64,000 nt of DNA, from the NCBI GenBank assembly GCA_030141605.1, contig JAQGDQ010000908.1:1-64000 (forward strand). The letters are read 5' to 3'. The translations under genes were made by a program, and so were the position numbers. Below are positions 1 through 64,000 of this stretch, piece after piece. The notes beneath the pieces were generated by a model that was not told the origin of the DNA, ran no database searches, and saw nothing but the letters and a program-made list of their open reading frames with translations. The DNA is from Tubiluchus corallicola. Lineage: Eukaryota > Animalia > Priapulida. The number at the start of each line of letters is the position of its first letter. Within the stretch, counting starts at the first letter, position 1.

Positions 1-1514
1 AAAATCCAGACAGGATTGTTGAAGATTAAAATCTTTCTTTGAGTGTGTAGGGTGTGGAATTTGTTCAAATTTTTGTCGAGATTGCTAAAAAAATTTTACT
101 TTATAAACAACAACTAAATGTTTCTATTAACATCAGCCTCTGTAAGCAACAAAGGGCTGTATTACAAAACTATTAAAATTAACATAATTACAGAAATGAA
201 ATGTAAAAAAACTTGATGATTAAAGGCTGCCTTGATATTCTGCTGTAGAGAGGTTGAGCAATGTAACATGTTTACAGTATCGTTGCCGTCGCTGTTGCTG
301 TTGGTATTGTTGTTGCTGTTGTTTTTGTTGTTGTTGTGGTGGAGGTGGTAGTAGTTGTTGTTGCTGTTGTCATTGTTGTCGTCGTCATCGTCATCGTTGC
401 TGTTGGTGTTGTTGTTGCTGTTGTCGTTGTTGTCGTCGTCATCGTCATTGTTGCTGTTGCTGTTGGTGTTGTTGTTGTTGTTGTTATTGTCATTGTTGTT
501 TTTCTTGCTGCAGTTGATATTGTTGCTGTTGATGTTGTTGTTGTTGTTCTTGCTGTTGCTATTGTTGCAGTTGCTGCTGCTGATGATGATGATGGTGACT
601 CTGATCATCATGATAATTATGACGATGTCACACCTGATGTTGTGGTTTTTATAAAAGCTTTATGCTTTTATACTAATAATTCTGCAAAGAAAAATATTCT
701 CTGTAGACAAGCAAATGCCAGGCAAAGTCCAGCGATCAGCTAAATCTCTTCCCATAGAATATTGAGTTCTTATTTTAATACTTGAAAAGTCACCAATCTG
801 TCAGTTTTATTTACTTTAAAATTTAATGTCAGTCTTAAGATGTTTGCAAACAAGTGTAACCGCAGCAGATTCATAAAAAAATTACTCATATTTATTTTGG
901 CGTGTGCTTTGTTTGCAGCTCACAGTTCAAATACTTTCTAAGCACTTAAACAAACTGAATAAGTTCTTATGTTGATACAGGCAAACAAAATTTGTTAGAA
1001 AAACTTCCGCTGTGGTTATAAAGATTTCCATGATGAAAAGTTGCATCATAAAAGCGAATTATAAAAACACGTTAAAAACTAATTTTGTGTCAAAAAAATT
1101 CTATAGAAAGACTCTAGAATTAATTACAGAATTGTTTACTGTCACGTAGTTGATTTGTGATTAAAGGGATAATTTATATTTACAATCCGTATAAGTTAAA
1201 GTAGGATAATGTCAATTGTTGAGTCATGTAAACAATACTGTAAGCATGTTACATTGCTCAACCTCTCCACAGCAGAATATCAAGGCAGCCTTTAATCATC
1301 AAGTTTTTTTACATTTCATTTCTGTAATTATGTTAATTTTAATAGTTTTGTAATACAGCCCTTTGTTGCTTACAGAGGCTGATGTTAATAGAAACATTTA
1401 GTTGTTGTTTATAAAGTAAAATTTTTTTAGCAATCTCGACAAAAATTTGAACAAATTCCACACCCTACACACTCAAAGAAAGATTTTAATCTTCAACAAT
1501 CCTGTCTGGATTTT
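1..1514. repeat. Long near-perfect inverted repeat (arms 1-280 and about 1235-1514) around a ~955 bp spacer
   Basis: 1-280 is the reverse complement of 1235-1514 with only about 2 mismatches seen; the left arm is cut by the window edge. Confidence 0.9.
281..630. repeat. Compound trinucleotide microsatellite (GTT/GCT/GTC/GAT)
   Basis: Visible directly; explains the poly-N/C/V/L/T ORFs. Confidence 0.95.
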
Positions 1515-1584
1515 AACATTAATTGAAATCTTGTGAATTATTGAGCTAAGATGCAGTTTATACCGTCACGTCCTCAACACACAA

Positions 1585-1820
1585 AGGAGGATTTTGATCC
1601 GTAACACAAATATGTCTGCGATCAAGCAATAGTTCAATAATCTCTCTTCTTAAATTGATTCAGCAGATTTCACAACAATTTTGGCAGCGTGAGAAATTGT
1701 GCGTAACGACCAACCTTGAAACTCCCATGACAAACCGTTTATACAAACATTAAACTAAAAATGTATGAGTTAAGGTTTCTTAAATGTTTGACATTTCAGT
1801 AAATTTTTTGGCACTGCTAT
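1585..1820 (+). repeat. Dispersed repeat, diverged direct copy at about 5255-5540
   Basis: Shared blocks gattcagcagattt..acaatttt..gtgagaaatt..gaccaacctt and taaaaat...gagtt..ggttt.ttaaatgtt. Confidence 0.7.
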
Positions 1821-4328
1821 TGTTTCAGTGGTAATTGTAAACTGCTTTTTATTTTATTATAATTCTGTAACGTACAAAACTGATGTCTTCACAAAGATTT
1901 TAGAAGTCTACACTGTAATAGCTTTAAACACATTTTTTATAAATAAATTGCAGGCGGGTTCATGCCATGCATGAACTATTGGTGAAACTTGGATACTTGG
2001 TGAGTTACGTTTTCATTTGCTCTGCTGATCCTGTTTGTTTACATAGTAGTCGACGTAGAGAACGGATGTTTCACATATGAACATGGCTGAGACACCTCTG
2101 GCAGTTCAGTGGCTCATCTTCAAGAGTTGCCTTTGAAAATAAGCCTGAATCAACTCAGACCACATCTTAAACATCCCAACTTTTTGATACCATTATTTTA
2201 GCATAATTATAATTATGTTATTAGTATGTCATCATTTCAGAGTCAAGTTATGAAGTAATGTGTGTAATAAAGTTTAAAGCTCAGAAGAAATATCTGACTG
2301 TCTAAACACTAACGCTTCTTCAAAATCATTCAACACAAAGAGTTTTGAAAGATGCTGCAATGTTTATTTTAAAACAAGTTTTCCTCCTTTGTGCTGAAGA
2401 TGTGAAAAAATCTGAAGTTATATTAGGTCTTGTGTCAATACATTAGCCTGGGAACTAATAAAAAGACACATGACAAAGAGTTAAGTAAACAAAGCAGAGT
2501 GATTACAAGGTTCTTGAATTTCAAAAGCCCGCATTCCACGCCTGCAAAAGAGTTAACAGAACAAAGCTGAGCAAATACAGACAAGACAGTTAATAGTCTA
2601 CGACATTCCAGGAATATTGACATAAGCTTTTCCAGAATGGAGTGAGAAGTAATAACATTTCTCATTATTGCCTCCTTTTCTGGTATAACAGCCTCCCTCT
2701 CACACCTTAACTCACGCTTAATATCACTTACTGCTTAAGAGAAACTTTAAATTGCTTTACACGAAAGTACGACATTCTTTTAAATGTAATTGATTCGTGA
2801 TCATTAATTTAGCAAGACGCAACACAATGTGGTTTTCTACATCCTGGTCTGCTGACTGCAAACGTCACAAATCCATTTTCTGACCAGTTTCTGTGATCTA
2901 TCAGACGTGTCATTATTTTTTTTCTCTTTGAAGTAAAGCTTGTAATAATATAACCACCTGGGAAATGCGATGTTTTGATCAGATTAAAAGGATTATAAGC
3001 ACAATAATTGAGTTTCAGTTTTCAGATTTCAAAACATTTTAAAGAATTTGTATTGAAAACACAGGAGTAAAAAATCAGTTACTTTTAGCATCACAACAAA
3101 GACGAGGCTGCGTAATAATAATAGCTGTTTGAACGAGAAACATACAATTTTAAGTGTGTAATCACACGGGCAATCATGGCTCCATATGAACGGGTAATTC
3201 TTTAAAGTGATTTGTTTGCTGAAGACAGAAATTGTCCCTCTAATATCAGTCTCCCGCCACCAACCCTGGTATTGTTAAAACTCAATGAAAACGGATTATT
3301 TTTGTCTACTCTTTAGTATGAACAGTCATGCATTTATGTTGCTTTCTTTGACTTGAAATTACCTTGTTGTTATTAATGGATGTTGCTAATAAATCATCTC
3401 TTATCCATGTTTGAGTAAATGATACTTTGATAGAAATTGTAACTAATTTAGAGCAAGGAAAGATCAGGCATTTTGTGTTGCATAAACTGTGAAATTTTTT
3501 ATGTGTTCTGGTTCTATAAGTTTGCACGACATTATCGAAAACAAATATACATTCAAACAGAGTAACATCATCTTTCAATTTCAATGTTTTTAACTTGGTA
3601 TTTATGTTGTATAACTATAAGATATTTATATGATGGTTGTTATGCAGGAACCTGTGTCGGGTCAGGTGTAGAGCCCTCTGCACGGCCTGTTTCCACATCA
3701 GCAGCGACTCACTTTGTGTTGTGCCCAGACTAGGAGCTGCTTCCCTGAGATTGTAGTAACTTCTGGCTTCTAGTCATAGTGTACTTCATTGATTTTTTTC
3801 CTCGCATTTAGTCTTTGCATTTTTTCTTTAAAATAACTGCAGTGTTTGCATTGCAACAATGTACAGTATCACTTGTGTGAAAATTTCAACTATCCAGACA
3901 CAATACTCTGATACACTCTGAGTGCCTGAAAGGGGCGTGTTTTTTTAATTTTATTCAGTTAATTCACTTTCTGATGTTTAAAAAACTAGCATGATGAATA
4001 GCTGAGATTCTCATGGATAGAGCAGTACACAGCTTGTAATCATTTAGTTGTGTCTGTTCTCATACTATAGCAAAAAAGTCATAGGTCTTATGGTGCGGTC
4101 TTGAAGGAGTTAAAGGTAGAGTTTCAAATGTTCCAGAAAAGAATGACATGTAAACAGATTATGTTTAAGCCGCTACCATTTTCAGTAATGACAATGCTGT
4201 CATAAGTGACGTTAAACTGGTACATTAAAACCGTTTTACTTACAATTTTTTAAATTATTTACTAATAATCATCGTTTTAGTTGCTTTTGATTAGTAAAGA
4301 ATAGCACTTTTCATTGCAGCCATGCTAT

Positions 4329-4831
4329 TTAAGTAACGTTATTCTCCTGCCTAAGCCATGCAGGTTTCTCAGTTCGTTGCCTGGCATTATTTTCCTCTCC
4401 TTGCCACATTTCAGACCAGCTAAATGTTGTGTTATGACACTGTCCTATCGTCCCATGTGGAAATGGCACCAATGGCCCAGGTGGAAATCTACACATATCT
4501 GAATACTTTGGTATTGGATCGATGGTATTGTCATTAGCTGGATGTCCAGAGCGTGTCATCCAGAAGTTCAGTATCTGCTCTGGGTACACGCGATGTAGGC
4601 TGATGTAATGTTGACAAATAAGGTGACCTGTTACAGAGGTGGTGTTTACACGTCTGTAATTAATTCTCTTGTCAGGAAAGTATGTTATATTGTTCATCTG
4701 TAGGATCCACAAGGCTAAGGGACGTGTGGCTGTGCTGTGACATTGCAACTTGCCTTCTGTGTTTTGCTTCAGTAAATTTTCTATTATGTCTTTGGTTAAA
4801 ATGATGAATTCTTCATTCATGGTGACCCATC
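4329..4831 (-). other. Candidate coding exon, weakly Ig-like
   Basis: ttattttag acceptor at about 4832, open frame of over 160 codons, spaced Cys (KLQCHS...GHLICQ); no clear family motif. Confidence 0.25.
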
Positions 4832-4914
4832 CTAAAATAAAATAGTCAAGAAATTCAAACCAGAAAATAAAAGTTGCAAAAAACGTTTAAATTACGAAAC
4901 ACGTCTGTACAGAG

Positions 4915-4972
4915 ATTTCATTTGGTCTTTAGCACACTTGAGTGTTGTGCAGAACTCGGGTTCGAATCCCAA
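4915..4972 (+). other. Degenerate tRNA or SINE-head fragment
   Basis: B-box GGGTTCGAATCCC; no full cloverleaf. Confidence 0.3.
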
Positions 4973-7960
4973 TGAAAGTATTTTTTGGATTTTTAGCTGC
5001 AGTATTTCATGAACTTTGTATTTCTCACACTTTTTTCAAAAGCTAGACAACATATTTCTTGTTTCTGCTAAGTGTCTGAACACATTGAATACAAGCAGTT
5101 GCAGCAGTCATAGTCGTAGCCCTCGCTGCAGTCGTTGCCGTTGTCATTGCAGCCAAACAAATGAAAAAAAAATAATGAAATACAGTAGAATTTAATAATA
5201 ACTGAAACCTTGGAAAACAGTGAGCTGAGGCGCCATTTATGCCCTGCACGCCAGAGGATGATCCTGATCCCTAAAAATTGTTGCATATTAGGTTATAATG
5301 AAATGACTGAAACCCCAGATAACAGCCTTTTATATAGATTCAGCAGATTTTACGACAATTTTGTCAGAGTGAGAAATTTTGGGTAATGACCAACCTTAAA
5401 ATGTCCAAGTGAGCACGTTTATATAAGTCTAATAATACAAGTCTGAACCGTTTATATAAGACTAAACATTAGAATAAAAATATCCGAGTTTAGGGTTTTT
5501 AAATGTTGCATATTTCAGGAGACTTCTTGGTACTGCTGAATTTCGTGAAATAATTTCTAGCTAAGTACCGACTTAATGGTCTTGGAACTAGTGATTAAAC
5601 TGGCTATAATCATTGTTTAGTACATTTGCAGTACTTTATACAGCGCAAAAAGGTTAAGTAATTTCATTTAATCATGAATTATTACGTTTGCAAGATTTAA
5701 CACAGAATTTTGGAATGTAGCCTTGTATTTCTGAACCATGTACTGGTACTAGGGCCTTAGACCACTGTACGCAGCTACATTTTGTCAAAGCAATGCAAAG
5801 TGATGATACATTACAGACAACATCCTGTATCGGGTGAATAAAATGCAGGTTTAGACAGCACGTGTCTTCGTGAGTATGAAGACTAAAGCTTGACAGTAGA
5901 AAATGCAGTTGACACAATATTGACGTATGATAAAACATTGTTTTAAAGTAAAAAAACAGTGTTTCTTTCCATAAGATAAGCCTATCACTTTTGTTATTTC
6001 AGGAACGTAACATTAGTCCATTTGTTCAATGTTTTGGTGCAAAGGCATTAATAAAACACCCAATAAATGGAATTATTTTTGCAGTCATACAAGCAGACAA
6101 GTAAGAATAGTAACTATCCATGCAGCACCTTTTAGTCCTAAAAACTTGTAGATTTGCGCTGTTGAATTAATGTTTTTAATCCTATCTTCAAATCTAATGA
6201 TCAATAATGCGAAGACACGCAGATAATGCTGAAGGTATGCCACATAACACCCTTTGAAAACAGAGCCCTAGATATAAAATTGTATGCATTATTTCTAACG
6301 TTTTTGACTATTTCCTTTAAACAAGTTTAACTTTAGTGCTTACCGCCTTTTTGCAAAGCATTAGATGAAGACTGCATATATATATATATAGGCATGGCAA
6401 TTACCCAGATCATCCAATGATGTTTGCGCGCTTTTCCCATGCCACATAGTCACATAGTTAACAGCAAGCATATGTGAAGTGTAACGTTATCAATACTAAT
6501 AAGAAATTACTAATAGTTTTTAGCACAAGAACTGCCTAACAGTTACTTAATTAAAGCGACCGTGTGTCATTTTGAGAACTAGAGATCTTAATTCCATGAA
6601 TAATTGCAGCACATGCTTCTTAATTATTTTCAGTGGCGGCTCGTGTGTAGGTAACGTAGCGCTGCAGCACCTCCCTCGTTTTCACTCGTTATTATCGATG
6701 TAACTTTTTCAGCTTTCGTTTCAGACAACAAAATATTTTGTACTCTCTACTCGAAACACTTCTGATATAGACAAAGTCTTTCATACAGATGATATACAAG
6801 ACTTCATCATTGTGAGGTGCATGTTGTTAATTTTGATAGTAAATGGCTTGCTTGGCTTGCATTGCTGTATGTGTTCTTTCAATTCATCATCTCCTCACCC
6901 CTGTCACTTAAAATGGTTTCTATTTTCCTGTTGGAGTACTTCGTTTACTTATGCAGAAAAAACAATACCTGTTCTGGACAGTTGAGTTGATACTTTTCAC
7001 TAGTGCAGACGTTCATTGTTGGTCTGACCAGTGGGCATGTTCCAGCATACCTGTTGTTAACGTATTTGTCTGGAAAGGCTGGCACACAATCTGTGATGTA
7101 ACTTCTTTACCATGGAGAGCTGAGCTAAGTGTTGTTTTGGCCAAGGACGGTGTTCCTGTTGCATAGCCTGTCTCACTCAGTCTCGTTGCTGTTACATGGT
7201 TTGAAGAGCTGGTCAAGCCACAGAAGTGTGATGTTATTACGTTCCATTCAGCTGTTGTAGACTACAACATGTTTGCTGGAAGTTGTTAGTTAGCTGTCGT
7301 CATCTGCATCAGGATCGTCAAGTTGTCGGCGTCAGCGTTGTCATTGTGGGAGGATCGTCAAGTTGTGCACAACATCGTCATGAACATTCAGATAAGTTAT
7401 GCACATTCATTTTCCTATCCTCATCTTTCTTTGGGCGTTTTCACAGCAAGCCACTAATAGTAATTTTTGAGCTCTTATTGTTGACTTTTTGTTGTACTGT
7501 TTTCTTTTGTAATAATTATAGCTCATATTTATATTTACAATTTATATTTCATCTTCTTTTGTTTTTAACCAAATAGCCTTAAAACAGCAGACGAGCCCGT
7601 GAAAATACATGTAGTATATCTACCTGATCATTATATAAAAATTAAGAAAGCCATAGCCCCCAGAACGTTACAATCGATAATATTCAATATAATTCTTTAA
7701 TTATTTCTTTATGTTTGTGCGGAGCACGTGAGGGAAGTACAATTTGCTTCACAGCCCAAGCAACTTGGTGGTTGGTCCTGCGCACATGTCCGAGATAAGA
7801 CGCTTTACTTTCGGTAGAAAGAGTACTGTCGCTCACAGGCCGTACTTGTTGTCAGTTGTCACGTGCTTAAAAGCCGTGAACCGCATATTCTTGAACTACG
7901 ACAATTTATTCGTATGAAAACAACATTTTTTATTTAGATGTTTATCAAGGTTATGTTAAA

Positions 7961-8038
7961 TTTACTGCCAAATCACGTTGAAAACACCGGTTCTCGTCTG
8001 ATCATCGAAGTTAAGCAACGTAGAGTCTGGTTAGTACT
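7961..8038 (+). pseudogene. 3'-truncated 5S rRNA pseudogene (about nt 1-80)
   Basis: tttactgccaaatcacgttgaaaacaccggttctcgtctgatcatcgaagttaagcaacgtagagtctggttagtact follows the invertebrate 5S consensus including box A, then runs into CTA/CCA repeats. Confidence 0.85.
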
Positions 8039-8193
8039 ACTACTAGTAGTACTACCACCACCGCCACCACTACTAAGGACATTTCTAATGACAAATATTT
8101 TATATTAATAAAGATAATGAAAATCTAAAAAAGCAATTAGCTTTATAACACAAAAATTAAGATTAGCAAAGATGCTAAAACGACAGACATAAC

Positions 8194-8331
8194 TGAAATT
8201 TGCAGCAATGGATATTTTTCGAAGCTATCCGGTTTTCTTTTTCTTCAATGGCTATTTGTTCTTCGACTTCTTCGTGAATCTTTTCAGATGTTAAAGAATT
8301 CCCTTTAAAAAAGCTATACCATGATCTGAGT
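8194..8331 (-). CDS. Sulfotransferase (CHST15-like) exon, downstream part; 3' end uncertain
   Basis: ttcctacag acceptor; phase-compatible with the 8870 donor; encodes (R)LRSWYSFFKGNSLTSEKIHEEVEEQI. Confidence 0.7.
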
Positions 8332-8869
8332 CTGTAGGAAGAAATAACAAAAATTAGTCAAGAAACTAAAACTATTGAATTGAATTTAATGTATGAATAG
8401 ATTTGTGAATTTTTCTGATCAGATATCAACATAGCTGGGGCCAGATTTCTGTCAAGGTATCTTCTTTTAAGACTACTACATTTTTGTAACATGAGAAAAG
8501 TTAGACAAGTAGTTCACAGAATTTTCGTTTTTAGTAAATACGTGCAGTTTGGCTAACCCCGTCTGTTAAAAAACTAATTAAATGGCTTTACTGTAATACG
8601 TGTACTTTGTAAAAAAATACGGAAAAAGTTGTGCAAGCAGATCATTAGCTAAGCAAAATAAAACCCAATATATTTGTGAGAAAGTTATTTTTTTCTTTTT
8701 GTGACTGACCACAAAACTTTCTTTTAAAGAACCGCTAATGTGATTTATTGTCTCAGAAGGATGAAAGTACCAATATTACAAAGGCGGCAAAAGGCCGAAT
8801 AATTATTTTTTCATATATAACACAGAAATTTGTTCACGTTCGCATTAAGGTAACTATTCTTAGTAATAC

Positions 8870-8999
8870 CTGTCAATTGGATTTCTGAGAGTAACAATGA
8901 GTTTTGCTGACGATGTCAACCAGTGTATATCATCTGCTATGTACTGATTCTCGCTAAATGATCCACGCTGTCCACTGAGATAAGCTGGTGTGAAATCAC
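8870..8999 (-). CDS. Sulfotransferase (CHST15/GalNAc4S-6ST-like) internal exon
   Basis: 130 nt AG...GT-bounded open exon encoding GDFTPAY...IADDIHWLTSSAKLIVTLRNPIDR; RNPxDRxxS is the PAPS 3'-phosphate binding motif. Confidence 0.8.
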
Positions 9000-9449
9000 C
9001 TACAATTTAATCAGCATAACTAAACTTAGTATAGTTGTTGTTAATAGATTGCTATAAGATCACCTAGATTTTTGTATAGCAAACTAAAATTACCATGATT
9101 AAGTACTTTTGTTTGCCAACTGTAGCCTGCATGAACGGGCACCTTAATATCTTTATTCTTAACTACACGGAGCGGAGACTCGTTTGTTTCTGCATTTTTG
9201 ACGTTTTAAAGGGCCATAAGCAAGAACATAGTTTTCAAACCAATAAACGTGTACATCTTTAGAACTTAGTAAAAAGGCCGGAAAACAGCTGAAGAAAACA
9301 CAACTTTGCTGAAAAATCTGGCTTAAAAGTAAATTTGTTTGGGGGCTAAAATTATAAATTGATTTAAAAACTATAATACATGGCTTCCGATAATATAAGC
9401 TTGGGATACAAATTATACATCTATGAATGCATGACTTCCGGCAGTCCAA

Positions 9450-11570
9450 TACACACATCCCCTCTGCAGCTAGTAGGAGATCTATTTCTCTCTCACTGAA
9501 TCGTTCGGGAGCTATGATATGCGTCGTCTTACCTATAATCATGATCTTACGTAAGCAATCTAATGATGCGTTCATAGCATTTAGCGCATCTATCCCTAGG
9601 ATAGCATTTTGTTGCATTTTGACTACCTGGTACCTACCATAATCCTAACCTTGCTATCCCTGAACTTTGTGACAATCTGTCGCTCCCCTATCACAGGCAT
9701 TATCGTTCCAGACGCATCTTTTAGTGTCACACTACTTGGGTCACAAGGACCCATTCCTAACCACCGATATAACGCTAATGATATGCACGAAGTTGTTGCC
9801 CGGTATCAGTTAACATACGGGTGGGTTTTCCATTTAATTCTACCGCACAGGTTGGCTGTGTAATCAACTGTTCTTCCCAACCTGTGGAGATATGGGCTCG
9901 AAACGCACCTATGCCGTCCCAATCCCCTTGTGTCGCCCTGGGTTCTTGCTTCCCTGCTTCCCTAACCTAACCTTTTCAGCTTCAGTCGATCACAGAGACT
10001 TAGCTCACAATTCGGCACGTACATTGAGCAATCTCACATTAGTGAGACTACCGGCCGGCGACCCAGTCGATAGCAGTCACAAAGATGACCACCAGTCCAT
10101 CAGCATAGCAAATCATCCCCATCCCTTATAGGGAACAAAGGGCTCACGCCCAGAGGCAACCGATGGTCTGAACCATAGGATGCCCCGCCGGTAGCCTAGT
10201 AGTTTCCCCGTGGCTTCACTGGACCCATTCTCCCTGGGGTGAAAGGCCCCGGTCTGCGGCATTCCTTGGCAATATCCCTGGTTGCAGACATCTAAAGCAC
10301 AAGTCAGCTCGAGTAGGCCTCCTAGATGTTTGGGCCCACCTACCCATTCCCAGATGGCCTAAACGAGGTAGCGGTCCTCCCCTCTGGGGTTGTACACCTT
10401 TCCCTCATCGGAGACCCTGTCCTACCTCGGGTGTCTTCTGCCTTAACCCTGGCTCTTCATGTTCAGGTCTCTGACCGCCCCCTGGGAGTAATAATTGACA
10501 AACAGGACTTTCATTCCCTTCCTTTTCTTCTGCATCCACATTAATTGGCTTCGCACACAACTGATCATTTCTCAATGATTGTATTAACACGTCGGTCAAG
10601 AACTGCTGTGCCAGGCTCTAATCAGTTTCGGACGGTTTGTATGCTAGCCCTGCATGGTACCAAATCCAATCCACTAATTTTCTTTTGTCGCAGGTTTTTT
10701 AATTCTATCATGTGTTTCGTTAATTCCTCTCTATTTACATAACTCTGCTCCAAAAAGGCAATAAACTGTGCCCAATTCATATTTGACCATAACTCTCCAT
10801 ATCCATCTAGATATTGTGTGCATGCGCCTTCAATGGTCATGTAGGCTAGGCGTACACAGATGCCACCTACATTTTGAGAATCAGGTGATGTGCAGAAACC
10901 CCACCAGAGTTATGCTCTGAATCAACCTATGAAAATTCTCACTACTGTCCGCCTCCTGTCCAGTAAATTTTGGGATGTCGACTAAGGCACTACATAATGC
11001 CCACTGATCAGTCATGGCCCATAAATGCGACAATAGCCAACTGGTTCTCTCAGGCATAATGGGAACGGACCCCTCTGGCTGTCCTGAGGCCCCGGCATCT
11101 GCACTCGATGATGCCCCTACTGTTTTGCTAATTCTTGGTTCTACTATGGGCGGCCTGGGTTGTTCAGTATCTCTCACACGTTTCAAAATTATGGCATGCA
11201 ACACCTGTTCTTCGGGAGTTTGCATCTCTAGCCATCCAGGAGGGATGGTTCTGGTCCGAATCCACTCTTCTAACTGAGCTTCTGTCACCGCTACATTCTG
11301 CGGATCCAACATTGCTTAACTTTATAACGTTTATTCTAACTAGACGGCTATAAGCACCATAAATTATAAATTACTGCACAGAATCCAGTTGTCGCTACTG
11401 TTCCAATTATCGGCACATGCCTCACTTTTGGCTAATTGCTTCCTTGTCCACTACTCACAATGTTTTGTTTCCTGAAAGCGCAATGTACAAGGATCAGCAT
11501 CTACAATACGCTGTAACTATGCAAGATGTGTGCAAACCCATAAAGTAATACTATCCTGGTCACGGCACCA
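9450..11570 (-). mobile_element. Decayed Ty3/Gypsy LTR retrotransposon (gag plus protease, truncated before RT)
   Basis: Gag fragments (IPKFTG, LKNLRQ), broken CCHC knuckle CFRCLQPG..IAKEC near 10250-10300, protease DTG near 9805 and ILGIDAL; many stops and frameshifts. Confidence 0.85.
11553..11570 (-). promoter_or_regulatory. Primer binding site (tRNA-His-like); the 5' LTR lies from about 11575 upward, far end undetermined
   Basis: Minus strand TGGTGCCGTGACCAGGAT just after ...CA and upstream of gag. Confidence 0.8.
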
Positions 11571-14500
11571 CTTTTGCTGTTACCCTCAACAATTAAAATC
11601 AGTACAATCGCTATGAGGCAATTAATTCCAAGTAGTTAATTACCCGACTACAGGAGCTTCGATTGGGCCGATCGGGCAGCGATGTGTTCCCACACGACCT
11701 CAAGCCACGAAATACGCGTTGTGATGTAAATCTGTATCTTCCTAGTTTACAAGCTGGACTCTGCAATAAGCCGCTTCAATGTGAATAACCTTTGGTAAAA
11801 ATTCGTGTTACAGATAGCGTCTTTACGACTATGCACTTAAGAATTTCTCGATCTTATCAATTAACTCGAACAAGCAAGTAACAATGAAGCACAAGTTTAT
11901 TGATCGATTACTTATTAACTAAATGATTGACAATGTTGTTTAAAAATTACAGTATTGATTTCTTATACGCTTGTGGCGTTTACAAATAGTATCTATAGAT
12001 TACGACTGAACAATTACAATTCCACACAATACGTTATTCATCCGTTACTTGACAATCTTCGTTTTATACAACCAGTACTATTTAGTAACAGTACACATGT
12101 GTTATTCAACTATTACTAAGTAGAATGTAATGCTACTTAACTTGTGGACTGGCCAGTCTTATTGCGACTGAAATTGGCCAGATCCGAACTCTATTCTAGA
12201 CGTTCTAAGCACCAGTGGTTGTGGTGTGTCCAACGACGCAGAAGTTTCCTCTATGCGGAGCTATAGTAAAACAATCTCCTACCTCAAGAGTCTTTTTGCA
12301 ACAGACCTCTTCGTCTTCACGTCACGACTGTAATGGCCCGTGCATACAGGGGTAGACCATTGGGGCCAATTAATGGTAGTCGCTGCTAAGTTCGATCAGT
12401 TCCTTGCAGGTGCGTCGTGCACCCAAAAAAATTGGGGGGGGGGCGACTATAATGGCGGATTTTAACTGTTTAAATTTGAATTTTAAATTTTGAAAAAAAA
12501 TAAACAGTATTTTGCATGCAAGAAAAACGATTTATTTAACATGGCATTTAACTTAAAGCTATAGCAACGGAAACTTAATTAAAATTAAAAATTAAATTAA
12601 AATTTAATTAAGTATTTATCAGCTGTCAGGAATCCGATGCAGAACTATCGACGCAGATTGGAATCGACGTTACAGTAGATACAGACGCCGTAGAACCTGT
12701 GTCGGGAACACGGTTGGACTTGAAAAATGAAGTCAGATTGGACTGCCTTGACATCGTTTAAGAAATATAGCTAAAATCGCAGCGAAAATTAGCAAAGATT
12801 TTCCTAGCAGCAGAAAAATGATGAAATGTGCTCAAAATCACGCCATTTTATGCAGCAAACTCGTGGGAAAGAGTCACTAAGGAGTAGCAAAGAGTCGTTA
12901 ATGTCCAATCAAGAGGTGGCTGAGCCGTGGCTCATCAGTTGGTATCTCCCAAACCGACTCTCTGGTACTAGGCTAGCTCAACATGACTTCAATGTTTGCA
13001 TTGTTTTTGCTCTATTATTTCACTTATTCTCTATTATAACACACTGCTGAACGAAGCTCGAGTGCTAACTGAGCTGTTTTGTTAACTAACAGTCTTTTGT
13101 GCAAAGACGCTAATGCTACTCAACGAGCTGTTAACTGTTCCTGCCTGCCTCCTGAATAGATAGATTACAGGCAAACAAATTAACTACATCCTGGCTTTCA
13201 GGTAAACACATACTCATGCTCATACTGTTCGCATTTATGGAGCGCTGGCCGCGTGTCAAAAAGTCGGAAATAAATTTGCTTACTGGTCTCATTACGAGCC
13301 GCTGACGCCCTTCAAATTTTTGACATTTTCTAAAACGACGCCACTGGTTCCTTGGCCGAGCTAGGGTCACTAACCGACTGCCCACTAAAGGAAACAGACA
13401 ATAGCTGAGCGTAGGCAGACTCTACGGGGGCTCTACCTAAACAGCATGGATTCTTTTGTGGTGTGATGAATGAAAAACAGGCTTTCCATCTATACCCCAA
13501 AAACCAAACTGTAACCAGTCGAATAAATGACAAAATATTACGTTTAACGACACAAACAAAAACAGTTGTATAATTGAGCCTTCTGTAAACAATGGAAATT
13601 AGTAATAAGCAAAAGTAAATCTGAAAACGCTACTAAACAGCATGGCATGAAATAAATGCAATGACAAAACATACAAAAATCATACAGTTTTCCTAACTAT
13701 TTAAAGGGTTCCTACTTACTCTACCAGCCGCCCCAAAATGCGTACGCTAGCATAATATCTTCTCCAGACAAATGTAGCTTGTTGTCATAGTCCTTTAGAA
13801 CGACTAGAGTATGGTTCATATTTCATCTGATAGGTTCTCGACTCCCACAGTAGCGACTCAAAAAGTCTGAGAGAAACGTAGCTAAATGTTTCAATGTAAG
13901 TCAAAAGGGTGACGTGTGAACGTAGCTGTAGGCACACATGTGTTCGGAAATTCACATCAAAACAAGTTCTCCCTCTGGCGCCAATTAACGATAAAGTAAA
14001 TAAACAGGCACCTTTGCCTTCCGGTTTATTGGCATAAAGTTCCTACCCGGGCGGTGACGACTTTTCCGTCCCATGCGATGGACTATCGAGCTGGGCACCT
14101 TTCCAACTGCACGACGGTGCTCTCACATGATCCGAAACGACATCTTCCCGGCATGGTAAGATCAGCCAAGCCATATAAACCAATGAGTGGACATCTTCCA
14201 CCACCACAAATAGATCATTAGCTTTTCAAACGTCAGCTAATGGACGATCAGGTAAAACGCAAAAACGCAATTTAACCAACCAAACTCAAGTTGCATATCT
14301 CGTGTCCGTGAAATCTGTGTCATGAACGTACAGAAATCCATGCATTTGGCTTCAATCCGATTAAATGCACAAACGTACAGTTACACGTTTAACCCAACCC
14401 CGGGGGGGGGGGGGACTAACATTCCCTAAACTAACAAATAGTACCTAGTTGATCATAACAATCTAGAAACAATTTACACTCAGTGAACATAAGTAAAGAA

Positions 14501-16844
14501 AAGCTGATGTCAAAATACGAAAATAAAGCTTAATGTTTATCTGCAAGTTAAAGTACGGCTTAATGATTTATTCTGGGTCATTACAACGAGAGCCACACGT
14601 CAACAACCCAAGAAACTCTCTTTGCGCACGCTTTTGAATCCAATGTCAGATGATATGACATTTTCAGTGACTCGTTGAGACGCCACCTAACTTGACCATA
14701 ACCCTGACACATCCGTCGTCATTGGGACAAGGCTCTTATTGACCGTGTTCCAATGACATATAGCCTTACTCCAGGCTGTCATTCCTAACTGTTAAATTGG
14801 GTTGGTGATACTCGTGCCTCTCTGAAATTTGCTTATAGGCAATAGCCCTGACCAATGGCTATTTTAACTAGGAAGTGGTTTACTGTGGTACTAGGTTATA
14901 AATGGTTTTATTATTAGCTAGCTGAAACAATATAGCCCTTCCAGTTTTACAGAGTTCAAACTGTTGTTATCTGATTTCTAGATTCTGATTCTAACTATAA
15001 GTTTTACATAATCTTCCAAACTCTGATCCTTTATGCATTAAATTCAAGGTACAAGCTGGGTGAGTCATCATTGCTGAACGGAACAATCTTCGTTCAGAGG
15101 CTAATCAATTTTAACTGATCTAGATTCTAATTTATAATGAGCAATTCGATATTTGAAAATAAATTCATAACATTACTATTACTTTACCTTAACCTAATAA
15201 TCTCTTGCAATTTTACAGTCTCTGTGTACTTAAGAGGATGCGTGTATGTAAGAGGATGGTGATTTAAATGTCTGCTGTGTGCGATAAAAGCTGCCGCGGA
15301 GTAGAAAACTGGCAATGGTAGTTCTAATGCTCCTTGTTTACAGTTTGATCTTTGCGTGAAACTGTGTGGAATAAGCACTTAATTAATGCTGACGAAATCT
15401 AGAACTTGTAAAATTACTTTGATTGATGGTTTAACTGGATAAGTTCTACTATATTACGATGCTGAATATGTAAGTACACCTAAATGGAGTTAACTACCTT
15501 TACGTCAGTTATTTGCACTTTTTTGCTTAAGCATTTGTACATTAGTTTGAAAATTGGGGATTTTGTGACGTTAAAGTTTAATATAAATACTTTACTTCCA
15601 ACTGACAATAGAGCAATGATGAATAATGAATTCACAAGAGATCTGAGTGAAGCAAAATAAACAAAAATTATGTATCATGTATGTCATATATATATAGCAA
15701 TTGTTTCGTACCAATGAGTACATAATTAGCTATTTATAACGATAAATCAGTTGCATATGGATTAGCAGCACTGCATAAATAATTTCGGTGGAATCTTATA
15801 TAAATATATATATAAATATATATAAGCAACATGCTGTGGGTTCTTTGGGTGGTGTGGTGTGAAAGGTGTGATACGGGGTGATTGGTATGGTGTGATGGAT
15901 ATATATATATACATACATACATATGAGTGTACTATCCTAAAAACTGTCCCATCTCAGATAAATGTGCTTATGTGTTTATTAATGCCCTGTTTATTTTTCC
16001 CAGGCTATTTTGTTTTCCTTCGGCAAGTTTTTACCTACACAGAGAAAACCCTAACCCTAACCTTAAACCTAACTCTACACTTGCGAAAAAATAAGCAAAC
16101 TTTTGGAAAGAGGAGGACTGCAAGGTGTGAAGGTTTGGCTAGGAGAGATGTCCAGTTGACAAAACAGAAGAAGTGTGTATTGAAGTTATTTTTAAACCCA
16201 CTGTGCTGCACTCTATTTGAAGCATCCATTGTTTTTGAGATCGAGAAATTACGTGGCAGTTTCAGGCATTGTCATCACCCACTACTCTACTGTTTTATAG
16301 ATTACACATTGCGTAGGCTATATCTGTTAGCCCATCAATGACTGGGATGCAAAAAAAACAAAATTATTTAGAATATTCCACCTTATTGATCATTGGTAGA
16401 TTGGTCCAATTTATGACTTCATATGCTTCCTAGTTGGATTTTTAGATTAACGCTCATCGAGTGGCAATTTTGAAAGCCCTTGACCATGAATGACCTTGAA
16501 ATGTCATTTTTCTGACAGGCCACATGCACTTTTATATTAACTATTTATACACATTCCTTAAATGCTTCTTAGTTGAGTTATTTTGACTTTAGTGACTTCG
16601 GTGGCTATTTTGAATTTAAAGCCCCATAACTTTCCTTCCAGAAGAGGACTTGAGGGAATTTTTAATATCCTTTGCTGGACGACTTTCTCGGGGTATGCCA
16701 AAAATTCAGCCGTACGCTATATTGTCTGGTCACACGTTTTCAGCTTTGTAAGAAATGTTTTACTATGCTGCTGTGTTGAAGATATAACACAGATACTGCG
16801 ATATAACAGTGTTGTCAATGTCATCATCTTCGTCATCATGTTAA

Positions 16845-17100
16845 TGGTGTGATGTGATGGTTTTAATGTGGTGTGGTGTGGTGTGGTGCAGTGCGGGTGA
16901 TGAATGCAGTGAGGGTTGTTGTTGCGGATGGGCAAGGTGTGGTGCAACATGCTGTGGGTTCTTTGGGTGGTGTGGTGTGAAAGGTGTGATACGGGGTGAT
17001 TGGTATGGTGTGATGTGGTGGGCGTGGTATTGTGTGTGTTTGGTTTGGAGTGAGCTGCATGATGTGGTGGCGCGTTGTGTGTGTTGTTGTGTAGTAGCCT
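16845..17100. repeat. Degenerate (GTGTG)n low-complexity tract; similar tracts at about 37505-37630 and 50985-51170
   Basis: Visible directly; gives His/Thr/Pro-rich pseudo-ORFs. Confidence 0.85.
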
Positions 17101-18057
17101 TAAATATGTGTGGGTATTTTTCATTATAGTTTAGCTATAAAATACATATTTGTACATAATGTAGAAAAGTCAGAATTGTATCTGTAGAACTGTAGCTGAT
17201 CCTATAGTATGGTGAATAGTGGAACTACCCATTCATAGAAGGAATAGAAGAATTTCACCCATCTATTCACTACCCAGCTTTGGTGTTGTTCAACTTTGGT
17301 CGTGAAATTATATTGGAACATATACTTGGACCAGTTTTGGTATTTCCTTCAGAACTCGGTGCTCTAAGCAAAGCAATTTGGCCTTTACAGACTTAATTAT
17401 AGTACGATTATCATTTGTAATAAAAGCGTTTGAATTAAGTCCATTAATGGCAAAAACTTTTTAAAACGATTTTTCAGAATTAATTTACCAAAAAAAATTT
17501 AAAAAACATTTTTACCTGTTTTTTAACCAAACGATATCACTACTGTAAAATTGACAGTTGTGCCGGTTCAAGATATGGAACAATAACTGGCGGTTCAGAT
17601 GTCAAAAAGTCAAATGTTATATACTTGTTAGCATGTCAAAAATAGTTCACGAACTAACAGATTAGTTGTGCTGTGATCTAAGGTAGTGTATCTGTGATAA
17701 AGCGATTTTTCCTAGTGTTGATGTGCTGCATTGATTACTTAAGTCTTCATGACAAAGAGGTTATAACTCGACTGTTGCTTTCAGCTTTGAAACTTGAAGG
17801 TTCTATGTACAACATGTTAATCACATAATAACCAATGTTAGAGACAGCAGTGCTGTCGTTAAATTGTCAGACAGTAACGTTGAACCTGTTGCTGTTGAGT
17901 ATCGCAAATCGCTTCTACTGCTGCTCAACACCCCCCCCCCCATTCACATTCTAGTTTAAAGCTGAAACTCTCTGCTTATTAACATGTTTCCAAACGCTAA
18001 TTAGAAATGCTGATGCTCAAAATATGATACTGATAACAATAATTTTACATTTTGCAG

Positions 18058-19051
18058 ATTTACAAAGGGAGCATACATTTTGACAGCATTTGCACTTGCG
18101 ATCACAATGTCTATTGGAGTGATAAAAAATTTTGATTTTGACACCGAGACATTTGAAATTCGCACTAATGAATCCATTATTATAACCAAAAGTAACAGTG
18201 AATGTGGCGAAGCTTGTGATATAAACGCTGAAAATTTTAAAATGTCTCAAGGCCTAAATTACCCTTTGTTACACAAAAGTTTCCACTGCGGATTTCTTAT
18301 GCAAAGGTTGTTTTTAGAAAGGCCAGCAAAGCAGTGGCCACCACCCCGTGAACCACCACCTTCGTTACTTGATGAATTCACAATGCATGGAGCAATGCCT
18401 GTGTTGAAATACAGGTATTTTGCCCAGAAGAGAAAGAATAGTCGACATTATTTTAACGTTGAATTCATTTCAAAATTACAGAAGAAGGCACTAAAGGGTG
18501 AAAACGTTTCTTCCTATGGCATGAAAGGCTTCAAGTTGCTAACTGAAGCTTTAAATGTTTTTAGAGAGGTCATTGAAAGTAAAGATGTTTTAGTAATTGG
18601 TACAGTGAAACCTTGGGTTGAAGCATTACTGCTTAATGCAAACGTAGGTCATATAACAACTATAGACTATAATGAAGACACTTCAACACATCCAAACATT
18701 ACACTTATAGCACCTTGGAAATTAGCGGCACAATATCTTCATGAACCCAAGCCTCTTTTTGATTTTGGCGTCAGTTACTCCTCACTGGAACACAGCGGTT
18801 TAGGTCGCTATGGAGACAACCTAAATCCAGCAGGTGATCTTGAAGCTATGGCTCAAGCTTGGTGTTTGATAAAGCCAAAAGGTATCTTCATACTGAATGT
18901 TGAACATGACAAGGGTAAAAATTATTTAGTATGGAACGCTCATCGTGTATATGGAGATGAAAGGCTGAAACACCTGACTGCAAACTGGAATGTTACCACG
19001 TTACTGCAGGAAGAAAGGCATGTGTTACGAATCATGCAAAAGGTTGAATGA
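18058..19051 (+). CDS. DUF268-family SAM-methyltransferase-like type II membrane protein (main coding exon)
   Basis: Motifs VLVIGTVKPWVE, TTIDY, FDFGVSYSSLEHSGLGRYGDNLNPAGDL, NAHRVYG; N-terminal hydrophobic stretch; ttttgcag acceptor at 18057. A phase-compatible ATGCTGAATAT/gtaagt at 15459-15475 could supply the start (speculative). Confidence 0.85.
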
Positions 19052-20519
19052 GATGCGTGAAAGCAACAAAATACAATATTCACAGTAATAATATATAAAC
19101 AGCATGTGTGTGCTGTCACGAACATGTGTAATATATAATTACATATACTAAAATGTGTCACAGATTACCGTGACTGAGTTCAACTCTGCTCCTAGACTTT
19201 TTTGTTTTCTGTTTTGCAAACTAGTTTATTCCGGTCCCTACAACTTTTGAAAATCTACACAGAGTCCTTCAGGCTGTATTTTTAAATTAGGTTAACCTTG
19301 AATTATTTATACAGGCTTCATTCTAAAGTTATAAATTCCTTCGTCACCCTTGTACAGGTGACCATTTGACGCTTGCTATTACTATAAGCAAACGTCATAT
19401 GATCCGCCTAATTCGCTAGGTTATTTTTTCTTTTCCACAGTTTTTTTATAGTTATGTGCTGATTTGCGCGTCATATATCTAGCATTAGTGCTCTGTGCTT
19501 ATTGCATTAACTATGTGATAAAAGTGAATAATTATCCTAAGTTCCTAAGTTCCTAAGATTGGTTTTCCTAAGTTCTATTTAATGTTATAGCTGCAATAAA
19601 AAGTAATAATGTAAATGCGCCAAATCATGTAAGTTGCCATGTGCTAAATCATGTAAATAAATTATATTTTGGGTGGTCACTTCTTTTAATCCAATAGTTG
19701 TATGGTTTTTCTTACAAAGTCATGAATAAATCTAAAATGCATATTTCAATAACTACAAAATATTTTAATTAACAACTCGTAGACGTAAGCGTTGTGCATC
19801 ATTTTCTATAAAAACAAAAAAGTTAGACTATATAGATTTCTACGCACTTTTCTGGTTTATAATCAATAAATTTAAAACCAGGCCGATCTCTCTCCCACAA
19901 ACTTCTGAAAAAATTGTTTACAAAATGTTTTGTTTTTCTCAATGATCGGGTTAAGCTTTTATTTACTCTTGAGTGCTCACTATCGAAAGACGAGCCTACT
20001 AAATTCAAATTGTTGTGGAGCTGCCAATTTCTTGCTTATTAAAGAAAAAAACAACTCTTGGTCAATTATTGTATTTTAATTATAAACTTGAAAATAATAA
20101 AATTACCACAGGATATTTCCGCATAAAATGCCTTGCTTAAGAATGCAAAATAAACTCAAATAAATCAGTTTTGTCTTCTGCCAAACAAACCTCGCTGCGG
20201 TGAGAGGGCATATTGAAAGAAAATGGCGCAATTAGTCTGGAAGACAGAGTGAAGACTTAATTGGAGAAAAACTAAGAAAAGCACGCCCATTTCAGGCAAC
20301 TTAGCCTGACGAGCAGTTTAGGCTGCTGTACACTTGTGCGATCCTACATGTATTTTATTGATCGCCTGCTTGCTATAGCCTAAGAGAACTGTCTGCTGTA
20401 GACAAATTACAAGACAAACTAAAGTCGTCTCATCTTTTATTATGAGTTTCTCTTTAAAAACGGAGTAGACTAGAGGTCAAAGTGTGTCAGAGTTTGTGTG
20501 TAATTGTTTCTTTACATTT

Positions 20520-21410
20520 GAAATTTTCTGCTTTGTGGATTTCACACAAACGATATTACAGTGCAAACACTTCGGTTTCTGAAAGTTTTTTCTCTTTTTT
20601 TCATCAAAAATCGATTTTCAATTTAACTAAAGGCATTTAGGGTATGCAAATGCATTTCATATGTAATTTTACAAGAAAGCCCATGGAATAGTGTGAGGAG
20701 TAGAACCTACAAAGCTATCAAAGATAATGTTATCGTTGCTTAGAGGGAGCAGTTTTTCATGAATCTATGCAAAGTGCAGGAAGCTCTTAAGGAAGTGAAT
20801 GAGTTTTTTAAATATTAAAATAACCCCAAAAGAGTGTTAAAACGGATTCACGTCAATAATTCCAGCAGTAGTAACATCTGTAACCACTCAGTTTACGACA
20901 CTGACACCTGAAATAGGATTTAAGAAACTGGGCTGGAAGAGTGATCACTGGGATAGAAGTCAGAGGAATAGGAGCCGTGAATATCTCAAAGTTGCCGACC
21001 CAAATATGATCGTGTTGTGTTAAACCATTTTTCTAATTTGATGTATTGTTTTCTAGACAGAAACAAAAAACAGATGAATTAAAATAGGCGCATTAGAGTA
21101 ATTTTACATGATTTTTACTCAAGAGTATTTACAATGACGACATGAAAGAAATAGTGTTAAATATTTTTAGTATACAATAGATATATCTATTACATTATGA
21201 AGATCTAACTACATTTTAGAGTAACTGAATAGTAAATGATAATAAAAGTGTCCACAAAAACATTATTCTTTCCCTTATATTACAATATTAAAACAATAAT
21301 ATACCGTGTTCTTGGCAAAGACATAAATTTAAGATTCTACATTATGACCAAAATTGCACCTGCTGCCTGCGAAAAACCTTTGCTGACTTGAGCTTTGTCT
21401 CAAGTTCATA
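20520..21410 (+). repeat. Two dispersed repeat blocks, recurring in swapped order at about 34160-34405 and 34678-34940
   Basis: Shared strings ttacagtgcaaacact, caaaaatcgatttt, gtgtgaggagtagaa and taactacattttag, tggcaaag.cataaa. Confidence 0.7.
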
Positions 21411-22884
21411 ATTTTGCTATTGCTGAATTTTCCATGCTTGATTACCCAGGGACATGACCTGGCCACGTCCATTTTTCATCCACGACCATGACCGCATACC
21501 ACATATGTATGCAGTAATATAAGCTTCTAGTCCTAAACTCTAAGTGGTGTTGAGTTTCGCCCTAAAGTTCGCATTTTGGATCCTGCTGCTGTGACCTATA
21601 CAGTTTTGTGTTTATCTGTTTTAGGTGCTGGCCCTGCAAGTTTCGTGATTCTAGGTCTTTCGTGATTCTAGGAGTTGTTGACTAGACTTCATTTTAACAC
21701 TTTAGATCATGTCACACGCCCAATTTTCGAAAAACACTCAATGCACATCTACACCCATATGTGTAAATTTTCGCATTTACCAAGTTTGTCCTAATTTTAC
21801 ATGTCCTTCTGCATTTGTGCTCCTAACTCGCAACTTTCCTAGGCTCCAATTTCCAAAAAATAGTTAGTGCACATCTACCCCACAGGACCCGTGTGAAAAC
21901 AAATTTTTATTAAACTCAAAGCCCTATGAGGAGACTCACCGATGTCCTGTGTCCTTGACCCTTTCGCCTGAGGTTATCGTACCACTGCCTGTCCTCCACC
22001 CTCAAGTGGCTACCCACCTTGCTTGGTGAGACTAGGTAATACCGCTTAGGAGTTATTCGCCGTTGTGGCATGCAAATAATAATATTTCTCCTATACGCAG
22101 ACTTTTTAACTTGGTAACTTAGTAATTAGTGATAAAATAATTGTTTAGCTCTTGCTAGACTGTTTTTTCCAGCATAGGTCGATGTAAGCTTGACCAAGGA
22201 GTTTCTCCTTGAAAAACAGTTATCATTTGTCCTGTGATACAGTAATATAACTATGTGCCCTATAGGTTAGTGCAATAACTGTGGTTTGTCATAACATTTT
22301 AATTTATGTGTTAAATAATTAATTTAATTTTTTATTTGCACTGCTAGAAACAGCATGTAAATCTGCAACAACATTATAATAAATTAAAATTATCTTTTTC
22401 TAGCCGTATAAAAGAAAATAGAGATAAAAACTAATTCACTAAATGATCAAGTTTTATCGTATCTATTGTTTTTGTTATTGTCGTCGCCGTCGTTTAATTT
22501 TCATTGTTTTGCCCTGCTGTTTGGAAAAGAAAGGCATCAAATTATTGTATGTCATAAATTTTCATTTCTTAAAGTTTATTACTTCAGAATATACAAAACG
22601 AACACATCATTCTACATAATACATTTTTGTTTTGTAGCAATTATAATTCTTTCAGCAAAAATGGACATCAAACTTATACACGCCTATATAGATTATTACT
22701 GTGTGTTGTTTCAAATTTGTTGAGGTAGCAAACAAGAAAGTACTAAATTTCAAATACAGCCTGCTGTTATAGGTATTCAAAAAATAGGAAAATATTTTTT
22801 ATGTATAAAACTATTTATTTTACGTGGATTGACATACAGTAATATTACTTATTGTAGTGTAATAAATACATTTTAGTTGAGAAC

Positions 22885-22886
<2 letters not shown>

Positions 22887-22947
<61 letters not shown>
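22887..22947. repeat. (TA)n microsatellite
   Basis: About 30 perfect units. Confidence 0.98.
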
Positions 22948-22949
<2 letters not shown>

Positions 22950-23879
22950 ACTGGTTATCAATAATATAGTTAAGTAGTTAAAAAAACAAAAGTAATTCGT
23001 TAGTTAACACTTAAAATTGAATACAGAACCGATACCAGAAACAATTATCAATGTACATCATCCTATTAGTTATTCACACTAGAGTGTAATTGCTCAAAAA
23101 TGGTACTTAAATCAAAAATACAAAATTCAAAATAATATAGGTTACAATTGAATATGCAATTACAAGTACAGACAGTTGGCGAAATGGTTAGTAGTAATGT
23201 TGTTATGCAGCAATTTGAAGAGACTGCAAACCGGATGGACCTAAATTTGTGCTGGCCATAGTTTGAAAACTAAAAAAATAATATAATTTTTTATTACAGG
23301 TTTTCAGCAAAAAGTCCCTGGGGCTAATTGCAATGCTTTTTTCAACATAGTCATTTTGTTTACTGTGCGTTTTGCTACCGATTTGATCAGTAGTTGGCGT
23401 GGTCATGGCACATTGCTTTTTGGTGCGCCAATTTGACTCCAGTTGACATGAGACCCTGAACATAATTTTCAACAGCACCAGTGCTAGATTATGACATTTT
23501 GTGGTCCTATGCTAATGACATAGGGAGGCCAACCTCTCAGGGAGCCAACTTATAACTCGCACGTATCCATCTTGAACATTTTGGACTCTTGATATTTAAC
23601 GACACTTACTTTGCTTGAAGTGAACTTATTGCAAAAAGTCGAACTAAAAATGTCCCACTCCGTACAACCACTGATGTAATCCATTGATATTATACAAAAA
23701 TGTCCAGAGTGTTGTCACAGTAAGGAAACAAATTTCCAAAGAAAAATAAACAGGGTCTCAACAACCCATGTTCCGCGCTATTCTGGAACAGTTTTCATGG
23801 TAATACACCATGATGGGCCATTCAAAATTTGTTTCTACTGCAATGCAGATGATAACAATGGTCCATAACATGATAATAA

Positions 23880-24300
23880 CCAAAGTAAACATTTAATACC
23901 TTCATGGTTATGACGCTGCTTAGCCAGTTTCACTCCATGTAAAATGCACCCTAAAATGGCTTTAGGGGAGGGGTGCTCCCAGAAGTGGCAGGTACTAAAG
24001 TAAGCTGCCCTAAGGCAAGAGCCATCATACAAATACATAATTTACAGATAAGAAATAAAAAATGCAATTAGAATTTGACCACAGAGCTCATATGATGGCA
24101 TCCGTAAGTAATTTGTTTGTGATTAGAGCAAAAATCTGTAACATCTTTTGGTAATGTTTTTAAATAACGGATATTGACTAATGGCAGCTTATTACCGGTA
24201 CGGCTCCACCCCCTAAAGCCATATTAGGAAATATGTTGGCAAAGCAGAGTTGTAACTACACCATGTTGTAACCATGTGGGCATTAAATATTTAATTTGTG
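23880..24300. repeat. Old MITE-like inverted repeat remnant
   Basis: atggctttaggggg near 23957 pairs with ccccctaaagccat near 24209, with looser pairing outward. Confidence 0.4.
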
Positions 24301-24510
24301 TAGTATTATGCAAGTGACTATTGAGATCAATTGCATAGTCCTAGAAGAAAATTGATCTGAAAAAATTGATCATAGTAATCTGTAGTCTATTGCATTGTTA
24401 CTTTAATTACATATTTTCTTAATTCTTTTCCTTGTGCACCAGGGTGACAGTCTAATTTTATCTTTATAAAGAATCTCTGCAGTCTAGGGCATTATTGCCA
24501 TATTTACATA

Positions 24511-27211
24511 CCGTATTAAGAACGAGTCCGCGAGAGCACCATGCAGGGGGTGGCACATGAGGGGCGACGAATTTATATCATTTTTTTCTAACATGAAGGG
24601 CGACCCCCCAAAACCATGTAACCAAGATGTCAAAGCGATCGAGCTACTATTGGCAGAGAAATGACCACATCAAGAAATTGACCTCAAAAGAGGCAAAAAA
24701 TCGCTATTTTGGGGTGGGGGTTACTTTAACTTTTTCTCCTGTATAAACTATTATAGATGGGTCGATGTAAGTTGGCTGGTACATAGACCCAGACATTGTC
24801 TTCTGATATCCTAACTTTTTCTGACATACTATTAATAGTATCAGAGAACGGCATTTTTCAAATTCGGCTGTTTGTTAAGAGTCCAGGGAAAGGTTAAGTT
24901 GTAAGGCTCATAACTCGCCCACTGCGGGGCTACAGAACTTCTGGTTTTCATGTATGTGTTAACCATCTTCCTCACTAATAATATAAAAAAGAAAATTCGC
25001 TGGAGCCTGTTTCAGTATTTAGTACTGGCACTTTAAAATTTCACAAAAATCAGCAAAATTCGCCTTTTTTGTAGTTTTTCAATATTTTTTCTATCTATAT
25101 GCTGGATTATAAGTGACAAATCTATATATTCTAAATTTCATGAAAACGCACGAGCTGAGATAATATCATGAATGACATTATATAAAGGGGGCACTGTTAG
25201 AAAAAACTGCCATATCAACACACTTTTTTACTTTCCCTAGTAATTCCATCCATGTGTAAAAAGTAGACATACTTGGCTCAGGTCGAATATGACAGTGGAC
25301 ATTTAGCCACGTTTAACCTGCATTTTCTGTGACTAGTGCTCTAATTTCCTAGTAGCAGTAGATTCCTTTGCCATGGAAATTGCTAGAAATTTGCGAATTT
25401 CATCTTAGATTGGTTTAGTTTTGTCGGAATTTTCATATGACTACAAATATGAATAATTGTCTCTTCTGATGGATTTCAGGACAGGACATCATGCATGCCC
25501 CTAGTACCGAGTCTGACTCTGATTCAGGGCATTCTCTACACAGCGAATCGCTAATGAATACCAGGAAAGACTAAACAATAAGCCCTCTATTATAAATGAA
25601 GTACCAATTGTTAAGATCACATTCGGTATATACATATAAAATAGAAATCCATTAATTTTTTATACTTTTTATATGAATAAGCTTCATGGCTATACATAGA
25701 AGAATATGAATATCAGTACAAAAATGAAAAACTACAAAAGTCCAAAATACTGTTCCTATTGTAGCAGCATAATCCTATCACTGAAAAGTAGTACATGTAT
25801 TCAAAACCATAGCATCTAAATAATAGAGAAATAATTATCGATGCAGGTAGATTATCACTAGAAGATAGATACAGAAATATAGACAAATATATCATGGGGA
25901 AAGTGATAAAGTGAAAATCTTACAGTCTAAACATGAGACAATATAAGCGCATGGGCCCTTCTAGGGGGATGGCGGTGATATTTAGCTCAGAAAATTTTTT
26001 TCGCCCAAAATTTATTTGTGGCACAAAATCGATACTTCTGACAAAAAATATTAATAGTGTGATTGAATGATTGCGCCAATGGCACAAAAATTTTCGATGT
26101 TTTACAGTCAAAAAATCACCGGACAAATGATATTTTGTGGGGAAGTCTGTCCCATATTTTTTGGGCATTCACTCAGATTTAGGGCAATTTTCTTTGTGTC
26201 CTGGCTTGTACGCCTATGTAAGACAATGAATAATAATGAGGTAATAACCTGTACATAACATTTACAAAGCATAGAAAATAAACAGTACATAAAACATTTT
26301 CCAGTCCTTGCAAGAAGCAATTTCCATTCCGTAGATATTTCATTTGTTTGAAGATGGAAGCGCTCTAAATGCGGTCCAGTGTCTTTGGTACAGGCTAATA
26401 GATTCAAAATATTCGTTTCGTGCGGATAACTAGTCACAATGCCGCATTTAACGCTGGTATATAGCCCAGAAAACGAACATTTTAGTTCAGCTGTGGCCGC
26501 CATCTTGAACGCTGGAGTCCAATCCTGTCAGTACTTTAGCCAATGTGCTGGACAGGCCCCTAGTTGCCAAAGATGAATGTTTGTGATGTTTTGAAGTATT
26601 TTGGCAACTCATGTTTACCTACACGAAGCTTTTTGATGAACGTTGTTACCTATATTTTCACCCTGATGTATGCCTCTTTCAGGGGTCATTTACAATAGGG
26701 TGGAAATTCGCTCCATCGAAATTGTCACTGCAGCATAGTGGGATGGGATGCTCTATTCACATACATATCGATATTTTTGTCCCCGCCCCCGCAGTGGGTG
26801 AGATATAAGACTTTGAAATGACCGAGTATTTGCATCTTGTGCGTAATGCGAACTTAAAGACCCCCAGTAGAGCCGAAAGAGGGGGGTTTGGGACAAAAGT
26901 CGAAAAGTCGTTTTGGAGAAGATAACAAGATCCAATATTGTGCAGAGTCATATCTATTCAAACTCAGTGGTTGCTGCATGGCTAATCCTTCACATATGAG
27001 TAAAAAATAGAGGAAAATAGGTATATTTTCATGAAAATCGGCCTATGCCGTACCTCTGCTACTATGAGGAGTTGGACCAAGCGGATTCACATAGTGAATA
27101 CTAGTGACTAGTGGACCTCATACCCGAACTTTGGTCTGAATCGGTTACCTAGCATGGGCCGGAATTTTTCGATTTTGCATGGTCTTCTCGCGGACGTCTT
27201 TCCTAATACTG
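24511..27211 (-). mobile_element. Non-autonomous or deleted DNA transposon with imperfect ~35 bp terminal inverted repeats
   Basis: ccgtattaagaacgagtccgcgagagcaccatgca versus tgcatggtcttctcgcggacgtctttcctaatactg; internal Cys-containing ORF start at 26503 in aagATGGCGG context. Confidence 0.6.
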
Positions 27212-29474
27212 TCCCTGGAGTGTTAATGTCTGCGGTTTTTTGATAAAACTATTTGCCTTTCATCTGTCAAATTTTTTAATCCTCTGTTTCCTGCATTTTC
27301 CCAGGTTTGTCTAGTTTACGCAATAACGTTAAAACCTGAGAGAATATCTTAACAAAAATATAAAACTGCTCATCAATGATTTAAAATAAATATAGACGTA
27401 TTGATTTCGAAGTTGTCTTTGGGGGGGGGGATAATCTTGGAAAATATTTATGGAAGCTTCTTCATCACGAATCAACGTTTGCAGATTTGATTTGTGAAAC
27501 TTATTTGCTACAAAGTTTACTCTTTATATTGGCGGAGCTTATGGCAGAGATTCCTGAGCAAATATTTGTGAATAATGTTGATTTCTCCTTTCTTAACTCA
27601 CCCGAAAAGAAATCGAAATTCCTTTTCAGTCCTTGCTTTTAATCTTTAGCCTGCTTCTCTGTAACTCACTTTTCATTCTGATAGATTTAACATCGAAAAA
27701 TTCATAAAGTTTTAGAGTTTAAATTCGCTAGATTCTGCTTAAATTTTTTTAAATATTTGAACAAAGATGTGAACAGCAAACTACAGAGTGCAGAAACTAG
27801 ACAGAAAGAGGGATGGAAAATTTTTGACTATAATCTTCGATAATTCACCTTTCATCAGTAATTTTGATTGATTTGCCCCAGCTCAATAAAGAAATTTTGA
27901 AATTTGATAAAATCTGCACGAATTATAGACAATTGGAAAACTTGATAAGACTGTTAACCTTCATGCAGTTTTAAAGAGATTAGCGCCAAAAGACCACCTT
28001 CTCTGCAGGGATGAAGTTTAACAGCGACTTCTTTGGTGACTCTTTGGAGAAGGCACCAAATCATGTGTCCACAATTTTATGAAAGTATACACTTCGTACT
28101 GTGAATTTTTCAAAAAATCTCATGTAGTGCATTAAAAGCAAATCTTACATTGTCTTGATTTGGCTTTTCATTTTGATTAATTATTTATTACTTTCGTGAC
28201 TCTGACTGCAAGTACCTATTATTAAACTAGTAATGTGGGGTATCTTACGTTTTATGTAGATATCACTATCATTGGTGCTTACAAAATTAATGATCCCGTT
28301 TAAGTTGCAAGTGGCTTTTGCCAAAAAAACAATGCATGTATGAAGCAGCTTGTGTGAGAGAAAAAAACTGTTATCTAATCACACACTTCTGTCACACTTT
28401 TTAAAGTCTAAGATCTTTATTTGGTAGTATTATGAGTTAGTATGTAACTAGTTCAAAATAAAAAGAACGTAGGAGTTCGTTAATTAAGTAGAGATATTCA
28501 ATTAACTACAAATATTAAACCACAAAAAACCAAAAATGATCTTGACACAAAAATGTGATCGTTACAATAGATCAATTGGCTGTTTAACTGCAAATACTCA
28601 TTGTAACAAAATTAATAAATATTGTATAAAAAGTTAAATATTTCCATTGCCAGCAAGTTAATCAGGCATAAAAATGAAATGCAGTCGCATTTATTTTAGT
28701 TGCTTTCACCTCAACAACATGGCAATTTGTAACTTCCGCTATTAAAATAAATCCAAGCCAGTCTCTCGCAATTGCACGTTTTTTCAAATGCCGTTCTATC
28801 TTGTGGTGGTCATCATTGGACTCTCATTGGGAGCCCCCAGCATGGACCTCGTCAGAGTGCCCGATTTTAGGAAACTATATCTTGATCGAATCTGATGTAG
28901 CAAAGTCAAAAAGCTTAAAGCAGCATTCACTTTTTAAGAAAAATTAATAAAGTGATAAAAGCAACAGAGTGCCATGACAGTTTCAGGTCGCAAGTCATGT
29001 CACAGAGTTATGCTTCAGTGCGTCAAGTGCCTGTTCTAGATAAGCTAGTTTGTGACATCGTGATTTAGACTAAATTAAAGCAGTATACGCCGTTGTGACC
29101 TTGATAGAAATGTGCGCATTAAACTAAATTGCCAAATTTGTAGTTATGTCGCCTTGCTTTGTCAGGGCAGAATACATCTAGTTCTGTGTGATGCACGGTG
29201 CGTAATAAATTGCGCACAAAATGAGCTGGAAGTGCTTCCGCGTACGCGTAATAAATTTAGATAGAATACGGAAGTATTGGTAGCATTAATGCGGATTTTC
29301 GTGCACAAATCACGCACATAGATTCATAGGCAAAATGGGCCTATTTATATACTATTGGAGTTGCTAGATGCTGCCAGACTAAAAGACCTAGTTTGTAGGC
29401 AAGTACGTTTTATTAAACACATTGAAGGATCTTTTATGTCTTTTCACATCTCCTATTGTTAGAACAATAAAACT

Positions 29475-30623
29475 ATGACTACGAAAAAAATTGCTATAGT
29501 CACTAGTATCATTTTTACTTTAACAATGGCTGTCTTGTATAATTCATGGACCATAAATCCACTGTTAATTGAAGTGAGACGTTTTAACCGGACTTCAGAA
29601 AGAGTTGAAAGCTATTATCCTTCCTTCACTAGTAACCTAACAATTTCACCAACCCGGAAATTAATTTTGTTTTGGAATAAGTTCCACAAGGATGATTTTT
29701 TTGATTTTGGAAAAGGAAGTAAGCCTTTTGAAATGTGTGACGTGCGGGATAGAAATTGTGAAACAACAAATGACAAGACTCGTTTGAATGAAAGTGATGC
29801 AGTTATTGTGCACATGAGGGGCAATATTACTCCTTTCCCTGTTTACCGACCATCTGGACAAAGATGGGTTTTCGTTTTGTGGGAAACGCCAATCAGAATG
29901 TTTCCCTACAAAAAAGGAAAAATCCCAGACTTGTCGCATTTAAATGACATTTTTAACTGGACGATGACTTATCGTCTCGATTCCGATTTTCCTCGCTTAC
30001 ATGGAGAAGTTGTCTTACGTCCTTCACCTCGTGTTGAGATTGTTAAAAATTACGCTAAAGGAAAGGCAAAACTAGTGGCTTGGTTTGTAAGTAACTGCAA
30101 CACCGATTATACTGGACGAATAGAATATGCCAAAGAGTTACAGAAATACATCTCTGTTGATGTATATGGCAAATGTGGCAACTTAACATGTCCGAAAAAA
30201 GACCGTTATTGTGATAAGATGTTAAAACGCGACTATAAATTTTATTTGTCATTTGAAAATTCTTACTGTCGTGACTATATTACAGAGAAAGTTTATAACA
30301 GGTTAATGTTCAGCAATGTGATTCCCGTAGTGAGAGGTGCTGCTGATTACACAAAGTTAACCCCATCACATTCAGTAATCAATACAGCAGATTTTGACTC
30401 AACTAAAAAACTTGCCGAGTATCTCTTGTATTTGGATAAGAACGACACTGCTTATTCACAATATTTTGCCTGGAAGCAGAATTATTCTATAGCAAGAGGC
30501 GCAAATCGAAGCTTCTGCCATTTGTGCAAAAAACTGAATAATCCGACTGAACCAGCAAAAACATACAACATACAAGACTGGTGGGTGAAGCAAGGAAATT
30601 GCATCGAGGTACAAAGACAGTAA
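29475..30623 (+). CDS. Alpha-1,3-fucosyltransferase (GT10), intact single coding exon
   Basis: N-terminal TM, FNWTMTYRLDSD, VAWFVSNC, VDVYGKCG, GT10 motif YKFYLSFENSYCRDYITEK, Y.QYFAW. Confidence 0.95.
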   Translation: MTTKKIAIVTSIIFTLTMAVLYNSWTINPLLIEVRRFNRTSERVESYYPSFTSNLTISPTRKLILFWNKFHKDDFFDFGKGSKPFEMCDVRDRNCETTNDKTRLNESDAVIVHMRGNITPFPVYRPSGQRWVFVLWETPIRMFPYKKGKIPDLSHLNDIFNWTMTYRLDSDFPRLHGEVVLRPSPRVEIVKNYAKGKAKLVAWFVSNCNTDYTGRIEYAKELQKYISVDVYGKCGNLTCPKKDRYCDKMLKRDYKFYLSFENSYCRDYITEKVYNRLMFSNVIPVVRGAADYTKLTPSHSVINTADFDSTKKLAEYLLYLDKNDTAYSQYFAWKQNYSIARGANRSFCHLCKKLNNPTEPAKTYNIQDWWVKQGNCIEVQRQ

Positions 30624-30819
30624 GATTGTACACGAACCATAACCCTCATCCTATTGGTATTTTTATATGTGCTGTTTGCTTAATCTTCTGTGAGTTGTTT
30701 TCTGTTTCTGATCATTATGGGCGTGGTTATAATTTTGAAAATATGCAGTCATTTGCATAATAAAATACAACTTTGCCTGTGCTTCTTCAGATATAGTACT
30801 AACACTTATAATTGGTGAT

Positions 30820-30862
30820 GCCGATGACGATGATGATGGTGATGATGATGGTGGTGATGATG
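30820..30862. repeat. (GAT/GGT)n microsatellite
   Basis: Visible directly. Confidence 0.9.
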
Positions 30863-32250
30863 ATTCCTTTATCATCAGTACTTCGTTTGCTGAAAGCATG
30901 AAAAACAGCCAACATCTCCTTACCACAAGTACAAAGAATGAAATCTTTGCAAGTCAAGAAGCAAAATATAAATGATTTCACTGAGACAAGCCCAACCAGC
31001 CAAAAGCAATTGAAGTGTCATAGAAGATTCGTTGAACTTCTGTCTGGTAAAAATGGCCTAGCTGCCATTTGCATAAAATGTTCTTAATTTTTACTTTGAA
31101 ATAATTTAGCCAGTAAAAGAGCCACAGTACAGCAAAAAACCTTTTTCCATAACATATCATTACTGTGCCATTTTTAAATAATAAAAATCATTTTCTTGAA
31201 ACTAGCCACAAAATGTAAAAACAGTGAATATAAATATGATGTACAAAAAAACAAATGTAGGTATAAAAGTAGACCAAGAACTGTACTAAACGTATGGAAC
31301 AAGCAAATATAGCTCATAAAGAAAGAATTTGCTTAAAACAATTATAAAAGGCGAGCATATTTTTTACTAATAATTTATCAATTTATTTATGCAAGATATA
31401 ATTTGTAAACTCTTGAAGTTAATTTGAAGATTTACAAACCATTTGGAACTAGGACAACATAGGTTTCGCGTTAGAATGATTTCTCCAATTTGTGTTTGTT
31501 TTACATTAACGTTATGATCATGGCTTCCCACAAGTCTTACTCCATTTCCTTCTACAGCTAATAACAAATTCACTTTTTCTTCAGTTTTATGTCATGCCAA
31601 AAGATCGCCTTTCGACTTTACGAGATGTTTCTTACAGTTTGGTATGTCCAGTAGAAAAGTATTACATTTTAATAATATGTAATAGAAACTACATATTCTG
31701 CTACGTGTAGCAATTACTATCCTTTCTAATTTTAAATTGTATTGGTCTTTTTAGTTAGCCTTTTGACGGAAGTGAGGGTTAACCTGTCATTCAACTTGCT
31801 TTTGTTTGAGTCTAGGTAATCTTGGTAGACCATATTAAAGTTGACGAACGCAAAATTAAAGAAATATGGAAGCAGTAAACTTTCTTGATCAAGTATTATT
31901 CCTTTGTTTGTTTGTTCAGTTGTTTGTTTGTAAAGTAAAACGTTTCTACTGCGTGATAAAGTTTCCTACACATTAGCTGGGTGAATAATGGACGACAAAT
32001 ATAGGATGTGAAACAACACAAATTTGGCGATGTGATAGTGATATGATAGGATACTTTTACCAACAACACCATAACGTTAATCTATTTTAGATGACACGAT
32101 ACGATAAGAAAAAATACTTCTGAGACAGAGGTCACAGCAACAGGAGCCTTGAATATCTTTTTTTCAAAACAGAATGTCTCAAAGTTACGGACTCAAATAA
32201 ATATGATTCGTGTATTTGTTTGTGTTGACCATTAGCCGACCAAGGGGTTT

Positions 32251-33138
32251 TTATATTGCACTAAAGACCATACGTCTGCGCCCGCTCATCCGCGCAACAG
32301 ACATACTCGATGTGCTTGACACACCTCCAACTTCTTTCGATCTAACACTAGGTTCACCTGTCCTCACAGGTTTACCGTGTGCATTCATGATTACATCAAT
32401 TATTCCAGCCTTATTTGTACCCTGTGGTAAAGTTAACCTACGTTCAGCAGTTATCTGCTTTAAGACAGGTACAGTTAGTTGCTGCAATTCACTCTCCAGG
32501 TAAACGCCTGACATAATTAACGCCTAATCACAGATAATATAGGATAAATAGTAGTTACAGTGGAAAGTAGTATGCAGTGAAATAGTTACAGTGAAACAGT
32601 AGCTTGCAGAATATTTATAGATCTACCATTCAATTGTCACAGACTGGCTCAACGCATACAGACATACATAAATACTGTATATTAGGGTAATGTAAGTGCA
32701 AATCAAACAAAGTAGCAAAATAGGAATATACAAAATCTAGGCCTAGACTTTTGACTAGCCTGCAATGAAATAACGGTTCCACTAGCAGTTGAAACGTTTA
32801 CAGTGCGATCAAGGACAAATCGGGCATTCAAGTCAGCATATACCTAGAATTATAGCATTTACAAAATCTGCATGAAAACTATGTAAATAATGGACAAAAC
32901 ACATTCAACTGAGTAATCAATAATTGAGTGATCAACACTAATCAGTAATCAACTGAGTAATCAGAAGGAAAGATGCTATGTTCTTTCGATATGTTTTTGC
33001 CCAAAGTTTCCCCCTGAATATTAGCCATGTAACTAATTACCTGAAAGGAAATATCATCAAATTCTCAAAATGCTGACAAAGAATTTTATTCCTACCGAGT
33101 TACACCAAATAAAGTCAAATATCCCACTTCCGGCACCA
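32251..33138 (-). mobile_element. 5' stub of an LTR retrotransposon: PBS, leader and Gag N-terminus with a SAP/HEH-like motif
   Basis: PBS TGGTGCCGGAAGTGGGAT at 33121-33138; ORF 32514-32251 with ELQQLTVPVLKQITAERRLTLPQGTNKAGIIDVIM. Confidence 0.65.
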
Positions 33139-33143
33139 AAATT

Positions 33144-34153
33144 TGACGATGTTGTCTAATTTTCGCTATTGCAAATAGGTGGTTCGTGACTTAAGTGTAA
33201 TCCTTAGGTAAAGAATAAAAGCTTAGTCGAAATTAACACTGGGAAAAAAACCACTGAATTAATAAAATAATATAACAATTTAACTAATTTCCCAAAATAC
33301 ATTGCAAGACAAATATTAATAATAAAGATTATGTCGGCTAAGTTTTCACTAGTCCAGTCTAGGCACCATCAAGCGACTTTTCTCCTGCTCCCATTCCGCA
33401 TCATCTCTGTCTGACTCCTCACCAGAGAGCTTCGTCGAGAAATGGTGCACCATAAAAACGGTTTGCCACACCTCTTCATGCATCCGATTACGTGAACGAT
33501 GTCTCCAAACTTTGACGACTCCTGATGACGTCCTCGCCTCCAATAATATGACGCCAAAATAGAGTAGAATTCAAGCTCCTGCACTCGTCACAAGGTAAGG
33601 ATCACCAATTTCGTAATTAATACATGGAAGTACCAACGACAGTTTCATCAACGTCAGGCAAATGCGGATAAGTATCATCATCAGTAGATATCATCGACAA
33701 CTGGTAAATACAATCTTTAATAAGTTATGTATCATCAGCGTCAGGAAAATGTGATCAGCAACAGGTAAGTATCATCGCTGAAATGCAACTATCGTCTCTG
33801 TCGTAACCATGTAGACTGATCGCTTTTCTGCAAGCAAGCACTATTACTACTAAACCATCATTTTATGGCATGAGAACGTCCGCTTAACTCGACAACTTAA
33901 AGCGGAATACCTGGGCGAACTGAACAGCAAAAATTTCGTCTACGTGGCTTCAATCACATGATATAGTAGTAATGCATAAATAGTATCATTCAATGTACAG
34001 GTGAAATCTGATTTCAGAACAGATTGGCTTCTGTCGTTGTACCGTTAAACAGTTTAACTAAACTTCTTTTATAAAAATAGAAAATAATAAATGGTGGAAT
34101 TAAAACAGTGGGAACTAGCTACATAACCTGGCCTAAAATAAGCCTGAGAGTCA
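33144..34153 (-). mobile_element. Candidate 5' LTR of the stub element
   Basis: TGAC...GTCA termini, abuts the PBS; upper boundary inferred. Confidence 0.45.
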
Positions 34154-37100
34154 TATATAGTTTTTACACAATGATATTTACATTGACCATATTGGTCTAC
34201 AACGTTATAAAGATGTAACTACATTTTAGTATGCCTGAATAGAAAACGACAAAAACTATCGACATTATCGTTTCCTTTATACTAGAAGATTAAGACAATG
34301 ATGTAAACTAGACCGCGCTCATGGCAAAGCCATAAAATTGACCATTACGATCAAATTTGTAACTGCTGACTGTGAAAACTGTTTGTTGACTTGATCTTTG
34401 TCAGATGAATTAAAATATGCACATTATTATTAGAATTAATCTACAAAGTTTAATCTGCAATTAAGATATCAAAGTAACAGTATTATATAATATTAGAATA
34501 CAAAAGATATAATGATACCTTACAAAGACCTAACTAGGTTTTAGTACAATCAGTAGATGTTAATAAATGTGTACTGCAATAGAATGCCAATTAGGTATCG
34601 TTCTACTCAGGGAAATGTCGGCTATCAATCGGCCATTCAATCGTGCTATTTTAATGCGTATCACGGTGTTGGATAGTTGAAATTGTCCGCATTAGTCGAT
34701 TTCACACAAGTATTGTACTTTGTTACAGTGCAAACACTGCAGTTACTAAAAGCTTTTTTCTATATACCTATTCTTCAAAAATCGATTTTTGGTTTGTTTG
34801 GGGTAAGCAAATGCATTTCGTTTATAATTTTCCATGAAAATCCATTGTGTGAGGAGTAGAAATCTGAATAATTATCAAATGTAACGGTTAGTGACAGCAG
34901 TTTTTTTATGAAACCATGCAAACAGCAGCAAACTCTTACCGTCCGTTACTTAAATTCAGAATAATTCATTAAATGGGCACGATGCCAAATACTACTTTTC
35001 CTACAGCCCTGCATGTTCACTCATAAATCTGTTTGCTAGAGCAGATCCAGGCAAATAGGGTTTCACGTATAAACAGTATAACTCGAGATATAACTCGGAA
35101 ACAAGAGCCCAAAAAAGAAGAAGTACTGGTAGTATGAGATGAACATACTAATAATCTAATAATTTATATGAAACAACGCCTTAATCAGGCAGGGCCCAAG
35201 TTATGTTGCTGAATCTATCAGAGAGTATTACGTCAAAAACGTTAAATCATAACATAGATTTACAATAAAAAAAAATTGTAAATCTCCAACGAGATCTCAA
35301 AATAGTAAAATTACAACAAGTATTTGGCAAAAAAATTAAATGCACCTAATAACTTGCAGCAAAATTACTGTAGGTAGGACTACCGAACGACATATTGTGC
35401 TGTACCGTTACAACTTCGTTACAGTTACAGATCATTCATCTTGCGCAAACAAGAATGGCGGTTCTTCACACGCGAGTATAATAACAACGTACAGATAAAA
35501 AATCAAACACAGCATGTTTTACAGTAAACTTCTAATAAAATAGATGTAAAATTCGATTTTGTGTATGATTATATTCCGTAAAAGCCTATATTATAGTCAG
35601 GGTTTTGTTTGACTTTAAATTTGGAGAATATAATAACTTTTCTTTTAGTATATATTCTTTCGTGTATGTATTTAATTTACTTAAAATTTACAGAGAGCTT
35701 AATTGCCACATTTTGTGTTAGCAGATCTGCTGTATTATTGCTTAAAAAAAGAGGATGGTATCATCTGCAGAAAGACTGGTTTGAACATTCGGATAGTTAG
35801 CAAGATCATTTACATGAATTAAAAATAACAAATGGCCGGTGTTGATCCTTGAAGAACATTGCATAGCATAACAATAGTTGAAGCGGTTGGATCTCGAATT
35901 TACCTAGCCAAATGCATTATCTACACCAGTAATATTTTATGGAGGTAACTAGAGGAACACGTGGCACCATCCTGAAACGATATGTCAAATACTACAGCTG
36001 TACAAATTTTAGGTTTTTTGGAAAATTTAACAATTTTAGCAATTAGTGCCTCCTCTATAATAGTGTAATTATCATTGTAAAGTCCATGACGTACATAATT
36101 AATTCTGTATTTTTTATTTTTATTCTGATATGACGCAAATACACAAGAAGCTTTTTTGGTGGCTAGGAGATTATAAAGAAGTTCTGGTAATCTTCGTTTC
36201 TCATATTTATTAAATTCACTCTTGCCTAGTAGTCTCTGCGCACTCTCGCTAACTATTAGAATAACTCAGTTTTCAAACTTCCCGACATTAATGATTTAAA
36301 TAAAAGCTTTTTCTATCGCTGATGTTTTTAGTTCTGGGCGCAGCTGCACAAGCAATTTAGTATTTACAAGGCACGACTAACCAGAGCCACAGCAGCTTAC
36401 AGGTATGTTTATAAGATTTGTGAAAAAAATACGGAACACGTAAATAAGCTTAAAATGTTTAAAGAACTTTGAATATGATAGAGTTAAAAATATTGTAGTA
36501 TAAACTTTAAATTTAACACTGAAATTCTGTGTAATATTGATATTATATTAATTTCAGTTAATTATGTTAAGTTGATCCCATATTCGATATAAAATTAGTT
36601 AAAATAAATAAAAAGCAAATTATAATTTTAACTGTCTCTAGGTCCCTAAAAATTTGTAACATTTCTTTACAAAGTGATACATATATTACTTTTCAAGGTT
36701 CCAAAAGTATTCTAGTAACTTCCGAAATTGTATCACCACTTTGAATTTACCTTTACAGTTAATTTTAATCTAAACCTCAGCGCCAGACATTTGAAAAAAC
36801 GCAGATGTCTGAAAAACAACGTTCCAGATTTCACATGGTTCGGTGTGCTAGAGAACGGGAGATTGTCATGCTTATGTGTTCATGTGAGCTTATCATCGAA
36901 ACTATGTTTGCAACAATAAAATATAATGAAATGATTTATAATTTTTTTTCAAGGTTACAATAGTTGAGTTGTTATGAATGAACGTTCATTGTTGGGTTAC
37001 ATTTTTCGATGCTATCAATTGTTCTTAGCTGCCGATAGTACATTATATGTAAGCCGCATATACAAATCTTCAAAAAATTATTATATAATATTTATTATAA

Positions 37101-37839
37101 GTAAGGACTGGAAATAATACCCTCTCTTTTTTACACGTTATAGAAATGCAAGAGTCTTCTCAATTACGTGTCGTATAGATCACCTGGCAGAGTCAACGTT
37201 GATGCCATTTTGCCAACACTCTTGAGTCCACATCTCACTGTTGGGATGTCTCTCTATAGGTTAGACGTCGAATCATGTGTACAGCATGATTCACGTATAC
37301 TATGTTATATGTACAGCATGAATTCCATGTAACAGTAAAAAATTATAACTCTATAGTAAACATTGCCTGCAAAAAGAGGCATGTATATACGTAATCACTA
37401 TATTTATATGTAAAGAACTAGTTATAATAATAACAACAATAATAATAAGATAGCTGAACTCTTCTTATATGCTCCCTAGCTGCAGCTTAGATGTAGTTCA
37501 CGTATTTGGTGGTGTGGAATAGCATGGTGCGGACGGTGCGGTGCGGTTCGTGTGATGTGAGTGGAGGGTGTGGTATGAGTTGCGTGGTGCATGTGATGCG
37601 GTGACGATGGGTGTCATTGTGGGTGTTTGAACAAAATACTTTGATGCAGATATAGTTGTAGTGACCTTTGACCTCGGGCCAAAGGGTATAGGACACTGTA
37701 CATTGGCTTTCAACTGTTGTTCTGCTTCTCCTAGGAATTTGCGTTAGAATTAAGTGTTTTTCACTGGTATTTAGGTACTGCGGCTTGATGTTCAATTGAG
37801 GTCCTAAAAAGCTGATATCATTTAACATTTACCATCCCG

Positions 37840-38620
37840 CACATTGAACCCAGTTGACTTTTTATATTTACTGATTTTTCTTGTGGATGTCATCACCAGC
37901 CATTCTGTTCTCTCGAATGGTATCGGTTGCACTGACGCCTTTAGTTGCCATTTCACGCAATAATGCGTGACTAGTAAGAAGTTGTATGTCAAAATGGCAG
38001 CATCACTGACTTCTAAAACCACATTTACCAGTGAGTCTCCCGCATGACTGGCACATCCTTTTCTTTGCTCTTATAAACCTGTATTTGGTATTGATACTCA
38101 TCAATGCTGCAAATATACCACAGTTTATGTCCAAAGCCAATGGGTTTTCCAGGTATATACGTTGTGGCACTACGTTTTGTGGCATAGACTCATCAATGTT
38201 CAAGAAGGAATGGAATGCATCATATTTTATTAAAGCTTCCTTTAACATTGTGTAAATGAGCTCTATTTTTGCAATCTTGTTTGCTTTCCCAAGGGCTTGA
38301 TTAGCAGCAAAAACGTGTGTACTGCTTAGTGGACTGCAAGCGATTCCTGCTCATTTTTACTCTTCACAATTCCGCATCCCAGATCAGGTTCATTTGACCA
38401 GCAGTAGCGTTCTTCTGGAAGTTTATGGTAACTGGACAGCAATAAAATGCCTATAAAATTGACAATGTCGATCTCTTTACAGACTACGCTACGTTATTCT
38501 TCTCTCTGTGGGTAAACAAATTTGTATGGCGTGTTATGTGCTCTTCTGTGTTATCACCTCATCTGTAAAAAAGGCTAACCACATTTGAAAGGGTGACGTT
38601 TCTGAAAGAATCGGATGCAC
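37840..38620 (-). pseudogene. Decayed piggyBac (PGBD-like) transposase
   Basis: Across frameshifts: PFQMWLAFFTDE, FIGILLLSSYHKLP..RYCWS, MSRNR, LNIDESM, YIPGKPIGFGHKLW, SATDTIRENR. Confidence 0.85.
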
Positions 38621-41600
38621 TTATACAATTTTGATTATCTGTCCCTCAAACAATGTTGGCAAATCACATTTTGGATTGGCTGCTTTGCTCTATTTTGGTT
38701 GACTTCTGAAACGTTTAGCTGTTGGCTGATCATTGATTTTTTTCATCAGATGACTCACTTTCAGATCTTGAAGGGTACTAAGCAACATTTGCTATTGCAC
38801 AACTAGTTATCACATCAAAGAAACCAAAACCATTGTTACTTTGTTACCTAACAGTTGTTGGTATAATTGGAAAGTCTCGTGCTACAAACTGCCTAACGTT
38901 CCCATCTAGGAACATCACATATTGGGGTTGATATTTGATAACTAAATAACAAATTAAAATTTTAGTAGTACATGTAATGGATAGGTAGATGTGTCAGCAA
39001 GAGTTATATAGAATAAACAGAAATCAAAGGTTTTTAACTTTTCAATAAGTTTTTGTAATTAAGCACCTAGTTTGAAGAGTGACAGAAGGCTACTTGTCGA
39101 TGTTGAAAATAAAAATTAGTTTCAAACATTCAAAATTTGCCTGTAAATTAAGATTTGTTTAACTAAGAACCAGTAATATTATTTACAACAAAGACAACCT
39201 TAGCATAGACTTTCGGTAGCAGCAAACTTTTGTTCCGATATAGGAACGTTGGGAGGAAAAAAGGAAGTGTAGGGTATTTGTCACAAGAAGAAAACAAGAT
39301 GGCGTCACGATGCAGATGGATGCAAATGCAGTGACTGTGACAACACGTTACAACGCATCATATGAAGAGCTTCGTGGGATAGTTATCACAAGGAACCTTT
39401 TGCTGTTGAAACTGGAACTAGTCGTTTATAATGAAACGACCATATAATGAAACGATCGAAAGCTTGCTTAAAAAAACTTTTAAAAAGTAGGTTTATAGAG
39501 TGCGTTACCTTCATGCTAAAAGTAACTGAAACTGTCAACCATTTTGAAAACTAAAATATCAACTAAATTTGAATGTGAAAAATGGCACCGTGGCATTGTG
39601 GCTAGCCAAAACAGGAAGCTAATAAACTCAGTTTTGGCTGAAAGACCTGTCTTGCATATATAGCCTTTTATTATAGGGCTTTATTATAGGACATGAAAGC
39701 TTGGACTTGCTTCTGTAATTTTTGACGTTTGACGTTATCGTAGAAACTCATCCAAGTACTTTGACATTCATACCTGTGTTCAAGGTCACTGCAAGATACT
39801 TCAGTACTTGAGAATGAGTTTCATGATTCGAGCTGATGTAGATTTTCATTTTTTGGACTTATTGGACGTTCAAGATATGGACATATTTTTACACTCTTGC
39901 CTATGTCACCTGATCTGCTTCACTCTCCATTTTTTTGAAAAAATGCCTAATGCACATCTATCCCTACCCCGGTACCATTAGACACAAAAACATTGAATGG
40001 TAGTGAAATGCTGTAAGAGGAAATGAGCGACAAAAATTGTGGCTGGCAAACATACGTATTCTGATGCTAATATCGTATGATATAAAGAAGTTAGATGTCA
40101 TCCACCTCGCTACAAATGTTAAGCAAATCTGATAATGACTTTGTTAAGTTAAATATATTAAATATCGATACAGTCTACCTATATATCGAGACAAACTACA
40201 GGTCCTAGTCATAAACATTTACTTAGAAAACATAATATCTCAACTCTAAAAGAATATCTGAAATGTATACGTAACGGACTACATACTTATCAGACATAGC
40301 AAGAGATTCTCTATTTTATAACAGAGAACAGGTAGACTATTTTTCAATTCAGCAGTTGACTAATAAATGCAGAGTAAGATCTCAAATAGAACCACCAAGG
40401 TCGCAAATCCCCGTTGATTTATGGTTAGCCCCGCTTGACTTACTAAATCGAGGCAGTAATGCATTAACAAATTGTGTAAATTATATAAGGGATGAATTTA
40501 TTATAAGAACAATATCTGATAACTGTTGTTAAAAATTTGATATAGGTTAGTATAGATTACATTGATATTATAATTATTTTAAAGAAGAACAGCTCGTTAA
40601 ATATTATTGGTATAAGTAATACATATAGAGACTGACATAAATACTATAAAGTTACTGATAACATTGTCAACTTTTAAATTCGATTATATAATATGTACAG
40701 CATGATTTCCATGTAATAGTAAAGTATATATATATATATATATATACGATGATGAGCTAAATATTTAGACGACATTTACAATTGTTAAGCTAAATATAGT
40801 ATAGATAAGACTGCATGATTTGCAGCCTAGGATTACTTTTTTTACTTGCGTTGTAACATTTCTTTGGTTTCAAATTTGTAGACAAATTTATTTTACTTCA
40901 GATAGTCAAATTAATTTATATGTTATTTTTGCACAGTTAAATTTAATTATTTGTTTGAATTATAATTAATTTTTATATTGCTGTGCTCCTTACATTACAT
41001 TACGTTTCAGACGTGTGGCGCTATCCATTAACTTTTCATAAACCGACTTGGGGTGGCTGATCGTATAACGCATATTTGTTGCCACCCCTTCCCACCCACT
41101 TTATTCACAAGTTGTAAAATAAACAATTTGAATCTGAATTCTTGAATTTACTCAGCTTGATGTACTGTGCATGTCCGTGTTTAAACAGGGACAAACAAAC
41201 AAGCAAGCACATTTAGTAAAGTTTAAGTGCTGTTTCGTATAGTGGTAGTATTTATTGATGGATTATGAAGGTGGCAGTAACCGTTTATTGACGTGAGGTG
41301 GTGACAAAGCTATAAGATCTGGATTGATGAGCGATTAACACATTTATTTCACAATAATATATTACATAATAGTATACATATCATAGCTATGCCAAGCCGC
41401 CTATGATCTGTTCCTTGCTCCCGAGATCCCCGACCTGATCTGAGAGCCTGACTAATCTTGGCTTCCTTGAGGTTTCAGACTGACAGCGCATGCACTATAG
41501 TTGGCGCCAGACTGACGGCTCGGAAGAGCCATTGCCATATTAGGAATTCTTAGTGAAGAATAATCACGTGACGACCGCACCTTAATGTCGGCTTCCTGCG

Positions 41601-42849
41601 TGGCCGTGGCTTCCTTTCTAAATTCACTTATCGAACCATTAATCCTATTACTGAACTATTAATCACACATTTTTTTAGCATCTCTTTACTCATTTTTCAA
41701 ATTTGGAAAACTAAATTCATTGACAATTTACAAATAGAAGGATATGAGTTGCGACTACTGTGACGTCACAGTCGTCCTTGCCCATACCAAATTACCCTGG
41801 TGTACATTTCGTACAAAATTTAGTTTTAGTGTAGTAAATTCAATGTTCAATTTTGTCATGTGATTGGGTTGGGTTCGTGTCCGTCCTACGAAACCTCTCC
41901 TTTCCAGTTTTTCATAGCAGTCTTCTGCTAAACGACTTCAAGGTTATGCGCTGGTAAATTTTCGCACCTCCGATCAGGTGGAAGGATGGTCTGTGATTCA
42001 TTTAACCTTTTGATTTATTTGTGTCTGTAAAATTTAACTTTGAGATCTTGTAGTTGTTGGACTCAGATGGGCATCAAGCCAGCTGTTAGTATTGCCATCT
42101 CAAGCAGAGTGATTAAGAATTTATTTATCTGCATCTCTGAGAGGATGGTCCTTTTTGCAGTATGCAAAATTGCAGTGATGTCATGTCACTAGTAAGAAAG
42201 AAATTTTTACTGCAAAATTAATTTAAGTCTAAACATGATTTATTTACTAGACGTGGTAATCACAAAAGCAGAACAACAGCACTCTGAGCCAACTGCGTTG
42301 AAATCACTATGAAAGTGCAATTACAAAGCAGTTCTCTGGAAAGTTAAAAAAACAGCTATGAAACAGTTATACTTTGCCAACATACAAGATACAAGAGCAC
42401 CAAATAAAACCAAATTGTACTGTAGTTTAGCGGCGACCAACCGTTACTGGCACAAATAAGCTCAAACTGAGCTTCGACTCTATCTGAGACTGTCAAAAGA
42501 ATTTTAGACGAGTGTTGAGCCCAAAAAAGAGAGTAAAGGAGTAAAGTTGCCTAACACGAACACTGTACATTCCATTCTGCTAATCAATCACCTACTAAAC
42601 AAAAGATAAAAGAAAAATTAAATGAACAAATCACAAATGAAGTTAATCAAGCCAGAGTTATTCGGATAAGGAAAAAACTGGTTCGCTGGTTGGTAGAAAA
42701 ATGGTCAACAAAATTTGGGAATTTTTGATTTTAATTGTCCCGATCCTGGTTCTCTTTGGCCATTTTATTCTCAGAATGTTCCTTTACTTTCTTCTTTGAA
42801 ATGCATCACTTTCTGATTTGTGTTGAGCTTTAATTGCCCATAATTAGTT

Positions 42850-44230
42850 ATAGAGTTATAGAGAAACACAGTTTCCACAAGTGCAGCAAAGATACTTAAT
42901 TTTGTATATTTTTGTTAATTTGGAATATGCAGCTAGTGCTAAGATTTTTTCTCTTGATATATCTTCATCTGTGGCCAGAAGACTGCCTAAGTATTTGCTT
43001 TTCCTCCGTGCATCATCTTCATTCCCTTTTATGCAATGTTCTTCTGTTTTATCTTTATTTAGTACGAGATCCATTTCTTTTAATCTTGTTTCTATTTTGA
43101 TTTTGATATCATCTATTTCATGATTGGTTCTTCCTATCCATGAAGTATTATGAAGTATCCATGAAAGGCATATTGCAGGTCTTTGGTTATAATGAACTTC
43201 GTTTTATTAGCATAATTTTGTTCTAATTCTGTTCCAGATAGTAGCTTTTCTGGATCTAGATGTTGTGTAATTGTGGCCACCAAGTTCTTTTCTGGGTGTA
43301 ATTTTCCTGTTCATTAATGCCGTAGCAAGGTAAAAAGTGAAGAGAACAGGACCTAGGCAGTCTTCTTGAGGTATTCCCTTATTCGTAAAAATGAATCACT
43401 CAGTCTGCATTCAAATTTAACACCAATTGGAAGATCTTCCCATAATATTGATATCATGTGAATTTAATCATTGTAAATAGTGTAGCAGTGTCTTTCTTTT
43501 CAAATGCCTTGGAGATGTCAATGAATTATATATACATATTGACTTTTCTGTCAAAGAGATAGCTTTTCTGTTAGTATCTTGCAAGTCTGAACAAGTTCTA
43601 TTGTATTTCTTCCAGGCTGGTAAGCTGCTTGAATTTCAGGAATTCACTTATGCAGTCTGTCATAAATTCTGTTGAGCATACATATAGCTAAAACTTTTCT
43701 TATTATGGTTAACAGCATCAGCAGTCTTAGATTTACTATTGGTCATCTCTATTACCAGGTTCTGGCAGAGGAAGAGAAATGCCCTTATCAAGATCCTTTG
43801 GAAATATTCCTGTTTCAGCTATAGTATTTAATATAATTGCTGTTGATTTGTAAAGTTCGTCAGTTCAGCATTTAAGTAATTCTGCTTTTATTTTATCAAT
43901 CCCTGGACTATTGTTGTTCTTTAGTGGTCTAGCTGCAGATTTAACTTCATCTGAAGTAAAAGGTGTGTTCATGCGATAAGTTCACATTCGTTAATTTTTC
44001 CTGTATTTTCATCATTGAATACATATTGAAAAAATTCTTCGCCTGTTGATATGAGGCAGTAATCAGTCCATTATCAGTCTTGAGCTATGATTTTCTTGTT
44101 TCGTTGAAAGTTTTGTAATATTCTTGTAGCTTTATAGTGTCTCGAAGAATCATAGTTTGTGTTCTTAATCTCATCAGCAATGCTTTTTACTTTGTTATCA
44201 TTGATTTCATTTAGAATTTTCTGAATTTGA
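42850..44230 (-). mobile_element. Decayed non-LTR retrotransposon reverse transcriptase
   Basis: LKNNNSPGIDKIKAELLK, QAAYQPGRNT, DISKAF, GIPQEDCLGPVLF, LNKDKTE, KYLGS; many stops. Confidence 0.85.
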
Positions 44231-47136
44231 CATAGTTTATAGTAGCTACGATAGCCAAGTTATGCTGTCCATAAGCAAAGAATTCTATACTGAGACATTT
44301 AAAACCTTAAATTTATTAAAGGTAAAGAAATTTATTAAAGGACGAAAATGCTTTACATTATGCGTTCAAGGTTCAAATTCAGCATGAATTCAGAACACAA
44401 AACTGGTGGGTACAATTTTGCAAAAATTGACCAAATTTGCAACCTAAGCATTCAGAATGTTCTCAAAATTGATATACATATATCAGCAATACGTTTTTAT
44501 AAGCCCATTCTACTTTTGACGCTTGCCTATAAGTTCTACCGGACTAGATGAAATGATGCCTTATTTAGTTGGTTATTTTAAAACATTATTCGCGGTAAAA
44601 TAGCATTAGAGATAGGAGTTATTTGATGGTAATATACACTGCATATATTCTAATAAGAATAAGAATACACAGGTTTTAAAATACTTCATTACAGCTTATA
44701 ATTATATTCGCATTTACAATATGTTTAGCAAAACGTTAAACCACCAATTAGGGCAAGAATGCCAAATACGGTTGGACAGACAAATTCAGACAAATACGGT
44801 TGGAAATGTTTCCTTTACTTCAAGACTTCCGAAGGAAGAATGCTAGGTAGTGGGTGAATGAGGAGCATGTTTAGCTACAAAAACACATGGCTAATTGTTA
44901 TACCATCACAAACATCATACCTGCTAGCTCCAAAGCAAGGAAATTGCATTCTTGTGTTATGTGCAGTCCTTGTAATTATGAACACAAATTCTAGACACCT
45001 TTATCTCCACCAATTTCTGCAATGCTAGACTTTTTTCTGGACAGGTTAAGAAAATTTGATACTGGTTTGGTTTTTTGGTATTAATTATGCTAATACCAAG
45101 GGCACTCTGATAAAATAAAATAAAATAAAACAAAACAATAAAAGAACTTGGACATTAAATTTGATAATAGAAGTGTAACATTCAAAAATAACTAGTTGAC
45201 AATGTTTCTGACGTGGCCAGAAACTTAACATTTTGCAAACAATAGCTACAGAATTGGGCCATAAAACGGTCACAGCAATTTGCTTGAAAATCATAATTTA
45301 GATTTTGTTCAATACGCGTTGTTGCTTGATTACGCAGCAACTGCACTTCACAACTTTCTACTTTTTAACCAATGACCCTTGTGCAAGGCCACGGCACCAT
45401 TTGGCAACATACCAAATATTGTGGCCCTAACTCAAGAACTGTGGAAGAAGATAGATCCTAAAGAAAAATAAACGAAGTCCTGCATGCTCCATGTCCTTTG
45501 GCCTGGCGATTCGGGTCACAAGTTTAACTACATAACTTTGCCCAGAAAGTGCACCCTGTGAGCTTTCTGTACATTGCCCTCGGCATGTAAAATGTCACCA
45601 ATTGGGGGAAACCCCAAATTTTCCATTTTGGCCCCTTCTTCGGGCGTTTAAAGCTTGCCAGCTTTATAAAAAAACCCATGTGAAAAAAATTGACCACAGC
45701 AAAATCTTAATTACAAATTCATACAACAAATCAGTAACAATATTTAAAAAAACCGTTAGCATAATCACGAGCCTATACACGTATACATATATATCACAAA
45801 TAAAAAAACGTTTCAAATATAGTCATACAGCAGAGCACAATAAATAATCCAATCAGGCTAACATTCTCATACAACTGAAAAGAAAATCAGATTATCATTA
45901 AAGAAACAGTCATCATTAGGAAGAAAGAAAAATATAATTACTCTTAGCTTGTACAACCTTTACAACAACAAAAAGCTAACGTATCTGTCACGTCTCTGTA
46001 GATTGTCAAAGAGAAACAGGATTACCAGACATTTATATGAGAATACTGTAGAAAACGAGTTAAAGTATTTTAAGCAGAATAGACAAGCCTACATGATACT
46101 GTAGGGGTGTTGCTAGTACAGTATTGAGGCGAAGCACGTGATATAAAATGAAACCACAATATATGGAAAGTTAACTGTAGCAATACCGCAAGGGAAGTTA
46201 ATTCCTAGCACACCACTAAACTAATGGGACAAAGTAGTTATTATTTTAAGGCACTTGGGAAATCGTGAACACGATTCGCGACAATCTCATTTTGACTCAT
46301 GATTTGTAAGCCAATCTTTGAGAGTCCAATCAGATCAATTTCAATCCCGTGCTCGATTCCAGGCACGACATTCTTTTCAGCATGCTGAATGGTGTGCAAG
46401 GTTCAATAAGTAGCATACTTACTTCCATAAGTAGCCATTTAAACCCGTTTTTGGTTTTTACATCTTCATTAAAATAAATAAGCCAAATTTTTTATTTAAC
46501 ATTGTGTAGCTGTTTCAGCTATATCAATAGGATTTTCTCTAGTTGATTCATTTTGCACCTCTTGGAACAATTTTAAGTTTTATCTTAATTAAATCAGCTG
46601 TACGTTTAATTTAATTTTTTCCAAAGTAATTTCTTTTTCCTTAATTAAATATCAAGTTTGATCTTTTTCATTATAAATAATTAATAATTGCTCTCATCGG
46701 TTTTTACCTTTTTGATTATTTAAATTAAATTTTGTTTTCCTTTGGCTACTTAAACTGATTTTGTTTGACATTCGCAAATTTATTTTTAGTTGTTTGGATG
46801 TTAATGCAAGTATTGATTAAACGTTTTGCGCAATTCTTCAATTAGTATTTCGTTTAGTAACTCCTTTGGTTTTAGTGAATTACAGTCAGTTTTGTTCATG
46901 TGCATTACCCTTCCGATTTGTAGTTACTCTTGGCCAGTTACGTGAACCTTGTGTTTTCTTCATTATTGTGGCGATTTTGTATAAGCATAACTATAATGTA
47001 GAATTAAAGTTAAAAACGTTTGCGCTACATCTTGCATATAGTGTGTTTTATAATGCTTTCGGGCACATTCGGAAAAGAACAAGCTGCTAATATTGTTTGT
47101 AATCTTCTTTGTTCTTTGAAAAAATTGCGTAAAAAC

Positions 47137-48096
47137 ATGAACTGCTCTCAATCAAAATTCTGCTTTATTTTAAGTTTTATTTGTATTATCGTCAGTTTAA
47201 GCTTGATACATTTTCTGAAGCAAGTGACGTTAATTAACGGTTTCTTCAAAAATAAATCTGAAGTGTGTAATTTTTGTGATTTTATTGTCAGTTCAAGTGA
47301 TTTATTAAAAATTCAGTATGGAACTTTGGCTGCTGATGATAAGCAGTTGTTGGAACACATTAGAAATTGGTGGATTATAGGACCATCTGAGCATCCTGTA
47401 ACTGGAACTGTCACTGATAATTCACAAATACAGCAGTCAACCATCGTAGACAAATTACTCAATCAAAGACAACATGGATTTTACGTAGAATGTGGCGCAG
47501 CAGATGGACATCTCTCCAATTCAATATTTTTTGAAAGAAACCGTGGATGGAAAGGGTTATTGATAGAACCTAATCCGTTATTGTTTAAGAAGTTATTGGA
47601 AAGGAACCGCAATGCATATCACATAAACGCTTGTTTAAGTACAAAAAATACTGCAGAGAAATTAAAATTTGCCATGGCTGGCTTGCTAGGTGGCCTGACT
47701 GAGACAATGGACTCTGATCGGCAAAGTAGATTGACGCGTAAGACCAATGCCACCGGGCTTCAAGTTACAGTAGTACAATGTTTTCCACTCTATTCTATGA
47801 TGCTTGCACTTGGACAAACTCACATTGATTATTTATCTCTAGATGTTGAAGGAGCAGAACTTGACGTATTAAAAACAATACCATTTGAAAAGCTTACCAT
47901 AGATACTCTGACCATTGAATACCGCTCTACTAATGGGGCTCATATTTGTAAGGAAAATACTTTAGCAAAGTTAAAATATATACGTAAATTCATGGAAACA
48001 ACAAAGCTTTATCGGGAAGTTTCCTTATTACCCAATCGAAAGGACGAACTTAGTCAAGATATCGTGTTCATGCGCCATGATACAAAGCCTTCTTAG
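47137..48096 (+). CDS. FkbM/Methyltransf_21 family (Star-like) type II membrane methyltransferase
   Basis: ATG at 47137 then TM; SQIQQ, GFYVECGAADG..SNSIFFE..RGWKGLLIEPNP, QCFPLYS, IDYLSLDVEGAELDVL; intact single exon. Confidence 0.9.
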   Translation: MNCSQSKFCFILSFICIIVSLSLIHFLKQVTLINGFFKNKSEVCNFCDFIVSSSDLLKIQYGTLAADDKQLLEHIRNWWIIGPSEHPVTGTVTDNSQIQQSTIVDKLLNQRQHGFYVECGAADGHLSNSIFFERNRGWKGLLIEPNPLLFKKLLERNRNAYHINACLSTKNTAEKLKFAMAGLLGGLTETMDSDRQSRLTRKTNATGLQVTVVQCFPLYSMMLALGQTHIDYLSLDVEGAELDVLKTIPFEKLTIDTLTIEYRSTNGAHICKENTLAKLKYIRKFMETTKLYREVSLLPNRKDELSQDIVFMRHDTKPS

Positions 48097-48500
48097 AATT
48101 AGCCCAGGCTCACTTTCAAATGAAAATCGGCATTTTGCCTCTACTGTGCGGGTGCGGCAGGAAAAGCACAGAAGAAAAAACACTTTTGTCAGTTTTTAAT
48201 CACAAGCTCTTTGGACACGTTTGGTAATCTTCTTAAATGAGCAGCAAGAATTCACAGATACAAGTACAGCCACTTTGCATTATCGTCCTCCCTCCAAATA
48301 TGTTGTTAAAGTTTCTTGTCAAAAGATTGTTTCAGGATCTTTGTAAAAAAGTCGCTGAAGTCTCCTACAATGATTCGACGGTAAACAAATTAGAATAACC
48401 ATAAAATATAAGAGCAGATTTTTCAGAAATAAGCGTTTTGCTAAAAATACAATGAATTGGCGTTTTATAGCCAACACAATCTGGCTTCTTTGCCGGCTTC

Positions 48501-48588
48501 CTTTGATTTTGATTGTAGGTATGTATCTCCTTTGATTTAGATTGTACAGATGTATCTCTTTTGATTTAGATTGTAGGGATATATCTAT
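48501..48588. repeat. About 29 bp tandem repeat x3
   Basis: Unit ctttgatttagattgtacagatgtatctc. Confidence 0.85.
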
Positions 48589-49169
48589 CAATGCACATGT
48601 GTAGGTGTCACATCGCTAGTTCTTAGTATAAATTTGAACAACTTGTCTGGAAAGCTCACTTGGAGTTATTAACCAAGGTCACTTTTTAAACGGGTATTTA
48701 AGAAAGCTGGTCTGTCTGCTTATAACAAGCATTCTTACACATAATACACGCCGACATTCTGCAAAATGTTTTACAGGGTTTAAACCCTATGTTTTGTGTT
48801 AAAGTGTTGATACTTGAAGTGCTTGAAGCGTTTGATTTAATTAAATCAAAGTCTGAACACTTATGACCTGAAACTGTTTTTATTTTATTCACACCTAATA
48901 GTAAAATACAGTCTACAATAAAAAACAATATAATATAAAACACGTTGGCAAAAAGCATACAAATAAGATGTGGTAAACGCACAAAGAGATTAACTGCACT
49001 CATGTGTCCATTGTTTACAATTTATGCAAGTTAACTTTATATTAGCGTCTTTAAATAACTTAATATTTTGTGCAGTTACGAGGGGTGCACTATCAATATA
49101 TGCAAGCAATGAGTTATAAATAGGTACAACTCGATTTGAGGAAAATTAGCCAAATCATACTTTAGCAGT

Positions 49170-50110
49170 TCGACGCACGAAAAGCTTCAGAGAATGATTT
49201 TGACTTGTTCTATTGCAAGATACACGGGTAAAAAATTTGTCAGTCAACATCAACTTCTCTATGAATAATTTGGTAGCATAAAGCTAAATCTTTTTGAATG
49301 CAACTCTCCTCTGAATACTTTACATGTAGAATCTCCAGACGCTTAGGATATGGCATTTACATTAAACTACATCTATAAAACTAACGTCGAATAAAGTGAT
49401 ATCACTGTACACTTTCTATGCGGCTAACATTACCCATTAAAGCTGGATTCCAGATCGGCGAGCAATACTCTACAATAGGTCTCATGTAAAATATGAACGA
49501 TTTTAACAATATGTCTTTGTCGTCAGTAGAAAACATTCTAAGTAACATATTTGTAATTCTATTGGGTTTAGTAACCACCTCAATGCATTTGTTTGTCCCT
49601 CTCATGTCATGAGATATTATAATACCAAGATCACGCACATTTGTTTCGATGGGTAAATAAGAGTCAAGAAAGAGATCTTCATGGCCTGGATTAGCATTTC
49701 CAATATGTATAACATTGCATTTCGGTGTGGATATAACTAGTTGTCACTCATTGGCCCATAAGCTAATTGAATCCAGGGCTGATTAAAGATCAATATTTTG
49801 ACTTGACCAAAAACTTTGACAGAGTTTTACATCATCTGCAAATAACTTTACTGTTGTAGCATCAATGAAATCAGTTAAATCATTAATAAAACATAAAAAC
49901 AAAAAACTGTGCAAGAACACTTCCCCTGGAACACACAAGATGTTACACATACATATTCAGATACATTATTACCAATAGCAACACGTCGTTTCCTATCATT
50001 CAATAAAGCTTCAATCCATTTCAAACGATGTCCTACAATGCCATCTGGTTGTAATTTCAAAATTAGTTTGGGATGGGAAATAAGAGTAAAAGCATGCAGT
50101 AAGTGAAAAA
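49170..50110 (-). mobile_element. Decayed CR1-like LINE 3' fragment
   Basis: HPKLILKL, LKWIEALLNDRKRRV, LFADDVKL, RDLGIII, RPIVEYCSPIWNP, IESVQ. Confidence 0.9.
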
Positions 50111-50792
50111 ACAAATCCTGTAAGTCAAATAAATTGAGCATAACTGCGTTGTTACACTGTGGCCACATTTTGATCATTTGCAAGCTAGTTTGTTTTTAGA
50201 TGCAGAAACTCTTGTGTTCGAACAATAGATATGCTATTATTAGGGCTGAAAGCACATCCAGACAGCCACGAAGAATTTGGAGGAATTCAGGTTCCTGCAG
50301 TTAGCGTGGAGCAATGCAGGCAACCAGCTAGCGGGTCTTTTTTGTATTCTCTCGTATTTAAGGTTATTTTGGAGGCCTCAAATGAGCTGTAAATTCTGGT
50401 ACTCAGCCTTCCTCAAACGAGAAAATATGCTTATAATAAATCAATATTTAGGCAATCTTATCTATAACTTTTGCAGATAACTTTTATCTATAACGTAGAG
50501 AACAAATTATAGCTATTTGAAATTCAGCGGCTTTATGGACGAAGAAAAAATTGTGGCCTCATTCCGTTTCTGTTGTCCAGGGCTTACCTAAATTACTTGA
50601 TAATATATTCATAAAACCAAGTTTTAACCTACTTGAAAACCACTAATTTACGGATTTGTTATAATCAGAAAGCTAGAAATAAGCAGATGCAAATAACTGT
50701 TGGCTAATAGCCGTTGAAATGTCGATCTTACATGAAAGACTGGTGCAGCTCATTCATTCAAATGAATGACACTTCTGCAGCACTTGGCTAAT

Positions 50793-50793
<1 letters not shown>

Positions 50794-50864
<71 letters not shown>

Positions 50865-50932
50865 ACTATTATTATTATTATCATCATCATCATCATCATT
50901 ATCATCACCATCGTCATCGTCATCATCATCAT
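50794..50932. repeat. (ATT)n(ATC)n microsatellite
   Basis: Visible directly. Confidence 0.98.
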
Positions 50933-51304
50933 CACAGAGCGAAAACTGTTTTGTGCATAAACCCATAATGACAAACTACTATATCACATCTACATCACAT
51001 TACCACACCACACACAACATACCACTCACAGCACACCACCTGCAACACACCGCGCTAATCTCATCAGCCACATCACATCATTAGTACCACTCCTCATCAG
51101 CCAGGCCACACTACAACACAACACTCACAATACATCAAATTGCCCGCATTACACCACAAGCTCCAGCCACCTTCAGTTCCCTTTTTCACTCTTATTTAAA
51201 TGGATATCCCTTACGGTTCTCTCTAACCTATTAATGGCCTTGTTGTAAGCCTTTTCATTTAACTTTTTACTCGAAATAGTCACTCGAAATAAAGTTTAAC
51301 TTTA

Positions 51305-51472
51305 CTTTTCATTTGCAAGAAATTGCATCCTGGAGACAGGACAAATTTATATTTGCATTTGCAAGAAATTGCATCCTGAAGATAGGACAAATTTATATTT
51401 TCAGTTGCAAGAAATTGCATCCTGGAGATAGGACAAATTTATATTTTCATTTGCAAGAAATTGCATCCTGGG
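51305..51472. repeat. 46 bp minisatellite, about 3.5 units, with related units near 51550-51600 and 51750-51792
   Basis: Unit tttgcaagaaattgcatcctggagayaggacaaatttatatttkca; no unique spacers. Confidence 0.9.
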
Positions 51473-51864
51473 CAGACAGATCTGTAAGATAATTTGAATA
51501 TGATTCGAACAATGATATGCTATTTTGTATTAATAGCGGAATGAGAAAAAAAGGAAATGTGAAATGTATATTATGTATATTTGTGAGAAATTGCATCCCT
51601 GGAGAGGAGTAGAATATGATTCGAACGTTGACATGCTGTTTTGCCTTAACAGCGAAAAGAATGGAACTCAGTTTTCCTCAAGCAGGTGAAAATGAAAAAA
51701 AAGCTGGCCCATTCTATTAAAATGTTTTGTTTTTCTTTTAAACAACACAGAAGGAAATGTATATTATGTATATTTGTGAGAAATTGCATCCCTTTGACAA
51801 TATTCGCTGAATGCTGAATATTTTCTTGAACAAAATTTACACTTAGACTCACAAGACCTGCTGT

Positions 51865-52435
51865 GAGAGCATCTGCATTGTATTCTGCATTTTTGCCAGA
51901 CCTGTGCTCTATGGAATAATCATGCTGGTCAAGCTTTCTCAGCCAGCGGGCCAGCTGACCTTTGGCTTTTTCAAAGATCAAAGCCAATGCAAGGCATCAT
52001 GATTTGTCCCTATTAAAAACTGGCACTTGAAAAGTAGTGATGAAATGTTTCACTGCCTTTATTACTTCTAATAGCTCGTGCCATTTAGCACAGTAATTTT
52101 GCTCTGCTGGCGAAGGAGCCTAGCAAGTGCCAACAAATTTTTTAGATGCTCAAATAAACGCTGTTTGCTAGTTTGCCAAACAAAAGATGCATAAGTTGAT
52201 AAAGAGGTCTAAATACAGCACTACTTTTTGGACGAGTATGCACTTTTTCGTATTAAGTTTAAGACCAGCTCAGCGGAACTGCTCTAAAACTTCTTGAAGT
52301 CGTAATTAATTTTCATTAAACAATGACATCGTCTAGATAAATTAAAAGTACGCCCATGACGTCTTGCCAGGACTTGTTCCATTAAGCGTTCAAAGGTCGC
52401 CGGCGCGTTTGATAAGCCAAAAGGCATAGATTTAA
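51865..52435 (-). mobile_element. Decayed Gypsy pol fragment (RT and RNase H)
   Basis: [50 protein letters not shown]...NADAL. Confidence 0.9.
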
Positions 52436-54689
52436 ATTGCAAAGGTCTTGGTGTGTAATAAATGCTGTTTTTTCTTTATCTTCTGGTGCCAATTCCACGT
52501 GGTGGTATGTGGGACATGCAAATGAAAATATGACGGATGGAGAGGACGAGTAATACTGTGATGCTGTTGGTCCGATTTATTCTGAGCCTTTGGATTCTGG
52601 TCAGATCTTTTTCTGTAGTTAGTTAATGTTGCAGGTTTTCTATCTGGCTGCCCAGAAGATGGGTATTGCTTTGCAAAATGGCCATTGTAATGACGGCGTT
52701 CCTCGTGGGTGATAGTAATTAGTAACTTATGCAATACGAGAATGAAGCGCACTTAACTTTGGTAACGTAGCGAGACTAATACTAAGGCTTTTGAAATGCG
52801 GAGTTGTCCTTGTGGTTTATGTGTACCTGTTTCTGAATACAAAGTTTACTAAAAGACTAATTAACATTTCAATGCTTTTATTCTACTAACAGACAATATG
52901 AGTGAATCAAGAGAAAAAGAAAAAAAATACATTACAATAGTTAAGGATGGCCATTTCAAGAATTACAGCACGAGTTCTTGGTACCAAACAGTAACCTAAT
53001 AGTAACTGCAGTTTTCACTGTCCATAAGAGTTTGTGCACAAGATATCACCAATTTGAGTAATCACTATTGAGCTCAAAAGTAAACTGTTACTTATCTCTG
53101 GAGTGAGCGCTCACTACGTCAGTCCATTGGCAATCACTGGGGTACTCCATGGAAGGGATACCATCTCCAAAACATCGCATACCACGCTCGACAGTACTAG
53201 GTGCCGGTCCTCCACACCCTGACAACAAGGGCTGGGTTGCTTATACTGTGTAGAAGGCTCAAAGTTGGTCTTTACTCCACTCAATTGCATTACAACACAT
53301 TGTCCATTAGGATAGTATTACACCATTTACAACTGTCCAGGCTTTTTCACAATAAAACACCAGTTCAGCCATTTTCAACAGATAAATTTTAAGTTTGTCC
53401 TCAAAGGTATAAACCCAACATTTTAACAGCTCTCATTTTCCAGACCATTCTACCCACTTCTCAATATCAAAAGCACATTTTCCTGTTACTGGAACAGTTC
53501 ACTACATTCTAGGTAGTTTTATACTTTAGACAGGTAACTGTAACACTATATAGGCTGAATGAGAAAGCAAAACACCCCTGTAATAAAATAAACAAGGCCG
53601 AAGCCAACACACTTTCAAAATGACCTGCATAACACTGACATGTAGGTTACATGTGGGGCAGATATAGTTCATGGGAGCCTGGTACATTATTACAACAACA
53701 GCCATAAAAAATAAAGTAAACAATGCAGGTAGCTTCCTTATACAAAATCAAACTAAGTTAGGCCTCTTCAATCGAACAAAACATTTATCATTGAACAAAT
53801 TGCATAATATAATGTACATAGGTGGTTGCTTGTAATGTGCAAGAACACACTTTAGCCAAGGGGTGGACCTAGTCTGGTCCATCACAGCCATGACCTCTAC
53901 AATTACAGCTCACGAAATTGCCAGTTCTCGAAAAATTTGATCCTTAATCAAACACAGGTTTTTTCTACTCTTTTTTGAAAGTGGTATTACCAGTCTTTTT
54001 TATGACTTAAATTTTTATGACTTTATTTACTCGCTCCTCCCTGATTTTGTTATGGAAATTCATATAATTTCATTAAGGGACTCATCCAGCTTGTAGCTTG
54101 AATTTAATGAGTTGGAAAAGTGAAACCGACAAACTGAGATGTCGCAAGTTAAGTTCAAGAGTTTAGATTTAATAAGCAGAATTGTCGCAATGTAGTGAAA
54201 CTGACAGGTTCAGAATTCAAAGAGGCGCTGTTTACTAGCAGCGTGCACGCCAATTAGAAAACAAGAGAATAAGGTCAGTAGTAACCGTTTGTCACGTGCC
54301 GAGGAAGAAATCAAAAGCGGCAAATCCAGTAGCAGCAATTATTGATCATAAAGTTAGAAATCGAAAGTATTATCCGCTGTCCAGGAGGTAAGATGGCCCG
54401 AGATGGTGCAATACTCAATATTTGCTTTATAAGCTTGAAGAAAGTTCAAGCCACACACACAACGAGGGAGAGTCACACACACAACGAAGGAGAGTCACAG
54501 AGATGACGTGGAGGAGAGACTGACAGTGGTTGCCGATACATTGTTGTTGTGTCTGAGGCATATTCTGCAAGACGTCAGAAATATCGTTAGTCCAGTGTTG
54601 GGAATAAATTTATAAATCGATAATTTGGTAATAAATCTCATGCCTCCCTGATTTTATAAAATAAATTTATTGATCGATATAAGAACTCA

Positions 54690-56111
54690 TCTGCCCAGGA
54701 AGAGCCGTAGTAGGCTTGAGGAGGCCGCAGGAAAACTATTAGGCTCCCAACGGGTCGTCTCCCCCGTCAGGAGCCAACCTTTTGTAACGGAGATAAGCAG
54801 CGTTGTAAATAATAAAATTGTGAATAAAGATAGTGTATGCAATAATTGTAGTAATATGACTAGCAATAAAAAGGGCAGTGATGCGCATAGAGGGTGCCAA
54901 TGTAATTTAAGGGTGTCAAGTGTGAATAGGGATAATTGGGACGCAGTGTGTGCGTTCCGAACTCACAGCTCAACAGGCTGGCAGGAACCATTGGTTACCC
55001 AGCCGACCTGTTTGGTTGAATTAAATGGTAGGCCTACACTTATGCTGATCGACACGGGTGCAGCGACCTCATGTGTGTCGTTAGCATTATATAAATGTCT
55101 AGGAATGGGACCTTGTAAAGCAAGTAGCGTGACTTTGAAGGATGCCTCAGGCACAGTCATGCCGGTAATTGGGTCAAGAGATATTGAAATTTTAGTGACA
55201 GCAAAGTTAGAATTAAGTATCAAATCGTCCGAGTGCAGCAGAATGCCATTTTAGGCATTGATGCACTTCAAGCAATGAATGCCTCGTTAGATTGTGGTAG
55301 GAAATTGATGATTATTGGTAAAAAGGCCTACCTTCTTGCTTTAGATCGAGTGAGTGAGAAAGAACTCGATGTTCTTCTCGCCGATGAGAACACTCTAATC
55401 CCCTGTAACAGTGAGGTAGTGATGCGTACTCGGATTAAGAGGGATAGGCCAAATGGACAACTCCTGTGTGTGGAGATGGCCGAACATGCGCACGTGTTTA
55501 AGAATCGCCCGGACGTTGGGTTCGAGGCCGGTTTAGTGGATGTAGAAGAAGGGCATAGGAGCTCAGTACTCATACGAAATAATTCATGTAGGCCCATAAG
55601 AATTAGGAAGAATTGCGTGATTGGCACCGCGCAAGAAACTATCGTATTGAACGTACATGCAATAGCGCTAGCAAATAAGTGGAACAATAAAAGCGGCTCG
55701 AGAAAAAATTATGGCGTAACTAGTCAACGAAGGTTTCGAGATGATAACCTTCACTGCATGCCCGCACGGAACAAGGGGATTCTGCAGGTTCCCCAGGTCC
55801 CTAATGACCGACGATTAGTGGTGAATGCGATGACTCGCGGCAAGATGCATAATGATAGAGTGCGCAGTAGGGCAGCAGGTAATTATCCACAAGAATGTGG
55901 ACTTAAAGTTCAGTACGATGATAGGGGCGGAATGTTTATGGAACTCCGGGATATAGAAGGCCCCTCGCCAAGCGTTTCAGGCCGTTTCAGAGCTGAACGT
56001 GTATCAGAACCCGAAATCTCACAAGAAGGAGAAGATCTTAGTAGGAGGGGCCAGGAGGGGTCAACTCCTGTGCTTACCTCTTTGCCAGGGGCAACGTTAA
56101 GTCAAGGGCAA
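54690..56111 (+). mobile_element. Gypsy fragment (gag end, aspartic protease, post-protease region), same family as 9450-11570, interrupted by the BEL element
   Basis: LIDTGAATSC, ILGIDAL; shares TLKDASGT.MPVIG and MQQNAILGIDAL.AMNASLDC with the 9.5 kb copy; one frameshift near 55200. Confidence 0.88.
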
Positions 56112-56533
56112 TGTTAAGCACATACACGTTTCCCTACCTATTAAATTTGGTCTTGCCCCTTTAACTGTCATCAGTCATGTGACCAGGTAGTTGGCCAGGT
56201 AGACATTACCTGACATGCAATTCAATTGATATGATGTGAATGTTGTTGTTGATTTCTTATTGTTTTTTCTTGCAAGTTATAAGTGCCAAAACTCAGGGAG
56301 ACCACATGTAAGTGTCTAATTATGTTTATTGAACAACTTTATGCTATTAGAACAATTTAGCTGTCATTTTTTTGTACAATTATAGACGATAATCACGTTA
56401 GCTAATTTCGTAATGTACCTTTATCAAACTTATGTTTTTCATTAAAAACTTATTGCTGTAATTTATTATTACAGATAAAACGACAATTGCTGCATGTTAA
56501 ACATTTGATGTTCTGGAGTTTAAATGTAGTACA
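56112..56533 (+). mobile_element. Candidate 5' LTR of the BEL/Pao element
   Basis: Begins TGT where the Gypsy ORF is cut, ends ACA, AT-rich, internal gtaagt...tacag; partner LTR not in window. Confidence 0.55.
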
Positions 56534-56780
56534 GTTTTATATGCCTCGCCGGGAGTTTCATGTTGCCATTAAGCAGTGACCTTGGTTCAGGCGCAGGAAG
56601 TTTGACATGCTTACCTGATAGCTTTGCTCATTATGGGTTTCTACAGCGTAGCTGGTTTCTACAGGTAAAGCTGCATGAACTCTGTGAACTTGGACGCGTC
56701 AGCTAATGGGCAATAGATGGCGCTTCGGTATTGAAAGGTGATCCTAAAATTTTTAAAGAGCAATTTAATTTCAATTGAAA

Positions 56781-59700
56781 ATGGCATCAGCGTTATTCAC
56801 TAAAAGCGAACTGGAAAATAAAGTAGTTGAAGAGCTGAGGCAAATTCTTCGTAGCATGTCTTTGGCGGTTTCTGGCAACAAGGCAAATTTAGTACAACGA
56901 ATTTTGAAGCAACAGGAAACCGGTCCTTGTATACCAGGCTCTCCAGATGAATCAGCCGATTTATCGCCACCCTCAATAGTAACTGACCAATCCATGCAAG
57001 AGAATCGTAGGAGCGAAAAGTCCACCAAATCCTCGAGTGTGACGTCATCGAAGAAGAGTGCCAAGCTAAGAAACCAAGAGCTTATGATTAAAGAACAAGA
57101 ACTCAAACTCCAAGCGATGAGAATACGACATGAACGCATGCAGAATGAGTGTAGTTCTGAAGATGAACGTGATGAAGACAGCTTTGGTTCTGCAGCTGAT
57201 GTTGAGACCAGGTTAGTGGACCATGGAACATCAGACTCAAAGGTCAAAGCATGGCTAAGGTCAAGGTCAACATACACGGATCCGACAATTAAACATACAC
57301 AACCTACATGCGAAAGCGATGAGAATTACTTGTCTGAAGCCTTTGTTACTCTAGCAACTACTGATAAGTATGCTTTGGGAGCACTTGTTCTTGCTTCTAG
57401 TTTGCATCGCACAAGAACAATGAGATGCTTAGTCATCATGGTAACAGAGGGTATTTCTTGTGATATTATGACACTTTTGAGAAATGCATTTGATTTGGTT
57501 GAACATGTCAGTATTATTGATAGTCATGAGTTTAAAAGGTTACAATTGTTAGGAAGACCAGAACTTAATGTGAGTTTCACTAAGCTACATTGTTGGAGGT
57601 TGACACAATTTAGCAAATGTGTTTTTGTAGATTCTGATACAATTGTATTAGATAATGTTGATGACATGTTTAGATTTAAAGAGCTGTCAGCTGCCCCTGA
57701 TGTAGGCTGGCCAGATTGCTTTAACTCTGGGGTGTTTGTTTACAAACCAAGTATTGATATGTATAATAAGTTAATGTTGTATGCTAAATCAGAATCCTGT
57801 ACTTTTGATGGTGGGGACCAAGGATTATTGAATCAGTTTTTTAAAGACTGGTCAACTAGTTATGAAAAACATTTGCCATTCACTTATAATGCTGTCATTC
57901 AGGGTCGGTACGGATATTTACCAGCTTTAATGCAATTTGGGAAAAATGTAAAAATTGCTCATTTTTTAGGTCAACATAAACTATGGCACTATATTGAACA
58001 CGATTCGCATACAGCTCACGTGGCGCCACCTGTTGGCAAAAAAGGTTATGAATTCGACATAATGAACAAGTGGATACAGATCTTTGATACTGACGTTAGG
58101 CCACTGCTGGAAAACAAAAATATTCGTTTGCCTATGCAGCATCCAAGTTCTGGAAATCAGTGTCTGAATGCATCAGCGTCTGCCTTTATTCCACTAGCGC
58201 ATGGCAGTAATATACTGCGCGAGAATAGGCATGGTTTTAATTCTACTCAACCTACCATTTGTACTGCTAACTTAAGCGACATGCCTAATCAATGCCACCC
58301 ACAGAGCAATGACATGACTATGATAATGAACATCATGCTTGAAGCACAGCGTCAACATACCAACATGTACAAAGCAATGCAACTTCCAATAGCGGAGTTG
58401 GACAAATTTGATGGTAGCGTTCTAAACTTTTGGCAATTCATGAGACGTTTTGAAGCCAACGTCGAGAGCTACACACAAGATGAGGCTGCGAGGTTTCAGA
58501 GATTAATGCAATTTTGCACTGGAAAAGCCAAAAAAGTTGTAGAAAGTTGTAGCTACATGGACCCCAGTCGAGCATACAAGCATGCAAAGCAGTTACTCAT
58601 CGACAGGTTCGGCTCCTCGTTTATGGTTACTCAGGCTTGGATGTCAAAAATAATCGAGTTTGACCAAATCAAGGCCAATGACAACGAGAAGCTGCGAGAA
58701 TTTGCTGACTTACTTTTAAGCTGTGTCGAGACGTTGAAAGCAATGAATAATCTCAGCGAAATTAATACACAGACAAGTCTCGTTCAGATTGTTAAAAAAC
58801 TGCCATACAAATTCCATGATAAATGGAAAGACGTGGTGTCCAGGATAGCAAAACATGAAATCAGAAACCCATGTATTTATGATTTGCTAACATTCATTCA
58901 GGAAAATGCTGAAAAAATGAACCACCCTGTATATGGTAGCCTCGGCGATTGGGAAAAACCTAAACGAAGCATCTTTGCCAAAAATTATGCCACCTCTGCT
59001 AAAACACCTCAAGTTCAAACAAACAATGGCAAGGCGAAAACAAATCAAGAAAAGCCGCAAACCAAAAGCGCCCAATTTTGCAAAAAAGTTTGCATATTTT
59101 GCAACTCAAATGAGCATTCTTCTCTTGGACAGTGTGAAGCTTTTGCAGCTATGGACCCCCCAGCTAAGTTGATGTTCGTGCGTAAGGAACGCCTCTGCTT
59201 TAATTGTTTGGCGAAAGGAAAACATAGAGCAGCTAGATGTTTCAAACCGTCTTGTAGTGTTAATGAATGCAACAAGAAGCATTCAGCTTTATTGCACGAT
59301 GCAGTGGGGAGGCTGAGCAGTTCTTCTTCAGATGTTAATAGGCTTGCCAGGGATGAGCAGCAAAGAAAAGACGAGACTGAAGCTACAAGCTGTGCAAATA
59401 GGGACAGTTCTAAAGGAAAGAAGATAGCATTGCCTATGGTCAAAGTTCAAGTACATGTACATGGAAGAGACCCTGTTGAAGCCATGGCTCTGTTAGACCC
59501 TGGATCTACAAACACGTTTTGTTCCAGGAAGCTGTTTGACAGCATAGGTGCTGAAGGAAAAGAGGATGTTCTTACCCTAACCACAATCGAGAAACGCCAA
59601 AGTAAAGCAGACACTTTAGTTACAAGTTTCGTTGTTACGGACAGCATTGGTGAAAACAGAATCATGTTGCCTCATGTTTTTGTTCGACAATCACTGATGC

Positions 59701-60077
59701 TAGATACAGAATGCTTTGCATCAGTCGCAGATGTTCAAAAATGGCCGCACTTGAAAGAGATAGCGTCATCTTTAGTTGAGTATCACGGACACGATGAAGA
59801 CCTAAGCTTACTAATCGGTCTTGACGTACCTGATGCCTTGGCGCCTCTGCAAGTTAGACGTGGTGTTGTAAACGCTCCTTATGCTGTTAAGACGAAGTTA
59901 GGATGGACGTTGAATGGGCCTATAGCGGGCAGCAAAGTACACAACGTGTCAGTAAATAATTATGTTCTGGTCAAAGAGTCTTCTGAAGCCAAAACAGATG
60001 TCTTGCAGCAGCAAGTCGAGAGATTTTGGAAAATAGATTCTGTTTGGATGATGAGCAGTATTCTAGAGAAGAGATGA
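56781..60077 (+). CDS. BEL/Pao Gag-protease polyprotein with embedded glycogenin domain
   Basis: ATG at 56781; SAP motif; GT8 domain; DUF1759-like Gag core (LDKFDGSVLNFWQF); triple Cys/His knuckles (CIFC..H..C, CFNCL..H..C, C..C.KKHSALLH); protease LLDPGS; AVKTKLGW. Confidence 0.93.
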   Translation: MASALFTKSELENKVVEELRQILRSMSLAVSGNKANLVQRILKQQETGPCIPGSPDESADLSPPSIVTDQSMQENRRSEKSTKSSSVTSSKKSAKLRNQELMIKEQELKLQAMRIRHERMQNECSSEDERDEDSFGSAADVETRLVDHGTSDSKVKAWLRSRSTYTDPTIKHTQPTCESDENYLSEAFVTLATTDKYALGALVLASSLHRTRTMRCLVIMVTEGISCDIMTLLRNAFDLVEHVSIIDSHEFKRLQLLGRPELNVSFTKLHCWRLTQFSKCVFVDSDTIVLDNVDDMFRFKELSAAPDVGWPDCFNSGVFVYKPSIDMYNKLMLYAKSESCTFDGGDQGLLNQFFKDWSTSYEKHLPFTYNAVIQGRYGYLPALMQFGKNVKIAHFLGQHKLWHYIEHDSHTAHVAPPVGKKGYEFDIMNKWIQIFDTDVRPLLENKNIRLPMQHPSSGNQCLNASASAFIPLAHGSNILRENRHGFNSTQPTICTANLSDMPNQCHPQSNDMTMIMNIMLEAQRQHTNMYKAMQLPIAELDKFDGSVLNFWQFMRRFEANVESYTQDEAARFQRLMQFCTGKAKKVVESCSYMDPSRAYKHAKQLLIDRFGSSFMVTQAWMSKIIEFDQIKANDNEKLREFADLLLSCVETLKAMNNLSEINTQTSLVQIVKKLPYKFHDKWKDVVSRIAKHEIRNPCIYDLLTFIQENAEKMNHPVYGSLGDWEKPKRSIFAKNYATSAKTPQVQTNNGKAKTNQEKPQTKSAQFCKKVCIFCNSNEHSSLGQCEAFAAMDPPAKLMFVRKERLCFNCLAKGKHRAARCFKPSCSVNECNKKHSALLHDAVGRLSSSSSDVNRLARDEQQRKDETEATSCANRDSSKGKKIALPMVKVQVHVHGRDPVEAMALLDPGSTNTFCSRKLFDSIGAEGKEDVLTLTTIEKRQSKADTLVTSFVVTDSIGENRIMLPHVFVRQSLMLDTECFASVADVQKWPHLKEIASSLVEYHGHDEDLSLLIGLDVPDALAPLQVRRGVVNAPYAVKTKLGWTLNGPIAGSKVHNVSVNNYVLVKESSEAKTDVLQQQVERFWKIDSVWMMSSILEKR
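57330..58110 (+). other. GYG1: Glycogenin catalytic domain (GT8) inside Gag
   Basis: EAFVTLAT, RPELNVSFTKLHCWRLTQFSKCVFVDSD, ELSAAPDVGWPDCFNSGVFV, FDGGDQGLLN, HLPFTYN, YGYLPA, HFLG; colinear with animal glycogenin. The symbol denotes homology only. Confidence 0.95.
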
Positions 60078-61496
60078 TGGTCATCGATATTTGGGAAAGC
60101 TCAATAACCAGAAGAGACGGCCACTATGAGTTAGAAATACCATTTAAAGGCAAACATAATGTTATTCCTGATAGCTTTCAGATGGCAGCAAAACGGCTCA
60201 ATGGACTCAGAAGAAAATTCACCAAGAATCCCATTCTTCATCAAAAGTACACTGACGGAATCAACGATTTGCTAAACAAGGGTCATGCAGAGCTAGTGGA
60301 AGAACAATCAGCAAGTACTCCTACACATCTGACTTGGTATCTTCCTCACTTCCCAGTCTTTAACGAAAATAAACCAGATAAAACCCGTATTGTTTTTGAT
60401 TGCGGTGCAGAGTGCGAAGGTATTTCACTGAACAAATTGGCTTTGCAAGGTCCTGACCTTACGAATAATTTGGTTGGTGTCCTCTTGCGATTTAGGCAGT
60501 ATCCAGTTGCCGTGCTAGCAGATATACGTGAGATGTATCACCAAGTGTTTGTTTCGCCCAAGCATAGAGATATGCTGAGGTTCATTTGGTGGCCTGAGGG
60601 ACGAATTGACCAGCCTCTTCAGATACTTAGAATGACCGTGCATCTTTTTGGAGGGGTTTGGTCCCCCAGTGCGGCTTCATTTGCCTTGAAACGCACTGCA
60701 TTGGACTACCAAAACAGCTTTGATAAAGAAACGGTAGCAACAGTGCTTTACAATTTTATGTGGATGACTGCCTAAAGTCAGTCGAGAATGTGGACCAAGC
60801 ATTGAAGCTAATTACTCAGCTAAAGCTGCTTTTACAGAAGGGTGGATTTTGTTTGACGAAATGGATGTCAAACGATAAACGTGTTCTCGACACTATCCCA
60901 ATTGAAGATAGGGGAAAAGGTGTTAAAGATCTAAACTTGTCAAATGACACACTGCCAAATGAGCGTGCCTTGGGAATAAGTTGGCAGATGGAGGCTGATA
61001 TGCTAGGCGTCCATGTAAAACAAAAGGAGCATCCCAATACAAAGCATGGATTGCTTAGTTCTCTTTCCAGTGTCTATGATCCCCTTGGAATGTGTGGTCC
61101 ATTTGTTCTACAAGGAAAGAAACTGTTTCAAGAAGAATGTCGTTTACCAGACAAAATGTGGGATAGCAAGTTGGACGGCGCCATAGAGAAGAAATGGAAA
61201 CAATGGAAAGACGAAAGCACACTGTTAACAGATTTCAAGATTGAGAGATCATTCATGCCTCGTGAGTTTGGTAAGGTGATATCCACAGAGCTTCATTATT
61301 TTTGTGACGCTTCTGAAAGTGCTTATGGTGTGGTAGTGTTCATTCGTCAGCAGAATGAGCTCAACGTTATCCACACTGCCTTTGTCATTGCGAAATCAAG
61401 GCTAACTCCGATGAAAGGACTGACTATTCCTCGCCTGGAGTTATGTGCAGCAGCTCTTGCAGCTAAACTTGAAAAGGTGCTATGGAAAGAGCTAAT
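60040..61496 (+). mobile_element. BEL/Pao pol (RT and Pao RNase H), two frameshifts, cut off before integrase
   Basis: WYLPHFPV, RIVFD, GPDL, LLRFR, ADIREMYHQV, LRFIW, HLFG, YVDD, FCDASESAYG, AKSRLTP, TIPRLEL. Confidence 0.93.
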
Positions 61497-64000
61497 GGAA
61501 GTCCTCTGTCCTCTTGGAAGTCCTCTGTCCTTTTGGCTATCTTCAATCCTATAGGAAGTTATCTAGGAAGACATATGTCTTCATGGAATTTCTGTGTCCT
61601 CTAGGAAGTCCTCTGTCTTCTTGGAAGTCCTCTGTCCTTTTGGTTATCTTCAACCCTCTGGGAAGTCTTCTAGGAGATCCTCTGTCCCCGAGAAGTCCTC
61701 TTTCCTCCACAAGTCTTCTGTCTTCTAGGAAGTGCTCTAGGAAATCATCTAGGAAGACCTCTGTCCTTTTGGAAGTCTTTTATCTTCCAGGAACTCATCT
61801 AGGAAATCATTTAGGAAGACCTTTGTCTTCTGGGAAGTCCTCTGTCCTTTTGGCTATCTTCAATCCTATAGGAAGTTATCTAGGAAGACAACTGTTTTCA
61901 AAAAAATTCTGTGTCTTCTTCGAAGTCCTGTGTCCTTTTGGTTATCTTCAATCCTCTAAGAAGTCTTCTAGGAGATCCTCTGTCCTCCAAGAAGTCCTCT
62001 TTCCTCTAGAAGTCTTCTGTCTTCTAGGAAGTCCTCTAGGAAATCATTTAGGAAGACCTTTGTCTTCTGGGAAGTCCTCTGTCCTTTTGGAAGTCCTCTG
62101 TCCTTTTGGCTATCTTCAATCCTATAGGAAGTCAACTAGGAAGACATTTGTCTTCAAGGAAATTCGGTTTCCTTTTGGTGTCCTCTGTCTTCTTGTAAGT
62201 CCTCTGTCCTTTTGGATGTCTTCAATCCTCTAAGAAGTCTTCTAGGAGAACCTCTGTTTCCCGAGAAGTCCTCTTTCCTCTACAAGTCTTCTATCTTCTA
62301 GGAAGTCCTCTAGGAAATCATTTAGGAAGACCTTTGTCTTCTGGGAAGTCCTCTGTCCTTTTGGAAGTCCTCTGTCCTTTTGGCTATCTTCAATCCTATA
62401 GGAAGTCATCTAGGAAGACATTTGTCTTCAAGGAAATTCTGTGTCCTCTTGCAAGTCCTCTGTCTTCTTTGAAGTCCTCTGTCCTTTTGGTTATCTTCAA
62501 CCCTCTACGAAGTCTTCCAGGAGATCCTCTGTCCCCCGGGAAGTCCTCTTTCCTCGACAAGTCTTCTGTCTTCTAGGAAGTCCTGTAGGAAATCATCTAG
62601 GAAGACCTTTGTCTTCTAGGAAGTCCTCTGTCCTTTTGGAAGCCCCCTGTCCTCTACAAAGTCCTCTGTCCTTTTGGAAGTCTTTTATCCTCCAGGAAGT
62701 CATCTAGGAAGACATTTGTCTTCAAGGAAATTCTGTGTCCTCTTGGAAGTCCACTGTGTTTTTTCAAGTCCTCTGTCCTTTTGGATATCTTCAATCCTCT
62801 AGGAAGTCGTCTAGAACGACATTTGTCTTCAAGGAAATTCGGTTTCCTTTTGGTGTCCTCTGTCTTCTTGTAAGTCCTCTGTCCTTTTGGATGTCTTCAA
62901 TCCTCTAAGAAGTCTTCTAGGAGAACCTCTGTTTCCCGAGAAGTCCTCTTTCCTCTACAAGTCTTCTGTCTTCTAGGAAGTCCTGTAGGGAATCAGGGAA
63001 GACCTTTGTCTTCTTGGAAGTCCTCTGTCATTTTGGAAGTCTTTTATCTTCCAGGAAGTCATCTAGGAAGACATCTGTTTTCAAAAAAATTCTGTGTCTT
63101 CTTGGAAGTCCTGTGTCCTTTTGGTTATCTTCAATCCTCTAAGAAGTGTTCTAGGAGATCCTCTGTCCTCCAAGAAGTCCTCATTCCTCTAGAAGTCTTC
63201 TGTCTTCTAGGAAGTCCTCTAGGAAATCATTTAGGAAGACCTTTGTCTTCTGGGAAGTCCTCTGTCCTTTTGGAAGCCCTCTGTCCTCTAGAAAGTCCTC
63301 TGTCCTTTTGGAAGCCCCCTGTCCTCTACAAAGTCCTCTGTCTTTTGGAAGTCTTTTATCCCCCAGGAAGTCATCTAGGAGGACAATTGTCTTCAAAGAA
63401 ATTCTGTGTCTTCTTGGAAGTCCTGTGTCCTCTTGGTAATCTTCAACCCTCTAGGAAGTCTTCCAGGAGATCCTCTGTCCCCCAGGAATCCTCTTTCCTC
63501 GACAAGTCTTCTGTCTTCTAGGAAGTCCTGTAGGAAATCATCTAGGAAGACCTTTGTCTTCTAGGAAGTCCTCTGTCCTTTTGGAAGCCCTCTGTCCTCT
63601 AGAAAGTCCTCTGTCCTTTTGGAAGCCCCCTGTCCTCTACAAAGTCCTCTGTCTTTTTGGAAGTCTTTTATCCTCCAGGAAGTCATCTAGGAGGACAATT
63701 GTCTTCAAGGAAATTCTGTGTCCTCTTGGAAGACCTCTGTCTTCTTGGAAGTCCTCTGTCATTTTGGAAGTCTTTTATCTTCCAGGAAGTCATCCAGGAA
63801 GACATTTGTCTTCAAGAAAATTCTGTGTCCTCTAGGAAATCCTTTATGAACTTTTCTGTCCTCCTGGAAGTCCTCTGCCCTTTTGGAAGTCATCTAGGAA
63901 GTCCTCTAGGGAATTGTTTAGGAAGATTTTGTCTTGCAGGAAGTCCTCTGTGTTTTTGGAAGTTCTCTGTCTTCTTGGAAGGCCTCTGTCCTTTTGGATA
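61497..64000. repeat. Satellite array of ~20 bp subunits with ~255-320 bp higher-order blocks
   Basis: Recurrent ggaagtcctctgtcctttt/cttcta; landmark ggctatcttcaatcctataggaag at about 61535, 61852, 62108 and 62382; continues past the window end. Confidence 0.95.

What the first reader, a model, noticed from the sequence alone, without database searches (positions are those of the whole stretch)
57330..58110. Captured glycogenin keeps catalytic and acceptor residues but lacks the glycogen-synthase-binding tail
Counting from Leu at 57330, Lys85 (57582), the DxD Asp101/Asp103 (57630-57638), acceptor Tyr194 (57909) and His211 (57960) fall on the rabbit glycogenin numbering, and FNSG and DGGDQG are intact. 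Surface positions have diverged with no stops, which suggests purifying selection. Homology ends at WIQIFDTDVRPLL and no WE...DY.G.DSF-type C-terminal synthase-recruiting motif is visible. Inference: it would build only short alpha-1,4-glucan chains on itself, or form mixed dimers with host glycogenin.
Basis: partly seen in the sequence, partly recalled or inferred. Interest (0 to 1): 0.8.

Follow-up and report, generated by a model that had tools for sequence, protein, structure and literature searches.

The report
Retrotransposon Gag carrying a captured glycogenin
A family of jumping genes in an animal genome carries, fused into its shell protein, the catalytic part of the host-type enzyme that starts glycogen; the part is conserved between divergent copies, so the particles likely put short sugar chains on themselves, for a purpose that is still untested.

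Summary
Confirmed, and larger than reported. 57330-58112 is an intronless glycogenin catalytic domain (53% to rabbit, model TM 0.87) in frame inside a 1098-codon BEL/Pao Gag-protease ORF, between a SAP domain and the DUF1759 Gag core. Contigs from another study bridge both junctions. 'No stops' proves nothing inside gag, but a 93%-identical copy in a third study gives 22 synonymous to 9 non-synonymous changes (31 of 44 differences classed; dN/dS 0.10-0.14; 22 non-synonymous expected if only the frame mattered). The capture looks old. No glycogenin-Gag fusion was found among 373 fetched proteins, in four paper searches, or in this scan's earlier notes. Best reading (0.6): a self-glucosylating appendage on the Gag particle; activity, expression and benefit are untested. 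Against: lid and acceptor-arm drift, and human GYG2 keeps the same residues yet barely self-glucosylates. This copy looks decayed (Leu at invariant Pro218, two pol frame breaks, cut by a satellite).

The parts
56781..60077 (+). 1098-codon ORF: SAP - linker - glycogenin domain - linker - BEL/Pao Gag core - zinc knuckles - protease; ends at a frame break near 60040
56826..56909 (+). SAP domain (aa 16-43); also heads a BEL relative without glycogenin (P0254), so element-derived
57330..58112 (+). Glycogenin catalytic (GT8) domain, aa 184-444, intronless, in frame, no synthase-binding tail
57630..57638 (+). DxD motif (Asp101-Ser-Asp103)
57909..57917 (+). Acceptor Tyr194 and Tyr196; the Tyr194 codon differs only synonymously in the X5 copy
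57960..57986 (+). His211 to Trp219; Leu at position 218 in this copy only, where 128 of 128 cellular domains and contigs of three runs have Pro
58164..58193 (+). PAM2-like motif (label recalled) in the linker; similar motif upstream of the Gag core in 4 of 45 BEL relatives; marks the return to element sequence
58407..58838 (+). DUF1759, BEL/Pao Gag core (aa 543-686)
59091..59297 (+). Cys-His zinc knuckles (two found by pattern, a third read between them)
59490..59507 (+). Aspartic protease active-site motif
60074..60775 (+). Reverse transcriptase, 55% identical to a BEL relative; frame break near 60755
60865..61495 (+). Rest of RT and Pao Peptidase_A17 (RNase H region), cut off by the satellite
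61496..64000 (.). 19-base satellite that interrupts this copy; main contigs of three runs go on with other sequence past 61493
56091..56663 (.). High-copy stretch upstream of the ORF; candidate LTR, not shown to be one
   Evidence: (table 2)

Best explanation
A BEL/Pao LTR-retrotransposon family carries a glycogenin catalytic domain in frame in the front part of its Gag, conserved between divergent copies and without the synthase-binding tail; the domain likely still transfers glucose from UDP-glucose onto its own Tyr194, so assembled particles would bear short alpha-1,4-glucan chains. Shown: fusion, fold, catalytic and acceptor residues, tail loss, several copies, purifying selection. Inferred: capture long ago from a spliced host mRNA by template switching; display of the domain on the outer face of the shell, where neighbours dimerise and prime each other with Mn2+ and UDP-glucose (8-12 residues in cellular glycogenin); no direct recruitment of glycogen synthase. 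Most likely benefit (weakly inferred, about 0.3 on its own): the primer coat, or mixed dimers with tailed host glycogenin, ties the particle to host glycogen granules, which localises or shields it. The window's own copy is probably a decaying member.
For: Fusion; X4 contigs 56506-57606 and 57816-58516 bridge the two junctions. Fold: pLDDT 84, pTM 0.86; best Foldseek matches are rabbit glycogenin cut at residue 270, TM 0.87. Residues: 77 of 84 columns at least 95% conserved kept, against 9 of 46 variable ones, on a terminal branch of 1.2-1.5 changes per column (median tip 0.14-0.15); Lys85, Asp101, Asp103, Trp127, Asn132, Asp159, Asp162, Gln163, Tyr194, Tyr196, His211, Lys217 all kept. Selection: gap-free X5 contig 57356-57946, 44 differences; 31 in the two stretches covered by that contig alone are 22 synonymous and 9 non-synonymous, dN/dS 0.10-0.14; with only an open frame required 22.0 +/- 2.4 non-synonymous are expected, 0 of 20000 draws gave 9 or fewer; all 9 fall in columns under 75% conserved. 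Host origin: GC3 0.295, like three host-type genes in the window (0.327, p 0.34), unlike the element (0.40, p 0.0016). Age: a cellular-type glycogenin fragment in X1 differs at 14 of 30 letters beyond its matched part, 5 of 6 shared residues using another codon (counted by hand). Roles of Tyr195, Tyr197, Asp160, Trp128 and of the C-terminal tail: PMC12267440 (passages, section 11), PMC9188544 (passages).
Against: No activity, expression or particle data. Human GYG2 keeps the acceptor Tyr and contact residues but has little self-glucosylation (PMC12267440), so kept residues do not prove activity. The domain departs at 11 of 102 strongly conserved columns, more than any of 128 cellular domains by substitutions (max 7), including lid Asp67Glu and Thr82Ser, acceptor-arm Ser195Gly and a diverged C loop. 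A column-pattern test against neutral decay was only P 0.06-0.08. dN/dS near 0.1 could come from the need to fold. 11 of the 44 X5 differences, including those around the DxD motif, were not listed. The X5 contig used does not itself bridge into gag; only another X5 contig runs into linker-like sequence. The dN/dS rests on one pair of sequences, with no matching value for gag.
Confidence: 0.6

Rival explanations
1. The domain is kept as a non-catalytic or barely catalytic docking module (GYG2-like): it dimerises with host glycogenin or binds sugar and so tethers Gag, or damps host glycogen priming.
For: GYG2 precedent (PMC12267440); drift in lid, acceptor arm and C loop; the dimer-contact stretch around Trp127 is fully kept.
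Against: Metal ligands, both DGGDQG aspartates, Lys85 and the acceptor Tyr are all kept over a very long branch; Thr82Ser keeps the hydroxyl (that this variant stays active in rabbit is recalled, paper not held).
Confidence: 0.17
2. The domain is an active glucosyltransferase whose useful target is not itself but another molecule: other Gag regions, a host defence protein or a small acceptor.
For: Tail loss cuts the link to glycogen synthesis; a related GT8 enzyme glycosylates another protein (Skp1 galactosyltransferase); residues just before Tyr194 have changed.
Against: Tyr194 and Tyr196 are kept, with a synonymous change in the Tyr194 codon in X5; all best sequence and fold matches are glycogenins.
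Confidence: 0.1
3. The domain is a passenger; selection only keeps it in frame and folded because a misfolded insert would poison Gag.
For: Column test weak; the donor already carried the conserved pattern; folding alone can lower dN/dS.
Against: Open frame alone is rejected; catalytic residues not obviously needed for folding are kept; a useless 783-base insert has persisted over a synonymous distance of about 0.2-0.3 and since synonymous saturation against a cellular-type copy.
Confidence: 0.08
4. This is a host gene in the making (domesticated SAP-glycogenin-Gag), and selection acts for the animal, not for the element.
For: In the window only the gag-protease frame is long and open; pol is broken and cut.
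Against: Main contigs of the runs do not share the two pol breaks and go on past the satellite; copies at about 99%, 93% and 87% identity exist, some broken in or after the domain; the window copy has the private Pro218Leu.
Confidence: 0.04
5. Assembly chimera of a host glycogenin cDNA or gene with a retrotransposon.
For: No second genome assembly was available; no fusion in protein collections.
Against: Contigs of a separate study bridge both junctions; a third study has a 93% intronless copy.
Confidence: 0.01

Closest known systems
Glycogenin-1 (GT8, rabbit/human GYG1; PDB 1LL2, 3V8Y, 1ZCT)
   Same: Fold, DxD and His metal ligands, Tyr194 acceptor, dimer-contact residues; extent nearly equal to the crystallised form cut at residue 270.
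   Different: No C-terminal synthase-binding tail; embedded in a Gag polyprotein; lid, acceptor-arm and C-loop drift; 56.5% median identity to cellular domains, which are 65.5% alike among themselves.
BEL/Pao LTR retrotransposons (Belpaoviridae, name; nearest named relatives from Patiria miniata and Lineus longissimus)
   Same: DUF1759 Gag, Cys-His knuckles, protease, RT, Peptidase_A17 in order; 34-39% identity over Gag-protease among the top hits.
   Different: None of 61 relatives fetched carries a GT8 domain; integrase and LTR pair not seen in this copy.
LTR elements with captured host domains: Burro of planarians (PMC6431247, section 7 read), extra enzymatic ORF3s of rotifer LTR elements (PMC5408684, abstract and section 3.5 read), Repbase survey of protein incorporation incl. 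BEL1-I_SM (PMC3597677, passages and supplement search)
   Same: Host-derived domains kept in an element; purifying selection shown in 8 of 24 testable cases in the survey.
   Different: Cargo there is apoptosis, ubiquitin, nuclease, esterase or envelope function, often as a separate ORF; no glycogenin or PF01501 in supplementary file 3 of the survey (file 1 could not be searched). Here a self-modifying sugar enzyme sits in front of the Gag core.
LTR-mediated retroposition of mRNAs in animals (PMC5131818, abstract read)
   Same: Intronless host sequence between two parts of an LTR element, sense strand, in frame: the probable route of capture.
   Different: Those are young retrocopies; here the insert is old and travels with the family under selection. 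Junction microsimilarity could not be tested without the donor gene.
Human glycogenin-2 (PMC12267440, passages and section 11 read)
   Same: Keeps the acceptor Tyr and contacts with a changed C loop.
   Different: GYG2 keeps the synthase-binding tail and acts on the synthase; this domain has no such tail.

Membership tests
Glycogenin (GT8, EC 2.4.1.186) | GT-A fold of the glycogenin type | tested here: met
   pLDDT 84, pTM 0.86; the 40 best Foldseek matches are glycogenins, TM up to 0.87
Glycogenin (GT8, EC 2.4.1.186) | DxD plus His metal ligands, Lys85, DGGDQG aspartates | tested here: met
Glycogenin (GT8, EC 2.4.1.186) | Acceptor Tyr194 with Tyr196, Asp159, Trp127 contacts | tested here: met
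Glycogenin (GT8, EC 2.4.1.186) | C-terminal glycogen-synthase-binding tail | tested here: not met
   tail HMM: 118 of 128 cellular homologues, no hit in ORF or window. So it is filed as a glycogenin catalytic domain, not as a full glycogenin.
Glycogenin (GT8, EC 2.4.1.186) | Intact lid, acceptor arm and C loop | tested here: inconclusive
   Asp67Glu, Thr82Ser, Ser195Gly; Pro218Leu in this copy only; these stretches have the lowest pLDDT
Glycogenin (GT8, EC 2.4.1.186) | Homodimer | not tested
Glycogenin (GT8, EC 2.4.1.186) | Self-glucosylation with UDP-glucose and Mn2+ | not testable with these tools
   needs a bench assay
BEL/Pao LTR retrotransposon | DUF1759 Gag with Cys-His knuckles | tested here: met
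BEL/Pao LTR retrotransposon | Protease - RT - RNase H (Peptidase_A17) in order | tested here: met
   two frame breaks in this copy
BEL/Pao LTR retrotransposon | Integrase and DUF5641 after RNase H | tested here: inconclusive
   copy is cut by a satellite that runs to the window end; contigs of three runs go on with 160-190 other letters that were not read
BEL/Pao LTR retrotransposon | LTR pair, primer site, target duplication | tested here: inconclusive
   no second LTR in the window; no self-pairing longer than 9 letters in 55900-56800; high-copy stretch at 56091-56663
BEL/Pao LTR retrotransposon | Several copies of different age | tested here: met
   contigs at about 99%, 93% and 87% identity in three studies, some broken; depth is not a copy number

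The most novel reading that the evidence does not exclude
A retrotransposon that glycosylates its own capsid: Gag-borne glycogenin turns each particle into a multivalent glycogen primer which, through mixed dimers with tailed host glycogenin, is built into host glycogen granules and rides them into the germ line or hides in them from defence.
Probability: 0.2. Interest if true: 0.9.

Novelty: new variant of a known kind. Interest (0 to 1): 0.66.

Why it matters
Captured domains in LTR elements are known, but I found no case of a sugar-transfer enzyme, let alone a self-priming one, fused to Gag and held by selection. If active, it links retrotransposon particle biology to glycogen metabolism, gives a natural test of what a tail-less glycogenin does in a cell, and offers a simple read-out (a +162 Da ladder on one tyrosine) for how captured cargo helps a mobile element. 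Even if inactive, it is a clean example of cargo under dN/dS near 0.1 in an otherwise fast-changing part of Gag.

Tried and rejected
No whole genome is held for the window, so the donor gene, introns, LTRs and copy number could not be read. No RNA holder was listed and the possible RNA run X6 laid nothing: no evidence either way on expression. Complex prediction of a dimer was not available: no verdict. The Atlas could not be used for the host group; the animal's phylum is not determined, and the tree does not place the domain (long branch, quick trees only; 10 long rows left out). 'No stop codons' rejected as evidence, since gag must stay open (chance of an open 261-codon frame is 0.22 at 5% neutral divergence, 0.05 at 10%). 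Column-pattern test against neutral decay: weak. Self-priming signature suggested by earlier notes: no pairing over 9 letters found, but the LTR is undefined. Long proteins with an internal GT8 (P0315, P0320, P0325, P0330, P0350, P0367) have no element domains. A baculovirus glycogenin-like gene (recalled) was not confirmed by two searches and is not used. Three primary papers on glycogenin mechanism and the synthase interaction were not held. Contig depths (about 1050 for the main family against 170-200 for diverged copies in X1) only hint at several copies. That no cellular exon was laid at 80% over most of the domain is a blank, not proof.

Full report
What is there. The stretch 57330-58110 is not a free gene. 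It lies in frame in a 1098-codon ORF at 56781-60077 that Pfam reads as SAP (aa 16-43), Glyco_transf_8 and DUF1759 (aa 543-686), followed by Cys-His knuckles and a protease motif. Next come reverse transcriptase (55% identical to a BEL relative) and Pao Peptidase_A17, with frame breaks near 60040 and 60755; a 19-base satellite then cuts the element at about 61496. This is a BEL/Pao LTR retrotransposon in an animal-type window of about 35% G+C. No whole genome is held and the phylum was not determined.

Observation. All five residues are at the stated codons and align with rabbit glycogenin-1 (E 4e-84). An AlphaFold2 model on a 95-row alignment has pLDDT 84 and pTM 0.86; its 40 best Foldseek matches are glycogenins, led by the rabbit form cut at residue 270 (TM 0.87). 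Against 128 non-redundant cellular domains (from 240 fetched) the element keeps the majority residue in 77 of 84 columns at least 95% conserved, 24 of 37 at 80-95%, 28 of 58 at 50-80% and 9 of 46 below. The synthase-binding tail, which recruits glycogen synthase (PMC9188544, passages), is found by an HMM in 118 of 128 cellular proteins (43 built the model) and nowhere in the ORF or window. BEL Gag similarity resumes at residue 464, so the insert ends between residues 445 and about 462.

Is the fusion real? Four runs of two studies hold the stretch. In X4, one contig runs 56506-57606 and another 57816-58516, bridging SAP to glycogenin and glycogenin to the Gag core; the second has a one-base gap at 58404, so that copy is broken there. 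In X1 one gap-free contig covers 57304-58177 with 9 differences; it bridges the 3' junction, but has only 26 letters beyond the 5' one. X1 may be the window's own source, X4 is a separate study. Main contigs do not share the two pol breaks, and in three runs they go on with other sequence past 61493 instead of entering the satellite. An 87% copy in X1 also holds the start of the domain, with a five-base gap. So this is a family of copies of different age, and the window holds a damaged one.

Selection. The useful test came from X5, a third study: a 591-letter, gap-free, intronless contig at 57356-57946 with 44 differences. The tool listed 33 of them. I classed the 31 in the two stretches covered by that contig alone (57356-57585, 57740-57916): 22 synonymous, 9 non-synonymous, dN/dS 0.10-0.14 by transition weight, binomial p 1e-6 or less. 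Placing the same changes at random with stops forbidden gives 22.0 +/- 2.4 non-synonymous; 0 of 20000 draws reached 9. The two other listed rows are synonymous; if all 11 unlisted ones were non-synonymous the count would be 20 of 44 against about 31 expected (hand arithmetic). All 9 changes fall in columns under 75% conserved. Limits: one pair, the DxD region not fully listed, no gag value from the same pair, and this contig does not itself bridge into gag; another X5 contig covers 58020-58125 and its loose end matches the element linker at 17 of 20 letters (by eye). Six places where all three runs differ from the window are 3 synonymous and 3 non-synonymous, one being Leu at Pro218, as expected of a copy drifting since insertion.

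Origin and age. Third-position G+C of the domain (0.295) fits three host-type genes of the window (0.327, p 0.34) and not the rest of the element (0.40, p 0.0016). Its branch is 1.2-1.5 changes per column against a median tip of 0.14-0.15, and its place is unresolved (quick trees). In X1 a 206-letter contig matches 57586-57625 and goes on with cellular majority residues at positions 100, 102, 105 and 108, differing from the window at 14 of 30 letters; in X5 a 1065-letter contig holds another cellular-type glycogenin that shares only 4 of 20 flanking residues (counted by hand). If these are host genes, which is not shown, the capture is old. Template switching onto an mRNA is the known route (PMC5131818, abstract); junction traces could not be tested.

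Mechanism. Shown: fusion, fold, residues, tail loss, selection. Inferred: the domain sits on a flexible arm in front of the Gag core; many copies on one shell dimerise and add a short alpha-1,4 chain to Tyr194 (cellular glycogenin makes 8-12 residues); without the tail they cannot call in synthase themselves, though a mixed dimer with host glycogenin would supply a tail. I put self-glucosylation by the family at 0.6. The benefit is the weakest step; tethering to, or hiding among, glycogen granules is my first guess. Against activity: human GYG2 keeps the Tyr and its contacts yet barely self-glucosylates (PMC12267440, passages and section 11); the element departs at 11 of 102 strongly conserved columns, more than any cellular domain by substitutions, including Asp67Glu and Thr82Ser in the lid. 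Thr82Met is a crystallised mutant (titles); that it is inactive and that Ser is tolerated there is recalled, the paper was not held. That the N-terminal arm faces outward is inferred from retroviral Gag (recalled), not known for BEL/Pao.

Novelty. A full HMMER scan of 1.84 billion representatives with the whole ORF listed the best 150 of 16626 hits; the top score was 388 bits and none matched both parts. Word-indexed searches listed 120 of 699 proteins of 603-1922 aa, 120 of 2852 of 176-560 aa and 10 of 10 longer ones, none with element domains. Of 373 proteins fetched, 312 had the GT8 domain, 61 the BEL part, none both; six later cluster members likewise. A fusion could hide in a cluster under another representative, and gene callers often mask such elements. 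Paper searches (listings only) showed no report; 16 papers hold both 'glycogenin' and 'retrotransposon', none on this by title or abstract start. The Repbase survey of captured proteins has no glycogenin or PF01501 in supplementary file 3; its file 1 could not be searched, and subscription papers are not covered. The scan's earlier notes have no look-alike by sequence, place or all words. Capture of host domains by LTR elements is known (PMC6431247 section 7; PMC5408684 abstract and section 3.5; PMC3597677 passages; BEL/Pao background PMC3118150 passages), so I class this as a new variant of a known kind.

Verdict. Observation confirmed; interpretation partly supported. A real, family-wide, selectively kept Gag-glycogenin fusion with an untested but plausible self-glucosylation mechanism. 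Interest 0.66.

Noticed in passing
window 54670-56117 (+): Remnant of a second retroelement just upstream: gag-type aspartyl protease (Pfam E 5e-7) and a following 294-codon frame without a Pfam match.
   Followed up: partly
window 18107-19051, 29475-30623, 47053-48096 (+): Three single-ORF host-type genes: DUF268, a GT10 fucosyltransferase and an FkbM methyltransferase; used only for codon composition.
   Followed up: partly
window 1-284 and 1231-1514: 284-base inverted repeat, 99% complementary, 946 bases apart; looks like the ends of a small DNA transposon.
   Followed up: no
window 61496-64000: 19-base satellite with higher-order periods of about 107, 274 and 312; very high depth in the runs.
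   Followed up: partly
run X5, record 16 (matches window 57681-57739): A 1065-letter contig with a second, AT-rich glycogenin that has an aromatic residue at position 116, as the element does, where 90% of cellular domains have Arg; a possible donor lineage or a more distant element family.
   Followed up: no
run X4, window 57580-57850: A sharp pile of short contigs with adapter ends and very high depth in the middle of the domain, as from an amplified or reduced library; unexplained.
   Followed up: no
P0276, P0281, P0286, P0347, P0383: BEL relatives with 480-590 residues before the Gag core and no Pfam match there; possible other cargo.
   Followed up: no
window 52300-52620: By eye, a minus-strand fragment that resembles a Gypsy-type reverse transcriptase; not tested.
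   Followed up: no
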